Positions 1 to 64,000 of a stretch of DNA of 64,000 nt are shown here, piece after piece. The stretch comes from Patescibacteria group bacterium UBA926. Its GTDB lineage: Bacteria > Patescibacteriota > Doudnabacteria > UBA920. The notes under the pieces were generated by a model. The model saw only the letters and a list, made by a program, of their open reading frames with translations. It had not been told where the DNA came from and ran no database searches. The first letter of the stretch is position 1. Each line of letters starts with the position of its first letter. The stretch covers positions 40,140-104,139 of the forward strand of contig DBDS01000007.1 in the NCBI GenBank assembly GCA_002293685.1. Reading direction: 5' to 3'. A program made the translations under genes and the position numbers.

Positions 1-1123
1 AGCTATTGTAGAAGACCAGCTCTTTATTGAGACTGGAAGTCCTTTCCAGACAGTTGAGTTGCTTCCTGGGACTTATGAGGTTATTGTACGTGCCTACGAT
101 AACGCAGGTAACTTTACAGAAGTTTCACAGAAATTAGAAATCACTGATTCATGGTTTTGGTTTTTGAGTCAGGACGGGATTACTTTACCAAACGGCCAAT
201 TGATTAGTTGGTGGGTAATTTTCCCGCTTCTATTACTTTTATTGTTACTTCTCCTATTAATTGCTTACATTACCAGACGTTGGTATAAGCTAGCTCACGA
301 AAAAGTGGAGAACAATCATTTACCAGAAAGTTTATCTGTACAACTACAAGAGTTAGAGCAGTACCGAAATCGGTATGGTAGAATCACGGGCGTAATTTTA
401 CTGTCTTTGTTTGCCGGTTTTAATTTATTTAGCTCAACTCCATTGGCTCAAGCTCAAGATATGTCACCGCCGGTAATTACCAGTTACTCCGCAAATATTA
501 AAGATGATGAACTGTTCTATGTTTCTGGAAGAACTACCGAACCGAATGCAGAAGTAATTGTGCACTTGCAAAGCACAGTAGATGGTTCTTCGTTTGATTT
601 TAATACAATGTCTGATAAACGAGGGGACTGGACTTATCGACACGACAGTTTCTTGGCTGGCGGAAAGTATAGTATTTGGGCGCATACCAGAAGCGGTGAT
701 CTACTCAGTCCGCCGAGTCCGCAGGTGGAGATGGATGTTAAACCAATCGCACTTAACTGGGGTAATTCACGCATCACTTATCAAAGTTTATACATTGGAG
801 CTATTCTAGGGTTGCTTTTTGTGTCCGCTGCATTATTCCTTTACATAGTTATTCATACAATTCTGGTTCGTCGTCGCAGACGTCAGTTTGGTCATCAGTT
901 GAGGCAGGCCGAAGATTCAATTAAGCGAGGTTTCATTGCACTGCGTCGAGACATTGAAGCTGAGCTAATGATAATCAAGCAGGCACATCTCACCGATGAT
1001 TTAGTGGGGGAGCAAAAAGTTCGCCAACAACAGCTTGAAGAAGATTTGAAGAACATTGAAGCGCTTGTGGGTAGGGAATTATGGGAAGTTGAAAGCTTCG
1101 AAAAGCTGTCTGGAAATTCGTGA
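1..1123 (+). CDS. Hypothetical membrane protein, 5' partial: the reading frame is open from the window start. It has a poly-Leu transmembrane segment and predicted extracytoplasmic beta-rich domains.
   Basis: The ORF-track protein begins at 59, but the same frame has no stop back to nucleotide 2. A hydrophobic run (LLLLLLLLLIAYI) is followed by a basic stretch, and a second transmembrane segment lies near the C-terminus. No recognisable catalytic motif. Confidence 0.5.
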   Translation, partial: AIVEDQLFIETGSPFQTVELLPGTYEVIVRAYDNAGNFTEVSQKLEITDSWFWFLSQDGITLPNGQLISWWVIFPLLLLLLLLLLLIAYITRRWYKLAHEKVENNHLPESLSVQLQELEQYRNRYGRITGVILLSLFAGFNLFSSTPLAQAQDMSPPVITSYSANIKDDELFYVSGRTTEPNAEVIVHLQSTVDGSSFDFNTMSDKRGDWTYRHDSFLAGGKYSIWAHTRSGDLLSPPSPQVEMDVKPIALNWGNSRITYQSLYIGAILGLLFVSAALFLYIVIHTILVRRRRRQFGHQLRQAEDSIKRGFIALRRDIEAELMIIKQAHLTDDLVGEQKVRQQQLEEDLKNIEALVGRELWEVESFEKLSGNS

Positions 1124-1142
1124 TAAAATAAATTAAGCTTCT

Positions 1143-1254
1143 TTGTCATCCTAAGTCCTGAGTCAATTAAAACCTACCTTGTCATTCTGAGTCCGCCAAA
1201 GGCGGACGAAGAATCCCATGAGATCCTTCAGTCACTCCGTTCCTTCAGGATGAC
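1143..1254. repeat. Family-A palindromic repeat, composite copy (about 1.5 units).
   Basis: TTGTCATCCTAAGTCCTGAGTC, then GTCATTCTGAGTCCGCCAAAGGCGGACGAAGAATCCCATGAGATCCTTC...CCTTCAGGATGACG. Near-identical to the copy at 48072-48150. Confidence 0.7.
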
Positions 1255-1268
1255 GTAAACATAAATTT

Positions 1269-1652
1269 ATGGACACAGACTATAAAGGAATTGCCATTAT
1301 TGCCCTGATAATTGTAGCTTTATTTGGTGCGGGGTTATTCTATGTGATTTCAGAAGGTAACAACCGCAGAGTCGCTCTAGAGCTAACTAGGCAGTATTTA
1401 AACACCAATAACCCTGAAGAACAGATGGCTTTGGAAACCGAGATTCGTGAGCGAATTGAGAAACCCCCAATTGCGATGACAAGCAGAGCTAGTTTAGATT
1501 CATTTGAGGTATTAATTGCTAATGCTAGAGCTTGTGAGGATTATGCAGAAAGGGTCCAGTCTGATGGCTCTGAGGTTGATACAGATGAGGTCTGGCGCTA
1601 CTGCATGGATAATCCTGAAGTCCTCACTCTGCCAATAAATCTTATAAGGTAA
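1269..1652 (+). CDS. Small hypothetical protein with an N-terminal transmembrane helix.
   Basis: 127 aa ORF with N-terminal hydrophobic segment IAIIALIIVALFGAGLFYVI. A hairpin terminator follows. Confidence 0.4.
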   Translation: MDTDYKGIAIIALIIVALFGAGLFYVISEGNNRRVALELTRQYLNTNNPEEQMALETEIRERIEKPPIAMTSRASLDSFEVLIANARACEDYAERVQSDGSEVDTDEVWRYCMDNPEVLTLPINLIR

Positions 1653-1663
1653 ATTGAAAAAAG

Positions 1664-1706
1664 AATCCCCGGAAGCCTGAAAGGCTATCCGGGGTCTTTT
1701 TATTTT
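1664..1706. terminator. Bidirectional rho-independent terminator between the convergent 127-aa gene and valS.
   Basis: Hairpin CCCCGGAAGCCTGAAAGGCTATCCGGGG followed by TCTTTTTATTTT on the + strand. On the - strand the same hairpin is followed by TTCTTTTTT. Confidence 0.55.
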
Positions 1707-4003
1707 GGCCAGTTGGCGATAATGAGTGTTTTATCTTCCACGAGCTTACCTTCGCGTAACTTCTGCCATAGTACTTCTGTTACGAATGGCATGAACGGAT
1801 GGAGAAGTTTTAAAATGTGTAAGAGAATGTGAAGCAGTATTGCTTGAGTATTAGCTTTTTGATTTTCGTTCTGAATTTGTTCTTTTGTTGCTTCGATATA
1901 GACGTCTGCAAATTCTTTCCATACGAATTCATAAAGTGTTTGCGCCGCGTCATGAATGCGGAAAACATTCAAGCTCTTGGAAACAGATTCAATTGTTTCT
2001 GAAAGCTGGTTTAAGATGAGTTGATCGGCTTTGGTGAGCTTGTCATTCTGAGGCGAAGCCGAAGAATCTAGATCCTTCGCTACACTCAGGATGACAGCCA
2101 CTTCATCTGCAGAGATATTGGTTAGGATATATCTTGTGATATTCCAAAGCTTGTTCCCAAAGTGCTTCATACCTTTGATTTTATCCTCTGCTAAAGCGGT
2201 ATCTGTTCCAGGGGCTGTATTGAATACCAAGGCAAAACGCAATGCGTCGGTGCCGTATTTTTCAATCATGTCGAGCGGGTCGATAATATTGCCAAGGCTT
2301 TTACTCATTTTTTGGTTTTTGGAATCTCGGATTAAGCCGTGCAAATAAACATGTTCGAACGGAATTTGCCCTAAGTGATAACCGCTCATCAATACCATAC
2401 GAGCAACCCAGAAGAATAAGATATCGTATCCAGTTTCCATTACAGTTGTTGGATGGAAGGTTTTTAAATCCGGGGTTTCGTTTGGCCAACCTAAAGTAGA
2501 GAAAGTCCACAGTCCAGAAGAGAACCAAGTGTCCAAAGTGTCTTCGTCCTGAGTCCAGCCTTCGCCTTCAGGCGCTTCAATTCCTACATACATGTTACTG
2601 TCATCCTGAGCATCACTGTCATCCTGAGCGTTAGCGAAGGATCCATTATCAGATTCTTCATTCCGCTTCGCTCCACTCAGAATGACAGGGGTAGTTTTGT
2701 ACCAAACAGGAATACGATGCCCGAACCAAATCTGACGAGAAATACACCAATCGCGCAAGTTATCTATCCAGTGGAAGTAGGTTTTGTTAAAGTGATCTGG
2801 AAAAATTTTTATTTGCCCGCTTGTTACCACTTGCCGCATTAACTCTTTTAACGTGGTTTCTGTGCCTGAATCAATTCCTTCAATTTGAGACTTCTTTAAA
2901 GTAAAAGGTTTATTTACATCTAAGAACCACTGCAGTTTCGGTAATGGCTCGATAATGCCACCGCTTCTTTCGGCTGTGGCAACATTTTGTTTGACCGATT
3001 CTTCGCGCTCCAATAGATTCTCGCTTCGCAACCATTCGACAATGGCTTCACGCGCCACTGTTGTTTTTTGATCAATCACACCTTCTTGCCCAGCGGTCAT
3101 TTTTGCAAACTCGTTAATGACTTGCTTGAAAGGAAGCTTGTGTCGTTCGCCGATTTCAGCATCAACTTGGCTATGAGCTGGAGTGACGCCCAAAGCACCA
3201 GTTCCAAATTCTGGGTCAACGCTTTCTTCACCAATAATTTTGATGTGAAGTTGTTCACCTGCAAAAGTAACATCAAATTCTTGACCGATAAATTGTTTGT
3301 AGCGAGCATCTTCAGGATGAACTGCAACTGCGGTGTCACCAATTTTGGTTTCCGGGCGTGTGGTAGAAATTGAGATAGGGAAGTCGGCGCTATATTTGAA
3401 AGTATAAAGAGTCGCTTCACGCTCTTCGTGAACAATTTCGTCATCAGAGATAACAGTTTGGCCTTTCGGATCCCAGTTGATTACTTTGTGCGCACGGTAA
3501 ATTAAACCGTCGTCGTACATATTCTTAAAAGCTGTGCGAACAGCTAGACTGCGAGGTTCGTCTAAGGTGTATGCTTCGCGGCTCCAATCAACGGAAGCAC
3601 CAAGCGCTTTGATTTGACCAACGATTGTGTCGCGACTTTCTGCTGCAAATGTTTCCACGCGCTTTACGAATTCTTCACGACCTAAATCGGTTTTGCGAAC
3701 ACCTTCTTTGGTTAAGATTTTTTCTACTTTGGATTGGGTCGCGATTGCAGCGTGGTCTGTTCCTGGTAACCATAAAGTCTTGCGTCCTTGCATGCGACGG
3801 AAGCGAGTGAGTATATCTTGAATTGTCACGAACAGCGCGTGGCCAACATGAAGCGTTCCAGTCACGTTTGGGGGCGGCATGATAATAGAGAACGGTTCGC
3901 CGTCACCTAAATTATCTGGGTTAAAATACCCAGAATCTAGCCAGTTTTGGTAAATATCCGCTTCGTATTTTGAGGCTTCATAGGCCTTATCTAGTTCAAT
4001 CAT
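1700..4003 (-). CDS. valS: Valyl-tRNA synthetase (class I aminoacyl-tRNA synthetase). It carries two in-frame family-A repeat insertions.
   Basis: HIGH motif (PNVTGTLHVGHAL) and KMSKS motif are present. CP1 editing-domain region and anticodon-binding region are present. 767 aa. Inserted peptides AVILSVAKDLDSSASPQNDK and NEESDNGSFANAQDDSDAQDDS are encoded by repeat DNA. Confidence 0.93.
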   Translation of the reverse strand: MIELDKAYEASKYEADIYQNWLDSGYFNPDNLGDGEPFSIIMPPPNVTGTLHVGHALFVTIQDILTRFRRMQGRKTLWLPGTDHAAIATQSKVEKILTKEGVRKTDLGREEFVKRVETFAAESRDTIVGQIKALGASVDWSREAYTLDEPRSLAVRTAFKNMYDDGLIYRAHKVINWDPKGQTVISDDEIVHEEREATLYTFKYSADFPISISTTRPETKIGDTAVAVHPEDARYKQFIGQEFDVTFAGEQLHIKIIGEESVDPEFGTGALGVTPAHSQVDAEIGERHKLPFKQVINEFAKMTAGQEGVIDQKTTVAREAIVEWLRSENLLEREESVKQNVATAERSGGIIEPLPKLQWFLDVNKPFTLKKSQIEGIDSGTETTLKELMRQVVTSGQIKIFPDHFNKTYFHWIDNLRDWCISRQIWFGHRIPVWYKTTPVILSGAKRNEESDNGSFANAQDDSDAQDDSNMYVGIEAPEGEGWTQDEDTLDTWFSSGLWTFSTLGWPNETPDLKTFHPTTVMETGYDILFFWVARMVLMSGYHLGQIPFEHVYLHGLIRDSKNQKMSKSLGNIIDPLDMIEKYGTDALRFALVFNTAPGTDTALAEDKIKGMKHFGNKLWNITRYILTNISADEVAVILSVAKDLDSSASPQNDKLTKADQLILNQLSETIESVSKSLNVFRIHDAAQTLYEFVWKEFADVYIEATKEQIQNENQKANTQAILLHILLHILKLLHPFMPFVTEVLWQKLREGKLVEDKTLIIANWPK
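2041..2096. repeat. Family-A repeat, short copy, inserted in-frame inside valS.
   Basis: TGTCATTCTGAGGCGAAGCCGAAGAATCTAGATCCTTCGCTACACTCAGGATGACA. Translated on the minus strand it gives AVILSVAKDLDSSASPQNDK within ValRS. Confidence 0.7.
2598..2689. repeat. Family-A repeat with a duplicated left terminus, inserted in-frame inside valS.
   Basis: CTGTCATCCTGAGCATCACTGTCATCCTGAGCG...CTCAGAATGACAG. It encodes the acidic, low-complexity ValRS segment NEESDNGSFANAQDDSDAQDDSNMY. Confidence 0.7.
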
Positions 4004-4179
4004 AAATTTATAAATTAAAAAGACACCAATCCGCTTGCGCAGGGTGTCTAGAGTTTGGTAAGTTCTAACTTACCAAACGGTACCATCTAGAGCTTTCGCT
4101 TAATTTTTCCAGATTACGGTTGGGGCCGACAGGTTCTACTCGCTGGGATTATCCCGAGCTTTCTTCCTGTACCTATCCG

Positions 4180-4758
4180 CTATGGGCGGAGCACTTTGGT
4201 GACAGCCAAAGAATCGGTTTGCCTTTGTAGGTTCATTATACTGACAGCCTTTGCGTTTGTAAAGCTAGTAGATAGTTTTGAGATTAGTCCTAGCTTTTCT
4301 CCGGGAGGAATTGGAATTTCTCCGTATTTAAGTACAACTCCATAGTGCACCTCTACTGAACGCAAGAAGTTTCTCGATTGCTCAAAGAAATCTTCTGTGG
4401 TGAGTGAAGAGGTCTTTAGCATTAAGAACCTTCCATCCTGATTAGGTTCCAAATAGAGCAGACTCAAGAGACGTCTTCGTTCAAGATCGCTCAGGAGACG
4501 TTTAGTTTTTTCTGAAGTTTGATGTGGTGATTTTTCGATCAGTCTATAAAGTTCATTGAACACATCTTCAGAAAAAACCAGGCCGATTTTTCTTTGTACT
4601 TCAACTAGCTCGCGGGACATGGTTTTTGGGTTGATGTTGAAATACTGAGTATCTTCGTCTACCAGAGCTATGTAGCCGATAGAGGGTTGGGCCGAGGTGA
4701 CACACCAGCTCATCAAAAGCCAGCCTATTAAAACTACTAGTTTCATTCTTGCCTCCAT
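4180..4758 (-). CDS. Hypothetical secreted protein with an N-terminal signal peptide.
   Basis: N-terminus MKLVVLIGWLLMSWCVTSAQP is signal-peptide-like. No recognisable domain. Confidence 0.45.
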   Translation of the reverse strand: MEARMKLVVLIGWLLMSWCVTSAQPSIGYIALVDEDTQYFNINPKTMSRELVEVQRKIGLVFSEDVFNELYRLIEKSPHQTSEKTKRLLSDLERRRLLSLLYLEPNQDGRFLMLKTSSLTTEDFFEQSRNFLRSVEVHYGVVLKYGEIPIPPGEKLGLISKLSTSFTNAKAVSIMNLQRQTDSLAVTKVLRP

Positions 4759-4808
4759 TTCAATTGATGAGGCATTTTAGTATTTGAGCGAGTGGTCTGT
4801 CAAATTTA

Positions 4809-5846
4809 TTATAGGAGCTCCCAAGCTGGGTTCGCGTGAACTTGACTTGGTTTGGAAGGCTTTACTCCTGCGAGTAAGTTGAAGTAAGCGGCTAGAGCTA
4901 TCATTTGGGCATTGTCACCGCAAAGTTCGTGATTTGGAACTTTGAAGTTTAAGCCGTTTTCGGCTGAGAGTTTAGCGAGTGATTCGCGCAACGCGCGGTT
5001 GGCAGCGACACCGCCGGCAAGAGTGATTGTTTTACAGCCGTGCTTCTGTACAGCCTTGAGAGCTTTCTGTGTGATTACATCGACAACAGCATTCTCAAAA
5101 GACATAGCGATGTCGGCTTTGGTTTGTTTGGAAAGAGGTTTCTTAAGCTTATCAATGTGATATAGAACGGCGGTTTTTAATCCGGCGAATGAGAAATCAA
5201 AGTTTTTAAAATGAAGCATCGGTCTTGGGAAATTTAAATCAGTCTTTCCACTTTGAGCAAGTTTAGAAATTTCTGGACCGCCAGGATAGGGAAGATTCAA
5301 AAGTCTGGCAACTTTATCAAAAGCTTCGCCTGCCGCATCATCGACTGTGTTGCCAACAACCTTGTAGGATTTGTAATCCTTCATAAGTAAGAACATAGTG
5401 TGACCACCAGAAACGATTATTGCTAATGCAGGGAATTGGGCAGGTTTTCCGTCAGCGAAGGCTGAATAGAGATGGCCACTCATGTGGTTAGTAGGAAGGA
5501 GTGGAATGTTTGCTCCTGTAGCTATACCTTTGGCAAATTCAGTTCCTACGATTAATGAGGCAATTAATCCCGGACCGGAAGTTACGGCAACATAATCCAA
5601 TTTAGATAAAGTTAGCTTTGCATCTGCCAATGTTTTTTGCACGACAGGAGAAATCACTGCCATGTGCTCTCGAGCAGCAACCTCAGGAACAACTCCACCA
5701 GTTTTTTGGTGAATGGAGATTTGTGATTTGATAACTGACGATAAAAATTTAAAGGAGGGTTGCTTGGATTCTATAGAACCTGAAAGAATCGCGGCCGCGG
5801 TTTCGTCACAACTTGTTTCAATGGCAAGGATGGTTATTTGCTTCAT
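4809..5846 (-). CDS. tsaD: tRNA N6-adenosine threonylcarbamoyltransferase TsaD (Kae1/Gcp family).
   Basis: N-terminus ILAIETSCDETAAAIL, metal-binding His motif (HMSGHL), GGVAAN motif. 345 aa. Confidence 0.9.
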   Translation of the reverse strand: MKQITILAIETSCDETAAAILSGSIESKQPSFKFLSSVIKSQISIHQKTGGVVPEVAAREHMAVISPVVQKTLADAKLTLSKLDYVAVTSGPGLIASLIVGTEFAKGIATGANIPLLPTNHMSGHLYSAFADGKPAQFPALAIIVSGGHTMFLLMKDYKSYKVVGNTVDDAAGEAFDKVARLLNLPYPGGPEISKLAQSGKTDLNFPRPMLHFKNFDFSFAGLKTAVLYHIDKLKKPLSKQTKADIAMSFENAVVDVITQKALKAVQKHGCKTITLAGGVAANRALRESLAKLSAENGLNFKVPNHELCGDNAQMIALAAYFNLLAGVKPSKPSQVHANPAWELL

Positions 5847-6022
5847 AACTTATTTAAAAATGTCATCCCGACGACCACATGTCCTGAGTAAAGTCGAAGG
5901 ACGCGGGCCAGCCGGGATCTGTGTTGGTATTATATCGGGTTTTGAAGCAAAACAAAAACCACTTAATTTCACTATAATAGTGCCCAATGATGGGAAAATG
6001 GCTTTTGTTAGACGTATAAAAA

Positions 6023-6250
6023 TTACATTGTGGAAGCAGAGGCTGGTGCTGAATCGCTTCCTTTCATGCTGTTGATGGCAACTAGGACCGCAGATAAACC
6101 TACCAATATATAAACAATGGTAGTTAGCATTGTATCCCCAAAGATTGTTGTAACTAGATTGAAGTTAAAAGCTCCAACTAGTCCCCAGTTCAAACCGCCA
6201 ACAACCAAGAGAATCATTGCGAGGGTATTTAGCATTTTCAAATTTCTCAC
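6023..6250 (-). CDS. DUF378-family small membrane protein.
   Basis: 75 aa with two transmembrane helices. The motif GGLNWGLVGAFNFNLV is typical of DUF378. Confidence 0.5.
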   Translation of the reverse strand: MRNLKMLNTLAMILLVVGGLNWGLVGAFNFNLVTTIFGDTMLTTIVYILVGLSAVLVAINSMKGSDSAPASASTM

Positions 6251-6368
6251 CCCCTTCCCTTACGAGATGAATTCTAACTCAATTATATCATTATTTAAGT
6301 GAAATTTTTTCAAACCTGTGTATAAAAAAACCGCCTCTATTTTTTATTGAAGAGACGGTTTTTGAAAT

Positions 6369-7781
6369 TTAAGCATGTGCAGGTTCTGACTCGGCTTGCT
6401 TTTTAAGCAAGTAAGAAAGAATTGGTGGTGTAAAGAGGGTAGTTAAGATTACCATGATGATGATAATCGAAAACACTTCATCATTTACAACACCGAGAGA
6501 TTTACCGATAGTGGCAAAAATCAATCCAACTTCTCCACGAGGAACCATCCCGAACCCGACCAAGTTCTTGTTGACACTGCCAGCAGCTAATCCGGAAAGC
6601 CATTTACCGATGAATGCTACTGCAGTAATTGCTAGTCCGACAAGAAGGATTTTTGGTTCGAATAAGGTAGCTAAATCAACGTTCATACCGGTGTATACGA
6701 AGAATAGCGGAACCAAGAACAGAGCGATTGGCTCGATTAGTTCTTCAACGTGCTTGTCGGAGTGGTGGGTAACAAGCTTCATAATCTTTTCTTTTCCAGC
6801 TTCATCAACGTGTTCCAAATGTTCTTCGATATCACGCGCCACTTTTGGTCTACGGAAGTACTTAAAGTGAACAGGGTCGAGCACAAGTCCGGCCGCGAAC
6901 GCGCCTACGATTGGAGCCAAGCCAATAAATCCAGCTACGGCCGCAAAGATTAACGCGAAGCTGATGGCGAGAGTGAACTTCATTCCAACGCCTGTGTGAA
7001 CTTTGGATAAGAAACGCCCGAAGTAAGGCGCAGTAAGCTGTCCAAGAACAATCGCACCAATTAAGAACGCAAGAGCTTTAACGATAATCAATCCTACTGT
7101 GCCCACACCAACTGTTCCAAGAGTTACAAGTGCAGAAACTACAGCCAAAATGATTAAACCAATTACGTCATCAATAACAGCCGCGCCAAGAACAATTTTT
7201 GCTTCAGGCAAACTGAGCTTGCCCAAATCTTTGAACACGCGAGCGGTAATACCTACTGATGTCGCGGTTAGAGCTGCACCGAGGAATAGGTAAGTGTTGA
7301 GTTCAAGACCTGGCATTAACAAAGGTCCAACCACCCAAGTTCCAAGGACAAACGGTGCTACAACACCAATGATTGCAACCATAAACGCACGCAAACCGAC
7401 TTTCTTCATCTCAACGATATTTGATTCCAAACCAACTTGGAATAACAAAATGATCACACCAAGTTCCGCAAGGAATGGAATGAATAAATCGCTTTTGATT
7501 GGCTCGAAAAAATTCAAACCGATTAAAGCTAGGTTACCAAGAACGATACCAATCACAAGCTCACCGAGTACTGCGGATTGTCCGAAGCGTTCAATTAAAC
7601 TTGCAAGCTTGGCAGCGACTAAGATTACCGCTAACCAAAGGATGCTCATTAGGAATCCATCACCACCTGCACCACCTGCTGCATGAACAACTGGAGCAAA
7701 AGTTAGGGTGATTAAACCCATGTAGATAAAAGTCTTCGCGCGCATTCGCGCTGGCCAGAAGCGGCCGAGTAGGGATTGCAT
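6369..7781 (-). CDS. Cation:proton antiporter (CPA family Na+/H+ or K+/H+ exchanger) with a C-terminal cytoplasmic extension.
   Basis: About 11 transmembrane helices with glycine-rich segments, then a charged soluble segment (DIEEHLEHVDEAGKEK). Confidence 0.6.
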   Translation of the reverse strand: MQSLLGRFWPARMRAKTFIYMGLITLTFAPVVHAAGGAGGDGFLMSILWLAVILVAAKLASLIERFGQSAVLGELVIGIVLGNLALIGLNFFEPIKSDLFIPFLAELGVIILLFQVGLESNIVEMKKVGLRAFMVAIIGVVAPFVLGTWVVGPLLMPGLELNTYLFLGAALTATSVGITARVFKDLGKLSLPEAKIVLGAAVIDDVIGLIILAVVSALVTLGTVGVGTVGLIIVKALAFLIGAIVLGQLTAPYFGRFLSKVHTGVGMKFTLAISFALIFAAVAGFIGLAPIVGAFAAGLVLDPVHFKYFRRPKVARDIEEHLEHVDEAGKEKIMKLVTHHSDKHVEELIEPIALFLVPLFFVYTGMNVDLATLFEPKILLVGLAITAVAFIGKWLSGLAAGSVNKNLVGFGMVPRGEVGLIFATIGKSLGVVNDEVFSIIIIMVILTTLFTPPILSYLLKKQAESEPAHA

Positions 7782-7905
7782 ATCTGAAATTAATCCATTT
7801 AATTTTTTAACAACCTAATCATTATATTCCTAATTTTTAAGTTTGCCAAGACAGATAGGGTAAAAAGAAAAAGCCGTCCCGAAAATTGGGACGGCGAAAG
7901 TTTTG

Positions 7906-9225
7906 CTAGGCGTTAACCGTGCGATTGAATCGCTTGGTTATATCCATCATTTCCATGCAGACTACGATTCCAACCATGCCGATTAACAGCTGAAGTCCGA
8001 ACGGCGGTTCGAGTCCTGTGTAGCTAATCCACATCGTGGTACCAACTTGCCAGAGTAGAAGATAGGGCGCAAAAACCCACGCTTCAATTAACCAGCCTTT
8101 GAAAACTTGGGCCGATGTTACGACCTTTGCCGCAACAAGTATGACGAGGAAAGTCACAATCTGTGGACCGTTACCGAGAGGTGAGAGTCCTCCATAGACT
8201 ACCGATGGGAAAAGATTGAACCACAACTGCATAGTCATGCCGAGCTTCTCGTACACTGGATACGCGGCAGCGAATGCGGCTGCGTTGTCTGCGCCGAGTG
8301 TCATCGCAATAACCGCCCAGTAAAGTTGATCCGGGGGAATGTCTGTGTGATGAAGCCCAAGGTGCGCGAATGACACAACCGAGAAGAACGCCAGAAAAAT
8401 CACGGCTGTCTCAATGGACCAGTGAATCGTGTGATGCCGAGCTTCTTTTGAAAAGAAGAGGCTAGATATCAAAGTGATCAAGAACACTGAGCCAAGGAAG
8501 ATTGTAATTTGAAATTCTCTTAAGAAGGTTATGGCGATGCTTATGCATAGCGCCAGTACACTTCCGTAAAGAATCTTTAACCAGCTTTTAGGTCGGATGG
8601 TTTTTAGTTCAAGGTAGATGTTTCCAAATTCAGTCCCAAGCCTTTTTAGGGAGATGTAATACAACACCGCTGTGAAAGACATATAGAGCCAGAATTTTGT
8701 AAACGGAAAGAAGTAATTCAGGGTTTGTCCCATCTGACCAAACTTTACAGCAAGGTACGATTGCGGCGGGTCTGCAGCCGTCGTACCAAGAGCTAGCATG
8801 TTCATCGAGAAGATTGCGACCGTGATAAGTATCAACAGCCTACGTTCTTCATCTCGACTTTTCAAAACATGATAGATGGACAGCAAGAGCGGTACTACCG
8901 CCCAGGTTGTTCCAAAGTTTCCTGCGAGTGGGAAGACAAGAAATAAAAGCCAACCAATTTTGGTTGTCTTGGGAACTTCGATCTCGAATAAATTAAGTCC
9001 GGCAATGGCTATCGCCACCAACGGCACCATGATGAATTGCGGGTAGTCCACTAAGAAGACATGCTTCGCAACTTCACGGGTTTCATCATTGTAGATCAAA
9101 AGAAAAATAATCGTAGGGAGAGACAAAAAAAGGAAAATTATTACCTTTTTTTTGAGGTCCCCGACCTTAAGCGACGTGTAAACAATTACGACTAAAATCG
9201 CTAATGCGACAAGAAAAAAGTGCAT
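7906..9225 (-). CDS. Polytopic integral membrane protein of unknown function.
   Basis: 439 aa with at least 10 predicted transmembrane segments. No catalytic motif recognised. Confidence 0.5.
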   Translation of the reverse strand: MHFFLVALAILVVIVYTSLKVGDLKKKVIIFLFLSLPTIIFLLIYNDETREVAKHVFLVDYPQFIMVPLVAIAIAGLNLFEIEVPKTTKIGWLLFLVFPLAGNFGTTWAVVPLLLSIYHVLKSRDEERRLLILITVAIFSMNMLALGTTAADPPQSYLAVKFGQMGQTLNYFFPFTKFWLYMSFTAVLYYISLKRLGTEFGNIYLELKTIRPKSWLKILYGSVLALCISIAITFLREFQITIFLGSVFLITLISSLFFSKEARHHTIHWSIETAVIFLAFFSVVSFAHLGLHHTDIPPDQLYWAVIAMTLGADNAAAFAAAYPVYEKLGMTMQLWFNLFPSVVYGGLSPLGNGPQIVTFLVILVAAKVVTSAQVFKGWLIEAWVFAPYLLLWQVGTTMWISYTGLEPPFGLQLLIGMVGIVVCMEMMDITKRFNRTVNA

Positions 9226-9380
9226 GATCCATAGATCCTCCTAGGTTTTTTTGTTTCGGTTATTTTCACACCGACTCGATATTTTACTACTTCTGGACTG
9301 TTTTGTCGAGGGGGTGGTATTACTAAATTTCTTGGTCGCGAAGGTGAATATGTTATAATTTAGTTAAATAATAAAGAACT

Positions 9381-9575
9381 ATGTGTGCAGTTTGTGGGTT
9401 AACTAGTATTCCAGCTTGTTCAGTTAGTGGTCAATGTGGGTTGAATATTCAACAGGTTGTTGGTGTTGCGGCTATATCGGGTGGCGCGGCTTTAACTTTG
9501 CTTCGTCATTGGTTAGCGGTCCGTGTGAAATCTGCGACGACAAAAATAAGTAAACTATTTAAACATGGAAGTTAA
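9381..9575 (+). CDS. Small Cys-rich peptide (64 aa), hypothetical. See finding.
   Basis: MCAVCGLTSIPACSVSGQCG followed by a hydrophobic stretch. An extended -10 (TGTTATAAT) lies about 30 bp upstream. Confidence 0.25.
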   Translation: MCAVCGLTSIPACSVSGQCGLNIQQVVGVAAISGGAALTLLRHWLAVRVKSATTKISKLFKHGS

Positions 9576-9915
9576 AAGATACGATATTTATTTAGTGGGA
9601 TTAGTAGTCTTGCACTTTGTGGTTTTTTTCCGAATTCTTTCTATGATAACAGTCGGTAGTGCTTTGCAAATGATGAGTATTGAAAATGGATTTGGATATA
9701 TGATGATAGCCATTTTTGTAGCCATTTTTTCTTTAAGTTTTTTCAATCTATCGCACATGTTTAGGATTACAACAAAGCCGAGCGGGGAGAATAGCTCGGC
9801 AGAAGTTTCGCAGTTACACGGAACCGCTCAAAGATTTTTGATCATCCTGTTAATCTACTTATTCCTTGAATGTATTCAAGCGCTTCATTACATGGGCGAA
9901 ATAGGTTCTGTGTAA
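9565..9915 (+). CDS. Hypothetical small membrane protein.
   Basis: 116 aa with three predicted transmembrane helices. Confidence 0.35.
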   Translation: MEVKRYDIYLVGLVVLHFVVFFRILSMITVGSALQMMSIENGFGYMMIAIFVAIFSLSFFNLSHMFRITTKPSGENSSAEVSQLHGTAQRFLIILLIYLFLECIQALHYMGEIGSV

Positions 9916-10112
9916 ATACCAAAACACCGCCATGAGGCGGTGTTTTGGTATTGGTAGAGGTCGTCTGAACGGCTGGAAAACTTATTTGGCTTTAATAAGA
10001 GAGCTGTATTTATGCCTGACGCGGATGGGTCCCTTGCAGGGTTGAAAACCCAATTAATCTTAAATCGGCAGATTCATGATATAATTTTATCGTAATATTA
10101 AAATTACCAAAT

Positions 10113-10820
10113 ATGCAGAAGGTGGCTTACGGAATCCTATTCTTCATAATAGGGTTGATTGGTTCGATTATACTCTTGCTAATAGTTAGCAACAAGTTGG
10201 ATACAAATTTGGGAGATATTCCATTTTTCATACTATCCTTTGTAGGTGCAATTCTGTTCTCAATTGTTGGCATAAAAAATACAGGTTATAAAGAAAGTAT
10301 TCATGCTAACATGGCATTTACAATCTTGGGAATATTATTAGGAATAATAGTCTCCTCCTTAATTGCGAACTTAATCTATGGTTCGTTTCCAAGTGTTATT
10401 GATAAGTATCCGTATTTTTATTTTGGTTTACTATTGCTGATTTGGGTGTTAGGTGCTTTGCTTGGCCATTGGGTGGGCAATCAGTATAATGCTATAAAAT
10501 TGGAACAAGGTGTTCAAAAGCAAAGTAAATTATCTAAATTCTTTTCTTATTATGTTTTTTCAGCAAAAAGGGTTGAAGGTAACTACATAATCTACGAAGT
10601 TGATACTAAACGCTATCGTCAATTCACTATTATGCTTTTAATAGTTGGGGTGACACAATATTTTGCGGGGATTAAGTATGTTTGGTTCACTGTATTGGTT
10701 ATAATTATTGATTTAAGTATCGGAAGTGTTACAAAACTGAACGATAGCTTAAGGGCTATTTCCAGGAAGAAAATAGTCAAAGAGAATGGCATTATAGAAT
10801 ACTGGTACGAAGTCGAGTAA
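10113..10820 (+). CDS. Hypothetical membrane protein.
   Basis: 235 aa with four N-terminal transmembrane helices. Two more transmembrane helices lie in the C-terminal half. Confidence 0.45.
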   Translation: MQKVAYGILFFIIGLIGSIILLLIVSNKLDTNLGDIPFFILSFVGAILFSIVGIKNTGYKESIHANMAFTILGILLGIIVSSLIANLIYGSFPSVIDKYPYFYFGLLLLIWVLGALLGHWVGNQYNAIKLEQGVQKQSKLSKFFSYYVFSAKRVEGNYIIYEVDTKRYRQFTIMLLIVGVTQYFAGIKYVWFTVLVIIIDLSIGSVTKLNDSLRAISRKKIVKENGIIEYWYEVE

Positions 10821-10942
10821 AGTAATCAAGTCAGAAAAGTTTTCATTCTCTTTTGGTCTACTCGAAATTGCCGTTTTGGAAAACTAATCCTTGACCAATA
10901 AAACCAAACTAAAAACCCCATTCTGGGGAATGAGGTTGTTAG

Positions 10943-10961
10943 TGGTAGCGCTACGGGGAAT
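10943..10961 (-). repeat. 19 bp direct repeat of the tRNA-Glu 3' end. Candidate att site remnant and left boundary of the island.
   Basis: TGGTAGCGCTACGGGGAAT is identical to 31811-31829, the 3'-terminal 19 nt of the tRNA on the minus strand. The flanks diverge immediately afterwards. Confidence 0.55.
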
Positions 10962-11289
10962 TCCGCCTCACCGCGCTGCTGCGCGGCTCGTTGTTCGGGG
11001 TTGCGAGAAACTGCTCCCAGCAGTTTCTCGATCGCTCGGTTTCAGTTTTCTCTGCTAGATACAACTTCACCTCGCTTCAACCCGTTCGATTCCTCTATAC
11101 CAATACCATAATAAAAACCCGAAGCAAGTTCGAGTTTTTATTATGGTAGTGATACCGCGTCTAGAACTGCCCAGATGGGGGAATTACAAGGGGTTTCAAG
11201 CATTCCCAGTATGGACGCTGCGACGCATCCGAGTCTGCCGTATAAATGCTACAAATGAGACATTATAAAAGCTATATAAGACTGTCTCA

Positions 11290-13503
11290 TTATATAATTT
11301 TTAAGCATTCGAAGAATTCGACAAGTATTGCTTTGATATCACCATCTGAAGCGGTTGAAGTGTTGTCATGAAGTTCAATTTGAAGGCTATCACATAATCT
11401 AATAAATCTTGTTTTCTTCGCAGGATCCCCATCGAATACCTTTATAGAAAATGTACGAACACTTTTTCTTTGAGCCAATTCGTCTTTTATATCGAAGTAG
11501 TACTTCCTTTTAAATATATTTTCTAAAATTATACGACAGTCATCTGCATATTTTTGATCAAAGCTTTCGTTAGCTAAAATATTTTGGACACGTTTTAGTC
11601 GATCAATAATATCATCATCTGGAAAATCTTGATCAATATCACAATATTCTATTTCGCTTTGTTTTGTGCCATCCGATATTTTTGAAGAGATTTTTAAAGT
11701 CTGAGCATTAGATAGTTCGGGGAGTTTTTTAAAATCCTTATAGAATTCTTTTTCATGAGTCAGAATAATCTTTTGTTTAGGTGTGTCAGTTCCATTAGAA
11801 ACGTCTGCTATAAAATGAATGGTTTTCATTTTTCTTTCTCTGTCAAAGCTTGAAAGAGGATCATCGAAAACTACAATCTTATTTTTTAGATCTTGATCAT
11901 GGCTTAAGATGGATAAGAAGAATGCAAAGGCTAAAAGACGCTTATCGCTTTCACTGAATGTGTTATGAAAGGATGGGGAATCTTCAGTGTCACCGTCTAT
12001 TGTGATTGAATGTTCGTTGAAGAATCGAATGGCGAAGATTCTTTCTTTTTGGTTACGCAATTTCTTTAGGGGTACAAAATCGATTATTTCGAAATCTGCA
12101 CCAAGTTGGGAACAAAATGAATTAATAGTACCTTTATGTTCACTAAAGATTGTAGTTGAGTATTCTTCCAGTTCTTTTCTTTGGAGATCGCGCTTGTAAC
12201 GCAACTCATTAGCTGTTTTCTCTATTTGTGCGCTACTGTCAAAGAATTCTACCCACTCTGGTTCGAATCTCTTTTTAATATTTTCTAAATCAATCTTTTC
12301 GTCCCGAAGTTGTTTTATATCTATGGCGCCAGGCTCCGCTACACTTGCTTGCAAGTTTTTTATGTCTCCTAAAATTCTACTGAATTCGCTCTTGATGAGA
12401 ACAAAGTCAGGATTTTCTGCGCAATTCACAATCAAATTTAAGTTTTTTTGTTTAGCCTCAACTATAAGGTCGAATCTTTTTTTAGCAGAGACTATCTCTT
12501 GTTTTTGGGTTTCGGTGATATTTAAGGTGACGCCAATTTGTTTAAACTCAGTAATAGTTTTATCCAGCACACTTTCTATATCCCATCTAAGAAAGCTATT
12601 ACCCGTAGTTTCTATCTCATTTCTTAATGCTTCATATTCTTCACGAAATAGCTCCTTGTATGATTTAATTAAATCTTGTGCTTCGCTTAAAAGCGCTTGT
12701 CCACAAAAAACACAATTTGTTGCATTCTCACCCAATAGCTCAACTCCTTCTTTCAAAAATTGTTGCGAGTGGAATTTGTCTTTCCAGTGTTTTGATATAT
12801 GCTCTTCTACTGCATCTTGTTTAGCATCAAAAGTCTTATCAAAAGTAGTTTCATAAGAGATGAAGTCGGTATTAAAAACATTGTTCCTGACTAAGTTGTT
12901 AAATTGAACCTGTTCGTCGAAAAATTTGATTTTTTCGTCTAAGACTTTAATATGTTCATCAATATCAGGGTCGTTCTCAACAGCACCCAATTTCTTAAAA
13001 TCTGCTCCTGGAAAGCTTCTAGAAAATTCTGTAGTTTTAGCACTTTTCTGTGCGGTTAATTTATCAGATTCTATCTGTAGATCGTTGATCTGTTTCTGAA
13101 GCAATTTACCTCGTTCGCCAATAATAATTTCATTTAAGTTTTTTTGATGCTCAAAAGAAATCTGTTCGCCATCAAATATATTTTCAGCTATAAATTTAGT
13201 ATCAAAAATATGGATGTCTCTGTTCTGATTATTCCATTTTCCATTTTGAAAAAGATATGAGGTTTTTATTCCCCCATCTTCAAAGTCTAAAGATATTTTT
13301 TGATCATCCGTTGATCCAAAACTTCTCCTGCTGATGACTAAATTTCCGACCCCAGTCTTGAGAGAGCGGAGGATGGCAGTAAAGGTGCTTTTGCCACAAG
13401 TATTGTGAGCAAATATCAAAGTATTTATACCAAACTCCTGACCAGGCGGATGACTGTCTCTAAATTTCCCTACATTTTTTATGTTTTGAATTCTTTTAAG
13501 CAT
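11290..13503 (-). CDS. RloC-like ABC-type ATPase with a long coiled-coil insert carrying a CxxC zinc hook. Candidate anticodon-nuclease or abortive-infection defence protein.
   Basis: Walker A (NTLIFAHNTCGKSTF) near the N-terminus. A coiled-coil region of about 500 aa contains CVFCGQ, a Rad50-like hook. Walker B/D-loop (KIVVFDDPLSSFD) lies near residue 545, followed by a C-terminal domain of about 190 aa. This architecture matches the RloC/PrrC family. Confidence 0.45.
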   Translation of the reverse strand: MLKRIQNIKNVGKFRDSHPPGQEFGINTLIFAHNTCGKSTFTAILRSLKTGVGNLVISRRSFGSTDDQKISLDFEDGGIKTSYLFQNGKWNNQNRDIHIFDTKFIAENIFDGEQISFEHQKNLNEIIIGERGKLLQKQINDLQIESDKLTAQKSAKTTEFSRSFPGADFKKLGAVENDPDIDEHIKVLDEKIKFFDEQVQFNNLVRNNVFNTDFISYETTFDKTFDAKQDAVEEHISKHWKDKFHSQQFLKEGVELLGENATNCVFCGQALLSEAQDLIKSYKELFREEYEALRNEIETTGNSFLRWDIESVLDKTITEFKQIGVTLNITETQKQEIVSAKKRFDLIVEAKQKNLNLIVNCAENPDFVLIKSEFSRILGDIKNLQASVAEPGAIDIKQLRDEKIDLENIKKRFEPEWVEFFDSSAQIEKTANELRYKRDLQRKELEEYSTTIFSEHKGTINSFCSQLGADFEIIDFVPLKKLRNQKERIFAIRFFNEHSITIDGDTEDSPSFHNTFSESDKRLLAFAFFLSILSHDQDLKNKIVVFDDPLSSFDRERKMKTIHFIADVSNGTDTPKQKIILTHEKEFYKDFKKLPELSNAQTLKISSKISDGTKQSEIEYCDIDQDFPDDDIIDRLKRVQNILANESFDQKYADDCRIILENIFKRKYYFDIKDELAQRKSVRTFSIKVFDGDPAKKTRFIRLCDSLQIELHDNTSTASDGDIKAILVEFFECLKII

Positions 13504-13598
13504 TGGTCAGGGTTAAATTAAGCTTATTTTAGCACTTTTATGTACTTCTGAATAGATTACATAAGTTCAAATAATAAGGTAAAATAAAGACAATATAT

Positions 13599-14204
13599 AT
13601 GAACAAAAAAGTAAAAAAGCCAGAATTTACATATCCTTTTAACGATAAAGAGCATGAAGAATCTCTTAAGTTTTTAGATATTCGTAGAATGAATATGGTA
13701 AGTCAACGTGGTTCTAAAGTCGAACTAACGGAAACCATGTATCACAGTAGTAAATATCACAAACTTGAGCTGAAAGAAACAATTTACATAAAGAAAAGTG
13801 AAAGTAAGAATTTAGGCGAAATTTTATATCTCCGTCCCCATAATCAAGTAAAGGGTCAAAAATACTTAGTGTTTGCAGTAAATATCAAGAAGGATGGTAA
13901 AGTATATTTTGCTCGAGAAACAATTCTTGAGAAAGTGGCAGAGTTCTCTAATGACCAATGGATGATCATAAAGACGTTTTATGAATCAAAAAACGTTTCG
14001 CTAAAGGACGCACTAGAAATTATTAGCCGCCATACAGGTGGGGTATATAATACCACCGGATCGCTGAGGTCAACTATTAATAAGATCAACCGTAAAATAA
14101 AGAGTGCATTCAAGTTAACAGAAAACGATAAAATGATAAGTGGTGAACAAGGCAGTGGTTACTCTTTTAATTCACATATCCGCTTAAATGTAATTGAAGA
14201 TTAA
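13599..14204 (+). CDS. Hypothetical protein, divergently transcribed from the ATPase gene.
   Basis: 201 aa. No recognisable motif. Possible C-terminal DNA-binding region. Confidence 0.45.
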   Translation: MNKKVKKPEFTYPFNDKEHEESLKFLDIRRMNMVSQRGSKVELTETMYHSSKYHKLELKETIYIKKSESKNLGEILYLRPHNQVKGQKYLVFAVNIKKDGKVYFARETILEKVAEFSNDQWMIIKTFYESKNVSLKDALEIISRHTGGVYNTTGSLRSTINKINRKIKSAFKLTENDKMISGEQGSGYSFNSHIRLNVIED

Positions 14205-14359
14205 TACTAATTAGGTGTAGTGGATAAATCTTCTTAAAAGCCTTATTTTAAAGGCTTTTTTGTTTGTTTTAATTTTTCTGGTTGCACGTTTCAATAACGT
14301 GCTTTTTGGTTATGCTGAATTTGATAAAGCTATCTACATTATTAATTAAAATAAATTTT

Positions 14360-15637
14360 ATGAGCAAGAAAATAATTTGGCATACGGAAAAGAGAGTAGT
14401 GAAAGACCTTATTCGATACGAGAAAAACCCGCGTAAACTTTCGTCCTCACAACTTGAAGGCTTGAAACGCAGTCTTAAGAAATTTGATGTTGCAGAGTTA
14501 CCATGTATTAACACTGACGGAACATTAGTAGTAGGGAATCAGCGCGTAATGGTGCTATCGCTTCTTGGGCGGGAAAATGAAGAAATAGAAGTGAGAGTCC
14601 CAAACAGATTACTCTCGGAAGCAGAATTTAAGGACTACCTTCTTACATCGAATCGCAGTGGCGGCACGTTTGACTACGAAAAACTTGCTGCGGATTTTGA
14701 TCTAGAAGAACTATTAACAGCAGGTTTTGATTCGTTAGATTTAAGTAATATCTTTGACGATAATCTGGAAATCAACGATGACGAATTCGATGAAGTCCGT
14801 GAGCTTGAGAAAGCAAAAACTACTGATATAAAGATTGGTAACATGTTTAGGCTAGGTAGGCATTTCTTAATCTGTGGAGATGCCCTTGATCCTAATACTG
14901 TTAAAAAACTCATGGGAGATGCTCGTGCCGACCTTATCGACACAGATTTGCCATACAATATAGGACTCTCCTATGATCGTGGTGTAAGTAACCACCGAAG
15001 CTTCGGCGGTTCTACAGACGATAGTAAACCTGACGAGCAGTACAAACAGTTCGTTAAAACGATTATGCAAAATTCATTATCTGTTGCTAAGAAAGATGCG
15101 CATTGCGCATGGTGGTGCGATGAACGATATGTCTATATTTTTCAGCAAATCTATAAAGAGCTTGGTATTGATTCCAAACGGCTTCTTATCTGGGTAAAGA
15201 ATAATCAATCGGTTACTCCTAAGAACGCATTTAATAAGATTACAGAGTTTGCAGTGTATGGCACTATCGGCAAGCCTTGGCTGAATGACAAAGTAAGAAA
15301 CTTGCACGAGGTTCAAAACAAAGAAATAACTACCGGCAATCGAGTTATCGAAGACATTCTTGATCTTATAAATATCTGGTTGGTTAAAAGAATACCAGGT
15401 TCAGAGATGGATCACCCAACAGAAAAAAGTCCGACTATTCACGAAAAGATTCTGCGCCGTTGTACTCGTCCTGGAGACATTGTTTTAGATATGACTGCAG
15501 GATCTGGAAGTATACTATCGGCTTGTGAGCAATTAAAACGAACTGCTTACGTGTGCGATTATGAACCTATTTTCTGTCAGTTAATAATTAATAGATTTAA
15601 ACAAATATCAAATGAAAAAGTTATCAAGCTCAATTAA
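14360..15637 (+). CDS. ParB-like nuclease domain fused to an N6-adenine/N4-cytosine DNA methyltransferase (phage-type).
   Basis: N-terminal ParB/Srx box (EKNPRKLSSSQLEGLKRSLKKF). Methyltransferase motif IV variant DLPYN and motif I (DMTAGSGS). The first Met at 14360 is the preferred start. Confidence 0.7.
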   Translation: MSKKIIWHTEKRVVKDLIRYEKNPRKLSSSQLEGLKRSLKKFDVAELPCINTDGTLVVGNQRVMVLSLLGRENEEIEVRVPNRLLSEAEFKDYLLTSNRSGGTFDYEKLAADFDLEELLTAGFDSLDLSNIFDDNLEINDDEFDEVRELEKAKTTDIKIGNMFRLGRHFLICGDALDPNTVKKLMGDARADLIDTDLPYNIGLSYDRGVSNHRSFGGSTDDSKPDEQYKQFVKTIMQNSLSVAKKDAHCAWWCDERYVYIFQQIYKELGIDSKRLLIWVKNNQSVTPKNAFNKITEFAVYGTIGKPWLNDKVRNLHEVQNKEITTGNRVIEDILDLINIWLVKRIPGSEMDHPTEKSPTIHEKILRRCTRPGDIVLDMTAGSGSILSACEQLKRTAYVCDYEPIFCQLIINRFKQISNEKVIKLN

Positions 15638-16370
15638 ACTTGGAAACACTTTTCGCTTAGGGTCGCACTTGCTGTTTTGCGGCGATTCTCGAAATAAAGA
15701 AATGGTTGCAAAGCTTATTGGCAAATATAAAATCAAAGCAGTTATCACTGATCCTCCCTACGGTGTTGCAGTCACGGAAAGCAAGGAAAAATTCCAAGCC
15801 CTCTCTAAAAATAAACCCATTCTAAACGATCACTTGCAGAGTGATGAAGAGTACCAAGTCTTTAGCCGTGAATGGATTGAAGTTATAACCCCATACCTTG
15901 AACTTAAAAATAGCTTCTACATTTTTAACTCAGATAAAATGGTTTTTGCTTTACGCGAAGGTATGTTAAACGCAGGTATTAAACTTGCGCAGCTTCTAGT
16001 CTGGGTAAAAACCCAAGCAGTTATTGGAAGAATGGATTATGCACCTCAGCATGAATTAATTGCATATGGATGGCTTGGTGTGCATGAGTTTCTTAAATCT
16101 AAAGATAAAAGTGTACTAGTATGTCCGAAACCAAACAAAAGTAATATGCATCCTTCTACTAAACCTTTAGATTTGATCCGTAGACTTATCCTTAATAGCA
16201 CTCGCATTGGCGATATAGTCTTTGACGGCTTTCTTGGGAGTGGCACTACCTTGCTTGCCTGCGAACAGACAAAGCGAATCTGTATCGGTGTAGAAATGGA
16301 TACCGAGTATTGCCAAACTATAATAGATAGGTTTGAAAAATTAACTGGCGTAAAAGCAGAAAAGTTATGA
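15612..16370 (+). CDS. N6-adenine/N4-cytosine DNA methyltransferase, beta class.
   Basis: Motif IV DPPY (VITDPPYGVAV) precedes motif I FLGSGTT (DGFLGSGTTLLACEQ). Confidence 0.8.
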   Translation: MKKLSSSIKLGNTFRLGSHLLFCGDSRNKEMVAKLIGKYKIKAVITDPPYGVAVTESKEKFQALSKNKPILNDHLQSDEEYQVFSREWIEVITPYLELKNSFYIFNSDKMVFALREGMLNAGIKLAQLLVWVKTQAVIGRMDYAPQHELIAYGWLGVHEFLKSKDKSVLVCPKPNKSNMHPSTKPLDLIRRLILNSTRIGDIVFDGFLGSGTTLLACEQTKRICIGVEMDTEYCQTIIDRFEKLTGVKAEKL

Positions 16371-16804
16371 GTAGGAAAGACACTATTAAGCAGCGGCAGA
16401 ACAAACTCAAAGAAGCATTTCTGACTCAGCTTAAACGTTCACCGACCATTGAAACATCTTGTCAGAAAATCGGCATTGCTAGAGCCACAGTCTATCGCTG
16501 GATAACTGCCAGTGAAAAATTTGAGCGGCAAGTTGATAAGGCTCTACATGAAGGTCGAACGTTTATGTCAGACATTGCCGAAAATCAACTCTTCTCCCTT
16601 ATTAGTGATAAGAAAATTGAAGCAATTAGGCTTTTCCTTTCTACACATAATCCTCGCTATAGTAATAAGCTTGAATTATCCGGATCAGTCGCAGCTAAAG
16701 ATGAAAAGCTCACCAAAGAACAGAAGAAATTGATTCGCGCTGCTCTCAAACTTTCCTCTCTAAACAAACATGAAAACAAAAGTAGAAAAAATAAACAGCC
16801 TTGA
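16367..16804 (+). CDS. Small HTH protein, putative terminase small subunit.
   Basis: HTH (IGIARATVYRWI). 145 aa. Immediately upstream of, and overlapping, the TerL gene. Confidence 0.4.
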   Translation: MSRKDTIKQRQNKLKEAFLTQLKRSPTIETSCQKIGIARATVYRWITASEKFERQVDKALHEGRTFMSDIAENQLFSLISDKKIEAIRLFLSTHNPRYSNKLELSGSVAAKDEKLTKEQKKLIRAALKLSSLNKHENKSRKNKQP

Positions 16805-18233
16805 GTCAGTATTAGAAAAAATCTTGGTTGATAAAACTGTTCGTACTAATACTGTTACGAAAAGTCTTGAATACTTTTTCCCTATTTACTTTCATCGGTA
16901 TATGGAATACGAGACTGCGCCTTTTCATGAAGATATGTTTCGTATTCTTGAAGATGACCAGATTAAACTGGCAGTTATTGTGGCCTTTAGGGGATCAGCT
17001 AAATCAACTATCATTACTACTGCCTATGTCTTGTGGTCTATTTTAGGTGTGCAGCAACGGAAGTTCATCGTCATTTGCGGACAGACCGAGCAAAAGGCTC
17101 GCCAGTATTTGTTAAACATAAAAAATCAACTACTGCACAATGAACTACTACGAAAAGATCTTGGTCCCTTTGAAGAAGAAAAGAATAACTTAGGTAATGC
17201 AACAGCTTTAATTATCAAAAGATTGAATGTCAAAATAATGATTAGTTCGGTTGAGCAAAGCATTCGCGGAATGAGACATGATGAGCATCGCCCTGACCTT
17301 ATTATTTTAGATGACATTGAAGACATTAATTCAGTGAAGACCCGCGAAGGCAGAGATAAGGCATTTAACTGGCTCACTGGCGAAGTGATTCCTGCGGGTA
17401 GCAAACGCACTCGCATCATTGCAGTTGGTAATTTGTTGCATGAAGATTCAGTCTTAAAGAGGTTGCAGAAAAAAATTGAAGGCGGTGAAATGGAGCGAAT
17501 GCGGGGCGTGTATCGAGAATATCCTATTGTCGATGCCAAAGGAAATGCACTCTGGCCAGGAAAATATCCGACTGCTGAAGATGTAGAAATGGAGCGAGAG
17601 AAAACTATGAACGAAGTGGCATGGTATAGAGAATATATGCTGCAGATTATTACGACCGATGAACAAATAGTAATACCTGAATGGATTCACTTTTATGACA
17701 ACATGCCAGCTGATGGACTACGCAGTATTTGTATCGGTGTAGATCTTGCTGTCAGTGAAAAGAGTTCAGCTGACTGTACTGCCATAGTTGTTGGGTATGT
17801 ATTCGGTACAGGTAAAAACTTGAAGATATATATTCAAGAACACCCGTATAATAAGCGGTCGTCGTTTCCCGTTCATGCAGAATATATTAAAGGACTAGTA
17901 GCTAGAGAAAAAATGATGCATTCTCGAGTGAAGTTATATATTGAAGATGTAGGGTATCAAAAAGCTCTCATTCAATATTTTGAAAGCAAGAAATACGATG
18001 TTGAAGGCGTGCCAACCGGCAGAACAGACAAAGCAGCAAGACTTCGCCTAACTACTCCACTACTTAAAGATGCTAGAGTCTTATTCCCTGAAAAAGGTGC
18101 CGAGGAGTTAATTGATCAGCTACTAGGTTTTGGGAAAGAAAAACATGATGACCTGGCAGATGCATTTGCCATATTAGCTTTGAAGATTATTGAGAATAAT
18201 CCTATCCAATCTACAGGGATTCTTATTGGGTAA
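16770..18233 (+). CDS. Phage terminase large subunit (ATPase plus RNaseH-like nuclease).
   Basis: Walker A-like FRGSAKST. Walker B LIILDDIED. C-terminal nuclease acidic residues (DLADAF). 487 aa. Confidence 0.7.
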   Translation: MKTKVEKINSLESVLEKILVDKTVRTNTVTKSLEYFFPIYFHRYMEYETAPFHEDMFRILEDDQIKLAVIVAFRGSAKSTIITTAYVLWSILGVQQRKFIVICGQTEQKARQYLLNIKNQLLHNELLRKDLGPFEEEKNNLGNATALIIKRLNVKIMISSVEQSIRGMRHDEHRPDLIILDDIEDINSVKTREGRDKAFNWLTGEVIPAGSKRTRIIAVGNLLHEDSVLKRLQKKIEGGEMERMRGVYREYPIVDAKGNALWPGKYPTAEDVEMEREKTMNEVAWYREYMLQIITTDEQIVIPEWIHFYDNMPADGLRSICIGVDLAVSEKSSADCTAIVVGYVFGTGKNLKIYIQEHPYNKRSSFPVHAEYIKGLVAREKMMHSRVKLYIEDVGYQKALIQYFESKKYDVEGVPTGRTDKAARLRLTTPLLKDARVLFPEKGAEELIDQLLGFGKEKHDDLADAFAILALKIIENNPIQSTGILIG

Positions 18234-18555
18234 ATATTTTAAATTTTAGCTGGACTTTATAAGAGTTCAGCGGTACTGTTGTCCTTATGAATAATTAGAC
18301 ACAGAAAGGAGCTTGTAGAGAAAAACGTTGATTCTTAAGGAGAAAATCCGTATAATAATAGTAACAATTTATTAAGTAGCCTAAACCGTTTTTATTGGCG
18401 GCATGGTGAAAAGCCCCATGGAAAATACTGAACCCTGCGTTCAGCGTCCTTCCATGGGCCATATCGGGAAACTGATATGGAAGCTTCGGCTTCAGCTGGC
18501 GTGGGGCTTTGTGTTATACAAAGCGTGAAGCCAGCAGAAAGACCCATGGAAAACA

Positions 18556-19500
18556 ATGAAACAATGTCCTTATTGCGCTGAAGAGGTGCAAGAAGCAGCG
18601 ATTGTCTGCAAACACTGCAAGAGAAGTTTATCAACCGCACCTTCTCCTGTAGTAAACCCTAATGTGCAAACCACTGGTACGGATTGGCTAAATATATTTA
18701 AATGGATTGGTATTGTCATACTGATAATCATGGCAATCCCTTTGTGGTTCATAAGTATCCCCACTCTTATTGGTTGGTACTTATTCAAGAAGAAGAAAAA
18801 CAAATTCAGCAAACGCACAAATATACTTATTACCGTAGGGGCGTTTGTAATATTTATTGTATTGTTCAGTGTTAATGAACACTCTAATAAACCACCAGAA
18901 ATAACTATTATAGAGCCGCAAGAACAATCTAGCGTACAAGCTGAGTCAGTAATCGTTAAAGGTACTGTTAACCCTGTAGATAGCACAATTAGCGTTAATG
19001 GGATTATTATCCCAATGGATAATGGAAACTTTACCTATGAGCTAGCTCTGAATGACGAAAGCAATACCGTCAATTTTATAGCAGCGCGAGAAGATAAAAC
19101 TACAGAAAAAACATTTGTAGTAAACCGGGTATTTACACCTGAAGAAATAGCAGCAAGAGAAGCTAAAAAACAGGCAGAGCTTGAAGCACAGAAGAAAGCT
19201 CAGGCAGAGGCTGAGGCTAAAGCTGTTGCCGAACAAGCTGCATATGACAGAAGTAAAGCAGGTCAGCTTTGCAAGCAACATATTGATTGGACTAAAGAAG
19301 ATTGCCAAAGAGTTGCTGACCGAAAAATTTGGGTTGGCATGACGTATGACATGCTAATTGCCTCTTACGGTGGTAAGCCAAGAAGTGCTAACCCTTCAAA
19401 CTACGGAGGCAAAACTCAGTGGCAATGGTGTTTTGATACCCTGAGCCCATCATGTTTTTACGACAACAATGATGATGGCATAATTGATAGCTATAACTAA
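18556..19500 (+). CDS. Zinc-ribbon membrane protein with an extracytoplasmic Ig-like region, a coiled coil and a Cys-containing C-terminal domain.
   Basis: N-terminal CPYC...CKHC zinc ribbon, two transmembrane helices, coiled coil EAKKQAELEAQKKAQAEAEAK, four C-terminal Cys. Confidence 0.5.
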   Translation: MKQCPYCAEEVQEAAIVCKHCKRSLSTAPSPVVNPNVQTTGTDWLNIFKWIGIVILIIMAIPLWFISIPTLIGWYLFKKKKNKFSKRTNILITVGAFVIFIVLFSVNEHSNKPPEITIIEPQEQSSVQAESVIVKGTVNPVDSTISVNGIIIPMDNGNFTYELALNDESNTVNFIAAREDKTTEKTFVVNRVFTPEEIAAREAKKQAELEAQKKAQAEAEAKAVAEQAAYDRSKAGQLCKQHIDWTKEDCQRVADRKIWVGMTYDMLIASYGGKPRSANPSNYGGKTQWQWCFDTLSPSCFYDNNDDGIIDSYN

Positions 19501-19515
19501 ACATAATTTAAAGAA

Positions 19516-19797
19516 ATGGAAAATACAGAAAAGCAGTGTCCGTACTGCGCTGAAGTAATTAAAAAGGAAGCTGTCATTTGCAAACACTGCGGTCATGATT
19601 TACAGACTGGACAACCATCAGATTCGCTGAGGTTAGAAAATCGACCTGTGGTAGAAATAGTTAAACCTGCTAAAGCCGCGAGTACTATTAGTGATGGGGT
19701 AAAACTAGGTTGTGGGATGTTTATAATATTACCGATTATTATTGTAGTGATAATTATTGTGATTATAGCTATAGCCATGGCAGGAGCAGGAGCTTAA
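19516..19797 (+). CDS. Small zinc-ribbon membrane protein, paralog of the N-terminus of the preceding gene.
   Basis: CPYCAEVIKKEAVICKHCGHDL followed by one transmembrane helix rich in Ile/Val. Confidence 0.45.
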   Translation: MENTEKQCPYCAEVIKKEAVICKHCGHDLQTGQPSDSLRLENRPVVEIVKPAKAASTISDGVKLGCGMFIILPIIIVVIIIVIIAIAMAGAGA

Positions 19798-19927
19798 TTA
19801 AACCAATTATTATCATTTACAAAATTAGTATGCATAAGTTTTAGATCATTTGGGGTTATAAGTTATCTACTTTAGGTCTAGACTTACTTTAACCCATCCG
19901 GTACTGTGTCCCTGAAAGGAAAAAGTT

Positions 19928-21280
19928 ATGGAAAATGAAGCACTCAAAGAGGCTTTAGCTAGTACAATAGCCAGTAGGCAAATAGAGGCAATACCAGCGC
20001 AGCCAGTAAAGTATTGCCTCTACGCCAGAAAATCAACTGAGCAAGAAGAAAGACAAGTATTGTCCATAGACTCTCAGATTAAAGAGATGCTCGCCGCCGC
20101 AGAACGAGATAGCCTTAACATAGTAGAGATTAGAAAAGAAAGCCATTCTGCTAAAGATTCAGGCCAGCGACCTGTGTTCAATGGGTTGATAACAGACATC
20201 CGTGAAAAGAAGTTCAACGGTATTCTGACATGGGCACCAGATCGGTTAAGTAGAAACGCTGGCGATCTGGGTAGCTTAGTAGATTTAATGGATCAAAAGC
20301 TGCTGGAAGAAATTCGCACTAATGGCCAGCGGTTTAGTAATAACCCAAATGAAAAGTTCTTGCTAATGATTCTATGCAGTCAAGCTAAGCTTGAGAATGA
20401 CAATAAGAGCTTGAATGTAAAAAGGGGATTACGAGCAAAAGCTGAATTAGGATTGTGGGCAAACCCTGCACCAACTGGATATTTGCATGAAAAGCGGACT
20501 GACAGAAAAGGTTACATCATGCTTGACCCAAAGCGTGCGCCGATCATCAAGAAGATGTTTGAGAAAGTAGCTAATGAACAATATTCTGGCAGAAGATTAT
20601 ATGGTTGGTTAAAAGATGAGATCAAATTCACCACTAAGAATGATAAACCTCTTGCTTTAGGAAATATATACAGAATACTAAAAAACACCATGTACTATGG
20701 TGTTTTTGAATATCCTGTTAATAGCGGTAACTGGTACACGGGTAAACATACACCGATTATCACTCAAGATTTATATTTGAAAGTACAAGAACAGATTAAT
20801 ACTGAGGGCCACAATTATGCTATAAAAGAATTTGCTTTTACAAAGCTTATTACATGCGGGTTATGTGGATCAGGAATTACAGCCATGGAAAAATTGAAGA
20901 AATTGGTGGATGGGACGACGAGTAGATACATATATTACGGCTGTACCCGAAGCAGAGATATTAATTGCAAGGGTGGGTATTTACGAGAGGAAGAATTAAT
21001 AACACAGCTCTCGAAAATTATTGATGAAATGGATATTAATGAACTTGGGATTAAACATCAACTTGAGCAGGAGATTGTAAGGTATGACAGGTTTCAATAT
21101 GGGGTGCTTGGTAAGAAAAAAGAAGCGATGCCTAGTAAGATGGATAATGATGTAGATATTCGCACCTATGCTAAGTATATACTGAAGCAGGGGAGCATCG
21201 TCGAAAAACGAGAACTACTCGGATGTTTGAAAAGTAACGTGGTGCTAACTGATAAGCAAATTAGCTTAAAGAATGTCTAG
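19928..21280 (+). CDS. Large serine recombinase (integrase or resolvase family).
   Basis: N-terminal resolvase catalytic domain (YARKSTEQEE with the catalytic Ser, LSRN), recombinase domain, C-terminal zinc ribbon (CGLCGS...YYGCTRSRDINC) and coiled coil. Confidence 0.85.
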   Translation: MENEALKEALASTIASRQIEAIPAQPVKYCLYARKSTEQEERQVLSIDSQIKEMLAAAERDSLNIVEIRKESHSAKDSGQRPVFNGLITDIREKKFNGILTWAPDRLSRNAGDLGSLVDLMDQKLLEEIRTNGQRFSNNPNEKFLLMILCSQAKLENDNKSLNVKRGLRAKAELGLWANPAPTGYLHEKRTDRKGYIMLDPKRAPIIKKMFEKVANEQYSGRRLYGWLKDEIKFTTKNDKPLALGNIYRILKNTMYYGVFEYPVNSGNWYTGKHTPIITQDLYLKVQEQINTEGHNYAIKEFAFTKLITCGLCGSGITAMEKLKKLVDGTTSRYIYYGCTRSRDINCKGGYLREEELITQLSKIIDEMDINELGIKHQLEQEIVRYDRFQYGVLGKKKEAMPSKMDNDVDIRTYAKYILKQGSIVEKRELLGCLKSNVVLTDKQISLKNV

Positions 21281-21309
21281 TGAATATTACTAACCCTGAT
21301 TTTGGAGAA

Positions 21310-21864
21310 TTAATTTTGCTCAATTCTCCTGCGTGAGAATTTAAACATTCCGTACCAGGCCGTGGGAGCTAATAGTAATACACTCAGCATTCCAGGGAAA
21401 TAACGGTAAGATTCCGAAGTAAATAACGGAAAAACAAAATGAGCAAGCTCAGTAATTCCCATAGAAGCAAAAAATGTCCACGCTATATAATAACCAAATG
21501 CGTACCCTCGTTTAATCAGGTAAGGTGCTACGAGCCACGCAACAACTGTTAAGATCAGTAGTACGATAAGCGGTATAGAACTAACTTCAGGAACTGGCAC
21601 TCCAGTAATCTTTGAAAGTTCTTCTTGAAACTTCATAACATTTTCCTCCACTCTGTGAATGATAAAAAAGAAGAATGTTAGCCAGTACCAAAATTTAATT
21701 GATTTGAAAGATACTGTATTCGGTGTGAGTAACCATAAGATATATCCGCCTAAGAAACCAGCTAGGAAAATGAGTGCTGTGACTATACCGAAAGAGATGT
21801 ATCCAATTGCAGGAACCGCTAGTGTAAATATGAGAAATAGAATGACTTGTTTTTGTTTCTTCAT
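21310..21864 (-). CDS. HXXEE-domain membrane protein.
   Basis: Motif HRVEE inside a polytopic membrane protein of about 180 aa. Confidence 0.5.
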   Translation of the reverse strand: MKKQKQVILFLIFTLAVPAIGYISFGIVTALIFLAGFLGGYILWLLTPNTVSFKSIKFWYWLTFFFFIIHRVEENVMKFQEELSKITGVPVPEVSSIPLIVLLILTVVAWLVAPYLIKRGYAFGYYIAWTFFASMGITELAHFVFPLFTSESYRYFPGMLSVLLLAPTAWYGMFKFSRRRIEQN

Positions 21865-21966
21865 GACTTGTTTTGTTAACTTAATGATAGCAAACCATTG
21901 AATTTAGTTATAGATGATAAGTCGAAGAAGGTAGAGTTAACTTCAGAAAAATGGTAAAATGACAAT

Positions 21967-22347
21967 ATGCTATTTTTGAAGAATACATTAAGTATTAAAG
22001 GATATATTGCTGTAATTGCTGTAGCAATTTACGCATCTTTAAGTATTTTTGGTCTATATTTCAGTATGAGTAATGGAATTGATATTAATGTAAATGCTTG
22101 TTTTTCTCAAACTGATGCTGGCTGTGATACCGCTATCGATCATATTACCCATTGGCAAGGACTTTTTATCACTACTTCAAATGTGAATCAGATACTTTCC
22201 CTTGAATCCTTTATTGTGTTCGTTGTAATTCCGTTAAGTTTGATGGTTTTACTTATCACTGCACACAAGTTTTATAAAAAAGAACATCTTACCGTAGTAT
22301 CTAACTACTTTATCAGGCATTTGCCCGATCTGCAGCCCCAGCCATAA
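21967..22347 (+). CDS. Hypothetical membrane protein.
   Basis: 126 aa with two transmembrane helices. Confidence 0.35.
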   Translation: MLFLKNTLSIKGYIAVIAVAIYASLSIFGLYFSMSNGIDINVNACFSQTDAGCDTAIDHITHWQGLFITTSNVNQILSLESFIVFVVIPLSLMVLLITAHKFYKKEHLTVVSNYFIRHLPDLQPQP

Positions 22348-22420
22348 ATAATAACCAGACCGTTTAATAGCCTTTTTGCTATGAACGGTTTTTTGCGTTT
22401 ATTATTTAATGTAGAAAGGA

Positions 22421-22687
22421 ATGTTTATGAAATGCCCAAATGATAATAGCGATTTGCAGATGTCAGAGCGACAAGGAGTAGAGATCGATTATTGCCCAGA
22501 ATGCCGTGGAGTGTGGTTAGACAGAGGAGAGCTAGATAAAATCATTGAACGTTTAGAAAATGATTCCAGCTCCCAAAACAGCCCGCCTCAATTTTCACAG
22601 CAACAACCCCAGCACGATAATTATCGAAATGATTATAAGTACTCAAAAAAGAAGAAGACATCTTGGCTTGGAGAAATTTTTGACTAG
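22421..22687 (+). CDS. zf-TFIIB-like zinc-ribbon protein.
   Basis: CPNDNSDL...CPECRGVWLDRGELDKI matches the zf-TFIIB (PF13453) pattern. Confidence 0.5.
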   Translation: MFMKCPNDNSDLQMSERQGVEIDYCPECRGVWLDRGELDKIIERLENDSSSQNSPPQFSQQQPQHDNYRNDYKYSKKKKTSWLGEIFD

Positions 22688-22699
22688 CAAATAGAATCT

Positions 22700-23140
22700 A
22701 TGAAAAAAATATTCACTCTTGTCCAACAGAACATTCTGTACCTAGTCCTTATTCAAGCACTAGTGGCCATGCTCGGCAGCTTGTACTTTAGTAACGTAAT
22801 GAACTTGCCTCCCTGCGTTCTATGCTGGTATCAAAGAATTACCATGTATCCTCTTGTCGCTATATTGGCAGTCGGCATCCTGAAGCGGGACCGCAATGTC
22901 TTACTGTATAGCTTTCCGTTAAGTATCACAGGCCTACTGGTCTCTATTTATCATAACTTGTTGTATTACGGGGTGATCCCCGAGAGCATCGCTCCCTGTA
23001 TGCTTGGTATATCATGTACCACTAGGCAAATTGAGTGGCTCGGTTTTATCACGATTCCTCTAATGGCCTTAACCGCTTTCGTTATTATTAACACATTATT
23101 AATTATTTATTGGAGAACACATTATGAGCAAAGAAGCTAA
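22700..23140 (+). CDS. Disulfide bond formation protein B (BdbC/DsbB family).
   Basis: Four transmembrane helices, CxxC in the first periplasmic loop (CVLCWYQRITMYPL) and a second Cys pair (CMLGISC). Confidence 0.7.
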   Translation: MKKIFTLVQQNILYLVLIQALVAMLGSLYFSNVMNLPPCVLCWYQRITMYPLVAILAVGILKRDRNVLLYSFPLSITGLLVSIYHNLLYYGVIPESIAPCMLGISCTTRQIEWLGFITIPLMALTAFVIINTLLIIYWRTHYEQRS

Positions 23141-23789
23141 AATTTTAATCGGTATAGCTGTAGTTGTTATTGGCGTCGGCATCCTCTTGGCTATGCAGGA
23201 ACCTAAACCTGATCCAACCTTTGACAAGCCTGCAGACGCAGGTCAGCTGGTCCGTGAAGACAGTAATATCAAGGGTGGTAAAGATGCCAAGGTAACAGTG
23301 GTGGAATTCCTGGACTTTGAATGCGAAGCCTGTCGAGCTTCTTATCCTGTAGTAAAACAAGTGCTTGCTGAGTACGGTGACAAGGTCAAATTTGTTCAGC
23401 GCTATTTCCCGCTACCGAACCATAAAAATTCTCAGTCTGCCGCTTTAGCAGCAGCTGCTGCTGGGGAGCAAGGCAAGTTCTGGGAAATGCATGACAAACT
23501 CTTTGAAAACCAAAGTTTATGGACTTACGACAATGCCCAAAAAACTACTGAACTGCAAGCTAAGGAGATGTTTATTAGTTATGCCAAAGAGTTGGGCTTG
23601 AATATTGATCAATTTACACAATCTTTAGAAGAAAAAAAATATCTTAACATCATTCAACGAGACATAGCTGACGCAAACGAACTAGGGGTCAATTCTACTC
23701 CAACATTCTATATTAATGGCACAAAGCAAGCGGGTGGCTTATCGCTTGATAAGTTCAAGGAGAAGATTGATGCTGAGTTGAAAAAATAA
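23124..23789 (+). CDS. DsbA/BdbD-family thiol:disulfide oxidoreductase.
   Basis: Thioredoxin fold with active site FECEACRASYP. N-terminal transmembrane anchor. Overlaps the dsbB stop. Confidence 0.75.
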   Translation: MSKEAKILIGIAVVVIGVGILLAMQEPKPDPTFDKPADAGQLVREDSNIKGGKDAKVTVVEFLDFECEACRASYPVVKQVLAEYGDKVKFVQRYFPLPNHKNSQSAALAAAAAGEQGKFWEMHDKLFENQSLWTYDNAQKTTELQAKEMFISYAKELGLNIDQFTQSLEEKKYLNIIQRDIADANELGVNSTPTFYINGTKQAGGLSLDKFKEKIDAELKK

Positions 23790-23799
23790 AGGCAAATAT

Positions 23800-24261
23800 A
23801 TGTATAAAAAATCAATAGTCTTAGTAACAGCGTTGGTATTTGCGCTCGGTATATTCTTGTATTTTAACCTGAGGTCAGAAAATGTACCCGCACAATTATC
23901 AGACTCACATAAAAAGCCTCAGAATTCCCAATCGAATAACTCCAACTCAAATAAGGATGCAGTAGACAATGATACTGAAACAGGCGAATCACAGCCCAAG
24001 CCAGATGTATCAGAGAAGTTTACTTTAAGCGCTGGCAATATTGGTTCGAAAGATGTAAACGTCAAAGTCGGTCAGCGAGTTGAATTAATATTTGACGCTA
24101 ATTTTGAAGATGAAGTTCGACTTGATGAATATGAGGTGAAAGGAATTTATCTTTTACCATTAAGTGAACATTCGACACAGGTTGTTGCAGATAAGCCAGG
24201 GGAGTTCAGAATATATTTAGTAAAGAGGGATAAGACTATTGGCACGTTAATTGTTAAATAG
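23800..24261 (+). CDS. Hypothetical membrane-anchored beta-sandwich protein.
   Basis: N-terminal transmembrane helix, low-complexity linker (NSQSNNSNSN), C-terminal beta-rich domain. Confidence 0.4.
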   Translation: MYKKSIVLVTALVFALGIFLYFNLRSENVPAQLSDSHKKPQNSQSNNSNSNKDAVDNDTETGESQPKPDVSEKFTLSAGNIGSKDVNVKVGQRVELIFDANFEDEVRLDEYEVKGIYLLPLSEHSTQVVADKPGEFRIYLVKRDKTIGTLIVK

Positions 24262-24270
24262 AAATTATCT

Positions 24271-24552
24271 ATGAAAAAACTTGAATTAATCGAACATCTC
24301 GCAGCCAGGCTTAGCATTACAAATTCTGAATCAGAAAGATTCGTAAATACCTTTATAAACATGATTTATGAAACTTTGCGTGGTGGTGATACGGTAAATA
24401 TTTCTGGCTTTGGACAGTTTAGTGTTTCGCATCGTGATTCGCGAATGGGTGTTCATCCACGTAACCCATCTCAAAAAATTACTATCCCAGAGCTTAATAC
24501 GCCGAAGTTTAAAGCTGGCGAAGCTTTCAAATCCGCTGTTAAGCTGAGGTAA
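24271..24552 (+). CDS. hup: DNA-binding protein HU.
   Basis: MKKLELIEHLA..GFGQFSV..R..RNP.. arm motif. 93 aa. Confidence 0.85.
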   Translation: MKKLELIEHLAARLSITNSESERFVNTFINMIYETLRGGDTVNISGFGQFSVSHRDSRMGVHPRNPSQKITIPELNTPKFKAGEAFKSAVKLR

Positions 24553-24587
24553 GACCCTAACAATTAACTAGAATAAATTAAAAATAT

Positions 24588-25253
24588 ATGGACGATATCA
24601 ATATTCCTGGAAATGAACCTGCTTCTGATGAAACTAAGGAAAGTGCAACAAAGTTTAAATTCAAAAAACCAAGACCGTTGGTAATTGCTATTATAATTGC
24701 AGTGGTTGTCGTTGGATTGGCTTTGTACTTTGCTAAGGGTCTGTTTGTGGCTGCAGTCGTTAATGGCATGCCAATCAGTCGTTGGTCTGTAATTAAAGTA
24801 TTAGAACAACAAGGTGGCAAACAAGCTCTGCAAGGTATTATTGATGAAAAGGTTATTGAAGCCGAACTCGACAAGCAAAAGGTTTCAGTAACTCCTAAAG
24901 AGATTGATGAACAGATAAAGAAAATTGAGGAGCAAGTAACTAGTCAGGGCGGAACATTAGCAGAAGCACTGGCTCAGCAAGGTATGACAGCAGAGAAGTT
25001 GCGAGAACAAATTACTGTTCAAGAAAAGCTTAAAAAATTATTGGCAGATAAAATTGCAGTTTCTGAGACAGATGTAGATGCGTACGTTTCAGAGAGCAAG
25101 ACACCTGTTCCAGAGGGAGTCAGCCCGGAAGACTTTAGAAAACAAATCAGCGAACAATTAAAGCAGCAGAAGTTCCAGAAGGAAGCTCAAGCCTGGATTG
25201 CTGATCTGACAGGGAATGCCAAAATTAAATACTTCGTGAACTACGGAGAATAA
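24588..25253 (+). CDS. Membrane-anchored SurA-N-terminal-like chaperone domain protein.
   Basis: Transmembrane helix followed by a charged helical domain resembling the SurA_N / PpiC-associated chaperone region. Confidence 0.4.
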   Translation: MDDINIPGNEPASDETKESATKFKFKKPRPLVIAIIIAVVVVGLALYFAKGLFVAAVVNGMPISRWSVIKVLEQQGGKQALQGIIDEKVIEAELDKQKVSVTPKEIDEQIKKIEEQVTSQGGTLAEALAQQGMTAEKLREQITVQEKLKKLLADKIAVSETDVDAYVSESKTPVPEGVSPEDFRKQISEQLKQQKFQKEAQAWIADLTGNAKIKYFVNYGE

Positions 25254-25385
25254 ATATGGGCAAAACAATTAACATCCTAATTGTTCTTAGTCTTCTAGCT
25301 TTAGCTCTTTTAGGTTATGCTCTTTTGAGGAACGATAGTAGTACTATCAACACCACTATTAACAAACCGATTAATAATTAATCAT

Positions 25386-27251
25386 ATGAACAAAAATAAT
25401 ACAAAGTTAGCGGTTACTATAGTCTCTGGGGTGTGTATTGCGCTAGCTTTCTTATTAGAAAAATTAGGCATCTCAGAGTTGGTTGTTAATAGTTTAAATT
25501 ACCTAGCTATCGTATCAGGTGGTTACTTCGTGGCTATTGATGCTTTTCGTGGTTTGTACAAACAGCGGTTTCTAAATATTAACTTTTTAGTTACTGTTGC
25601 TGCTTTGGGCGCTATGTATATTAACCAACTTGGTGAAGCCGCATCTGTCGTATTTTTCTTTTCTCTTGCAGAAGCTTTTGAAAGATACGGAGTTGAGAGA
25701 TCAAGGAAAGCGTTAGAAACGCTAATCAAAAAGTCTCCGCAGATAGCTGTAATGCTAGACGGCTCTAAAGTTAGCGTCGATGCAGTAAAGATCAAAGATG
25801 TTATTACAGTTCGCCCTGGAGATATTATTCCTCTTGATGGTATTGTCCTTAAAGGCACTTCATCAGTTGATGAAGCAACGATTACCGGAGAGCCAATACC
25901 GAAAGATAAACGAGAAGGAGACACAGTATTCGCCAGTACTTTGAATCGTAATGGCTATTTAGAAATAGAAGTAACGAAAGAAAGCAAAGACTCCACTTTC
26001 TCTAAAATAGTTAAGCTGGTCGCACAGGCACAAAGCTCCCGTGCCCCTGCTCAAGACTTCGTAGATAAGTTTGCTAAATACTATACCCCTTCTATTGTAG
26101 TAGCAGCATTGCTGATTGTAGCCGTTCCTACTTTGTTCTTTGGAGGTGTTTTTACAGAATGGCTGTATAGAGCTTTAGTTTTACTCGTGATAGCTTGTCC
26201 GTGCTCCTTAGTTATCTCAACCCCAGTATCAATCGCTTCCGCAATAGGTGGAGCTTCTCGTAAGGGGATCCTGATTAAGGGAGGTAAATTCTTAGAAGCA
26301 TTGAGTAAGGTTAAGGCAGTGGCGTTTGATAAAACTAGAACCCTGACAATGGGAGAACCCTACATTTCCGATGTCGTTACTTTTAGCGGGTTTACCGAAG
26401 AACAAGTATTGTCTGATGCCGCTGGAGTTGAAAAATTTTCATCTCATCCACTCTCTAAAAGCATAGTGGATTTTGCTTTAGCTAAGGGCATTGATCCGCA
26501 TACTATGAGCGAGTATGAAAATATCGCAGGTAAAGGTGGTATGGCTTCCTGTTTAGTTTGTAATGATAAAGCCCACTGTGTTGGTAATCTAAAACTAATC
26601 GGTGCTAACAGCGAAACCACTAAAGAAGTTTTGGCAAAAACTGAAGAGCTGGAGCAACAAGGTAAAACAGTTGTACTGGTTAGTGAAGGTAAAAAGGTTA
26701 TGGGGCTATTGGCTATTTCAGATAAGCTTCGTCCAGAATCAAAATCAGCAATCAACGCCTTAACGGCACAAAAAGTTATTCCAGCAATGCTTACGGGAGA
26801 CAATGAACACAGTGCCGCTTTTGTAGGCAGAGAGTTGGGCATTACTAAGATCTACGCTTCACTGCTTCCTAATGACAAAGTAACAAAGATTGAACTGCTT
26901 AAAAAAGAAATGGGATCAGTGGCAATGGTTGGTGACGGAGTTAATGATGCTCCTTCTCTTGCTACGGCAAATGTTGGCATAGCTATGGGTTCTGGAGGTA
27001 GTGACGTTGCTATTGAAACAGCGGACATTGCTTTGATGAATAGTGATCTACGAAATATTCCAATAGCGATACGACTTGGTAAACGAACCGTAAGAACAAT
27101 AAGACAGAATATAACTGCTTCATTATTAGTGAAAGCTGTGTTCCTTACTGCTGCTCTATTTGGGATTACGGATTTGGAGTATGCCATCGGTGCAGATTCA
27201 ATTTTGGCAATATTAGTAATTGTTAATGGTCTACGACTGTTTTCAGTGTAG
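25386..27251 (+). CDS. Heavy-metal translocating P1B-type ATPase without an N-terminal metal-binding domain.
   Basis: CPC motif (IACPCSL), DKTRT phosphorylation site, SSHPL, TGDN, GDGVNDAP. Confidence 0.85.
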   Translation: MNKNNTKLAVTIVSGVCIALAFLLEKLGISELVVNSLNYLAIVSGGYFVAIDAFRGLYKQRFLNINFLVTVAALGAMYINQLGEAASVVFFFSLAEAFERYGVERSRKALETLIKKSPQIAVMLDGSKVSVDAVKIKDVITVRPGDIIPLDGIVLKGTSSVDEATITGEPIPKDKREGDTVFASTLNRNGYLEIEVTKESKDSTFSKIVKLVAQAQSSRAPAQDFVDKFAKYYTPSIVVAALLIVAVPTLFFGGVFTEWLYRALVLLVIACPCSLVISTPVSIASAIGGASRKGILIKGGKFLEALSKVKAVAFDKTRTLTMGEPYISDVVTFSGFTEEQVLSDAAGVEKFSSHPLSKSIVDFALAKGIDPHTMSEYENIAGKGGMASCLVCNDKAHCVGNLKLIGANSETTKEVLAKTEELEQQGKTVVLVSEGKKVMGLLAISDKLRPESKSAINALTAQKVIPAMLTGDNEHSAAFVGRELGITKIYASLLPNDKVTKIELLKKEMGSVAMVGDGVNDAPSLATANVGIAMGSGGSDVAIETADIALMNSDLRNIPIAIRLGKRTVRTIRQNITASLLVKAVFLTAALFGITDLEYAIGADSILAILVIVNGLRLFSV

Positions 27252-27273
27252 AAATTTATTAAAGTAGATCATC

Positions 27274-28044
27274 ATGCTGAATCTTTTATATGCAGGGTTG
27301 TTAGGAATAGTTGAAGGCATTACGGAATTTTTACCAATTTCTTCCACAGCTCACTTAATTCTTACAGCTAAACTTTTAAATTTACCTCAGACTGAATATC
27401 TCAAAAGCTTTGAAATTATTATTCAGCTTGGAGCAATTTCTTCAGTGGTGGTGCTGTACTGGAAACAGCTATGGCAATGGGAAGTAATAAAGAGGTTAAT
27501 TGTCGCTTTTATTCCAACAGGAATCATTGGGCTGATTGCATATAAATTTGCTAAGCAGTACCTACTAGGAAATACTTCAGTAGTTTTGTGGACGCTATTA
27601 ATTGGCGGTATTCTTATAATTATCTTTGAGTACCTGTATAAAGAAGGAGAGAGCGGATCCCAGGAAATGGCTACTATTTCGTATAAACAATGTTTAGCGA
27701 TTGGATTATTCCAGTCAGTAGCTATTGTCCCAGGGGTATCTAGATCAGCTGCCACAGTAATTGGCGGACTACTGCTTGGGTTAAATCGCAAGACAATTGT
27801 GGAGTTTTCTTTTTTGCTTGCTGTGCCAACGATGCTCGCCGCGAGCGGCCTTGATTTAATAAAGTCTGCTGATCAATTCTCAAAGGATCAGGTTGGTTTT
27901 TTAGCTGTAGGATTTGTAGTGTCATTTGTCGTTGCATTGCTAAGCATAAAGTTTTTACTTCGATATATTAAGAACCACGATTTTAAAGCTTTTGGAATTT
28001 ACCGCATTGCTATAGCAATTCTACTATGGCTTGGGATGAAATGA
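27274..28044 (+). CDS. uppP: Undecaprenyl-diphosphatase.
   Basis: GIVEGITEFLPISSTAHL signature. Eight transmembrane helices. 256 aa. Confidence 0.85.
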   Translation: MLNLLYAGLLGIVEGITEFLPISSTAHLILTAKLLNLPQTEYLKSFEIIIQLGAISSVVVLYWKQLWQWEVIKRLIVAFIPTGIIGLIAYKFAKQYLLGNTSVVLWTLLIGGILIIIFEYLYKEGESGSQEMATISYKQCLAIGLFQSVAIVPGVSRSAATVIGGLLLGLNRKTIVEFSFLLAVPTMLAASGLDLIKSADQFSKDQVGFLAVGFVVSFVVALLSIKFLLRYIKNHDFKAFGIYRIAIAILLWLGMK

Positions 28045-28142
28045 CATCAATTTTTAGTAAATCATCAAATTTCATATCTGTATAGTAATATTATTATTCG
28101 CGTGAAGAGCGAAACCAACATTAACACAATTAATAAAACCTC

Positions 28143-29657
28143 ATGAAACAAAAACTATTAATATATTTTAGTGCCACATTGTTAATATTTACAATGACTG
28201 TGTCATTTATTCCAAATGCTAGTGCGCAATTATCCGTTGTTCGCAATATCACTTTTCCAGTTATTGGAGGTGGTTCATATGCAAATGATTTTGGTGCACC
28301 TCGAAGTGGAGGGCGGTCTCATGAAGGTAATGATATAATGGGAAATAAAATGCAGAAGATGGTGTCTGCTGTTGATGGTGTGATAAGTGATATTACCACT
28401 TCGGAAGCCTCGTGGGGTTTCGCCATTTCCGTTACAGACAATGACGGGTATGAATATAACTATTTGCATGTGAACAATGATACTCCAGGCACTGATGACG
28501 GTAATGGTGGATTTAAAAATGCATTCCCGTCTGGGATGAAAAAAGGATTGCGTGTTAAAGCTGGACAACACATTGCTTATATGGGAGACAGCGGTAATGC
28601 CGAGGAAGTAGGTGCACAGTTACACTTTGAGATTCGTAAAGCACCTAACAATGATCCTATTAATCCGTATGAAAGTTTAAAGCAAGCGAAAGCAATATCG
28701 CAACCACTGGATGATGATAATTCTGATTCCGATTCTGACGATGAATCTTCTTCAAAGGTAACGGAATTTTTCCCATATGATATTTTTGAAGGTGGTGCAA
28801 ATATAGCCAGCGGGAATTTAGATGGAGACTCTGCTGTCGAAATAGTAACAGGCACAGCCTTTGGGGGTGGGGGTCGTACTATTATTAATATCCATGATAC
28901 CAATGGCGACTTGAAACATAAGTTTTTCGCCTATGGCGAAGTATTCCGAGGTGGCGTTGATGTCGCAGTAGCGGATGTAGATGGTGATGGTAAGCAGGAT
29001 ATTATTACTGCAGCCGGACCAGGTGGAGGGCCACATATTAAAGTGTTCAAACCCGATGGCACGTTAATTACTGAATTCTTTGCATACGGTACGAACTTCC
29101 GAGGTGGAGTGTATGTTTCTGCCGCAGATATGGATGGCGACGGCAAAGCCGAGATTGTAACTGGCCCTGGAGCAGGAGGTGGTCCCCATGTGCGTATGTT
29201 TAATGGTAACGGTGTTGTTCAAAAAGAACTGTTCGCATACGATGCTGGGTTTACAGGCGGTGTTGATGTCGCTGCATTTGGTGTAACTAATAAACAGCCA
29301 GGTGGTTTTGCTACTGCTCCAGGTTCAAGTGGCGGTCCTCATATTAAGGTCTTTGATGCATCAGCAAAACTGACCAACGAATTTATGACTTATGAAGGAA
29401 GTTTTACAAATGGCGTGCGCATTTCAGCCGGAAATTTATTACGCACAAATGGGGCAGAGATAGTTACGATTCCCGCTAACAACAGTAATCCCACGTTAAA
29501 AGTATTTAGAACCAATGGCACTTTAGAAGAAACAGAAATTGGTGGTTTTGAAAGTAATGCTGTTGGTGGTTACGATGCAGCAATAGTAGGATCAGATGTT
29601 TATACTGCTTCTCAATCTGGTCGCAAAACTTCTGTACGAAAAGTCTTAGGGTTGTAA
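28143..29657 (+). CDS. Secreted M23-family peptidase fused to FG-GAP/VCBS-like beta-propeller repeats.
   Basis: Signal peptide. M23 motifs (HEGNDI ... YLHVNN ... HFEIR). Repeated GDLDGDSA / DVDGDGK and GPGGGPHIKVF units. Confidence 0.7.
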   Translation: MKQKLLIYFSATLLIFTMTVSFIPNASAQLSVVRNITFPVIGGGSYANDFGAPRSGGRSHEGNDIMGNKMQKMVSAVDGVISDITTSEASWGFAISVTDNDGYEYNYLHVNNDTPGTDDGNGGFKNAFPSGMKKGLRVKAGQHIAYMGDSGNAEEVGAQLHFEIRKAPNNDPINPYESLKQAKAISQPLDDDNSDSDSDDESSSKVTEFFPYDIFEGGANIASGNLDGDSAVEIVTGTAFGGGGRTIINIHDTNGDLKHKFFAYGEVFRGGVDVAVADVDGDGKQDIITAAGPGGGPHIKVFKPDGTLITEFFAYGTNFRGGVYVSAADMDGDGKAEIVTGPGAGGGPHVRMFNGNGVVQKELFAYDAGFTGGVDVAAFGVTNKQPGGFATAPGSSGGPHIKVFDASAKLTNEFMTYEGSFTNGVRISAGNLLRTNGAEIVTIPANNSNPTLKVFRTNGTLEETEIGGFESNAVGGYDAAIVGSDVYTASQSGRKTSVRKVLGL

Positions 29658-29663
29658 TTTGGT

Positions 29664-30365
29664 ATGAAAAAATTATTCTTGACTTTTATATTTATCGGGG
29701 TAGGGATTTACTTTGTTTATCCTAAAATAGATAGAGCCGAACAATCAAATGTTGAAAAGGTATCTGTAAATAATTTACCTAAAACAGTTGCTATAGATGT
29801 TCCTTTCACTTCTCAAGCACCTCTAGATGGACAGTGGGAAGATGACCGTTATCAAAACGCTTGTGAGGAAGCATCTATCCTTATGGCGATGGCTTGGGTT
29901 AATTCATTTACTTTGACGCCAGAAGAGGCAAGCGAGGAAATCGCCAAGCTAACACAATATCAACAAGACCGTTATGGTGAACATCGTGACCGTTCAGCTA
30001 AAGATACTGCTCAGCTCATTCAGGATTATTTTCAGTATGACAATGTAGAATATAAGACTAATATCGACACTGAAGATATTATCGCAGAACTGAATAAAGG
30101 CAATATCGTAGTTGCACCATTCAATGGTCAGAAATTGAATAACCCTTATTATATCCCACCTGGGCCAATTGAGCATATGGCTGTAATTGTAGGTTATGCC
30201 GAGTCAACTGATGAATTTATAGTAAATGACCCAGGTACAAAAAGAGGTAAAGATTTTCGTTATTCTGCAAGTGTAGTCCAAAATGCTTTGCAGGATTATC
30301 CTACTGGCTATCACTTGCCTATAACACAAGTGGATAAGAACATGATAATTATTCGACCAAAGTAA
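29664..30365 (+). CDS. Secreted C39-like (papain-fold) peptidase domain protein.
   Basis: Signal or transmembrane anchor. Candidate catalytic Cys (QNACEEAS) and His (HMAVIVGY). Confidence 0.4.
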   Translation: MKKLFLTFIFIGVGIYFVYPKIDRAEQSNVEKVSVNNLPKTVAIDVPFTSQAPLDGQWEDDRYQNACEEASILMAMAWVNSFTLTPEEASEEIAKLTQYQQDRYGEHRDRSAKDTAQLIQDYFQYDNVEYKTNIDTEDIIAELNKGNIVVAPFNGQKLNNPYYIPPGPIEHMAVIVGYAESTDEFIVNDPGTKRGKDFRYSASVVQNALQDYPTGYHLPITQVDKNMIIIRPK

Positions 30366-30736
30366 TAATCAAACACTGAAGGATAAAAATAGATAACCAC
30401 CATACAGAATTCTTACAGGAAATTATCTTGGTTAAATTCCAAATTAAAGAGGGCTTAATCTGGCTAAAGTTATGGTTTTTCCACAAAAAATAGTTGATGG
30501 TAAAATTTGCTTTTGGTAACCTTAAAAAGCATCATAAACAGTTTTAAAAAATAATCTGAATTATTGACCTTGCGCAGATTGCAAGTAAAGGAAACAACAT
30601 TATAGATATTTATAATTCCAAGCACAGGCAGAGTAAAATAGTATTTTTTAGACCTCTGAAATTTCATACCATAATTCCTAAGCAGAAACCAAGTTTATGG
30701 CAATATGCATCAAAATTTTCCAGTAAAATTTTCATT

Positions 30737-31672
30737 ATGCTTATTGTTGTTGGGATTGCTGGCTTTAGTTTTATATTTTTAGGTAAACCACAAAATAACC
30801 AACCAGAAGGGCAAGTGCTGGGAGCAACTTCTTCTGCTAATCAGGAAGAGAGTAAACCTAGTGAAGATAATCTTCTAATAAAAACAGCCCAAGCTGCTAG
30901 TCTTGAAGATCAAGAGCAAGGCGAGCATAAGCCATTCGAATATGAAGTGGAAGGCGGAGACACATTGTTGGGCATTGCTCAGAAATACAACCTTAAGCTG
31001 GAAACAATCCTTTGGGCTAACAACCTAACTGAAAAGAGCGTAATTAAACCCGGTCAAATATTGACTTTGATTCCAGTAGATGGGGTTCTGCATACAGTTC
31101 AAAAAGGAAATACTATTAGTGAGATCGCCAGCGTCTACAAAGCGGACACTCAAAAAATCATTGATTACAATGGATTATCAGATGTTACGAATATACATGC
31201 TGGAGATGTAGTCATTGTTCCAGACGGTAAGCCTTTACCAACCTCTCCAGCTCCAAAAGGCAACGGTAAGATTGCGAAAGGTACTCCATGGATGCAAGTT
31301 GCAGCAGGTAGCCTTCTGTGGCCTACAACCCATCGTAATGTCAGTCAGGGGTACTCTGCTGCACATCGCGGCTTGGACATCGCTAATGGCGGTAAACCAA
31401 TAATTATTGCTGCTCAAAGTGGCAAAGTGGAATTCGCAGGATCAGATGGCCCATGGGGGAATACAATCGTTATCCGTGGTAATGATGGTCTTGTAACTCG
31501 CTACTCTCATAACTCTGAAAATTATGTTAAAACTGGAGATGATGTAACAGCTGGAGAAACTATTGGTAAAGTTGGCAATACCGGTAATGTTAGAGGTAAG
31601 ACTGGTTTGCATGTTGACTTCAGGGTATATAAGAATGGGGTGGCAATCAATCCAAAATCCGTAACAAAATAA
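30737..31672 (+). CDS. LysM-domain (x2) M23 peptidoglycan endopeptidase.
   Basis: Two LysM motifs (GDTLLGIAQKY.., GNTISEIASVY..) and M23 motifs (HRGLDIA, HVDFRV). Confidence 0.8.
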   Translation: MLIVVGIAGFSFIFLGKPQNNQPEGQVLGATSSANQEESKPSEDNLLIKTAQAASLEDQEQGEHKPFEYEVEGGDTLLGIAQKYNLKLETILWANNLTEKSVIKPGQILTLIPVDGVLHTVQKGNTISEIASVYKADTQKIIDYNGLSDVTNIHAGDVVIVPDGKPLPTSPAPKGNGKIAKGTPWMQVAAGSLLWPTTHRNVSQGYSAAHRGLDIANGGKPIIIAAQSGKVEFAGSDGPWGNTIVIRGNDGLVTRYSHNSENYVKTGDDVTAGETIGKVGNTGNVRGKTGLHVDFRVYKNGVAINPKSVTK

Positions 31673-31724
31673 GGCTCTTAATTTTTAGTTATCATTCTTC
31701 ATATCACGTGAGCTTGAATTAAGA

Positions 31725-31757
31725 AAACACCACCCAATTGGGTGGTGTTTTCTTTGG
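31725..31757 (+). terminator. Rho-independent terminator after the LysM-M23 gene.
   Basis: AAAACACCACCCAATTGGGTGGTGTTTTCTTT. Confidence 0.6.
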
Positions 31758-31810
31758 AACAGCTCGCAGCATATAGCGACCCTTCCGAGTCACTCGATAC
31801 TGCGAGCTGT

Positions 31811-31885
31811 TGGTAGCGCTACGGGGAATCGAACCCCGATTACCAGGATGAAAACCTGGCGTCCTAACCATTAGACGATAGCGCC
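31811..31885 (-). tRNA. tRNA-Glu (anticodon UUC), CCA encoded.
   Basis: Minus-strand cloverleaf: acceptor GGCGCTA / TAGCGCT, D-loop AATGGTTA, anticodon stem CCAGG/CCTGG with loop TTTTCAT, T-arm CGGGG-TTCGATT-CCCCG, ACCA 3' end. Confidence 0.8.
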
Positions 31886-32187
31886 GCGTCCAAGTTTGGC
31901 TCCCGCCTTCGCATACAAGCTGACGCTTGTCTGCTCCGGCTATCACCAATCTTCTCCTTTCAAACTTTCGCTTAACCTTACTCCCTCGCACTGAACCTCC
32001 TCGTGCAACTAGCGTCGGTTCGGCTCGGTCGTGGCCCAAGTAAAAGTTTGCTTTGGAATTTATAGATAACTATCGCATTTTAACAGAAATTAGCAGTTTT
32101 GACAAGTCCAAGACTTCATAAGGTACAGTGTGTAATGCAAATATAAATATATGGAATAATCAGAATATCTTTGATAAAGTAATACTA

Positions 32188-32913
32188 ATGGCAAAAATAA
32201 AGCATGGCTTGGCAGGACGTCCTGAGATTAAAGTTCATTACATCCGTCCTTGGCAGCAAAAACCAAAATCAATTTTTAAACCAAATGCATTGCAATATGT
32301 TATGCTTGGTGTTTTTGGTTTCGGTGTTTTGCTTGGCGGTGGGGTGGTGGCAAACGATAAAATTTCACAAGCAGATCAACTTAGTCGTTCTCAAGGTCAA
32401 GTTGCTAGTGCGACAACTACGGAGCAATGGAGTAAGCCTTTAGATTTTTCGATGGAAGATCTTAATGTTGTTACCGATTTTCTTCCAGCTTTAATCGAAG
32501 AATCAAGACATGAGCCAACACCGGAGGAACTGGCTAACCAAAAGCGTCGCGACCAATTACGTGAATATTTTGTAAACCGGAAAAGTCCGTTCGCCAAAGA
32601 CGATTCAACTCTCGATGCATTCTTAAATTCCAACAACATGAAATTAATGATTGCGATTTCATTTGTTGAGAGTACTATGGGGAAGCGTTGTTACTATAAT
32701 AACTGTAGTGGTATTGGTGGCTACCCTCCAAATTTACGGAAGTACGATTCTTACGCAGACTGGGTGAGGGATTTTGACTCTCTTTTGGAGCGTCGATATA
32801 AAGGTATGAAGCCTGAGCAAATGATGGGAGTGTATGTACAACCTGGAAGTCCGAATTGGATTAACGGAGTTCGTCAGATTTTAGCAGAACTAGAAAAACA
32901 TGGGATTGAATAG
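32188..32913 (+). CDS. Membrane-anchored protein with a C-terminal glucosaminidase-like (GH73-like) domain; putative peptidoglycan hydrolase.
   Basis: Transmembrane helix. C-terminal SFVESTMGKR...YDSYADWVRDFDSLL resembles the GH73 glucosaminidase motif. Confidence 0.4.
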   Translation: MAKIKHGLAGRPEIKVHYIRPWQQKPKSIFKPNALQYVMLGVFGFGVLLGGGVVANDKISQADQLSRSQGQVASATTTEQWSKPLDFSMEDLNVVTDFLPALIEESRHEPTPEELANQKRRDQLREYFVNRKSPFAKDDSTLDAFLNSNNMKLMIAISFVESTMGKRCYYNNCSGIGGYPPNLRKYDSYADWVRDFDSLLERRYKGMKPEQMMGVYVQPGSPNWINGVRQILAELEKHGIE

Positions 32914-33041
32914 ATGAGGGATCCCGGGTCTTCGCCCGGGATTACTAGAACTACCTCCATCTTGATTAATCCAGTAGTAACCCCGGCCTTGAGCCGGGGC
33001 CTTTATTTGACACACGTCAAGAAAAGGATGTAATATATAAG

Positions 33042-33059
33042 TACCCCCCCTAGGGGGGT
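33042..33059. promoter_or_regulatory. Candidate CsoR-type operator: G/C-tract palindrome overlapping a -10 box, upstream of csoR.
   Basis: TACCCCCCCTAGGGGGGT lies 14 bp upstream of the csoR ATG and is preceded by TAATAT. Confidence 0.45.
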
Positions 33060-33072
33060 CAGCAAGATTAAG

Positions 33073-33339
33073 ATGACAAAAGAACAACAAAATTTAGTAA
33101 AGCGAATTAAGACAGCACAAGGTCATCTTGGTGCGGTTGCTAATATGGTTGAAAAAGATGTGTATTGTATGGACATTTTAAATCAAAATCATGCAGTCAT
33201 AGAAGCTTTGCGTAAAATTAACGAACTCATTCTTGAGGGTTATTTAGGTGAGTGCGCTCTAGATGCAGTAAACCACAAGAATCCTGCTAAGCGCAAAGCC
33301 GCAGTAGCAGAATTAGTAAAGATTTATAGTAAGAAATGA
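33073..33339 (+). CDS. csoR: CsoR/RcnR/FrmR-family metal-sensing transcriptional repressor.
   Basis: 88 aa. LVKRIKTAQGHLGAVANMVE..YCMDIL..H, conserved C-H-C ligands. Confidence 0.8.
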   Translation: MTKEQQNLVKRIKTAQGHLGAVANMVEKDVYCMDILNQNHAVIEALRKINELILEGYLGECALDAVNHKNPAKRKAAVAELVKIYSKK

Positions 33340-33361
33340 CCCGATATTTTCCGGGGAAAAT

Positions 33362-33437
33362 GTCGGGTCATCCCGGACTTGATCCGGGATCTCGAGATTA
33401 TTTAGAAGATCCTGACCTTCGTCAGGATGACTTAATT
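33362..33437. repeat. Family-A-related palindromic repeats (variant termini GTCATCCCGGA / GTCAGGATGAC).
   Basis: GGTCATCCCGGACTTGATCCGGGATCTCGAG ... GATCCTGACCTTCGTCAGGATGAC. Confidence 0.5.
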
Positions 33438-33453
33438 ACAGAAAGCAAATAAG

Positions 33454-34386
33454 ATGGAAAAGATATACAACACAATTATAATTGGAAGTGGCCCAGCAGG
33501 CCTAACAGCGGCTTTATACGCAGGCAGAGCAGAGATAGAACCATTAGTAATCGCAGGGCTTCAACCAGGCGGACAGTTAACAATCACAACCGATGTAGAA
33601 AATTTTCCAGGTTTTCCCGAAGGGATTCAAGGTCCCGAATTAGTTGCTAATATGACTAAACAAGCTGAGCGCTTTGGGGCAAAGATTGCATACGAAAATG
33701 TTGCAGGTGTAGATTTTTCACAGAAGCCCTTCAAAGTTAAAACTGATGGCAATGAGTATCAAGCAAAGAGCGTAATCATTGCAACTGGTGCGGAAGTTAA
33801 ATGGCTTGGCTTGGAAAATGAAACTCGGCTTCGTGGTAAAGGTGTAACAGCTTGCGCAACTTGCGATGGATTCTTCTTTAAAGATTTAGACATTGTTGTG
33901 ATTGGCGGCGGAGACAGCGCGATGGAAGAAGCTTTGTTCCTTACAAAATTTGGAAAGTCGGTAACTATTGTTCATCGTCGTGATGAATTTAAAGCTTCAA
34001 AGATAATGCTTAAACGTGCACAAGATCATCCAAAGATTTCATTTATCACAGACGTAACCGTTGTAGATATTTTAGGAGAAGATTCTTTTTCTGGTATTCG
34101 TATCAAGGATAATAAAACTGGTGAAGAACGCGATGTTGCTGCTAAAGGATACTTTGTTGCAATCGGTCACACACCAGCATCGAAAGTATTCCAAGAAGCA
34201 GGAATTGAAGTTGATGCTAAGGGTTATGTGATTCCAAAAGAATTTACACAAACAAATATCGAAGGAGTATTTGTAGCGGGAGATGTTCATGATCATCGAT
34301 ATCGTCAGGCCATCACAGCGGCAGGGGAAGGTTGTAAGGCGGCGTTAGATGTAGAGAAATATCTTACTGAGAAAGCACAGGAATAA
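33454..34386 (+). CDS. trxB: Thioredoxin-disulfide reductase.
   Basis: FAD site GSGPAGLTAALYAGRA, redox CATCDG, NADPH site GGGDSAMEEA. Confidence 0.9.
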   Translation: MEKIYNTIIIGSGPAGLTAALYAGRAEIEPLVIAGLQPGGQLTITTDVENFPGFPEGIQGPELVANMTKQAERFGAKIAYENVAGVDFSQKPFKVKTDGNEYQAKSVIIATGAEVKWLGLENETRLRGKGVTACATCDGFFFKDLDIVVIGGGDSAMEEALFLTKFGKSVTIVHRRDEFKASKIMLKRAQDHPKISFITDVTVVDILGEDSFSGIRIKDNKTGEERDVAAKGYFVAIGHTPASKVFQEAGIEVDAKGYVIPKEFTQTNIEGVFVAGDVHDHRYRQAITAAGEGCKAALDVEKYLTEKAQE

Positions 34387-34390
34387 TTTA

Positions 34391-34492
34391 CTGTCATTCT
34401 GAGCGAAGTCCGCCTAAATCTCGCAGAGATTTTGTGCGGACGAAGCAAAGAATCCCATAAGATCCTTCGTCGCTTCGCTCCTCAGGATGACG
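34391..34492. repeat. Family-A palindromic repeat, intergenic.
   Basis: CTGTCATTCTGAGCGAAGTCCGCCTAAATCTC...GACGAAGCAAAGAATCCCATAAGATCCTTCGTCGCTTCGCTCCTCAGGATGACG. Confidence 0.7.
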
Positions 34493-34683
34493 TCTCTATG
34501 TCATTACCGGGCCCACCGCAGGTGGGAACCGGGAATCCACTAGTATAGACAACATAATTTAATAGATCCCCGGTTCTCCTCGCTCACCGTACCTGTAGTA
34601 CGGTTCGCTCAGTGCTCGCCAGCTTCGAGCTCTTGGCCAAACTAGACAGCTTTCTGGAAATTCTAAAATAATTTATTAGTACT

Positions 34684-35934
34684 ATGAACAATCCATTTGA
34701 ATCTGCGAAAAAACAATTGCAAATAGCAGCCGATACCGCGCAGCTAAATCTAAATCAGGTTGAAAGATTGATGCATCCAGATAGATACATCGAGGTTTCT
34801 ATCCCGGTAGAAATGGATGACGGTTCGCAAAGAATCTTTGAAGGCTTTAGAAGCCAACACAACAATACCATGGGGCCATACAAAGGTGGTATTCGTTATC
34901 ACCAAGACGTTAATCTTGATGAAGTAAGGGCTTTAAGCTTTTGGATGTCTTTTAAAAATGCCGTTATTAATGTTCCTTTTGGTGGTGGTAAAGGTGGAAT
35001 TATTGTAAACCCAAAAGAGTTATCCGAAACCGAATTAGAAAAACTTTCTCGTGGTTACATGCGTCAAATGTGGCGAAATTTCGGTCCGGAAATTGATGTT
35101 CCTGCACCGGATGTAAATACCAACGGTACAATTATGGGCTGGATGCGCGATGAGTTTGAAAAGCTTAGCGGTACAATCGCGCCGGGAGTAATCACAGGTA
35201 AAGCAATTGAAGATGGTGGTAGTGAAGGTCGAACAGAAGCAACTGGTTTTGGCGGCGGTTATATACTTAGAGAAGCCTTGGAAGCAGGTTTGATTTCCCC
35301 TCCTTCTCAAGGAGGGGTGGCCGAAGGCCGGGGTGGTCTAACCATTGCAATCCAAGGGTTTGGTAACGTAGCTACTTATTTGTCTGAATATGTTGCCCAG
35401 CATGGTTTCAAAATAGTTGCGTTGTCTGATAGCAAAGGTGGTGTTTATAGTTCAGATGGTATAGATGTCAGTTTGGCAGAACAGCATAAGAAAATTTCAG
35501 GCTCACTCAAGGATTTAGAAGGAACTTCAGAAATTACTAACGAGCAATTATTAGAACTTGATGTTGATGTATTAGTTCCAGCCGCTTTGGAAAATGTATT
35601 TACAGCAGAAAACGCTGAAAAGATTAAAGCGAAATTTATTCTGGAAATGGCGAACGGTCCAACTACTCCAGAAGCCGACGAAATTTTTGCTAAGAATGGC
35701 GTTACTGTTGTGCCTGATATTTTAGCTAACAGTGGAGGGGTATGTGTTAGTTATTTTGAGTGGTATCAAAATATGCACAATGAGAAGTGGTCAAAAGAAG
35801 ATGCTCTAAAGAAATTAGATGAACACATGGTTGCTGCTTTCAAAGAAGTACGCGATGCTCAAGTAAAATATAATTGTACTCTGCGAACCGCAGCCTATAT
35901 CGTGGCAGCAAACCGAATTCTTTCAAAAATGTAA
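34684..35934 (+). CDS. gdhA: Glutamate dehydrogenase (Glu/Leu/Phe/Val dehydrogenase family). It carries an in-frame family-B repeat insertion.
   Basis: Catalytic Lys box GPYKGGIRYH. NAD(P) site GFGNVA. The inserted peptide ISPPSQGGVAEGRGGL is encoded by repeat B. Confidence 0.85.
   Translation: MNNPFESAKKQLQIAADTAQLNLNQVERLMHPDRYIEVSIPVEMDDGSQRIFEGFRSQHNNTMGPYKGGIRYHQDVNLDEVRALSFWMSFKNAVINVPFGGGKGGIIVNPKELSETELEKLSRGYMRQMWRNFGPEIDVPAPDVNTNGTIMGWMRDEFEKLSGTIAPGVITGKAIEDGGSEGRTEATGFGGGYILREALEAGLISPPSQGGVAEGRGGLTIAIQGFGNVATYLSEYVAQHGFKIVALSDSKGGVYSSDGIDVSLAEQHKKISGSLKDLEGTSEITNEQLLELDVDVLVPAALENVFTAENAEKIKAKFILEMANGPTTPEADEIFAKNGVTVVPDILANSGGVCVSYFEWYQNMHNEKWSKEDALKKLDEHMVAAFKEVRDAQVKYNCTLRTAAYIVAANRILSKM
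35297..35338. repeat. Family-B GC-rich double-hairpin repeat, inserted in-frame in gdhA.
   Basis: CCCCTCCTTCTCAAGGAGGGGTGGCCGAAGGCCGGGGTGGTC. Confidence 0.7.
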
Positions 35935-36336
35935 ATCTAAACGCAAGTCACACGACTTGCGTTTTATTTCAAATAAAAGAGCGCCAGCAGGTGCCAGCGC
36001 TAGGGAATTGATAATTGCTTCTCGGATAAATGAGATAGCTATGGTATGGCGTTCAATTTCCTTGGGTAACAAGTAATCTATTATCCCATGGAATTCTTTT
36101 GCGTAGGGGATGCAATCATCCAGTTTGAAGATTGTGGAAATACCCATTTGTTGTAAACGAATTGTTGATCGTTTGTCGTAGTGGTATTCCCATTCAAAAT
36201 AGTAACCCTTGCCTCGGAAGTGAAGGTTAGTAGGGATTCCATACTGATTCCGACCAATTGTTAATCTTTCTGGATTAAGTTCAATATCGCCGGAGATAGT
36301 GCAAAGAGTCGCAAACTTTTGACAATTCTTAAGCAT
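35923..36336 (-). CDS. Hypothetical protein.
   Basis: 137 aa ORF between gdhA and the protease gene. No motif recognised. Confidence 0.3.
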   Translation of the reverse strand: MLKNCQKFATLCTISGDIELNPERLTIGRNQYGIPTNLHFRGKGYYFEWEYHYDKRSTIRLQQMGISTIFKLDDCIPYAKEFHGIIDYLLPKEIERHTIAISFIREAIINSLALAPAGALLFEIKRKSCDLRLDLHF

Positions 36337-36359
36337 ATCAGACCTCCTTTTGACTAAAT

Positions 36360-37934
36360 TTATGCAGGGATCGCTGGTGTTGGATTAGAATCTTGCGGAA
36401 CAGCCGAGTGCTTACTTGATCTCCATAGTAGGAAACCTGATGCGGTACTAATCAGTATCAAACCGATTAATCCACCCCAAGCATAAAGAGGGGCGTTTTC
36501 AATTTTTTCTCTGGCTTGGTATAGAAAACCATCTTTCGAAGTTCCGGCAGCTATAGAGTCGTTACAGGTGTCGATGTATTTCTGTAAATTTGGATTGTTG
36601 AAAGTTTGGTTGAGACTTTGGGATAAAGAGAATTGTTCATTAGCTTTACGGCAGAGGCTTTGAGCTGCGAAGCTCACACCTTCAGTGAAGCTTGTCATAT
36701 ATGGATTTGCGCTTGGCTTAACATTGTTAGCATTCATCATTGTAATAGCGTGCTCAATAGGTATAGCGAAGCCAAAACTATCACCAACATCTCCATTAGT
36801 GAGGAAAGAGATGACTCCAATCACTTCACCGTTGGTGTTAATCATTGGGCTACCGCTTGAGCCTGGAGAAATCTTTGCATCTGTTTGGTAGACATCGATT
36901 CCTTTGATGCTTCGAACTGAACTGATTGTACCCTGAGTCACACTTTTGCTAAATAAATCATTTGAGCTAAGTTCAGCGCTTGATGGATAGCCGATTAAAT
37001 AAATTTGCTGACCAGCCGAGCCTTTATTATTTCCATTCAAAGTTAGGAAAGGAGTAGCAGTGTGTTCGATGCGGATGAGCGCAACATCTTTGTGGGTTTC
37101 TCGATAGTCATTGTTTATCGCAATCAAAGTCGCTGGAATACTCTCATTTGCTAATTTGATTAATTCTGCTTCATTATCAATCGATACCCCCGATTTACCT
37201 GGATCCAAAACAGTTATAGTTTGCTTTGCGTCGATAGTTGATTTTTCAGATATATATCTTTCGACTTCCATTAAAATATCTAGAGCAAATGCAAACGCCG
37301 CTGATTCTACATCAGGTCCGTATTCTTGTAGAATGGCTTGTTTTAGTGCATTCGCTTCTTGCTCAGAAAGAGTTTCGAGCTGCTCGAATATAGTATTACT
37401 GTAATAATCTAAAGCCCCTAAAATGAATGAATCTAAAATAATATCCTTACTAACAACATGCGCGTTTGTTAAAATATTTCCGCCACTGTCTACAAAAAAA
37501 CCAGTACCTGTGGCACTTGCTTTCGATCGGCCTGTATAATTGGTGCCAGTTGGTACGAATCTAAAGTTGTTAAAATCTATGGTGAATTCAGGGAATGTAA
37601 TGGAACCATCTACTTGATTGAAAATTCTAACAACGGTTGGTGTAGAGATGTCCGCAATCTCTTCTTGTTTTAAAACAACAGGTGATGTTTCACCAAGGAC
37701 ATAACCGTTTTCAAATTGCTTGTAATCAAAAACTTGAGCGATAACCTTTCTACTTATATCTAAAGCCTTCGCTTCATTCGGTGTGTTTACCAACGATTTC
37801 TTTGTTGCATAGTTCTCTATGTCGGCTTTGGCTTGCTTGTCTAAATCTGAGTGGTAATAAAAAGACGCGCCCATAGTAATGAGAATCGCGACCAGACTCG
37901 CCCCCCAAAGCTTTAAAATATAGTGTTTGTTCAT
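36360..37934 (-). CDS. Secreted trypsin-like (S1) serine protease with a C-terminal membrane anchor.
   Basis: Signal peptide. His box TNAHVV. Ser box GSSGSPMIN. C-terminal transmembrane helix plus Pro-rich tail. Confidence 0.6.
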   Translation of the reverse strand: MNKHYILKLWGASLVAILITMGASFYYHSDLDKQAKADIENYATKKSLVNTPNEAKALDISRKVIAQVFDYKQFENGYVLGETSPVVLKQEEIADISTPTVVRIFNQVDGSITFPEFTIDFNNFRFVPTGTNYTGRSKASATGTGFFVDSGGNILTNAHVVSKDIILDSFILGALDYYSNTIFEQLETLSEQEANALKQAILQEYGPDVESAAFAFALDILMEVERYISEKSTIDAKQTITVLDPGKSGVSIDNEAELIKLANESIPATLIAINNDYRETHKDVALIRIEHTATPFLTLNGNNKGSAGQQIYLIGYPSSAELSSNDLFSKSVTQGTISSVRSIKGIDVYQTDAKISPGSSGSPMINTNGEVIGVISFLTNGDVGDSFGFAIPIEHAITMMNANNVKPSANPYMTSFTEGVSFAAQSLCRKANEQFSLSQSLNQTFNNPNLQKYIDTCNDSIAAGTSKDGFLYQAREKIENAPLYAWGGLIGLILISTASGFLLWRSSKHSAVPQDSNPTPAIPA

Positions 37935-38000
37935 ATTTTTTTCTTGCTTTAATTATACCATTTTAGAAAAATAACGCCCAATTCGTGATAAAATGTATGT

Positions 38001-38915
38001 ATGTATGACGTGATTATAATTGGTGCCGGTCCAGCTGGGATGACCGCTGCGATTTACACAGCCCGAAAGAGATTGAACACTTTAGTGCTGGGGAAAGAAG
38101 CCGGCGGGCAGATGGTGTGGAGCAGTGATGTTGAAAACTATACCGGTTTTTCGGTGATTACTGGAGCGGAATTAACTTTGAAGTTTCAAGAACACTTAGC
38201 GACTTTAAAAGATAGTCTCGAAGTAAAAATTGGCAGTGAAGTAGTAAGTCTGGAAAAAAATATCACCAGTTTTGTTGTTGAAGATACAGCAGGAAACCAA
38301 TATTTTTCTAAAGCTGTGATCATTGCTTCGGGGCGTTCACCAAAACACTTAGGAATTCCAGGCGAAAGTGAATTTTTTGGCCACGGTGTCGCAACTTGTG
38401 CAACTTGCGACGCGCCATTGTATAAAAAGAAGACCGTTGCAGTTGTTGGCGGAGGAAACTCAGCGTTAGATGCAGCTTTAGCGTTATCAAAAGTAGCGAC
38501 CCTGGTTTATATCATCGACATTAATCAGTCTTTGGTTGGTGATGTTGTCTTAAAACAGAAGATTGAAAATTCACCAAATGTTAAAATTTTGAACAATACT
38601 AAATCGACAGCTATTCTGGGCGACAAGGTTGTAACTGGTTTGGAAATTGAACCTTTCGGGAAACCTCGCGAGGTTTTAAAAGTAGATGGTGTTTTTATAG
38701 AAATCGGCTACGAACCAAATCATAAGTTTGATGAACTTACAGAAAAAAATGCCAAAGGTGAAATAAAAGTTGACGCAGATTTGATGACCAACGTCCCAGG
38801 ATTATTTGCGGCAGGGGATATCAATGACGCCTGGGGCGAGCAAATTATTATCGCCGCCGGCGAAGGCGCCAAGGCCGCCATGGCTGTAAGTGATTATTTG
38901 AATAAGTTAAAATAG
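38001..38915 (+). CDS. Thioredoxin reductase-like flavoprotein (second trxB paralog).
   Basis: GAGPAGMTAAIY, CATCDA, GGGNSALDAA. Confidence 0.75.
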   Translation: MYDVIIIGAGPAGMTAAIYTARKRLNTLVLGKEAGGQMVWSSDVENYTGFSVITGAELTLKFQEHLATLKDSLEVKIGSEVVSLEKNITSFVVEDTAGNQYFSKAVIIASGRSPKHLGIPGESEFFGHGVATCATCDAPLYKKKTVAVVGGGNSALDAALALSKVATLVYIIDINQSLVGDVVLKQKIENSPNVKILNNTKSTAILGDKVVTGLEIEPFGKPREVLKVDGVFIEIGYEPNHKFDELTEKNAKGEIKVDADLMTNVPGLFAAGDINDAWGEQIIIAAGEGAKAAMAVSDYLNKLK

Positions 38916-38948
38916 ATTGATATAGTACCCACAAAGGAGGACTGAATT

Positions 38949-39353
38949 ATGATATGGAGAGAATATGTACTCGAGAATTTGTACGAGTACTTTATCATTT
39001 GGATTTTATTGGTTGCGGCTCAGTTTTTTGCACTGTTAACGATGACTGTTGCATCTTCGTACTGGTTAAGCATTATTCTATCCCTGTTCTTGCTTGCTGT
39101 TTCGGCTGAGAAGTTACTCGCGTTGTTGCCTAAAGCAAGCAAAAGACGGTGGATTTTCTATTTTTCTTTCCTGGGTTGGGGCATGATATATTGTTGGTCA
39201 ACTGCTTCGTTGACTGCTCGGAATTCAAGCCTGTTTGGATGGTCAATTTTTTTTCAACTCCTTGGCTTATTCCTTGCTGCATCGATGATATATTTTCTCA
39301 CGGGCTTCATTTTTGATGAAGTTAAAAAACAACCAGCAAAAAAGACTCCTTAG
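38949..39353 (+). CDS. Hypothetical membrane protein.
   Basis: 134 aa with four transmembrane helices. Confidence 0.4.
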   Translation: MIWREYVLENLYEYFIIWILLVAAQFFALLTMTVASSYWLSIILSLFLLAVSAEKLLALLPKASKRRWIFYFSFLGWGMIYCWSTASLTARNSSLFGWSIFFQLLGLFLAASMIYFLTGFIFDEVKKQPAKKTP

Positions 39354-39366
39354 GGAGTCCTTTTAT

Positions 39367-39921
39367 TTATACACGTTCTACGTAGGTGCCTTCTCGAGTA
39401 TCTACTCTGATGATGTCACCTTCTTTGATGAACATCGGCGCTTGAACACTGAGTCCAGTTTCTAGTTTAACAGGTTTGGTGACGTTACCACCGCTGTTGC
39501 CGGTAACTCCTGGAGGTGCTTCCACTACTTTGAGATCTACTTTTATTGGTAGGTCTACACCGACTGGCTTTCCATTGAACCGCAAAATGATTACTTTAAG
39601 CCCTTCGGTAAGGAATGGTTCTTGCTCAGCTGTAATCTCTTTATCGAAATCGATAGTCTCGAAAGTTTCATTATTCATGAAGTGAGTGCCTTCATCATCA
39701 GCGTAGAGGAAGTTGGCGTTTTCTCTAGTTACGTCAGCGCTTTCAACTTTTTCACCGAACTTGAAGCTGTACTCCAAAACTTTTCCAGTAATTACATTGC
39801 GAAGCTTCGCTTGCATTACCGGTTTGCGTTGGGCAGTGCGCATGCGGTTTGACCAGATTACCTGAAAAGGTTCACCGTTCATTAGCACAACAGCACCTAA
39901 TTTTACGTCGTTGAGGTCCAT
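39367..39921 (-). CDS. efp: Elongation factor P.
   Basis: N-terminus KLGAVVLMNGEPFQV. 184 aa with three OB-like domains. Confidence 0.9.
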   Translation of the reverse strand: MDLNDVKLGAVVLMNGEPFQVIWSNRMRTAQRKPVMQAKLRNVITGKVLEYSFKFGEKVESADVTRENANFLYADDEGTHFMNNETFETIDFDKEITAEQEPFLTEGLKVIILRFNGKPVGVDLPIKVDLKVVEAPPGVTGNSGGNVTKPVKLETGLSVQAPMFIKEGDIIRVDTREGTYVERV

Positions 39922-40139
39922 ATTTTATTACTATATCTATTCTCAAACATCTATGTTATTCCGTGAATGCGGAACTTCATTCTTTGATTTTATGATTTAG
40001 AATTTTTAATTGCAAATTAGCCGTCCACTTTTTCGGGGGCGCTCTCGCGGCTTATCCAGTCAAATCCGCATAGATTTGACTGGGCCGCTGGCGCTAGCTT
40101 ACCCCCTCTTAAGTGGACAGCGGGAAGTAGTAAATGCTG

Positions 40140-40391
40140 TTAAGCTGCGACGAATGGCAACAGAGCCATATGGCGAGCGCGCTTCAATGAGGTTGTAATC
40201 ATGCGTTGGTGCTTTGGGCAAGAACCAGTACGGTTACGAGAAAGAATCTTCGCATGAGGTGACATAAAGCGACGCAGTGTTTGCGTATCTTTATAGTCTA
40301 AGGTTGTGATTTTGTTCGCGCACAAGTAGCAAACCTTTTTTACAGGTGCTTGGTCGCGATCACGAGAATTGTTTTTGTTATTGTAGGGCAT
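40140..40391 (-). CDS. rpsR: 30S ribosomal protein S18. The core is called from the internal Met; the ORF is open upstream to 40538.
   Basis: [18 protein letters not shown]...[39 protein letters not shown]. Confidence 0.75.
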
Positions 40392-40645
40392 AATATTTAT
40401 CGGCTTTCTCGCTTGTTCGCCCGCAGTCTGAAGTAAATTCAGACTTTTGGGCGAACTTCGCCCTGCGGGTTTGACCAATTTCTTTGTCGAAATACTTACG
40501 TTGCTGCTCGCCGTAGCCTTCACTACGGCTCGCACCATCCGCGTATTTCTTCGCGAACTTGGTCAAACGAGAAACCCTTAAGGATAATTAGTTATTGATT
40601 AAATAATTGAGAGTTTAGCCTCCCTCCGGGGAGGAGATTCTAGGT

Positions 40646-41134
40646 TTAAAACGGAATATCGTCTACGTTAATATCTTCACCTTGTTGAATAGTAGGTAGT
40701 TCTTCTGCTGGGCTAGGTTGAGCCATCCCGCTCGCACCCATTCCTGCAGCAGCTCCACCAGCAGCTGCGCCGTAGTTTCCACCTGAAGCAGGGGAGTCAC
40801 CACGACCACCGTCCAACATAATCATGTTATCGGCGACGATTTCTGTTTTATAGTTCTTTTTACCATCGGTTCCATCCCATGAACGGGTTTGGAGACGACC
40901 TTCGATATACACGCGCTGTCCCTTTTTAAGATATTGAGCCGCGATTTCACCAAGCTTGCGCCAAAGGATAACGTTATGATACTCAACGTTTTCAACTTTT
41001 TGGCCAGATTGCTGGTTAGTATAGACGAAGTTGGTGGCTATTCCAAGTTGGCAAACGCTTGCGCCGCTTGGTATAGTCTTGAGTTCTGGATCACGGGTTA
41101 GGCGACCGATGATCATTACTTTGTTTAGATCCAT
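40646..41134 (-). CDS. ssb: Single-stranded DNA-binding protein.
   Basis: OB-fold N-terminus (MDLNKVMIIGRLTRDPEL). Gly-rich linker. Acidic tail ending DDIPF. Confidence 0.9.
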   Translation of the reverse strand: MDLNKVMIIGRLTRDPELKTIPSGASVCQLGIATNFVYTNQQSGQKVENVEYHNVILWRKLGEIAAQYLKKGQRVYIEGRLQTRSWDGTDGKKNYKTEIVADNMIMLDGGRGDSPASGGNYGAAAGGAAAGMGASGMAQPSPAEELPTIQQGEDINVDDIPF

Positions 41135-41398
41135 AGTTTTAGTTTCGGTCTCTTGGTCGTCTGCTATCGGTTCGGGAAACCCGAACCTTCAGCAGACTCT
41201 TGGTCGATAACTTTGTCATTTCACTGCGTTGCTCACTTTGCGTACGTTTCAGTACGCGTCGTTCGCTACTCGTGAAATTCCTCGTTCTCGACCAATCCAA
41301 GAAACCTCTATTAATGGTTTTGAGTTTGTCGTCCCGAACTTGCATTGTCCGCCATAGCTTTAGCGGAGGTGGAATTCGGGATCTCGTGAATATTCTCT

Positions 41399-41460
41399 AG
41401 ATCCTGACTTTCGCCCGCCCGCATGCTTCGCAAAGCGAAGCGGGTAGGGTCAGGATGACA
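41399..41460. repeat. Family-A-related palindromic repeat (variant), intergenic between rpsF and ssb.
   Basis: GATCCTGACTTTCGCCCGCCCGCATGCTTCGCAAAGCGAAGCGGGTAGGGTCAGGATGACA. Confidence 0.55.
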
Positions 41461-41464
41461 GAAA

Positions 41465-41941
41465 TTAAGCCACTTCTTCGTTAAGAGCTTTTTCGATTTC
41501 TTCTTCCAACTTTTCGTTAGTCACTGGAGCAGCCGCTTTCTTAACTGGCTTTGGTTTTGCAGGAGTGCTAGTTCCTTCTTCAGTTTCTTCTGTTGGAATG
41601 CGACGCTTCATTTGAGATTGCACGACGCGATCTTTTTCTAAGCGTTCAAGATGCTCATCGATGTTCACGATTAAGTGACGGATGATTGTTGTCTTTTGGG
41701 TGCGGATCTTCGCATCTAAAGCAGCCATTTTTTTGCCGTCCATGTCAAAATTGACGACACCGTAATGACCATTACGAGTTTTGCCGATTTGGTAAGCAAG
41801 TTTTTTCTTGCCTAACATTTCGTGCACTATGTTTGTACCACCGAAGTCAGCAACAGTTTGCTCGACGCCAGCAGAAGTGGCTGGTACCTGATCATCAGAT
41901 ACGCCTGAGGCGAGAATGTACATAAGTTCATATCTCGGCAT
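41465..41941 (-). CDS. rpsF: 30S ribosomal protein S6 with a C-terminal charged extension.
   Basis: MPRYELMYIL...HYGVVNF signature. Classic gene order rpsF-ssb-rpsR. Confidence 0.85.
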   Translation of the reverse strand: MPRYELMYILASGVSDDQVPATSAGVEQTVADFGGTNIVHEMLGKKKLAYQIGKTRNGHYGVVNFDMDGKKMAALDAKIRTQKTTIIRHLIVNIDEHLERLEKDRVVQSQMKRRIPTEETEEGTSTPAKPKPVKKAAAPVTNEKLEEEIEKALNEEVA

Positions 41942-42242
41942 AAGGAGGGTCTCCTTATTCCTACACCCCAATCGGTATAGGAAACATTAATTATTGTACA
42001 TTTTGACTTGCCCTTCGAAGCTTTCTTGTCAACCGAAGCTTTAGCGTAGGTTGGAGCGTAGAAGGGACCTTCAGAATGGGATTGTTCTCTCAGGTCCTTT
42101 TCAGCATAACATATGCCTACTCAAGATTTCTTTAAGAAAAACCTAAATTTGAGCCAAAATATGCTTAATTGTATCTAAAATCTGCACTTTTGGCAAGAGT
42201 GTAGAGATAATAAAAACGGTGCCTAATTTGGCACCGTTTTTA

Positions 42243-43346
42243 TTATTTTGAGAACAGAAAATGCACCACATCGCCGTCTTGGACGACGTATTCTTTACCC
42301 TCTGTGCGGAGCCATCCTTTGGCGCGGGCGTTGGCGTAAGAGCCTGCTTCGAGAAGTTTGTCCCATTGAATCGTCTCTGCGCGAATAAAACCATGTTCAA
42401 AGTCGGTGTGAATAACGCCAGCGGCTTGAGGAGCTTTGGTACCGGCAGGGCAAGTCCAAGCTTTGCTTTCCTTTGGTCCGGCTGTGATGAAAGTAATCAA
42501 TCCCAAAGTTTTGTAGGCAGCTGTAATGATTCTATCTAACCCGCTTTCGGTTAACCCCAAGTCGGTTAGATATTCATCGTGTTCCGCGTCGTCCAATTGG
42601 GCAAGCTCAGTTTCTAATTTGGCATCAACCAAAATGACATCGCCGAAACCTTCGCCGAGCAGGGAGGCGTTGATTTCGTTACCGTCTTCGGACTCATATT
42701 TTTTAGTTGAAATATTGTAAGTCGCATTAGCCGCCAACAGGAAAGGCTTAGTGGTTAACAACTGAACATCCTTGCTAGCCGATTTTTCTTCTTCGTTCAA
42801 CACAACAGTATTGGCCATTTTGCCAGCTTCCAAGGCAACTTTATACTTTTCCAAAACAGATTGGCGAATCTTTGCGTCACGGTCACCAGCTTTAACTTGT
42901 TTAGCGTTAGATTCCAAACGCTTTTCGACGTTAGCTAAATCGGCCAACTGTAGTTCGATACCGATAGTTTCGATGTCGCGCTTAGCGTCGACGTTGCCAT
43001 TGACGTGAATAATATCGTCATCGGTGAACAGGCGAGCGACTTCTAAAATCGCATCAACTTCACGAATGTGAGATAAAAATTGATTACCCAAGCCTTCTCC
43101 TTTGTGTGCCCCTGATACTAATCCTGCGATATCTACAAATTCAATAGTAGTAGGAACTATTTTTTCAGACTTTTCTTGTGCTGCTAATTTAGCAAGGCGT
43201 TCATCGGGTACGGCAACTACCCCAACGTTTGGATCGATGGTGGCAAAGGGATAGTTGGCCGCTTCAACTTGCGACTTAGTGATGGCGTTAAATAAAGTGG
43301 ACTTACCAACGTTTGGCAGACCTACGATTCCGATTTGAAATGACAT
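42243..43346 (-). CDS. ychF: Ribosome-binding ATPase YchF (Obg-like GTPase family).
   Basis: IGIVGLPNVGKSTLFNA. TGS-like C-terminal domain. 367 aa. Confidence 0.9.
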   Translation of the reverse strand: MSFQIGIVGLPNVGKSTLFNAITKSQVEAANYPFATIDPNVGVVAVPDERLAKLAAQEKSEKIVPTTIEFVDIAGLVSGAHKGEGLGNQFLSHIREVDAILEVARLFTDDDIIHVNGNVDAKRDIETIGIELQLADLANVEKRLESNAKQVKAGDRDAKIRQSVLEKYKVALEAGKMANTVVLNEEEKSASKDVQLLTTKPFLLAANATYNISTKKYESEDGNEINASLLGEGFGDVILVDAKLETELAQLDDAEHDEYLTDLGLTESGLDRIITAAYKTLGLITFITAGPKESKAWTCPAGTKAPQAAGVIHTDFEHGFIRAETIQWDKLLEAGSYANARAKGWLRTEGKEYVVQDGDVVHFLFSK

Positions 43347-43562
43347 AATTATAGGGCTTTCATTTTCGGACAGTTTACTTATGAACTTGCCTCAAAAATG
43401 AAAGCCCTCAACGTTTAATTGCTTAGTTAGTTTGCCTGATTTGCTGAGTTTTGTCTATGGTTATTAAAATTCATAGCCATTCATTCTAGACAATATGCTT
43501 AGAATTAGGTATAGTGTAAGTCTGCTTAGTTCAGAAAAAAATCAAAGGAGAAAATACAATCT

Positions 43563-43748
43563 ATGCCGAAAGAGTCTACCGATTCTACTGTTACTCGTTT
43601 TGTCCAGCGCTATAACAATTTTTCTCGCACACCGAACAAAGTTCCGGTTGATCAAATCGAGAACCGCTTTGTGGTCAAGCGACGTGAATTCATGATGCGG
43701 AGAAAGGACGCCTCGATACACAGTACGAGTCCACCTCGACTCAAATAG
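43563..43748 (+). CDS. Small hypothetical protein (61 aa).
   Basis: SD AAAGGAG upstream. A strong hairpin terminator (GCCGCCCAGAGTACCGGGCGGCTTTTCTT) is immediately downstream. Confidence 0.35.
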   Translation: MPKESTDSTVTRFVQRYNNFSRTPNKVPVDQIENRFVVKRREFMMRRKDASIHSTSPPRLK

Positions 43749-43890
43749 ATTTATTCGAAGCCGCCCAGAGTACCGGGCGGCTTTTCTTATACACAGCTTA
43801 GGTTGACCAAACTTCAAAAATACATTATAGTACCAATTACAGTCTGTGAGTTATTTGGGCTGACTACAACCTACAGGAGATCAAGATAAG

Positions 43891-44202
43891 ATGAGTGAAA
43901 GCGATATAACTGTTCCTTATTTCAAAGTTCGGACGGAAACACAGAAAAAGGCAATCAGTAACATGATTACCATTACAGATGGTGATCTTGAAAAACTCGA
44001 TTCTGAAATAGCCAAAACAGCATTCAAGTCACTGATTGGCGACGGGACATCAGGGATTTCATCTGTGCCCCGTGTGGTTCCTGGTCCATATGGTCCAACG
44101 CTTCGAATCCCTATCAAGGATTCACCATTTCCGGCTTTCACCTCACTCGAGTATCTGAAGATTCAATTCAAAGAAGCTTTAGGTCAAGCTTCGGCTGCAT
44201 AA
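43891..44202 (+). CDS. Hypothetical protein (103 aa).
   Basis: SD AGGAG 8 nt upstream of the ATG. A terminator hairpin (GCGGTTC...GAACCGCTTTTTC) follows. Confidence 0.45.
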   Translation: MSESDITVPYFKVRTETQKKAISNMITITDGDLEKLDSEIAKTAFKSLIGDGTSGISSVPRVVPGPYGPTLRIPIKDSPFPAFTSLEYLKIQFKEALGQASAA

Positions 44203-44276
44203 TCTCAACGACGCGGTTCTACTATTCCCAAATGGAACCGCTTTTTCTTATCTTAAATTATTGCTAAAATTCACTT

Positions 44277-45071
44277 ATGAAAATCACAAACCCTTCAAAA
44301 ATGAAGAATAAGAAGCTATTTGTTTTCGACCTCGATGATACTTTAGCCGAATCAAAAATTCCTATGGACCAGGAGATGGCCAGCTTAGTCTTAGAACTAA
44401 TCACGAAAAAAAAGATGGCTGTTATTGGAGGAGGGAAATACGAACTATTTAAGTGGCAGTTTTTGGCATCGCTAAAAACCAAAAGCAAGATCCTTGAAAA
44501 TTTGTTTTTGTTTCCAACTTCTGGAAGCGCCTTTTATCGTTATAAGTCTGGCTGGAAAAAAGTGTATGGATATAACTTAAGTGCTGCCGAAAAGAAACAG
44601 ATTCGTCAGGCTTTTGACCAAGTGTTTAAAGATATAAATTATAAGCACCCTAAAAAAGTTTACGGTGATATTTTAGAAGACCGGATTACACAGATAAGTT
44701 TTTCTCCATTAGGTCAGGACATCGCTATGGTCTTAGGCCGCAAGGGCGTACAAAAGAAAAAAGAGTGGAGAGATAAATACGACCATATTCGACTAGATAT
44801 TGCTAAGCGACTAGCTAAATATTTACCAAACTTAGAAGTCCGCGTTGGTGGAATTACAACCATAGATGTAACCATGAAGGGAATCGATAAAGCTTACGGC
44901 GTGCGTCAGATGGAAAAACATCTCAAGATAAAAATCAAGGACATGTTTTTCGTTGGTGATGCGATTTTTCCAGGGGGTAACGATTACGCTGTATTAAAGA
45001 CAAAGATTGACTATATGCAAGTGGAAGGCTCCGAAGAAACTAAAGAAATTATTCGAAAGATTTTAGAATAG
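44277..45071 (+). CDS. HAD-superfamily hydrolase.
   Basis: Motif I FVFDLDDTL. C-terminal GDA..D motif (FVGDAIFPGGND). Confidence 0.6.
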   Translation: MKITNPSKMKNKKLFVFDLDDTLAESKIPMDQEMASLVLELITKKKMAVIGGGKYELFKWQFLASLKTKSKILENLFLFPTSGSAFYRYKSGWKKVYGYNLSAAEKKQIRQAFDQVFKDINYKHPKKVYGDILEDRITQISFSPLGQDIAMVLGRKGVQKKKEWRDKYDHIRLDIAKRLAKYLPNLEVRVGGITTIDVTMKGIDKAYGVRQMEKHLKIKIKDMFFVGDAIFPGGNDYAVLKTKIDYMQVEGSEETKEIIRKILE

Positions 45072-45091
45072 CAACTTAGAGGAGGGAAAAA

Positions 45092-45553
45092 ATGAATAGT
45101 ATTGACAGTATTTTGAATATGATTCGGACTGAAGCGGGGGAAAGAACTGCAAGTGCACGCACTGATCGATTGAGCGTTTCTGAGCTCGAACTGTATCAGC
45201 AGGTACAGTCAGAAGATGTGAACGAAGTTAGGATTTCAATTACGAATGAGCAGATCGAAGAAATCATGCATGCGGGTGCGTCTAACCCGAGCTATCATTC
45301 AAGCATCGATTGGGTTATAGAAACAACTCCTGAGTATGCTTTTATCGACAGTTTGGGTGTAACGGCATTGCCTGTACTTCGAAAGCTTTTGGCTGAAGAC
45401 TTCCATGATCAGTTAGTAGTAATTCACTTGCTGGGGAAACATGAACCTTTCTGTCCTGAAATTCCAGAGGAGGCACTAAGCCGTGTTCAGGAACTTAGGC
45501 GGATCTGGTTGGAATTTATTGAGTCCCACTCGCTTCTGACGGAAGATGGTTAA
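45092..45553 (+). CDS. Hypothetical protein.
   Basis: 153 aa. SD GGAGGG. Followed by the first copy of the duplicated terminator. Confidence 0.45.
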   Translation: MNSIDSILNMIRTEAGERTASARTDRLSVSELELYQQVQSEDVNEVRISITNEQIEEIMHAGASNPSYHSSIDWVIETTPEYAFIDSLGVTALPVLRKLLAEDFHDQLVVIHLLGKHEPFCPEIPEEALSRVQELRRIWLEFIESHSLLTEDG

Positions 45554-45590
45554 AACAAAATCGGCCTTGCTTACAGCAGGCTGATTTTTA
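45552..45590. repeat. Direct repeat, copy 1: a terminator-like hairpin nearly identical to the trpS terminator at 46184-46222.
   Basis: AAAACAAAATCGGCCTTGCTTACAGCAGGCTGATTTTT versus AAAACAAAACCGGCTTGCTTACAGCAGGCCGATTTTTT. Confidence 0.7.
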
Positions 45591-45644
45591 TTTTGAGAAT
45601 ATATTGAATAGGACTTTAGAGGTGGTGTGTTATCATCATTACTT

Positions 45645-45690
45645 CCCCTCCTTATTTATGAGGAGGGGTGCCCGTAGGGCGGGGTGGTGG
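45645..45690. repeat. Family-B double-hairpin repeat, forward orientation, at the 5' edge of the DUF559 gene.
   Basis: TCCCCTCCTTATTTATGAGGAGGGGTGCCCGTAGGGCGGGGTGGTGG. Confidence 0.7.
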
Positions 45691-46108
45691 TATGAGATTA
45701 CATAATATTAAAAAATTATATAAACATCGAAAAAAATTACGAAACCAATCAACCTTAGCAGAAATAAGATTGTGGTATTATCTGAAAAAATCAAAATTGG
45801 GCGTAAAGTTTAGAAGGCAGCACAGTGTCGGACCATATATTTTGGATTTTTACTGTAGTAAGTATAAATTAGCAGTTGAGTTGGATGGTTCATCTCATGA
45901 TTTTGAACAAGCTTATTCACGAGATACTGCTCGCACAAAATATCTTGAAGACCAAGGGCTAATTGTTTTGAGATTTGAGAATAGGTTGGTCTTTGAAAAT
46001 ATTCAAGGGGTGGTTGATATGATTAGTTTACATTGTAACCACCCCGGCCTTTCAGGCCACCCCTCCTATCCGCCTTTGGCGGCAGGAGGGGAGGGAAAAC
46101 TTCAGTAA
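45668..46108 (+). CDS. DUF559 / Vsr-like (restriction-endonuclease-fold) endonuclease domain protein. Both ends of the ORF extend into family-B repeats.
   Basis: LAEIRLWYYLKK...FRRQHSVGPYILDFYC...AVELDGSSHD...LIVLRFEN matches DUF559. The likely true start is the internal Met (MRLHNIKK). Confidence 0.65.
   Translation: MPVGRGGGMRLHNIKKLYKHRKKLRNQSTLAEIRLWYYLKKSKLGVKFRRQHSVGPYILDFYCSKYKLAVELDGSSHDFEQAYSRDTARTKYLEDQGLIVLRFENRLVFENIQGVVDMISLHCNHPGLSGHPSYPPLAAGGEGKLQ
46039..46095. repeat. Family-B double-hairpin repeat, inverted orientation, at the 3' edge of the DUF559 gene.
   Basis: CCACCCCGGCCTTTCAGGCCACCCCTCCTATCCGCCTTTGGCGGCAGGAGGGGAGGG. Its reverse complement matches family-B architecture. 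Confidence 0.7.
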
Positions 46109-46183
46109 ACCTCAGGATGCACCACATACCGGAACAGACGGGGTAGTGAAGTCTTTAAGTTCATCATTAAATCAAGTTAACTT

Positions 46184-46222
46184 AAAACAAAACCGGCTTG
46201 CTTACAGCAGGCCGATTTTTTG
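46184..46222. repeat. Direct repeat, copy 2: the trpS terminator hairpin, overlapping the trpS stop codon.
   Basis: See copy 1. About 36 of 38 nt identical. Confidence 0.7.
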
Positions 46223-47161
46223 TTTGACTTCAGTTATAGTTGGAACGGCGATTTCTCTTGCTCGGGCAGCTCCATCATTGAGAATTTTGGAAAGCTCAGA
46301 TTTATCGTTGAGTAATTCCTTTTTACGCTTTCGGAAATCTGCAAAATGATCGCTGATTGTTGTAGCTAGTACAGACTTCAATTCACTGTATCGAATTTCA
46401 CCCGATTTCTGTTCAGCAGTAAATTTATCGACGACGCTTTTATCAGCAAAATAGCTTAGAGTTTCGATTAAGTTTTTAGCGCCTGTTTCAGTCGTGACCG
46501 CCTTTTTTAACTTTGCTTCGATAATTTCTGGAGTGTCGTCCAGATAGAGAGGGTCATCGCCAGTTTTGCTCATCTTCTTGTCCGGATTTTTTAAACTCAT
46601 TATTCGAAGAGGCTTGCGTTCGTACGGTTTTGGCTCTGGAAAAGTTTCGCCAAATTGTCTGTTGAATTTTCGTGCAATTATTCGAGCGAGTTCTAAGTGC
46701 TGAACCTGATCTTCACCAACAGGAACAAAATTTGGTTTGTATAATAGAATGTCTGCGGCCATTAAGGTAGGGTAGGTAAGCAGACCAGCGTTTACGGAAT
46801 CTTTCTGGGATCGCCCCTTATCTTTATATTGAGTCATTTTCTCGAGTTCGCCAACTGGAGTTATACAATTAAATATCCAAGCCAGCTCGGCATGTTCTAA
46901 AACATGGTTTTGGATAAAGATAACCGATTTCTTTGGGTCGAGTCCGGCAGCAATGTATTCAGCCACAACTTCCAGAGTATCTTGGCGTAATTTTTCTGGA
47001 TCACGAGGAACTGTTAAAGCATGTAAATCCGCCACAAAGAAATAGCACTCAAGTTTCCCTTCATTTTGAATATCTACGAATTGCTTCAAGGCCCCGAGAT
47101 AATTGCCGATGTGCATTCGGCCAGTTGCCTGAACTCCTGATAAAATAGTCTCTTTTTTCAT
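46202..47161 (-). CDS. trpS: Tryptophanyl-tRNA synthetase.
   Basis: HIGH motif (TGRMHIGNYLG). KMSKS (KKMSKT). 319 aa. Confidence 0.9.
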   Translation of the reverse strand: MKKETILSGVQATGRMHIGNYLGALKQFVDIQNEGKLECYFFVADLHALTVPRDPEKLRQDTLEVVAEYIAAGLDPKKSVIFIQNHVLEHAELAWIFNCITPVGELEKMTQYKDKGRSQKDSVNAGLLTYPTLMAADILLYKPNFVPVGEDQVQHLELARIIARKFNRQFGETFPEPKPYERKPLRIMSLKNPDKKMSKTGDDPLYLDDTPEIIEAKLKKAVTTETGAKNLIETLSYFADKSVVDKFTAEQKSGEIRYSELKSVLATTISDHFADFRKRKKELLNDKSELSKILNDGAARAREIAVPTITEVKQKIGLL

Positions 47162-47285
47162 AAAGTCATTATACTAGAAAATATTAACATTTCCTAAGAC
47201 TTAGTTATGGCTAAATTAGCCAAGCATTGATTTTTTAGTCTATAATTGGTATAGTTGGAAATAAATTTAGAGGAGGGGAGAATAT

Positions 47286-47660
47286 ATGTCACAGGTTGTC
47301 GTGGAAGACATTATCAAAGGTAGTCTTGAGGATTTGGCGGTTATAATGGCAGTGTATGGAATCAATGCCGCATCGGATGGCCAGGATTCAGTAAACAATA
47401 GGCGAGGTAGAATCTTACGAAAGAAGGTTGAGTTTGCTAAAGCTAAGCTTGAGGATGACCGGGATTCCCATATTCGATATCAAAGAAGTTTGGGCGCGAA
47501 CCGAATACACTCTGCTGAGGAAGAGGTTTCAGAAAATGAAGCCTATGCCATGGCTCGAACTGAACTTGATTTAGAGATAGAAAGGGTTCGCAAGTGGCGA
47601 AAAGAAGGACTCGACTACGCACAGTGCGTGGCCGAGATGCACAAATTTTTAGAGAAATAG
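47286..47660 (+). CDS. Hypothetical protein.
   Basis: 124 aa. SD GGAGGGG. Charged and helical. Confidence 0.45.
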   Translation: MSQVVVEDIIKGSLEDLAVIMAVYGINAASDGQDSVNNRRGRILRKKVEFAKAKLEDDRDSHIRYQRSLGANRIHSAEEEVSENEAYAMARTELDLEIERVRKWRKEGLDYAQCVAEMHKFLEK

Positions 47661-47668
47661 GAGGACAT

Positions 47669-48019
47669 ATGTTGGTAGGTTGTCCAAATTTTGTAGAGTG
47701 TTCCAGGTTTGTTTCCCTGAGTCAAGATGGAGTGATTGAAGAACATGGTCATCTGTTCAGGCAAGGGCCAAATCGGCTCCCATGGTTTTTTACTAGCAAG
47801 AGATGTAAATTTTCCAATATGGTATACCCAGATTTGAGCAAGATTCAAAAGGCTTGCGACATTTGTGGTAGGCTACTCATCCCTTGCGATGATCAATCTT
47901 TACCTCCACACTATCCTGACCCAACGAAAACTTTTTCTCCGGATGGTTATTGTGGTTCGGGTGCGGGGTCTGGTCGTGGTAAAGTCAAGCAACGAACCAA
48001 TACCAGGTACTACCCGTGA
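47669..48019 (+). CDS. Hypothetical Cys-rich protein (9 Cys).
   Basis: SD AGGAGG upstream of the ATG at 47669. CPNFVEC ... CDICGRLLIPC ... GYCGSG. Confidence 0.4.
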   Translation: MLVGCPNFVECSRFVSLSQDGVIEEHGHLFRQGPNRLPWFFTSKRCKFSNMVYPDLSKIQKACDICGRLLIPCDDQSLPPHYPDPTKTFSPDGYCGSGAGSGRGKVKQRTNTRYYP

Positions 48020-48071
48020 TAAAAAAAGCGGCGAACGAATAATATCGTTCGACCGCTTCTTTTTTATGCGT

Positions 48072-48150
48072 GTGTCATTCTGAATCCGCCAAAGGCGGAC
48101 GAAGAATATCATGGAGATCCTTCGGTCGCTTTGCTCCCTCAGGATGACAT
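48072..48150. repeat. Family-A palindromic repeat, intergenic.
   Basis: GTGTCATTCTGAATCCGCCAAAGGCGGACGAAGAATATCATGGAGATCCTTCGGTCGCTTTGCTCCCTCAGGATGACAT. Confidence 0.7.
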
Positions 48151-48156
48151 TCAATT

Positions 48157-50079
48157 TTAAACTTCGATAACTACCGGAAGAATCATAGGGCGGCGCTGGG
48201 TTTTTTGAAATAAATATTCTCCAATATCATCGCGAACTTTTTGACGTAAGTCTGCCCAGTTTGGTTCACCGGTTTTATTACCATTACCTTCCACGATTTT
48301 ACGAATCTCGTGTTTCACTTCGCGAATCAATTCGTCGTTGTTTTTCATGTAGACGAAACCGCGGGAAAGAATTTCTGGGGGATTGATGAGCTTGCCAGTA
48401 TGACGATCAACAGTAGTGATGATTACGAACATACCGTCTTGAGCCATTGCTTGTCGGTCGCGAATTACAACTTCACCAACGTCACCGATACCCAATCCGT
48501 CTACGAATACGTAACCGGAAGGAACTTTTTCGTTGAGCTGTTTAGCTTCACCGCGTTGGTTAATCTCCAAGATTGAACCGTTTTCCAAAAGGAAACAATT
48601 TTCTTCAGGAAGACCAATGCTTTGCGCTAATTTTGCGTGAGCGGCAAGCATGTGCAATTCACCGTGAATCGGTACGAAGAACTTTGGTTTAACTAATTGA
48701 ATCATTAGTTTAAGTTCTTCTTGTTGACCGTGTCCACCGGTGTGAATGTCGAGCACTTTGTTGTAAATTACGTTCGCACCTAAACGAGTTAGGTTGTCGA
48801 TAACAGTAACGATGGAACGTTCGTTTCCAGGAATGCTGGAAGCTGAAATAACAACTGTGTCATCTTTTTTAATTTTTACAAAGCGATGTTCACCGCGCGA
48901 CATACGGGCGAGCTGTGAGCTTTCTTCACCTTGACCACCTGTTGAAAGAATCAAAATTTGGTTGTCAGGGTACTTACTAGCTTGCTCCGATTTAATAATA
49001 ATTTTCGGTTGGATTTTAATGTAACCCATCGAAATCGCTGTTTCTAGAGTGTTAACAATACTGCGTCCAGTAACAATAACTTTACGGTTGTACTTTGCAG
49101 AAAGGTCGAACACTTGTTGAATACGCGCAATCAAAGATGAGAAACTTGTGAATACAATACGACCCTTTGCATCTTGGAAGATACGGTCCATAGTACGTCC
49201 AATTTCCTTTTCCGATTGAGAGTAACCAGGCTTAATCGCGTTGGTTGAGTCGCTCATCAAAGCAAGTACGCCTTCGCCACCGAAGCTGGCAATTTTATGG
49301 AATTCGGTTTGTACTTCGTTCACTGGAGTGTGGTCAAATTTCCAGTCACCAGTATGAATAACTTGGCCGATTGGGGTTTTGATAGATAGTCCTACAGAAT
49401 CAGGGATGTTGTGGTTTACCGCAAAGAAGCGAATTTGAAAGTTACCGAGAGGAACCATGTCGTCACGCTGGACAACATTAATTTTTGCCCGTTCCGCTAA
49501 GTTAAATTCTTCGAGACGCTTTTTAATCATTCCCGCTGATAGTTGCAAAGTGTAAATTGGTGGATCACCAAGTTTTGCTAGTAAGTAGGGGATAGCACCG
49601 ATATGGTCCATGTGACCATGAGTCACAAAGAGACCGCGAATATTATCTTTTTTATCTTCCAGATATTTTGTTTCTGGAATGATGTAGTCGATTCCAGGAG
49701 TGGTTTCGTCCGGAAACGCAAAACCAGCATCAACAATAATGATGTCATTACCAAATTCGTAAGCCATCATGTTTGCTCCGACTTCTTCAAGACCACCCAA
49801 TGGGATGATGCGAAGTGTGTCGCGAGAAACTGTATAAACACTGTTAGAGCCAGAGGCTATTCTTTCCAGTGGTGTGATTTTACTTTCGGTCGGCATAATA
49901 GGAAATTTGCGACCATTGGAGCGAGACTTGGAACCATTACCAGAATGTGTTCGGCCTGCAGAGATTGCTGGTTTGTTATTTGAAGCATTTGGCCGGGAAG
50001 GCCGTGCGGTCGGTCTTGCCGGACCGCGAGAGTGTGATGTTCTTCGGGAATCTCCGTCAGAACTTGTTTTTTTTACCAT
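48157..50079 (-). CDS. rnj: Ribonuclease J (metallo-beta-lactamase / beta-CASP) with a basic N-terminal extension of about 100 aa.
   Basis: HGHMDHIGAIPYL motif. beta-CASP region. N-terminus rich in R/S/T/P. Confidence 0.9.
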   Translation of the reverse strand: MVKKTSSDGDSRRTSHSRGPARPTARPSRPNASNNKPAISAGRTHSGNGSKSRSNGRKFPIMPTESKITPLERIASGSNSVYTVSRDTLRIIPLGGLEEVGANMMAYEFGNDIIIVDAGFAFPDETTPGIDYIIPETKYLEDKKDNIRGLFVTHGHMDHIGAIPYLLAKLGDPPIYTLQLSAGMIKKRLEEFNLAERAKINVVQRDDMVPLGNFQIRFFAVNHNIPDSVGLSIKTPIGQVIHTGDWKFDHTPVNEVQTEFHKIASFGGEGVLALMSDSTNAIKPGYSQSEKEIGRTMDRIFQDAKGRIVFTSFSSLIARIQQVFDLSAKYNRKVIVTGRSIVNTLETAISMGYIKIQPKIIIKSEQASKYPDNQILILSTGGQGEESSQLARMSRGEHRFVKIKKDDTVVISASSIPGNERSIVTVIDNLTRLGANVIYNKVLDIHTGGHGQQEELKLMIQLVKPKFFVPIHGELHMLAAHAKLAQSIGLPEENCFLLENGSILEINQRGEAKQLNEKVPSGYVFVDGLGIGDVGEVVIRDRQAMAQDGMFVIITTVDRHTGKLINPPEILSRGFVYMKNNDELIREVKHEIRKIVEGNGNKTGEPNWADLRQKVRDDIGEYLFQKTQRRPMILPVVIEV

Positions 50080-50587
50080 AGTTTATAAATGTACGTTTTC
50101 CGTACTTTGATTATAGAAAAAGTTTTTGCATTTCTGTGAGAACTTTCAATTTCTGTGCACGGAACGCCTAAAAAATTGTTCGCGTCGTGCGGGTGAACTT
50201 GTTGAAAATTCTGTAACATCCGGAATTGCATCGAAAAACTTAGATGCTAATAGCAAAAACTTTTTCATTAATAATTTTTGTGTTGATAGAATTCGAGAAA
50301 TTTTGGTCTGTATAATTTTGTCTCCAAAATAAATCTAAGATTCTAGGAATCAGGGAAGTGGCTTCCGGGGCCGCCTTCGCATGACTTTTACAAACATCTT
50401 GTTTGCAATTAACACATGAATGCTTACTTGATCTGTCATCCCAAGTCCGCTAAAGACGGATTAAGGATCTCAAATAAAAACTCATCTATTAATTGAGTAA
50501 GTTTAGTATACCAGTCATTGGCTTTTTTGTCAACCAACTTTTACCAGAAAACCCTTAAATAAAGGGTATTTTGACCAGTGTTGTATT

Positions 50588-52342
50588 TTAATTTTTTTGC
50601 AAAACCCGTTTAGTTTCTAAATACCAATCGCGAAGATTGAAGAAGCGCACGGTTTCATCGGGCATTTTAGAAACAGAGAAGCCCTTGATATTGTCGTTGA
50701 TTGCGTAAGTGTAAACAGATTGAACCAAAAAGATGGCTGGTAAATCTTGCTTCATAATATTATGAAGTTGAATGTACTTCTCATCTCGAATAGTTCTATC
50801 TGTGGTTGCTCGCGCTTCACTAATTAAAGCATCAACAGCATTGTTGGCGTAGCTGGATAAGTTAAGTCCTGGCGCTTTGGTCTGACTGGAATGCCAGAAT
50901 ACAAATGGGTCAGGATCGGCGCCAAGCTTGTGTGCAAACAAAAGCATGTCGTACGCGCGTGGTTGAATAACTTGTTCGTTTAATTCACGAGTTGGCATTG
51001 AAATCAACTCAACTTCAACCCCAAGCTCACGCCATTGCTCGATGATCATTTCTGCTGCGCGTAAATTTATCCAATTTTCGTTGGTTGCTAAACGGTACTT
51101 AAGTTGCTGGGTTCCTTTTTGACGTACGTTCCCGCCTTCAGGATAAAACCACCCTGCTTGTTCAAGTAAAAGCTTCGCTTCATCTAGATTAGTATTTGAA
51201 GTTGGTTCGGGTAAATTGGAAACTTGCTGAGCTAGAATTGGACTTTCGATTAGTAAACCTTGGTTGTCAAAAACTTCACTTAGAATTGCGGACTTATCGG
51301 TTGCTGTGTTTAAAGCTTGGCGAACACGAACTTCACCTAAACTTCTTACAGTTGTATTGAAGAATAAGGCTTGATATTGAGGTAAAGGAATTTGATGAAT
51401 AGTTAAACCTTTGGCGGACTGTCTAACTTGAACTCGGTTTTCAAACTGATTAAAACCAAAACCAGAAATTAGGTTGCCGTGTAATGCTTTTAATAAACTC
51501 TCAGCGTCATCAAAGAATTTAATTTCGACACTTTTAATGTAGCTTGGGCGGGTGTGGAAATTATTGAAAGCTTTTAAGGAGATACTCTGAACAGAGCCAT
51601 CAGTTAATTGACTAACTTCATTAACTTGATATGGTCCATTCCCAATCGGTTGAATATTGCCTTGTGATTGAATGAATTCTTCAGGTGATAATTTACTCCA
51701 AATCGTTTCACTGATTATCGGCAGTGTGAGATTGTTTAAAAATGGTCCAGAAGGTGCGCTGAGCGTAAACTGCACCGTCCTTTCATCAATAGCAGTGACA
51801 GTTGTAGAAAGCCAATCTATACGTTTCGGACTATTGTATTCTGGGTTTTGAAGTGTGCGAATAGTGTAAACTACATCCGAGCTAGTTACGGTTAAGCCGT
51901 TGTGCCATTGAGCATCACGAAGTTTGATAGTGTAGACTTTGCGGTCATCCGAAATTTCTGGAAAGTTTTCTGCTAAATCTGGTTCAACCTTCCCTTCAGC
52001 ATCATATTTATAAAGCCCCGCATAGATTAAGTTTACTAACGCTCTATCGGTACTAGAGGTTGCGTAGAGGGGATTGATAAATCTTGGTTGGCCAATAATT
52101 CCTTCAATGTAATTTCCTCCTGAATTAGGAACAACAGCAGTGTATGCTCCAAGGAAATTTCTGGAAGAGAAGCCGAAACTGACTAGGGCAACTAAGACTA
52201 AAGCAATCCAGATTCGCTTTTCGAATTTACCCATTAATGAAAAAACTCTCCTGAAGCCGGAAAGTCGGGTTTGAGGTAATACGCGCAATCCTTCGAGGAT
52301 GCGTTTACTTTGCACTGATAAATTGTTACTAAAACTATTCAC
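50588..52342 (-). CDS. ABC transporter substrate-binding protein, family 5 (peptide/nickel type), membrane-anchored.
   Basis: N-terminal transmembrane helix. Length and composition typical of OppA/DppA-like substrate-binding proteins. Confidence 0.65.
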   Translation of the reverse strand: MNSFSNNLSVQSKRILEGLRVLPQTRLSGFRRVFSLMGKFEKRIWIALVLVALVSFGFSSRNFLGAYTAVVPNSGGNYIEGIIGQPRFINPLYATSSTDRALVNLIYAGLYKYDAEGKVEPDLAENFPEISDDRKVYTIKLRDAQWHNGLTVTSSDVVYTIRTLQNPEYNSPKRIDWLSTTVTAIDERTVQFTLSAPSGPFLNNLTLPIISETIWSKLSPEEFIQSQGNIQPIGNGPYQVNEVSQLTDGSVQSISLKAFNNFHTRPSYIKSVEIKFFDDAESLLKALHGNLISGFGFNQFENRVQVRQSAKGLTIHQIPLPQYQALFFNTTVRSLGEVRVRQALNTATDKSAILSEVFDNQGLLIESPILAQQVSNLPEPTSNTNLDEAKLLLEQAGWFYPEGGNVRQKGTQQLKYRLATNENWINLRAAEMIIEQWRELGVEVELISMPTRELNEQVIQPRAYDMLLFAHKLGADPDPFVFWHSSQTKAPGLNLSSYANNAVDALISEARATTDRTIRDEKYIQLHNIMKQDLPAIFLVQSVYTYAINDNIKGFSVSKMPDETVRFFNLRDWYLETKRVLQKN

Positions 52343-52360
52343 AATAAGGCTTGTGCCAGA

Positions 52361-52588
52361 TTAGCGATTGAGGAGGACAATTGTTAAGCTAATGCCAGCG
52401 AATAAAACCCCGAGTACAATTGTCGCATAGAATAACCATTTATCTGAACCACGGCGAGTAGTAACAACACCACCACCACCAAAAACGTTGGATAAACCAG
52501 CAGATTTATTTTGAAGGGTGACAGTAATGATCAATAAAACCATAACTACCATGTCGATAATTGTTAGAATATACGCTAGATTTCTCAT
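52361..52588 (-). CDS. secG: Preprotein translocase subunit SecG.
   Basis: 75 aa. Two transmembrane helices. LQNKSAGLSNVFGGGG...RRG motif. Confidence 0.7.
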   Translation of the reverse strand: MRNLAYILTIIDMVVMVLLIITVTLQNKSAGLSNVFGGGGVVTTRRGSDKWLFYATIVLGVLFAGISLTIVLLNR

Positions 52589-52703
52589 AGATTTTGTGTC
52601 GGGAAGTTAAAAATTAAGCTTAGTCATTATAGTAATTTGAGGCAGTTGTGTCAATTAAACCTGGAAGGTATAATTGAAAGCGAAAACTAAGGAGGGAAAA
52701 TTG

Positions 52704-53024
52704 ATGGCATGGGGAGATAATAGTAAATTTTCGGAAGACGAACCATTGTGGTCGTTGGTTAAAGAAAGCTCAGGCAGTACTACAATTACACTAATGGCAG
52801 AGACCAGGACTGCTCGCGATGAACGACATAGCGGTAAAGAGCCCAGTGACCGCAAAGAGACAGTGGTTGATTTGGACGAAGATCTCAATCGCTTCATTAA
52901 CAAAAACCGTCGCGATTGTAGACATGAGGAGTTGCTTGCTTTAATTCAAGTGGTATCGGTAGAATCCGTCGCGCTTGAAGCGAGGAAGATTCGAGCACAA
53001 AAGACTACTTCAAGTATTTTATGA
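52704..53024 (+). CDS. Hypothetical protein.
   Basis: SD AGGAGGG 7 nt upstream of the ATG at 52704. Charged, about 106 aa. Confidence 0.35.
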   Translation: MAWGDNSKFSEDEPLWSLVKESSGSTTITLMAETRTARDERHSGKEPSDRKETVVDLDEDLNRFINKNRRDCRHEELLALIQVVSVESVALEARKIRAQKTTSSIL

Positions 53025-54891
53025 TGGCCTCAGCTTTTGCTTCACCAACGAGCTTGGTGAGTTCTTCTATCGGTGCGTGTTTGATTTGATCAACCGTACC
53101 GATTTTTTGTTTCAGTAATTTTTTAGTTTTTGGTCCGATTCCTGGAATCGAGTCGAGTGCAGATTTTGTAGCCTGTTTGCTTCGCAAAGATTTATGGAAT
53201 GTGATGCCAAATCTATGGGCTTCGTCGCGAAGTCTTTGTAATAGTTGAAGAACTGGATTGTCGTGGGACAATACTATCGGATCTTTTTGGTTGGGTAAAA
53301 AGATTTCTTCGATTCGCTTGGCAAGTCCAATCACAGGGATTTTGAGTTTAGCTTCTTTTAATGCTTCTACAGCCATTTTGAGCTGACCTTTACCACCGTC
53401 TATAACTAGCAAGTCTGGAATAGGCCACGCGTCTTTGGGGTCGGTAGGATTTACGCGAGTAAGTCGTCGCCCCAGCATCTGTTTCATCATGGCGAAATCG
53501 TCTGGAGTTTGTTTACCTGTGATTTTAAATTTGCGATACTCAGATTTTGCAGCAACACCATCTTTGGCGACGACCATACTTCCAACCGGATTGGTTCCTT
53601 GCGTGTTGCTTATGTCGTAGCCTTCAATCCGTCTTGGGGTAGTTGGCAATTTGAGTAATTTTTTTAACTCAGCCAAAGTTTCTTGAATCAAATCTGAATT
53701 ACTAGCTTGACTGCGTTGCCATTTCATCAGATGTTCCTTTGCATTTGTTTCACCCATGGCAATGAGTTTTAGTTTTTGACCACGAGTAGGGGAGCTAATC
53801 GCGATTTTAGTTTTGGTACGTGTTGCTAGAAGTGTAGTGAGTAATGGTTTGTTTGGTAGTTCGATTTGGGTGAAAATTTCCTTTGGTAAATCGGTCGCTT
53901 CGGCGTAATACATCTCTGAAAAAGCTTGAAGCACAGTTGCTCCGCGTTCTTCTTCTGGAATCGCCAACAAATTTTGATACAAGAAATTCTCTTTGTCCAT
54001 TAATTTGCCTTCGCGGACCTTGAAAAGGTTTACTCCAGCTGTGAGGCTGTCGCAGTAAATTGAAATAAAGTCCCATGACACTTTTTTGGTTAGAACCGTG
54101 AGTTGCTTTTCTTGCAGAACGGCAATGGCTTTGAATTCATCTCTAAGACGCGCCGCTTTCTCGAACTGTTTTCGTCTCGCCGCGACTTTCATCTCGGCTT
54201 GAATTTGTTTAACTATTGGTGCGGTTTGGCCAGAAAGGAACAAAGAAATTTTTTGAATGTGCAAATCATATTCTTCAGGAGACATTAAGCCGATGCAAAC
54301 TCCTGGACAACGATGGAGGAAATAATAGAAGCACGGGCGCTTGCCGACTTCTTTGTTGGCGCAAAAATGAAAGACGCGCCTAACTAAGTCTAAAGTTTGC
54401 CCAATTTTTTTGGTTGATGAGTACGGTCCGAAGAATTTATCCCGGGTTTTTTCCTCCCTTCGGGATGAAGTCAAGGAATCTAAGTTTTCCCCTCCTCGCT
54501 TGCGAGGAGGGGTGGCCCGTAGGGCCGGGGTGGTGTCTTCAACTTTACGAACATAAGTAATTTGCGGAATCTCAGTAGAATAATCGATTTTAATAAACGC
54601 GTAATTTTTATCATCACGCAACATGATGTTGTACGGAGGGAGATGCTCTTTAATCAGAGTATTTTCTAAGAATAAACTTTCGAGTTCGGAGTTCACTACT
54701 ATATAATCGAAATCGGTTGCTTCAGCCATAAGGAAGGGGAGTTGAGCACGGGTGTCTGTGCCAGAAAAATATTGTGCCAATCGACTACGCAAAACTTTTG
54801 CTTTTCCCACATACAAAACAGTTCCAGTTTTATCTAGGAACTTGTAAACGCCCGGCTTGCGGGGAACGTCCTTGACTTTGTTTTTCAGCAT
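53005..54891 (-). CDS. uvrC: Excinuclease ABC subunit C. It carries an in-frame family-B repeat insertion.
   Basis: GIY-YIG (GVYKFLDKTGTVLYVGKAKVLRSRL). UvrBC domain. RNaseH-like and HhH C-terminus. The inserted peptide TTPALRATPPRKRGGENL is encoded by repeat B. Confidence 0.9.
   Translation of the reverse strand: MLKNKVKDVPRKPGVYKFLDKTGTVLYVGKAKVLRSRLAQYFSGTDTRAQLPFLMAEATDFDYIVVNSELESLFLENTLIKEHLPPYNIMLRDDKNYAFIKIDYSTEIPQITYVRKVEDTTPALRATPPRKRGGENLDSLTSSRREEKTRDKFFGPYSSTKKIGQTLDLVRRVFHFCANKEVGKRPCFYYFLHRCPGVCIGLMSPEEYDLHIQKISLFLSGQTAPIVKQIQAEMKVAARRKQFEKAARLRDEFKAIAVLQEKQLTVLTKKVSWDFISIYCDSLTAGVNLFKVREGKLMDKENFLYQNLLAIPEEERGATVLQAFSEMYYAEATDLPKEIFTQIELPNKPLLTTLLATRTKTKIAISSPTRGQKLKLIAMGETNAKEHLMKWQRSQASNSDLIQETLAELKKLLKLPTTPRRIEGYDISNTQGTNPVGSMVVAKDGVAAKSEYRKFKITGKQTPDDFAMMKQMLGRRLTRVNPTDPKDAWPIPDLLVIDGGKGQLKMAVEALKEAKLKIPVIGLAKRIEEIFLPNQKDPIVLSHDNPVLQLLQRLRDEAHRFGITFHKSLRSKQATKSALDSIPGIGPKTKKLLKQKIGTVDQIKHAPIEELTKLVGEAKAEAIIKYLK
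54490..54536. repeat. Family-B double-hairpin repeat, inserted in-frame in uvrC.
   Basis: CCCCTCCTCGCTTGCGAGGAGGGGTGGCCCGTAGGGCCGGGGTGGTG. Confidence 0.7.
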
Positions 54892-54935
54892 ACCTATATT
54901 ATATACACTTTAAACTTGATTACGAAGGGGGGATT

Positions 54936-55319
54936 ATGAAGGTCTTTGCAGGGATAGTATGTTTTTGTTTAGGTTTGTTGTTTATCGCTTTGCTGGCGTA
55001 TATATTGCACATCTCATCAGATTATAGAGGTCTGTGGCTCGCTCTAAAAATATTTTATGGTGGAGCGGTAGCAATGATGGCGTATTGCATGTTTAAATTT
55101 TCTCTCAGATTCTTTAAGGATTGGCAATTCGATAGAGAGTTAGATATCCTCGCTAAGAATTACCAAGAATCCGAACCGGGGCAATTGGAGTTAGATTGTT
55201 CTTCTCAACGTTTAGCGAACGAGTTTTGGCGATTATATAAAGACACTCAGAATGGTCGAATGTATGATCGGCAAAAATATGATTCTGAAAATAAAAAGCT
55301 ACGTTTCAAAAAGCGGTAA
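54936..55319 (+). CDS. Hypothetical membrane protein.
   Basis: 127 aa. Two transmembrane helices and a charged C-terminus. Confidence 0.4.
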   Translation: MKVFAGIVCFCLGLLFIALLAYILHISSDYRGLWLALKIFYGGAVAMMAYCMFKFSLRFFKDWQFDRELDILAKNYQESEPGQLELDCSSQRLANEFWRLYKDTQNGRMYDRQKYDSENKKLRFKKR

Positions 55320-55443
55320 CAGCTTTTAACCCTACACTTCATTTTGAGGTGTAGGGTTCTTGTTTTTTTGTGAAATTTCTGCTAGCGTTATTAAAGTTTC
55401 AAGAAAAACTCAAGAAACCAAATTAGAGAAACATAATAACCTT

Positions 55444-58329
55444 ATGCCCAAGAAAACCCCTTTAAAAGCTTCTAAAACTACTGTTAAAAGCAATGAACAC
55501 AAGATTGTGGTTCGTGGTGCGCGCGTGCACAATTTAAAAAATGTTGATATAGATTTGCCACGTCACAAACTGATTGTGATGACCGGATTGTCTGGTAGCG
55601 GTAAATCGTCTTTAGCTTTCGACACTATTTATGCCGAAGGTCAGCGTCGTTACGTTGAGTCTTTGTCGGCTTATGCGCGCCAATTCATCGGCTTAATGGA
55701 TAAGCCAGATGTCGATAAAATTGAAGGATTGTCTCCAGCGATTTCCATCGATCAAAAATCTGCATCACACAATCCAAGATCTACTGTCGGTACTGTTACC
55801 GAAATTTATGACTACATGAGATTGCTTTACGCACGTATCGGAATTCCTCATTGTCCGGTTTGCGGTAAGCGCGTTGAAGGTCAGACTCTTCAAGCCATGG
55901 TAGAAAATATTTTGGCGATGCCCGAGGGAAGTCGAATCATGTTGTTAGCTCCTTTAATCCGCGATCAAAAAGGTGAACACAAGCTCGTGTTCGAGCAACT
56001 TAAAAAATCTGGATTTTCCAGAGTTCGTGTTGATGGTTCAATCATGGATTTAACAGAAGCTGCCCAATTAAATTTAGATAAACAAAAGAAACATTCCATC
56101 GAAGTAATTGTCGACCGCATTGCAGTTAATAAAGAAGACCGTGCAAGACTCTCCGAAAGCTTAGAAAAGACTTTAGATTATGGAGACCAATCTGCTTTAG
56201 TCTTGGTGATGAAAAATGATTCTGTGGAAAAAGAAATTCCGTTATCTCAAAAATTTGCTTGTCCAAGCGGACATGCTATCGCCCTAACCGAACTTGATCC
56301 TCGTGAATTTTCCTTCAACAGTCCTCACGGTGCTTGTCCTGAATGTAAAGGTTTGGGAACAAAACTTACTGTTGAACCAGACCTAGTAATCGCTAACCCA
56401 AAATTGACTTTAGCCGAGGGCGCAATCAGACCATGGAGTAAAACAACTTCACGGGTGTCCTGGTATTCTAGGGTGCTTGAATCAGTTGCAAAAGAATATG
56501 GTTTTTCGGTTAGTGTTCCTGTAAAAGATTTGCCAAAAAAAGCAATCGACATAATTATGAACGGTACCGGCGGTAAAAAAATTATGATGCCAACCGAAGG
56601 CGGACGCTACTATCAAGCCAATTTTGAAGGCGTAATTGCTCAGCTGGAACGACGTTGGCGCGAAACCGAATCCGATTACATGCGCAATGAAATTGAAAAC
56701 TACATGCGGATTCGCAAGTGTGGAACTTGTGGCGGAAAACGGCTTAAGCCAGAAGTTCTTTCGGTCACAGTTGGAGGTGAGGGTATTGTCGAAGTTTCTC
56801 AAAAGTCCATAGAAGACGCTGCGGTGTTTTTTGAAGGGCTTCCAAAACTACTTAATGCCAAAGAAATGGCTATTGCCAATCTAATCTTAAAAGAAATTAC
56901 AGCCCGACTTAAATTCTTGTTGGACGTCGGCTTGTCGTACTTATCTCTGGATAGAGGCGCAGATACTCTTAGCGGTGGAGAAGCACAACGTATTCGTTTG
57001 GCAACCCAGATTGGTTCAGGCTTAACTGGTGTCCTCTATATATTGGATGAACCTTCGATTGGTTTGCATCAACGCGACAACACTCGCTTGCTCACTACTT
57101 TAAAAAATTTGCGTGATCTTGGTAATACCGTGATTGTGGTTGAACATGATGAAGAAACAATCCGTGAAGCGGATTACGTTGTCGACATTGGACCAGGAGC
57201 AGGAAAACATGGTGGTGAAATCGTCGCCGAAGGACTTCCCGCCGACATCGAAAAGAATAAAGTTTCAATTACCGGACAGTACTTAAGCGGTAAAGAAGAA
57301 ATTTCAATTCCAAAACGCCGCCGTCCAGGTAATGGTAAGAAATTACAAATCATTGGTGCGACCGAGAATAATTTAAAAGATGTAAGTGTCGATATCCCGC
57401 TAGGAAAATTTGTCTGCATCACTGGTGTTTCTGGAAGCGGAAAATCAACTTTATTGAATGACATTTTGGCGAAAGCTTTATCTAAGTATTTTTGGAATAG
57501 CAAAGACGAACCAGGTGAGCACAAGAAATTATTAGGAATTGATCATATCGACAAAGTAATCAACATTGACCAATCACCAATCGGTCGAACACCGCGCTCG
57601 AATCCTGCAACATACACAGGTATTTTCACTTACATCCGTGATTTATTCGCCGAAACTCGCGAAGCAAAAATGAAAGGCTATAAAGCCGGTCGTTTCAGCT
57701 TCAATGTTAAGGGCGGTCGTTGTGAAAAGTGTCAGGGTGACGGTGTGATAAAGGTAGAAATGAATTTCTTGCCTGATGTATATATCACTTGCGAAGAATG
57801 TAATGGCAAGCGCTACAACCGCGAAGCTTTGGAAATTCACTACAATGGAAAAACTATTTCTGATGTTTTGCAAATGACAGTGGATGAAGCAAAGCAATTT
57901 TACGCAAACGTTCCTCCAGTTAAGCGCAAACTGGATACTCTATCCGAAGTTGGACTAGGTTACATGCACCTTGGACAGAACGCAACCACATTGAGCGGTG
58001 GGGAAGCGCAGCGTATTAAACTTGCGACAGAGCTTTCTCGTGCGCAAACTGGCCGCACACTATATATCTTAGACGAACCAACCACAGGTCTTCACTTTGC
58101 AGACGTGAAGCGCCTAATTTATGTTCTCAATCAATTGGTTGAAAAAGGCAATACTGTAATCGTGATTGAACACAACTTAGATATGATTAAGACCGCCGAT
58201 TGGATAGTTGATCTTGGCCCGGAAGGTGGGGACAAAGGTGGAATTATAGTAGCAGCAGGAACGCCCGAAGATGTAGCTAAGGTGAAGAAAAGTTATACTG
58301 GTCAGTATTTGAAGAAAATGTTGAAATAG
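55444..58329 (+). CDS. uvrA: Excinuclease ABC subunit A.
   Basis: Two ABC ATPase modules ([18 protein letters not shown]). Zinc fingers (CPVCGKR, C..C..C). LSGGEAQR signatures. Confidence 0.92.
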
Positions 58330-58550
58330 AATTATAAGCCCTCGCTTCGCGAGGGCTTTGTGTAAGCTAATCCTTACGGGTTTGTATGTTCGGTCTCTTG
58401 AGCTACGCCCGCCTAAATCTCCAATGAGATTTAGGCGGGCTGGGCTGCAAAGGCCCTCACTTAACAAACCCGTAAGGAGATCAAGAGAGAGTGTATAGTT
58501 GTGGTCGCAGCAAGCGCTCCACCTGTCAAAAAGGATAGGGTGGTAATAAA

Positions 58551-58588
58551 AAAATCCCACCTCGCTAGATGCGAAGTGGGTGTTTTGT
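58551..58588 (-). terminator. Rho-independent terminator for the minus-strand gene at 58657-58839.
   Basis: Minus-strand hairpin CCCACTTCGCATCTAGCGAGGTGGG followed by ATTTTTTT. Confidence 0.55.
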
Positions 58589-58656
58589 TAAATGTCATCA
58601 AGGACATGCGGGTCTAATAGGAGACCAAGGGCGAGAGCAATGGGAACTCCGCAAGC

Positions 58657-58839
58657 TCAGTCGTTTTGAATTTCTTTTTCCTTTTGTTGAGCAGCTGTGA
58701 GGTGCTCGTCGGGAATCGTTTGTGCGATTTCCGTAACAATCTCATTTGTTACACTCTGACTCAGTTTTTGGTCCGGAGTCACTTTCAAAATTTCCTTAAC
58801 AGCTTCTTGTTTTAAAAGAGCTGTTTTTTGATTTGACAT
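58657..58839 (-). CDS. Small hypothetical protein (60 aa).
   Basis: Charged helical peptide. Terminator downstream. Confidence 0.4.
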   Translation of the reverse strand: MSNQKTALLKQEAVKEILKVTPDQKLSQSVTNEIVTEIAQTIPDEHLTAAQQKEKEIQND

Positions 58840-58861
58840 GATGTTTCCTCCTGAGTGAAAT

Positions 58862-59230
58862 CTATTTTCGGTAGTTCAAGTATATCAAAGAAACTATTTT
58901 TGACAAGTTGATTCCCATTAGTGCCACAAGTAGCCAGTAGTCTAGTTGGTGAGAAATAAATACTTGGTAAAGAACTCCAAGCGATAAGATAACAGAACCG
59001 GCAATCATGGCGGCGCGGTTTGCAATCATTCGGTGATGAGCTTCGCGTTCATCTTCTTTAGGACCTTCACCAACTAACGACATCGCCACGACATAAATAG
59101 CTAAAGCAACACCTATGCTTACCATAGCAGGCATCTTCATAGCTTCAGTCGATTGTGTTTGAGAAATAAGGTAGCCTGTTACAATCGCAAGGAATAGTAA
59201 AAGGGATAGGTAATATAAAATTAGCTTCAT
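58862..59230 (-). CDS. Hypothetical membrane protein (four transmembrane helices).
   Basis: 122 aa. Lies immediately downstream of the XRE regulator gene. Confidence 0.45.
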   Translation of the reverse strand: MKLILYYLSLLLFLAIVTGYLISQTQSTEAMKMPAMVSIGVALAIYVVAMSLVGEGPKEDEREAHHRMIANRAAMIAGSVILSLGVLYQVFISHQLDYWLLVALMGINLSKIVSLIYLNYRK

Positions 59231-59247
59231 AAATTTAGTTTAGCAGA

Positions 59248-59457
59248 TTACTGACGTTTAAAAATATGCTCAATCGGTTTTCCAAAATGTTCCGCAATTT
59301 GCATTGCTAATAGAAGTGAAGGGGCATAGTTGCCTTTTTCAATTGCAATTACTGTTTGTCTGGATACGCCTAACTCAGACGCCAAGTCTTCCTGAGTTTG
59401 ATTACGTTCCTGTCTTAATTTTTTTATGTTGTTTTGTAGCATAAATTTCATTGTCAT
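59248..59457 (-). CDS. XRE-family helix-turn-helix transcriptional regulator.
   Basis: LRQERNQTQEDLASELGVSRQTVIAIEKG HTH_3 signature. 69 aa. Confidence 0.8.
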   Translation of the reverse strand: MTMKFMLQNNIKKLRQERNQTQEDLASELGVSRQTVIAIEKGNYAPSLLLAMQIAEHFGKPIEHIFKRQ

Positions 59458-59534
59458 CCTGAATCATTTTTGTCATCCTGAGCGAAGCGAAGGATCTCAT
59501 AAGGATTCTTCGTCCCGCCGTGGGCGGAACTCAG
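59452..59534. repeat. Family-A palindromic repeat with a duplicated left terminus.
   Basis: TTGTCATCCTGAATCATTTTTGTCATCCTGAGCGAAGCGAAGGATCTCATAAGGATTCTTCGTCCCGCC...CTCAGAATGACACC. Confidence 0.7.
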
Positions 59535-59554
59535 AATGACACCAGTTTGATAAA

Positions 59555-60607
59555 TTAACCGAAAGTAAATGTGAATACTTGGACTCCGCTGTCTGGGAAT
59601 TCAATTTCCATAGTTCGGTTTTGACCAGTGCTAGATTCGAACAGGGGATATAAATCGGAGTTGGTAATTGTCACGCCTTTTTGCAATTGACCATCAACGT
59701 AAATCTTTAAAGTCACCGGCTTTTCACTTTGAGCCACCATGAAAACCTTTGCTGCGTTAAAGTTAAGCCTAATTCTTCCAAAACCAGAGGTGTGGACTGC
59801 AGCTTCTGGTTCAATTTTCCAGCGGCCTTCAAGTGCGAAACGGTTGCGTTGCAAAGTACGAGGGAAAGCGTAAATCTGTTCTTCGCTAGATGGCTTTTCT
59901 AAACCACCAAAGTTTTTTAATCGAGCCAAGCCCAGATAAATTTCTGGAGTCTGAGACTGATTTTCTTCAGGCATCGGAGGCATTTGAAATTCACCTTCGA
60001 GTCCAAGTAAAGTTCTAATCGCTAATTCGGTTTTTTCGTATTCTCCCTCACCAAAGTGTGTATAAACAATTTCTCCGTTTTTATCGATTAAGTAGTGAGC
60101 AGGCCAAAACTGATTTTCAAAAGCTTGCCACGTGCGGTACTGATTGTCTTGAGCAACAGGGTAGGTAATATTATATCTTTTGATGGCAGTTTCTACATTA
60201 TTAGCAACACGTTCGAAAGCAAACTCTGGTGTGTGAATTCCTATAATCACAAACCCTTGGTCTTTATAAGTTTCATACCACTTTGTCACGTAAGGGAGAG
60301 TCCGAATACAGTTGATACATGAGTAGGTCCAGAAATCTACTAAGACAACTCGACCCTGGAGCTCGGCTAAAGTTAGAGGGTCACTGTTGAACCACTTGTT
60401 AAGTCCAACTAACTCTGGAGCTGGTCCGTAGTTTGAAAAATTTGGTTTAACTGGCTCGTCAGGGTTATCGGTTTGAGTTTGAGTTTCCTGAGTTCCAAAA
60501 GTGAGATTCAAAAATCCACCCTCTGGATTTTGAGATTGTAAAAATAATCCTGCTCCGGTGAGCATGGCAATTAAAATCAAAATGTAAGGAAGGATTTTTT
60601 TGAACAT
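59555..60607 (-). CDS. Secreted thioredoxin-like protein (DipZ C-terminal-type) with an extra C-terminal domain.
   Basis: Signal or transmembrane anchor. CxxC in VLVDFWTYSCINCIRTLP. C-terminal domain of about 150 aa. Confidence 0.65.
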   Translation of the reverse strand: MFKKILPYILILIAMLTGAGLFLQSQNPEGGFLNLTFGTQETQTQTDNPDEPVKPNFSNYGPAPELVGLNKWFNSDPLTLAELQGRVVLVDFWTYSCINCIRTLPYVTKWYETYKDQGFVIIGIHTPEFAFERVANNVETAIKRYNITYPVAQDNQYRTWQAFENQFWPAHYLIDKNGEIVYTHFGEGEYEKTELAIRTLLGLEGEFQMPPMPEENQSQTPEIYLGLARLKNFGGLEKPSSEEQIYAFPRTLQRNRFALEGRWKIEPEAAVHTSGFGRIRLNFNAAKVFMVAQSEKPVTLKIYVDGQLQKGVTITNSDLYPLFESSTGQNRTMEIEFPDSGVQVFTFTFG

Positions 60608-60608
60608 A

Positions 60609-61328
60609 TTAGCGATTTGGGTGTAACAGCTTATTTTCTAAAGAACTGTAATCATAAACGTCTAGAATTTTATTTTGTAGTACCAGGTCATAGCCAAAAA
60701 ATATTGCCATCGCCATCAGTATAATTAGCACTCCAAAGACTTGTTGAATACGGGTTGTGTAAGGGGCAATAGCACGAACTTTTTGAGCAGCAAGCTGTCC
60801 GCCGTAAGCGATTACTAACATTGGGATTCCAGCACCGATCGCGTAGGCGACTAATAGCACCGTAGAGGCTGCTAAATCGGACTGTGTCGCGATTAATGTT
60901 AAGATAGACCCTAATACTGGTCCTGCGCAAGGGGTCCAAATAATGCCGAGCGTAATACCTAAAACGAAACCACCGAAGTTTCCATTTCCAGCCGCTCTGC
61001 TCCAGCCTGTCGCTTTAGTAGAGAAACCACTTAAGTAAGTAGTTAATTTTTCGAATGGAGTCGGCCAAATCATTAACAGACCAAATATGCCAAGTGCCAC
61101 AACCGCCACATGTCTTAAAATATTCGGATCAAGATTGAGCGCTGTTGTAATGTAAGAGAGTGTTAGCCCTAGAATGGCAAATGTGAGTGCGAAGCCACCA
61201 GCGATAAATAGAGGACGAGTTTTTGGTCCACCGATTGAGCTGCCTAATAAAATAGGTAACAGCGGAAGAATGCACGGCGCCCCGACTGTGAGAATCCCTG
61301 CCAGAACGGCAAATAATATTTCTAACAT
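60609..61328 (-). CDS. ccdA: Cytochrome c-type biogenesis / thiol-disulfide electron transporter, CcdA (DsbD family).
   Basis: Six transmembrane helices with conserved Cys in TM1 (GAPCILP) and TM4 (TPCAGPVLGSIL). Confidence 0.8.
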   Translation of the reverse strand: MLEILFAVLAGILTVGAPCILPLLPILLGSSIGGPKTRPLFIAGGFALTFAILGLTLSYITTALNLDPNILRHVAVVALGIFGLLMIWPTPFEKLTTYLSGFSTKATGWSRAAGNGNFGGFVLGITLGIIWTPCAGPVLGSILTLIATQSDLAASTVLLVAYAIGAGIPMLVIAYGGQLAAQKVRAIAPYTTRIQQVFGVLIILMAMAIFFGYDLVLQNKILDVYDYSSLENKLLHPNR

Positions 61329-61329
61329 T

Positions 61330-61878
61330 TTATTTTACAAATTTAATCAAATTATCAATGTCGCCACCAGTCCATTTTGTAATCTGATTTCCTTCAGAAT
61401 CAATTTGTACGAAAGTGTGCTGGTAGGTGACTCCGTATTTTGTGCGGAGTTCAGTGTTCGAATCGTAATCGGTCTTTAACACGGTAACACCGCGTGGAAT
61501 TTGATCTAGGTTTGTTTTAAAAGCCGTGTCGGCAGTGCGACAGAATGGACACCAGGGAGCATGAAAGAACAGCACAACTTTATTTCCTTGCTTTTGTTCA
61601 CTGGAAACTCGGCTGACTGAGTAGTCTTGGTAGCTACCGGACTTTTGCATTGCTTCAGGTTGGCTTTGGTCTCCCTGCATCATGGAGTTGTCGACAGGCT
61701 CCATCATTGCATCGCCACGCATCTCGTTACTTTGATCATTTTCTAATTCCATCATACTTTCGGAATTGTTTTGATCCGACTCAACATCAGATTGTGGGCG
61801 ATTGCTGTACATTAAGTAACCGCCGATAAGGATAACGGCGACTGCTACAGCAATCCAAATAGAATTTGTTTTATTCAT
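61330..61878 (-). CDS. Secreted thioredoxin-like protein.
   Basis: N-terminal transmembrane anchor, acidic linker, WCPFC active site. Confidence 0.65.
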   Translation of the reverse strand: MNKTNSIWIAVAVAVILIGGYLMYSNRPQSDVESDQNNSESMMELENDQSNEMRGDAMMEPVDNSMMQGDQSQPEAMQKSGSYQDYSVSRVSSEQKQGNKVVLFFHAPWCPFCRTADTAFKTNLDQIPRGVTVLKTDYDSNTELRTKYGVTYQHTFVQIDSEGNQITKWTGGDIDNLIKFVK

Positions 61879-61995
61879 AAGGCTTTCGATTAATTAAATT
61901 AAGTATAACTCCTCAGAATATAATGTCAAGTCAACTTTACATTGAATAGCTTCAAGACTTTATGATATTGTAGAGCATAGTAAAGGAGGACACCA

Positions 61996-62589
61996 ATGAT
62001 GCGAAGTGAATATGGAAAGTGGTTTTACGTAATATTATGTGGTGCAAAGCTAGTTAAAGCCAAAGGTACGAAAGGTTTGCACTCAACTCAACAACTGATA
62101 ATCAAGAAGTGGCGTTATCCCTCCTTTTCGGAGGCCTGGGAATCAGCCGAAAGGACTAAGAAGCTAGAACTTACTTCTGGAGACAGTTGGCAGACTGACA
62201 TTCGGATAGAAATTCTACCTGGTGTCCCGGAAACCAACGGTCTTTATGATAAAATCTCGGGTAGGTTCAAGAAAATGTTGATTCCGCATTTTGACAAATA
62301 TTTCACACTTTTCACCCAAAGTGAGGCTTGGGTCTATAGACATGGTGGTTCCGATGCAGATGTGATGATGCGAACAGCTAATTTTTTCCTCAGCTTCACA
62401 GGAGAATCAAATGATCTTTGTGATCTGGATAAATTCCGAATCAGTTGCCCTGAGTGTGAGTACTGGGTGAATGATGAGGATTTACTTTCTATGATGAGGT
62501 ATTCAGTCATCGATTTCTTTATAGAAAAGCTTGGTGAGGAGAAGATTTTGGTCGAAACTTTTCAGGTAGGGGAAGGCGCAGGGTTTTGA
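61996..62589 (+). CDS. Hypothetical protein.
   Basis: 197 aa. SD AAAGGAGG. No motif recognised. Confidence 0.45.
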   Translation: MMRSEYGKWFYVILCGAKLVKAKGTKGLHSTQQLIIKKWRYPSFSEAWESAERTKKLELTSGDSWQTDIRIEILPGVPETNGLYDKISGRFKKMLIPHFDKYFTLFTQSEAWVYRHGGSDADVMMRTANFFLSFTGESNDLCDLDKFRISCPECEYWVNDEDLLSMMRYSVIDFFIEKLGEEKILVETFQVGEGAGF

Positions 62590-62613
62590 GGAAAGCCATG
62601 ATCAGAAATTTTA

Positions 62614-62640
62614 TTAGCACTCGACTTGACAGAGTGCTAA
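62614..62640. promoter_or_regulatory. CIRCE operator (HrcA binding site).
   Basis: TTAGCACTC-GACTTGACA-GAGTGCTAA, a perfect 9-N9-9 inverted repeat, 44 bp upstream of hrcA. Confidence 0.85.
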
Positions 62641-62683
62641 TTTTTTTATACATTAAAAATATATCGTATTAAAGCATTAAACC

Positions 62684-63442
62684 ATGTCTAAAAACGGTGA
62701 AATTACTCCGAGGCAAGCGAAGGTTTTAGCCTGTATTGTAAAACTACATTCCGAAACAGGTAAGCCAATTGCTTCCAAAGAGCTTATAGATAGGGGTTAC
62801 TTTGATGTCAGTGGAGCAACGTTACGTAATGAAATGCAAGCTCTCGAAGAAGCAGGGCTCATTACTCACCCGCACACATCGAGTGGGCGAGTCCCAACCG
62901 ACGAGGGATTTCGATATTTTGTAAATCAGTTAATGGGACACGTAGAACTTTCTTTAAAAGAGCGACAAGCTCTCAAAAAAGAAATCATCAAGCTTCAAGC
63001 GGTAAACGCAGAAATTGGTCGCAGGTTAGCAAAAATGCTGTCCTCACATTCTGCTCAAGCCTCGTTCACTATTTTACCGGAAGAAGTTTCTTCCACAGGA
63101 ATCTCTCACATATTAGAGAACGATCAGTTGCCAGCCGAAGACGCTAAAGAAATCGCCCGCTTCTTTGATAACTTAGATGAATACGCGGACCAGATTATGG
63201 CCGATTACTCGGACAAAGAACCACAAACTTTCATCGGTAAAGAATTAACTTTATCAAAAGGAAGTGACTACTCGATGATTGTCTCCGGTGTGAAATTACC
63301 ATCAGGTAAAAAAGGTGTTATTGGTTTGGTTGGTCCCAAGAGCATGAAGTATCCCAAAAACATTTCGCTGATGGAATATATTTCTAAGTTTCTCGGTAAG
63401 GGAGGCGGAGCCGCAGTACTATTAATTACAATTGTAAGCTGA
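62684..63442 (+). CDS. hrcA: Heat-inducible transcription repressor HrcA (short form).
   Basis: N-terminal wHTH. LRNEMQALEEAGLITHPHTSSGRVPTDEGFRYFV matches the HrcA signature. Confidence 0.75.
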   Translation: MSKNGEITPRQAKVLACIVKLHSETGKPIASKELIDRGYFDVSGATLRNEMQALEEAGLITHPHTSSGRVPTDEGFRYFVNQLMGHVELSLKERQALKKEIIKLQAVNAEIGRRLAKMLSSHSAQASFTILPEEVSSTGISHILENDQLPAEDAKEIARFFDNLDEYADQIMADYSDKEPQTFIGKELTLSKGSDYSMIVSGVKLPSGKKGVIGLVGPKSMKYPKNISLMEYISKFLGKGGGAAVLLITIVS

Positions 63443-63454
63443 CATGCCTAGCAT

Positions 63455-63522
63455 GTCATCCTGAAGGAGCGAAGTGACTGAAGGATCTCAACGAAAGATT
63501 CTTCGCTACGCTCAGAATGACA
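63455..63522. repeat. Family-A palindromic repeat between hrcA and grpE.
   Basis: ATGTCATCCTGAAGGAGCGAAGTGACTGAAGGATCTCAACGAAAGATTCTTCGCTACGCTCAGAATGACAAAG. Confidence 0.7.
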
Positions 63523-63529
63523 AAGTATT

Positions 63530-64000
63530 ATGAATCAAGAAAATAACGAACAAGAAAAAATAGAATTTGAAGATGCCGACATGCAGAGACAGGTCGCCGA
63601 AGCTCAAGAAGAAGCCAAGATGAATTTAGCTGGATGGCAACGAGCTCAAGCAGATTTTGAAAACTACAAGAAGCGAGAGGAAGGCAAGCAAGCCGAACTT
63701 CTGGAATTCGCCAAAGAGGTAACAATTGTAAAATTGTTGCCAACTCTAGATGCTCTTGCGCAAGGCCTAGCCCATGCTCCAGATGGAGTAGATGAAAAAT
63801 GGCTCGTGGGAATCAAGGGCACCCTGGCAAATTTAGATAAAGTTTTGCAAGAAATGGGCGTCAAGAAAATTGAAGCTGTTGGTAAACCGTTCGATCCACA
63901 TTTTCACGAAGCTGTTCGTGAAGTGGAAGGTGAACAAGACGGCTTAATTGTAGAGGAGCTTCAGGTAGGATACGAAATCAATGGTAAGGTGATACGACCA
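63530..64000 (+). CDS. grpE: Nucleotide exchange factor GrpE, 3' partial (it runs off the window end).
   Basis: My own translation from the ATG at 63530 gives MNQENNEQEKIEFEDADMQRQVAEAQEEAKMNLAGWQRAQADFENYKKRE. It is not in the ORF track because there is no stop codon before the window end. Confidence 0.8.
   Translation, partial: MNQENNEQEKIEFEDADMQRQVAEAQEEAKMNLAGWQRAQADFENYKKREEGKQAELLEFAKEVTIVKLLPTLDALAQGLAHAPDGVDEKWLVGIKGTLANLDKVLQEMGVKKIEAVGKPFDPHFHEAVREVEGEQDGLIVEELQVGYEINGKVIRP

Follow-up and report, generated by a model that had tools for sequence, protein, structure and literature searches.

BoxC/PIT/TM repeats, which are found in hundreds of genomes, first became known in E. coli in the 1990s. 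GC-rich and dispersed in multiple copies, they are frequently arranged as inverted pairs and lie at rearrangement-prone loci (Bachellier et al.; Hoyne & Maher 2000; Holder et al. 2015, PMC4666352). In TMs, with the architecture CCCTCNCCC-N-GGGNGAGGG-N-GGGNGAGGG, a pyrimidine arm is followed by its complementary purine arm and then by a mirror G/T block (PMC4666352). The E. coli repeats, termed TMECO, have been reported as always intergenic, and their loci are hypervariable and lie beside genes of all classes with no mobility gene near; stable triplex formation in vivo was not detected (Holder et al. 2015, PMC4666352). The 2015 survey assigned these repeats no function and no associated mobility gene, and tied them only to local genome instability (PMC4666352). 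No enzyme has been reported as associated with the class.

In the REP/REPIN-RAYT systems (Nunvar 2010; Bertels & Rainey 2011, PMC3116915), a single-copy, vertically persistent gene stands between inverted short structured repeats that are also dispersed through the genome, with the type of repeat matched to the clade of the gene. RAYT is an HUH (IS200/IS605-type) tyrosine transposase that cuts and rejoins single strands, and the REP sequence is a simple palindrome. Insertion with long target duplication, which is a little-understood route of gene gain, has been documented for restriction-modification genes (Nobusato 2000; Furuta 2010, PMC2853133). Units of less than 20 kb, which contain a nuclease and no transposase, integrase or other mobility gene, are flanked by direct duplications of more than 30 bp; the empty genome has one copy of the duplicated sequence, which reaches across a neighbouring gene's stop codon, so that this gene survives the insertion (PMC2853133). 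Vsr-like (EDxHD) homing endonucleases, among them I-Bth0305I (PMC3239194) and the free-standing enzymes of ‘fractured genes’ (PMC2677866), are selfish or accessory and are present or absent at fixed sites. In Caulobacter, the DUF559 protein VsrA behaves as a DNA-damage-linked nuclease tied to cytosine methylation (PMC12907096).

The locus described here lies in a stretch of 64,000 nucleotides from a Patescibacteria genome, referred to as the window. It contains an inserted unit of 631 bp, and the order along the locus is terminator copy, B repeat, DUF559 gene, inverted B repeat, terminator copy, trpS. The favoured reading, to which a probability of about one half is given, is that this unit is an accessory, single-copy module in which the gene for a Vsr/EDxHD-like PD-(D/E)XK nuclease of the DUF559 family is held between two inverted cognate repeats of the BoxC/PIT/TM class, by analogy with RAYT and REP.

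The upstream B repeat lies in forward orientation at 45643-45691 (plus strand; two hairpins, z=-3.4) and the downstream one in reverse orientation at 46038-46097 (minus strand; fold z=-4.4). The DUF559 gene extends from 45692 to 46108 on the plus strand; the ORF as listed begins with GTG at 45668 and encodes 146 amino acids, while translation probably starts at the ATG at 45692, right behind the upstream repeat, giving 138 amino acids. The last 23 codons, and hence the C-terminal 23 residues, are encoded by the downstream B repeat. In the outer flank of the upstream arm (45597-45642, plus strand) there is an extended -10-like sequence, TGtTATCAT, at 45628-45636, a putative promoter element; direct reading of the sequence finds TGnTATCAT upstream of the ORF in the related genome L001 also, and the alignment between the window and L001 begins at 45624. 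The downstream arm is separated from the trpS terminator by an 86-nt spacer (46098-46183, no strand assigned), which is collinear with the corresponding region of a second relative, L164, and has no recognised feature. The target gene, trpS, encodes tryptophan-tRNA ligase (46202-47161, minus strand; Pfam tRNA-synt_1b, 6.7e-69). Convergent with it, and outside the cassette, is a hypothetical ORF of 153 aa (45092-45553, plus strand) with no match in Pfam or NCBIfam; its homologues adjoin trpS in the cassette-free relatives L002, L169 and L173.

A DUF559 ORF between inverted B repeats had been proposed by a sequence-only reading of the window, and this assignment holds. The protein matches PF04480 over profile positions 3-108 of 109 (108.2 bits, the cut-off being 20.6; E=2.6e-31), the domain spanning residues 17-123 of the 146-residue ORF, and the NCBIfam family PRK09767 (3e-24). 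The structure 3HRL is found with the single sequence at 4e-16, and is the closest structure to the family profile at 2e-29. The family profile also reaches the catalytic domain of I-Bth0305I (3R3P) with E=4e-4 over profile positions 50-122, while the single window sequence, used without a profile, has no match to 3R3P. The residues D52, E63, D65 and H69, which make up the catalytic core D...E-x-D...H, are invariant in 24 homologues. The protein is predicted from its sequence to be a Vsr-like PD-(D/E)XK nuclease. Its 115-residue PD-(D/E)XK domain is the only one found in Pfam and NCBIfam, where no transposase or recombinase of the DDE, HUH, serine or tyrosine type was matched. A known RNA family or defence system was considered and dropped: Rfam gave nothing meaningful at the locus and PADLOC only a marginal match to DpdF (E=0.005). 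Plasmids and phages seldom carry the gene: there are 2 phage records, and of 72,556 plasmid records there are 34, a number that includes several chromids or mislabelled chromosomes.

The sequence-only reading had also described a duplication of the trpS terminator around the cassette, and a gapped alignment of 40 nt with 92.5% identity bears this out (ungapped, 45553-45596 and 46184-46227 are 82% identical). The right, proximal copy (46184-46227, minus strand, z=-4.7) is the working terminator of trpS. Its hairpin loop contains the stop codon of the gene, TAA at 46202-46204, and its minus-strand 5' arm codes for ...KQKIGLL*; the 3' end of trpS makes up half of the duplicated sequence. The left, distal copy (45550-45596, plus strand, z=-4.4), in direct repeat with the right one, begins at the stop codon of the 153-aa ORF, for which it now serves as a terminator-like hairpin. 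Both copies fold as an A-tract, a hairpin and a T-tract; the left copy scores as terminator-like, and its 3' arm, GCAAGGCCGATTTT, is identical to the single terminator at empty sites. Two independent convergent terminators can be ruled out: the left copy is a true duplication because the end of the trpS coding sequence, stop codon included, persists in it as a decayed pseudo-copy, and empty sites contain one hairpin. The 631-bp unit, with its nuclease, its lack of a mobility gene and its direct repeats of 40-45 nt, resembles the units of Nobusato and Furuta, including the way in which the duplicated sequence spans the end of the neighbouring gene. In contrast to the cases in PMC2853133, it shows no methyltransferase partner in the gene tables of the Patescibacteria loci, and it contains conserved inverted repeats that are also present elsewhere in the genome.

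Inverted terminal repeats, flanking direct repeats, dispersed solo repeats and, as described below, empty sites might together indicate a classical small transposon with a target-site duplication, in which DUF559 would be the transposase and solo B repeats would be MITEs. However, the direct repeats do not abut the inverted ones, with gaps of 46 nt to the left and 86 nt to the right in between, and the length of the duplication varies between genomes from 34 to 45 nt, where a fixed, short, abutting duplication would be typical of such elements. A 115-residue nuclease domain with no DDE, HUH or recombinase module stands in place of a transposase. Several full-length copies are likewise lacking: each genome sampled has one, as judged from the 64-kb window, the 11-kb L001 locus and E. 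coli genomes, and within lineages the gene is syntenic. The solo B copies in gdhA and uvrC of the window are single units, not pairs of terminal repeats left by deletion. A transposon of this kind is therefore improbable, and the sequence-only reading, which took the unit for a small mobile element and the solo repeats for non-autonomous derivatives of it, is only partly supported.

A comparison of regions of the ychF...trpS type among relatives supports the proposed insertion event. In nine related Patescibacteria lineages, with TrpS proteins 72-88% identical, trpS is followed by one terminator and no cassette; the single terminator copy is present in L165, L169 and L002, among others. Three genomes are filled, namely the window species, L001 and L164. 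The window species is also represented by a strain with 99% TrpS identity on an 851-kb contig, again filled. Support values in the TrpS tree are 35-65, too weak to part a single gain followed by precise losses from several gains. The cassettes of the window and L001 are 66.5% identical in nucleotide sequence and the flanking genes 62-78%; divergence in this range would argue neither for nor against separate acquisition. A metagenome scan found no relative above 60% identity, and all 16 contigs encoding the identical protein shared one context. There is no sign of recent transposition of the whole unit, in that no near-identical cassettes were found in different contexts.

The ORF has the same orientation in the window and L164, and the opposite one in L001. 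Two independent insertions in opposite orientations were considered and dropped in favour of inversion of the ORF between the arms, since L164 is collinear with L001 at both ends and in each of them the nested-loop arm, along with a shared second hairpin, is trpS-proximal. The nested-loop arm is in fact trpS-proximal in all three filled genomes. For L001, L164 and L129, a circular form integrating through a B repeat in the Campbell manner was also considered, and would fit the direct B repeats there; once inversion is accepted, it is not needed. Flanking duplications are found at other loci too: they measure 74 nt and 34 nt in L001 and 138 nt in L129, and comparison of L088 with L086 shows a duplication of 103 nt made up of the repeat and the 5' end of rdgB.

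Presence and absence at one fixed site, both in these relatives and in E. coli, is what a free-standing homing endonuclease might produce if its target were the empty trpS-terminator allele or another conserved site, the B repeats being incidental or regulatory passengers. The homology of the catalytic domain to that of I-Bth0305I (PMC3239194), which the family profile detects, points in the same direction. No intron or intein context was seen around the DUF559 gene, however; it is free-standing, lacks an extra DNA-binding domain and has flanking repeats and a target duplication. Homing would not be expected to duplicate the target. Moreover, insertion sites differ by lineage (trpS, ruvB-flippase, rdgB and fabI-sapF, the cassette of gut Bacteroidota keeping to a single syntenic position, with ruvB on one side and a flippase-like gene on the other), while the partner that stays constant across phyla is the repeat, whose arms co-vary with the enzyme. 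Homing is accordingly given a small probability.

The four B repeats of the window share the core motif GGAGGGGTGNCC, for which 0.23 occurrences are expected; none of 100 shuffles reached four. All four copies contain CCCCTCC, GGAGGGG and GGGGTGG. In the upstream repeat a C arm, CCCCTCCT, and a G arm, AGGAGGGG, are followed by a small GC hairpin and the mirror block GGGGTGG, which stops 5 nt short of the ATG; the downstream repeat has a nested hairpin, CCGCCAAAGGCGG, inside its first loop. Composed of a C-rich arm, its G-rich complement and a mirror G/T block, the B repeat is, by its sequence, of the intrastrand-triplex kind to which BoxC/PIT/TM belong and has the same three-block design. It departs from the ITxF definition, in which loops are short (1-6 nt): loop 1 has 5-16 nt and can thus be long, and loop 2 of type I units contains an extra GC hairpin of 11-15 nt, whereas units of types III and IV from other loci are short-looped. 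The type IV units beside some DUF559 genes, CCCTCTCCC...GGGAGAGGG...GGGTGAGGG, correspond in essence to the TMECO consensus of E. coli. The element had been called undescribed. This does not hold for the repeat, which falls in a described class; the pairing of a BoxC/PIT/TM repeat with a DUF559 nuclease was not found in the searchable literature.

Two of the window's B repeats are solo copies. One, at 35295-35340 on the plus strand, lies in frame in gdhA and encodes the peptide ISPPSQGGVAEGRGG; in an alignment with solved glutamate dehydrogenases it falls opposite a gap, immediately ahead of the GxGxxG loop. The other, at 54487-54534 on the plus strand, lies in uvrC, where its antisense reading is TTPALRATPPRKRGGE. 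A third is present in ychF of L001 and absent from ychF of the window and of L165, so that solo repeats too are insertion-polymorphic. All three are in frame inside coding genes, unlike the intergenic TMECO. Filled genomes have 3 solo copies in 80 kb and empty relatives none in 59 kb, a difference that is not significant (P ~0.18) on so little sequence; other DUF559-bearing loci have 30 dispersed copies in 142 kb. The empty relatives may carry a DUF559 gene at another locus. In-frame insertion that does not destroy the gene, as in gdhA, uvrC and ychF here, resembles that of the Rickettsia palindromic elements (RPEs; Ogata et al. 2000), which are reportedly short structured repeats found in frame in conserved protein genes. 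They belong to another sequence family and another host, and are not known to have an associated or mobilising enzyme.

The sequence-only reading had called for other DUF559 genes to be checked for B-repeat flanks, and the link between the two extends well outside Patescibacteria. Homologous DUF559 loci were collected from diverse bacteria (62 loci, 45-60% amino acid identity, host GC 0.33-0.69) and scored as paired when the best inverted repeat between the 200-nt flanks reached at least 22 bits. By this measure inverted repeats flank 52 of the 62 (84%), against 3 of 192 control ORFs (1.6%), and the same pairing of gene and repeat recurs in many bacterial phyla, with E. coli among the carriers. 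The geometry does not vary: on either side of the ORF the mirror block is turned towards it. In 59% of 111 distinct units the G arm is followed by a mirror G/T block that is perfect over 7 nt, as opposed to 2% and 5% in two controls. The repeats fall into sequence types I-V that map onto DUF559 clades, both arms changing together. Thus, as with REP and RAYT, a flanked single-copy gene is accompanied by dispersed repeats of a type matched to its clade; the differences are that no HUH Y1 transposase is present, the DUF559 protein being of the PD-(D/E)XK fold, and that the repeat is a triplex-type motif, not a simple palindrome. Physical linkage alone, it may be added, would also make the repeat type track the gene tree.

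E. coli K-12 itself has a DUF559 gene, ycjD, at 1 of its 18 TM sites. TMECO no. 9 is 167 nt from ycjD, an adjacency on which the authors of the survey did not remark (PMC4666352), and the 3' end of ycjD is duplicated beside the TM. The gene is accessory, being present in 3378 of 5426 E. coli genomes; some 38 nt away from the TM the homology is lost. That only one of the 18 sites is at ycjD, and that TM loci in E. coli are generally hypervariable and adjoin genes of every class, might mean that gene and repeat have no functional link, triplex-type repeats simply accumulating in hypervariable, horizontally acquired intergenic DNA in which DUF559 is one accessory gene among others. Such an absence of connection is hard to reconcile with 84% occupancy against 1.6% for control ORFs, or with a constant geometry and clade-specific repeat types in hosts from 33% to 69% GC, and is considered very doubtful. 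Unlike TMs as reported so far, which have no associated enzyme, the repeats here bracket a nuclease gene, and a repeat class hitherto without an enzyme gains a concrete candidate in a small nuclease gene that co-varies with it.

A host-beneficial role has also to be weighed. The DUF559 protein could be a structure- or sequence-specific nuclease, either a mismatch nickase of the Vsr type or one that processes hairpins or triplexes, which resolves problems caused by the repeats and co-evolves with them without spreading them. Its Vsr-like fold, the precedent of Caulobacter VsrA (PMC12907096) and the fact that the gene is single-copy and often syntenic would all suit such a role, as would the co-variation of repeat type, which fits recognition without mobilisation. 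Yet no methyltransferase was noticed beside the gene in the gene tables of the Patescibacteria loci, and a repair function leaves unexplained why inverted repeats bracket the gene with a fixed geometry at 84% of loci and why the gene forms an accessory unit that is polymorphic for insertion/deletion and has target duplications at its flanks. A guardian of this kind is regarded as unlikely.

If the unit is instead a nuclease module with cognate repeats, as favoured here, it would have entered the bidirectional terminator common to trpS and its convergent neighbour through insertion with long target duplication, adding a case from streamlined Patescibacteria to that route; with the duplication placed at a bidirectional terminator, trpS and its neighbour therefore both kept one. 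The anatomy of the unit, its insertion polymorphism, the inversion, the association across phyla and the co-variation are observed; from them we infer that the DUF559 protein acts on the repeat, and all further steps depend on this. The nuclease would recognise its own repeat and nick or cut it, and repair of the break from other copies would spread solo repeats, sometimes in frame into genes. A PD-(D/E)XK nuclease alone is unable to join strands; any spread of the repeat must therefore use host repair. The same repair might copy neighbouring host DNA, which would give rise to long flanking duplications and to arrays of repeats, and might flip the ORF between its inverted arms. The DUF559 gene would then persist between its own sites as the RAYT transposase does between REP sequences.

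It is tempting to extend this scheme, if only tentatively, to the repeat class as a whole. DUF559 nucleases, E. coli YcjD among them, may be the missing cognate enzymes of BoxC/PIT/TM, forming a RAYT/REP-like system based on PD-(D/E)XK nucleases in which the folded repeat is cut and host repair spreads the copies, sometimes in frame into genes as for RPEs, and which would cause the instability reported at these loci. The hypothesis is directly testable in E. coli K-12, where ycjD, 23 TMECO copies and natural ycjD-plus and ycjD-minus strains are at hand. The finding could also account for the presence of DUF559 genes among loci predicted to be invertible: the annotation ‘DUF559 domain-containing protein’ is 14-fold enriched among predicted targets of programmed inversion (PMC9881135).

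The DUF559 gene of the window lies between a 153-aa hypothetical ORF (45092-45553, forward strand) and the convergent trpS gene (46202-47161, reverse strand). As listed, the ORF runs from 45668 to 46108 and encodes 146 residues, of which 17-123 match Pfam DUF559 (E=2.6e-31). The gene probably starts at the ATG at 45692, directly 3' of an upstream GC-rich B repeat (45643-45691), and its final 23 codons overlap a downstream, reverse copy of the repeat (46038-46097). Direct repeats at 45550-45596 and 46184-46227, 92.5% identical across 40 nt with one gap, enclose a 631-bp unit. Both copies fold as A-tract/hairpin/T-tract terminators, and the right copy holds the trpS stop codon in its loop. In the left copy the end of the trpS coding sequence survives in decayed form, which makes this copy a duplicate; independent terminators at the two ends of the cassette are ruled out on the same ground.

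The window derives from a Patescibacteria (CPR) bacterium; the nearest relative with a name is a Candidatus Doudnabacteria MAG. The trpS flank was compared across twelve lineages whose TrpS proteins are 72-100% identical to that of the window. An empty site with a single terminator, which the sequence-only reading had proposed to seek in related genomes, was found in nine of them: loci L165/166 (TrpS 88%), L167/168 (87%), L169/170, L171, L173/174, L175, L176, L002 and L003. Here trpS is followed by one terminator, as a rule AAAAAATCGGCCTGCTGTAAGCAAGGCCGaTTTT with the loop containing the stop codon, and then by the next gene. The site is filled in the window species, to which a 99% strain on a contig of 851 kb belongs, and in L001 (TrpS 86%) and L164 (82%), and at every filled site the trpS 3' end is duplicated. 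The cassette is thus an insertion at a terminator with a target duplication of 40-45 nt, carrying an accessory gene for a predicted nuclease bracketed by inverted repeats of putative triplex type.

When the three filled loci are aligned in the trpS orientation, the window and L164 are collinear, while the DUF559 ORF of L001 has the opposite orientation to that of the window. L164 and L001 are themselves collinear at both ends: toward trpS this covers the trpS end, a repeat, a spacer and the nested-loop arm, and away from trpS the distal arm together with the terminator copy. The ORF alone is flipped, so the two orientations are explained by inversion of the segment between the inverted arms. 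In keeping with this, predicted programmed-inversion targets are 14-fold enriched in DUF559 genes (PMC9881135). The cassettes of the window and L001 share 66.5% nucleotide identity, a value inside the spread shown by the genes on either side. In the TrpS tree the two closest empty lineages fall inside the filled group with weak support, so that either one gain with precise terminator-by-terminator deletions or repeated gains would account for the history of the cassette.

The 153-aa ORF, whole in the window, has no family match. Its homologues are split or duplicated in L002 (6988-7756) and about 100 aa long in L169 (3472-3780) and L173 (3472-3768); it is absent where an HAD/PMM-like hydrolase adjoins trpS (L001, L003, L165, L167, L171, L176) and in L175, where a PGM gene adjoins trpS directly. 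Since the ORF is variably present beside trpS, this 3' flank seems to be a hotspot for gene turnover in general.

The cassette had first been read as a terminal-inverted-repeat element within its duplicated target. The duplicated terminator does enclose an inverted-repeat unit, but 46 and 86 nt separate it from the inverted repeats, so that the footprint is not that of a classical transposon, and a true transposon of this kind is improbable. The footprint fits instead the 'insertion with long target duplication' known from restriction-modification and further nuclease genes, in which repeats of ~46 bp span the stop codon of the neighbouring gene, which so survives (PMC2853133).

In the B unit a C-rich arm is followed by its G-rich complement and then by a G/T block forming a mirror image of the G arm (GGAGGGG then GGGGTGG). 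Among 111 distinct flanking units, 59% have a perfect 7-nt mirror block 3' of the G arm, against 2% on the 5' side and 5% after shuffling. Judged from sequence, this architecture is that of the putative intrastrand triplex motifs known as BoxC, PIT or TM, for which the E. coli consensus is CCCTCNCCC-N3-6-GGGNGAGGG-N3-GGGNGAGGG (PMC4666352). Holder et al. reported TM motifs in >260 genomes, with loci hypervariable among E. coli strains and no transposase, integrase or other mobility function nearby (PMC4666352). In the three CPR cassettes the mirror block reads GGTGGTGG, resembling proteobacterial Chi sequences, and ends 5 nt (window, L164) or 8 nt (L001) 5' of the ATG. The G arm (AGGAGGGG; Bacteroidota type AGGAGGAG) looks like a Shine-Dalgarno sequence, and the C arm like the 16S anti-SD (window 45661-45668 and 45680-45691, and equivalent arms elsewhere).

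The association extends well beyond the window. Scanning metagenomes with the DUF559 core gave 80 loci, 45-60% identical, whose soil, gut and rumen hosts span 33% to 69% GC. An inverted repeat of at least 22 bits between the 200-nt flanks was present at 52/62 DUF559 loci, a figure of 84% that holds for the subfamily at least 45% identical to the window protein rather than for all DUF559, compared with 3/192 control ORFs from the same loci, spurious reading frames included. The geometry is constant: a unit precedes the gene and the reverse complement of that unit follows shortly after the gene, often accompanied by additional tandem or direct copies and by others kilobases off. Unit types differ by locus group (CCCCTCCT/AGGAGGGG/GGGGTGG; CTCCTCCT/AGGAGGAG/GGAGGTGG; CCCCTCCC/GGGAGGGG/GGGGTGGGG; CCTCTCCC/GGGAGAGG/GGGTGAGGG), and clades of the DUF559 tree correspond cleanly to them, both arms changing together. 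The pairing of gene and repeat co-varies and crosses phyla, and that the two lack any functional link seems improbable. Flank duplications recur in unrelated lineages, among them 138-nt direct repeats in L129 and, in L088, a 103-nt copy of a repeat and the rdgB 5' end beyond the cassette that its close relative L086 lacks. In gut Bacteroidota, two diverged groups carry the cassette between ruvB and a flippase-like gene. Plasmid or phage carriage of the gene is rare.

The E. coli DUF559 gene is ycjD, and TMECO no. 9 is listed between fabI and ycjD, 167 nt from the latter (supplementary table, PMC4666352). Beyond the ycjD stop in K-12 (NC_000913.3 1351039-1351828; locus L179, 1540-2330) come, in order, a degenerate TM, a second, 42-nt copy of the gene's 3' end and the intact type A TMECO no. 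9. As a rough estimate, the chance that one of 18 TM sites would fall beside ycjD is <1%. The gene is accessory and single-copy, being present in 3378/5426 complete E. coli genomes and absent from ~38%; where it is missing, K-12 homology ends ~38 nt short of the TM, and in the inspected O157:H7 strain (L180) a TetR/RND efflux segment comes after the break. E. coli offers a tractable test system for the gene-repeat pairing.

Residues D52, E63, D65 and H69 of the DUF559 protein are invariant in 24 homologues. Its nearest structure is 3HRL, an uncharacterised Neisseria protein, and the family profile matches the catalytic domain of I-Bth0305I (3R3P, E=4e-4), a Vsr-like homing endonuclease, in agreement with the grouping of Vsr, DUF559 and I-Bth0305I in PMC3424549. 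NCBIfam returns only 'DUF559 domain-containing protein', and a defence-system search gave no convincing match. Given this kinship, the protein might itself be a site-specific homing endonuclease, which we consider improbable; a 'guardian' role in repair is somewhat easier to entertain, though still unlikely. We favour, at a probability of about 0.5, a functional counterpart of RAYT/REP that uses another enzyme: the nuclease would act on its own repeat, and repair of the breaks from other repeat copies would produce repeat spread, flank duplications, arrays and inversions. The components, namely a DUF559 nuclease, a BoxC/TM repeat and long-target-duplication insertion, are each of known kind; full-text literature searches covering DUF559, Vsr-like proteins with inverted repeats and intrastrand triplexes with nucleases turned up no report of the DUF559-repeat pairing.

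The window contains four copies of the B core GGAGGGGTGNCC, where 0.23 would be expected. One solo copy is in frame in gdhA (35295-35340), at a point where glutamate dehydrogenases of solved structure have a gap in the alignment; the other lies antisense in uvrC (54487-54534). Adjoining the latter is a small hairpin-forming insert (cccgggttttttcctcccttcgggatgaag; 54440-54486), and together they add ~35 residues to UvrC. Solo repeats show independent insertion polymorphism, since ychF of L001, a Doudnabacteria MAG, carries an in-frame copy (10052-10095, peptide PLPLSGGGVAEGRGGG) that ychF of the window and of L165 lacks.

A second family, A, has the form TGTCATYCTRAG ... GAAGAATC with an inverted partner. 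Its half-sites number 18 in the window, against 1.1 expected, and are mostly inverted doublets ~45-90 nt apart and gene-free inside (units at 1135-1254, 2041-2096, 2599-2687, 34392-34492, 48073-48149, 50434-50486, 59452-59541 and 63454-63522). Two doublets are in frame in valS (1700-4003, reverse strand), giving peptides such as VAVILSVAKDL and TPVILSGAKRNEE. The mini-hairpin CCGCCAAAGGCGG (window 46067-46082 and 1192-1208; L001 7123-7139) sits inside the first loop of one B arm in 3/3 filled genomes and also makes up the middle of certain family A units (GTCCGCCAAAGGCGGAC), which suggests nesting or module sharing between the two families.

Follow-up and report, generated by a model that had tools for sequence, protein, structure and literature searches.

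An in-frame double-hairpin repeat in uvrC of a Doudnabacteria (CPR) genome is a member of a repeat family found in many bacterial phyla

The uvrC gene of a Doudnabacteria (CPR) genome carries a GC-rich element of two adjacent hairpins, which lies in frame in an inter-domain linker and encodes the peptide TTPALRATPPRKRGGE (amino acids 120-135 of UvrC) without frameshift or stop. The element belongs to a repeat family, here called family B, whose sequence boxes are near-invariant and which occurs in Bacteroidota, Acidobacteriota, Cyanobacteria, Proteobacteria, Chlamydiota, Verrucomicrobiota, Nitrospirota and Patescibacteria. Within the window, that is the whole stretch of 64,000 nucleotides analysed here, a covariance model built only from copies in other phyla finds exactly four members, scoring between 53 and 66 bits, whereas the next full-length hit scores 9 bits. 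Two of these lie in frame in housekeeping genes, uvrC and the gene for glutamate dehydrogenase (gdh), and the other two are inverted copies that bracket a gene for a DUF559 (Vsr-like) nuclease 8.4 kb away from the uvrC copy (Table 1).

Table 1. Family-B copies, their parts and their host or neighbouring genes in the window.
Position	Strand	Feature	Description and support
54487-54536	+	Family-B element in uvrC	Own orientation on the + strand, so that the gene reads its reverse complement; covariance-model hit 53.0 bits, E = 1.4e-14
54489-54512		Hairpin 1 of the uvrC copy	CCCCTCCTCGC/GCGAGGAGGGG
54514-54526		Hairpin 2 of the uvrC copy	GGCCC-GTA-GGGCC
54527-54535		Tail box of the uvrC copy	GGGGTGGTG
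54487-54534	-	UvrC codons 120-135	48 nt supplied by the element
53005-54891	-	uvrC	Intact 628-aa ORF, host gene; Pfam: GIY-YIG (aa 13-88), UVR motif (aa 227-255), two RNase-H-like domains, HhH; AF2 mean pLDDT 83.4, residues 121-148 below 50
54436-54534	-	Whole expanded UvrC linker, aa 120-152	TTPALRATPPRKRGGENLDSLTSSRREEKTRDK; 21 codons longer than in the sister genome, 16 of them from the 48-nt element; the rest is diverged linker with a small degenerate hairpin (TCCC-GAA-GGGA); DNA and protein alignments
34684-35934	+	Glutamate dehydrogenase ORF	Pfam GDH
35295-35339	+	Family-B copy in frame in glutamate dehydrogenase	Encodes SPPSQGGVAEGRGGL just before the IQGFGNV dinucleotide-binding motif; 65.7 bits
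45643-46093		B-DUF559-B unit	Two inverted copies bracketing the DUF559 gene
45643-45690	+	Family-B copy, forward orientation	Ends 1 nt before the ATG of the DUF559 gene; 58.7 bits
45692-46108	+	DUF559 (Vsr-like PD-(D/E)XK nuclease) gene	138 aa, last ~23 codons read from the downstream inverted copy; Pfam PF04480, E = 2.2e-31; all residues invariant across 45 homologs present
46036-46093	-	Family-B copy, inverted orientation	Overlaps the 3' end of the DUF559 gene; loop of hairpin 1 carries a nested hairpin, CCGCC-AAA-GGCGG; 52.9 bits

The observation made in the preliminary description, a family-B repeat lying in frame in uvrC, is confirmed. The sequence is present at 54489-54535, so that the position given there (54490-54536) is right to within 1-3 nt, and dinucleotide shuffles of the window give 0 expected matches. 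The element folds with an energy of -17.3 kcal/mol as single-stranded DNA (z = -4.8) and of -30.6 kcal/mol as the mRNA strand (z = -5.0), and at 72% GC it stands in a genome of 41% GC. The same insert is present in two independent assemblies, GCA_022842405.1 and a Logan assembly of SRR28154524, and is therefore not an assembly artefact. In a set of 120 UvrC orthologs the insert is absent from 118 others, including those at 88% identity (the closest distinct ortholog) and at 85% identity, and is thus lineage-specific. It had been proposed that orthologs from distant taxa sharing the peptide would speak against an insertion, but no UvrC ortholog does so; the string TTPALRATPPR recurs, however as the repeat-encoded C-terminal tail of an unrelated DUF559 protein (P0205). 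In the AlphaFold model the insert is predicted to be disordered (pLDDT 40-45) between confident strands, and the same linker carries other, unrelated inserts in 16 orthologs. In glutamate dehydrogenase the closest distinct ortholog (P0242, 88% identity) has GDRK in place of the repeat-encoded peptide, and the insert lies in a gap relative to solved GDH structures. Finally, about 38 kb of a syntenic sister contig contains no family member as against four in the window, and the sister also lacks the DUF559 gene at the trpS locus, where it has an empty site.

The interpretation offered in the preliminary description is only partly supported. It correctly recognised a true member of a repeat family inserted in frame between the GIY-YIG domain and the UVR motif, and a second housekeeping gene colonised by the same family. 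Its further proposal, that the insertion mechanism tends to preserve the reading frame, is not supported. The elements in the window are 45, 48, 50 and 58 nt long, and the lengths of 97 copies from other genomes show no excess of multiples of three. Moreover, the net length changes are +63 nt in uvrC for a 48-nt element and +30 nt in gdh for a 45-nt element, so that extra gain or loss of bases accompanied both events. Five or six of the six frames of these GC-rich elements lack stop codons. Survival of only in-frame events in essential genes explains the pattern without a special mechanism. The preliminary description also missed that the family is pan-bacterial and that inverted copies of it bracket a DUF559 nuclease gene.

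The consensus of the family is AAYT-CCCCTCCT-loop-AGGAGGGGTG-[variable stem-loop]-GGGGTGGT, with a length of about 45-58 nt. An exact-pattern scan of one genome per species returned at least 120 loci from at least eight phyla, including cultured Bacteroidota, and the left arm, which the pattern did not require, is conserved in them. Cultured carriers include Hymenobacter, Pedobacter, Bacteroides rodentium and Vitreoscilla filiformis. A MAFFT alignment of all copies misplaced this arm and was replaced by an in-register subset. The second stem covaries: the hairpin-2 pair at alignment columns 26-38 is CG in 31 copies and GC in 14, with none unpaired, and the covariation score is 0.078 against 0.017 in shuffles (0 of 500 shuffles reach it). 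An alternative pairing of CCCCTCC with the 3' GGGGTGG box was considered by eye and dropped because of a central C-U mismatch. Copies lie in frame also in AcrB, peptidase U32, a PLP enzyme, a P-type ATPase and MetRS, and a whole B-DUF559-B unit lies in frame in a Type ISP enzyme. Where copies are paired, convergent doublets are the commonest arrangement (25, against 10 tandem and 7 divergent). Neither a target-site duplication nor flank complementarity was found above shuffled controls, and no clear target motif was found.

The link to DUF559 rests on the arrangement of the loci. Among 80 metagenomic DUF559 loci, which are those most similar to the query and include one large cluster of 38, a forward copy lies upstream in 58 of 75 and an inverted copy lies at the stop codon in 56 of 75. 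Counted per cluster at 70% identity the figures are 16 of 25 and 20 of 25, as compared to 12 of 369 control windows, and a covariance-model search agrees. Many DUF559 proteins end in repeat-encoded tails. Conversely, DUF559 was the only specific (non-superfamily) protein family that recurred next to randomly sampled copies, yet it did so at only 7 of 120 loci, or about 6%. The DUF559 profile matches PDB 3hrl and the nuclease domain of a proven homing endonuclease, I-Bth0305I (PDB 3r3p, E = 7e-4; PMC3239194), whereas NCBIfam returned only a generic DUF559 model, scoring below its curated cut-off. E. coli genomes have a DUF559 gene, but a blastn search of all complete E. coli genomes with the 45-nt consensus found no copy of the element; the link therefore concerns a subfamily, that with the motif KFRRQHS[VI]G, and not all of DUF559. 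The same search of PLSDB plasmids found none either, and IMG/VR viral contigs gave only 22 hits, none next to DUF559, so that phages are not an obvious vehicle. PADLOC defence models gave only a marginal DpdF match (E = 0.0046, 12.7 bits), and the 153-aa ORF next to the DUF559 unit has no Pfam, NCBIfam or PADLOC match. Literature searches on DUF559 with repeats, on the sequence strings and on Vsr-like genes with inverted repeats found no description of the element or of the link.

Taken together, we consider it more likely than not, though with moderate confidence, that the uvrC segment is a solo copy of a small REP/RPE-like selfish DNA repeat whose probable partner is DUF559. In this view the copy inserted into a permissive, disordered linker after this lineage split from its nearest sequenced relative, would be translated as a Pro/Arg/Gly-rich loop and tolerated, and remains in frame because only in-frame, stop-free events survive in an essential gene. 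The family exists as singlets, as in uvrC and gdh, as gene-less convergent doublets, and as full units in which two inverted copies bracket a DUF559 gene. By analogy with REP/REPIN elements and their RAYT transposase, the DUF559 nuclease would recognise the conserved boxes and hairpins, cut there and so drive copying of singlets and doublets in trans, probably through a repair or template-switch route since no target-site duplication is seen. Whereas the insert, its absence from orthologs, its family membership and the flanking of most sampled DUF559 genes are established by our analysis, the partnership with DUF559, as well as any cleavage or mobility, is inferred by us from sequence and analogy alone. 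It has to be considered that PD-(D/E)XK nucleases cut DNA but do not by themselves join strands. In addition, the hairpin-1 loops differ among the four window copies, so that these are not very recent copies of one master.

A less likely alternative is that DUF559 is a homing-type selfish gene which targets pre-existing copies of the element, or settles between them, without mobilising them, the repeat itself being spread by a different enzyme or by replication or repair template switching at hairpins. The profile match to the I-Bth0305I nuclease domain, the lack of any strand-transfer domain in DUF559 and the many copies without a DUF559 gene nearby are in support of this notion, and gene-less convergent doublets could be empty target sites. 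However, the sister lacks both the repeats and the gene, which fits joint arrival, the boundary at the stop codon is very tight and constant in orientation across diverged DUF559 clusters, and no other enzyme family recurs next to the repeats. It appears unlikely that the element is a host-beneficial structured RNA or DNA signal, such as an mRNA stabiliser, a pause site or a protein-binding site, and that the uvrC copy was selected for a regulatory or structural effect on UvrC. The strong hairpins with covariation in stem 2 and loops of GNA, GNRA or UUCG type, together with the conservation of the boxes across phyla, would agree with such a role. Then again, Rfam 15 gave only noise-level matches on the uvrC copy at E up to 10 and no relevant hit at gathering threshold in the window or in 8 loci from other phyla, copies occur in either orientation relative to genes, in coding and non-coding DNA and in unrelated proteins, the closest relatives function without the insert, and the peptide is predicted to be disordered. 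Nor is the element an intrinsic terminator, since the hairpins are followed by GGGGTGGTG and not by a run of T, or a CRISPR array, since the four window copies are 8-10 kb apart and in both orientations and tandem copies at one other locus (L018) abut without spacers. Chance resemblance through ordinary divergence of a linker that varies in length among orthologs, or an assembly error, is refuted by the covariance-model score, the shuffles, the GC content and the two independent assemblies.

What would follow if the link holds? It would give DUF559, a very common domain of unknown function, a testable role, and would add a new enzyme class to the short list of systems that maintain hairpin repeats in bacterial genomes. 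It would show that in-frame colonisation of essential proteins by selfish palindromes, long seen as a Rickettsia peculiarity, is widespread and occurs in CPR bacteria, Bacteroidota, Acidobacteriota and Cyanobacteria. It would also explain the many odd 'PLLxKEG', 'SPPxxGGVxxGRGG' and 'TTPxxxxTPP' peptides at protein ends and in loops as repeat-encoded, which matters for gene calling, protein-family alignments and structure prediction. More tentatively, and rather less likely than not, a subfamily of DUF559 nucleases may be the dedicated partner of a pan-bacterial double-hairpin repeat and thus form a second, mechanistically different REPIN-RAYT-like system, based on a PD-(D/E)XK nuclease instead of an HUH transposase, that would disperse singlets and doublets through genomes of at least eight phyla and routinely write extra Pro/Gly/Arg-rich loops into housekeeping proteins.

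Among known systems, Rickettsia palindromic elements (RPE; Ogata et al. 2000, 2002, as summarised in PMC10969869) are likewise palindromic selfish repeats without a transposase of their own, which are inserted in frame into unrelated housekeeping genes and translated as extra surface peptides tolerated at permissive sites; in-frame insertion into unrelated genes at permissive sites is also what we find for uvrC, gdh and the other in-frame copies. RPEs are about 100-150 bp, restricted to Rickettsia and have no known partner enzyme. The element described here is 45-58 nt long, consists of two short hairpins plus conserved G-rich boxes, occurs in at least eight phyla, in this case in a Doudnabacteria genome, and brackets a DUF559 nuclease gene. 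REP/REPIN elements with their RAYT transposase (PMC3116915; PMC3733652) are also short GC-rich hairpin repeats that occur as singlets and inverted doublets without target-site duplication, are lineage-specific in their variants and flank a single partner gene in inverted orientation. In the present family, however, the flanked gene encodes a PD-(D/E)XK Vsr-like nuclease and not an IS200/IS605-like HUH Y1 transposase, no transposase family recurs near the copies, and the ends are AAYT-CCCCTCCT and GGGGTGGT(T) with no terminal GTAG or CGTC tag. Moreover, REPs are extragenic by definition and differ in sequence between species, whereas the boxes described here are nearly identical across phyla and copies enter coding regions. 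Bacterial MITEs found inside genes (ERIC, BOX, Correia, RU-1/2/3; PMC10969869, PMC2759123) are non-autonomous repeats with inverted ends, as are present in the family-B doublets, and can make in-frame fusions with host ORFs, but they derive from IS elements with DDE transposases and make target-site duplications, neither of which is seen here. The EDxHD/Vsr-like homing endonuclease I-Bth0305I (PMC3239194) shares a related nuclease fold with DUF559, and its gene is selfish with a mobility that depends on DNA cleavage; yet it sits in a group I intron and has NUMOD DNA-binding modules, whereas the DUF559 genes described here are free-standing, about 120 aa long and flanked by hairpin repeats. Finally, the GC clusters of yeast mitochondrial genomes are short GC-rich palindromic mobile clusters in an AT-rich genome, sometimes inserted in frame in coding genes, but they belong to an organelle, are unrelated in sequence and have no associated nuclease gene bracketed by copies.

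The preliminary description had placed an in-frame copy of a repeat, termed family B, in the minus-strand uvrC gene of this Candidatus Doudnabacteria (CPR/Patescibacteria) genome, and this observation holds. The sequence it reported is present in the window, for which shuffles give 0 expected matches, and it lies in an open reading frame of 628 amino acids that Pfam identifies as a complete UvrC, with a GIY-YIG domain at residues 13-88, the UVR motif at residues 227-255, two RNase-H-like domains and HhH. On the coding strand the element reads ACC ACC CCG GCC CTA CGG GCC ACC CCT CCT CGC AAG CGA GGA GGG GAA, which gives TTPALRATPPRKRGGE, corresponding to residues 120-135. It folds into two adjacent hairpins, hairpin 1 being CCCCTCCTCGC-TT-GCGAGGAGGGG and hairpin 2 being GGCCC-GTA-GGGCC, with an energy of -17.3 kcal/mol as ssDNA (z = -4.8) and of -30.6 kcal/mol as the mRNA strand (z = -5.0). 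Its GC content is 72%, as compared to about 41% for the window. The coordinates of this and all other features are compiled in the table.

Positions of the repeat copies and associated features in the window and, where indicated, in loci of other genomes (bits for the first four rows refer to the covariance model R1)
Feature	Sequence	Position	Strand	Bits	Context
Repeat copy in gdh	window	35295-35339	+	65.7	in frame in glutamate dehydrogenase
Repeat copy upstream of DUF559	window	45643-45690	+	58.7	ends 1 nt before the DUF559 ATG
Repeat copy in uvrC	window	54487-54536	+	53.0	in frame in uvrC
Repeat copy downstream of DUF559	window	46036-46093	-	52.9	overlaps the DUF559 3' end
Sequence reported in the preliminary description	window	54489-54535			within uvrC
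Element codons of uvrC	window	54487-54534			aa 120-135
uvrC	window	53005..54891	-		628 aa
Remainder of expanded linker with weak hairpin	window	54436-54480			next to the element in uvrC
DUF559 gene	window	45692-46108			138 aa
Nested hairpin CCGCC-AAA-GGCGG	window	46064-46078			loop of hairpin 1, copy downstream of DUF559
Terminator-like hairpin, 44 nt	window	45553-45596; 46184-46227			on either side of the DUF559 unit
ORF without family match	window	45092-45553			153 aa
Family A copies	window	2070-2096; 2648-2698			inside valS
valS	window	1700..4003	-		valyl-tRNA synthetase
Further family A copies	window	1134-1254; 48073-48150; 50434-50474; 59442-59515; 63453-63531
Central hairpin of family A (example)	window	1196-1208
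LOOT RNA (Rfam gathering level)	window	18378-18493	+	70.2
tRNA (Rfam gathering level)	window	31814-31885	-
Copy-DUF559-copy unit	L009	about 2500-4175			in frame in a Type ISP restriction enzyme
Tandem array	L018	3743-3868
Tandem array	L068	1427-3054
Tandem array	L158	1280-1436; 1972-2127

The uvrC segment is an insertion, and a recent one. Among 120 aligned UvrC orthologs only the window and its near-identical twin (ortholog P0001; a near-identical genome is GCA_022842405.1) carry the peptide, whereas the next relatives, P0002 (88% identity, 607 aa) and P0003 (85%), read VRKVESNPSSPTGKNRYFGPYSS where the window has 21 more residues. The DNA alignment with two assemblies of the sister lineage shows the gap directly, and since the insert is identical in an NCBI assembly and in a Logan assembly of SRR28154524 it is not an assembly artefact. 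The remainder of the expanded linker contains a weak hairpin (TTCC...TCCC-GAA-GGGA-GGAA), which may be a decayed second repeat and accounts for 5 of the 21 extra codons. An AlphaFold2 model computed with an 80-sequence alignment is confident overall (mean pLDDT 83.4), yet residues 121-148 fall below pLDDT 50, lack secondary structure and sit between confident strands at 110-114 and 152-157. The same linker is a hot spot, as sixteen orthologs carry other inserts there, several of them clearly repeat-encoded. A second hot spot near core position 457-464, between the RNase-H-like domain segments, carries repeat-encoded peptides in 23 orthologs, one example being EGVNTSPNPSLKGGGY, apparently from a third hairpin family. 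In addition, many CPR UvrC orthologs (P0014, P0017, P0021, P0022, P0024, P0026, P0050, P0073, P0076, P0107 and P0116) carry a conserved N-terminal extension of 70-115 residues (...TIYIVKR..KTIFVGRLKQIRRRF...) that the window's protein lacks.

Repeat finding picked up related copies in the window, and we then built a covariance model (R1) from 45 copies taken only from other phyla and searched the window with filters off. This returned four full-length hits, the next full-length match scoring 9 bits. The copy in gdh contributes SPPSQGGVAEGRGGL just before the IQGFGNV motif, where the closest distinct ortholog, P0242 (88% identity), has GDRK, a net difference of +30 nt, and where solved GDH structures have a gap. 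The two remaining copies are inverted relative to each other and bracket a DUF559 gene (Pfam E = 2.2e-31), whose last ~23 codons are read from the downstream copy. The syntenic contig of the sister genome has no hit to the model at all across the roughly 38 kb that corresponds to window ~25-64 kb, and it has no DUF559 gene between trpS and the hydrolase gene. As nucleotide identity between the two lineages is 82-84% in gdh and uvrC, all four copies and the nuclease gene are differences between two fairly close lineages. At the DUF559 locus the sister genome contains a single 44-nt terminator-like hairpin between the hydrolase gene and trpS, which in the window occurs twice as a direct repeat (82% identical), and it also lacks the 153-aa ORF; we have no explanation for how this 1.1-kb difference arose.

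A second repeat family in the window (TGTCATYCTGAG...hairpin...GAAGRATC), termed family A in the preliminary description, has two copies in frame in valyl-tRNA synthetase, giving peptides such as VILSGAKRNEES and VAVILSVAKDLDSS, and similar peptides occur as inserts in the UvrC orthologs P0062, P0064 and P0109. The hairpin nested in the copy downstream of DUF559 is identical to the central hairpin of family A, which suggests that small hairpin modules are inserted into one another.

Outside the window, a scan of one genome per species with the exact pattern AGGAGGGGTGSCC-N3-8-GSCGGGGTGG returned at least 120 loci from Bacteroidota, Acidobacteriota, Cyanobacteria, Beta- and Gammaproteobacteria, Chlamydiota, Verrucomicrobiota, Nitrospirota, Thermodesulfovibrionales and Patescibacteria, the Bacteroidota including cultured Hymenobacter, Pedobacter, Rufibacter, Salinimicrobium and Bacteroides. 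The pattern did not require the left arm (T)CCCCTCCT or a 4-6-nt loop, yet both are present in almost every hit. In hairpin 2 the pair at alignment columns 26-38 is CG in 31 sequences and GC in 14, with none unpaired, and longer stems are compensated; the covariation score is 0.078 against 0.017 in shuffles (0 of 500 shuffles reach it), and slid controls fall to 0-0.022. Loops are mostly GNA triloops, or GNRA or UUCG-type tetraloops. The form of hairpin 2 and the immediate flanks are lineage-specific, with long GCCCGCGNAGCGGGC stems in Burkholderiales, GCCCAAAGGGC followed by TAGGT in Bacteroides and GCCCTTCAGGGC in Chamaesiphon, which argues for long residence and proliferation within lineages rather than recent transfer of one sequence. 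The conserved extent is AAYT-CCCCTCCT...GGGGTGG-T(T)(G), and no target-site duplication was detected. Rfam has no family for the element, and the consensus is absent from PLSDB plasmids and E. coli genomes and rare in viral contigs.

Most copies are intergenic, but several lie in frame inside proteins whose Pfam domains span the insert, namely an AcrB-family transporter (locus L098), peptidase U32 (L053), a PLP-dependent enzyme (L076), a P-type ATPase (L036) and MetRS of another Patescibacteria genome (L064). In L009, from a Bacteroidales MAG, an entire copy-DUF559-copy unit is in frame inside the C-terminal specificity domain of a Type ISP restriction enzyme, so that the Pfam domain matches in two pieces, an arrangement that looks like an intein but has no splicing domain. 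Other CPR orthologs carry related inserts at the same sites as in the window. The gdh site is filled in P0256 (79% identity) by a short form without hairpin 2 (SPPSERGARGGL) and in P0296 by a 40-aa insert while closer relatives are empty, which implies independent hits, or loss, at one site, and UvrC P0114 has ...SPNEGRVAEGRE... in the opposite orientation. This points to repeated independent hits at permissive loops.

DUF559 was the only specific (non-superfamily) protein family that recurred near randomly sampled copies, at 7 of 120 loci. Many DUF559 proteins from diverse bacteria end in peptides encoded by the reverse strand of the element, such as TTPALRATPPR, NHPTPPGHPSLKRRG, NHPSLTKEGS and PPRPCGAPLLGKEG, and some start with forward-strand peptides. 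In 80 metagenomic DUF559 loci oriented on the gene, a forward copy lies within 250 nt upstream in 58 of 75, an inverted copy begins at or just after the stop codon in 56 of 75, and both are present in 48 of 70. The covariance model gives the same picture, with 361 hits in 188 kb stacked at these two positions. When counted per cluster at 70% identity (27 clusters) the figures are 16 of 25 and 20 of 25, as compared to 12 of 369 control windows in the same loci. Hairpin 1 always forms the outer end and the GGGGTGGT/ACCACCCC box the inner end. The same convergent pair, with only 18-60 nt between the halves, is the commonest arrangement among neighbouring copies in the genome loci (25, against 10 tandem and 7 divergent); these are gene-less doublets. 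The element also forms tandem arrays in loci L018, L068 and L158: three copies at a 42-nt period, seven copies about 194 nt apart around a DUF559 gene, and runs at a 53-nt period upstream and downstream of DUF559. The DUF559 profile matches PDB 3hrl (E = 1.8e-30) and, weakly, the nuclease domain of the homing endonuclease I-Bth0305I (3r3p, E = 7e-4), and published classifications group Vsr, DUF559 and that enzyme together (PMC3424549; PMC3239194). The window's protein keeps every residue that is invariant across 45 homologs.

Taken together, our analysis establishes that the uvrC segment is a member of a widespread, structured repeat family and a lineage-specific insertion in a disordered linker, that the family also enters other proteins in frame, and that inverted copies bracket DUF559 genes as a rule. 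That the DUF559 nuclease mobilises or maintains the repeats, as RAYT does for REP/REPIN, that copying proceeds by cleavage and repair or by template switching, and that the insert is translated and neutral, we infer only. But why would the copies in uvrC and gdh be in frame? The interpretation in the preliminary description is only partly supported, since its proposal that the insertion mechanism itself often preserves the reading frame is not borne out by the evidence: element lengths show no excess of multiples of three, the net changes of +63 nt and +30 nt do not equal the element lengths of 48 and 45 nt, and almost all frames are open. Selection on essential genes is therefore sufficient to explain the in-frame copies. 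The main alternative to our reading reverses the arrow, in that DUF559 would home into or between pre-existing repeats. A regulatory role for the hairpins is possible but has no specific support.

No paper in the literature we could search, which leaves out most subscription journals so that prior description cannot be excluded, describes this repeat family or its link with DUF559. In-frame palindromic repeats are known from Rickettsia, and hairpin repeats with a partner gene are known from REP/RAYT (PMC10969869; PMC3116915; PMC3733652). What appears to be new in comparison with these systems is this particular family, with near-identical boxes across phyla, and its inferred partner, a PD-(D/E)XK DUF559 nuclease.
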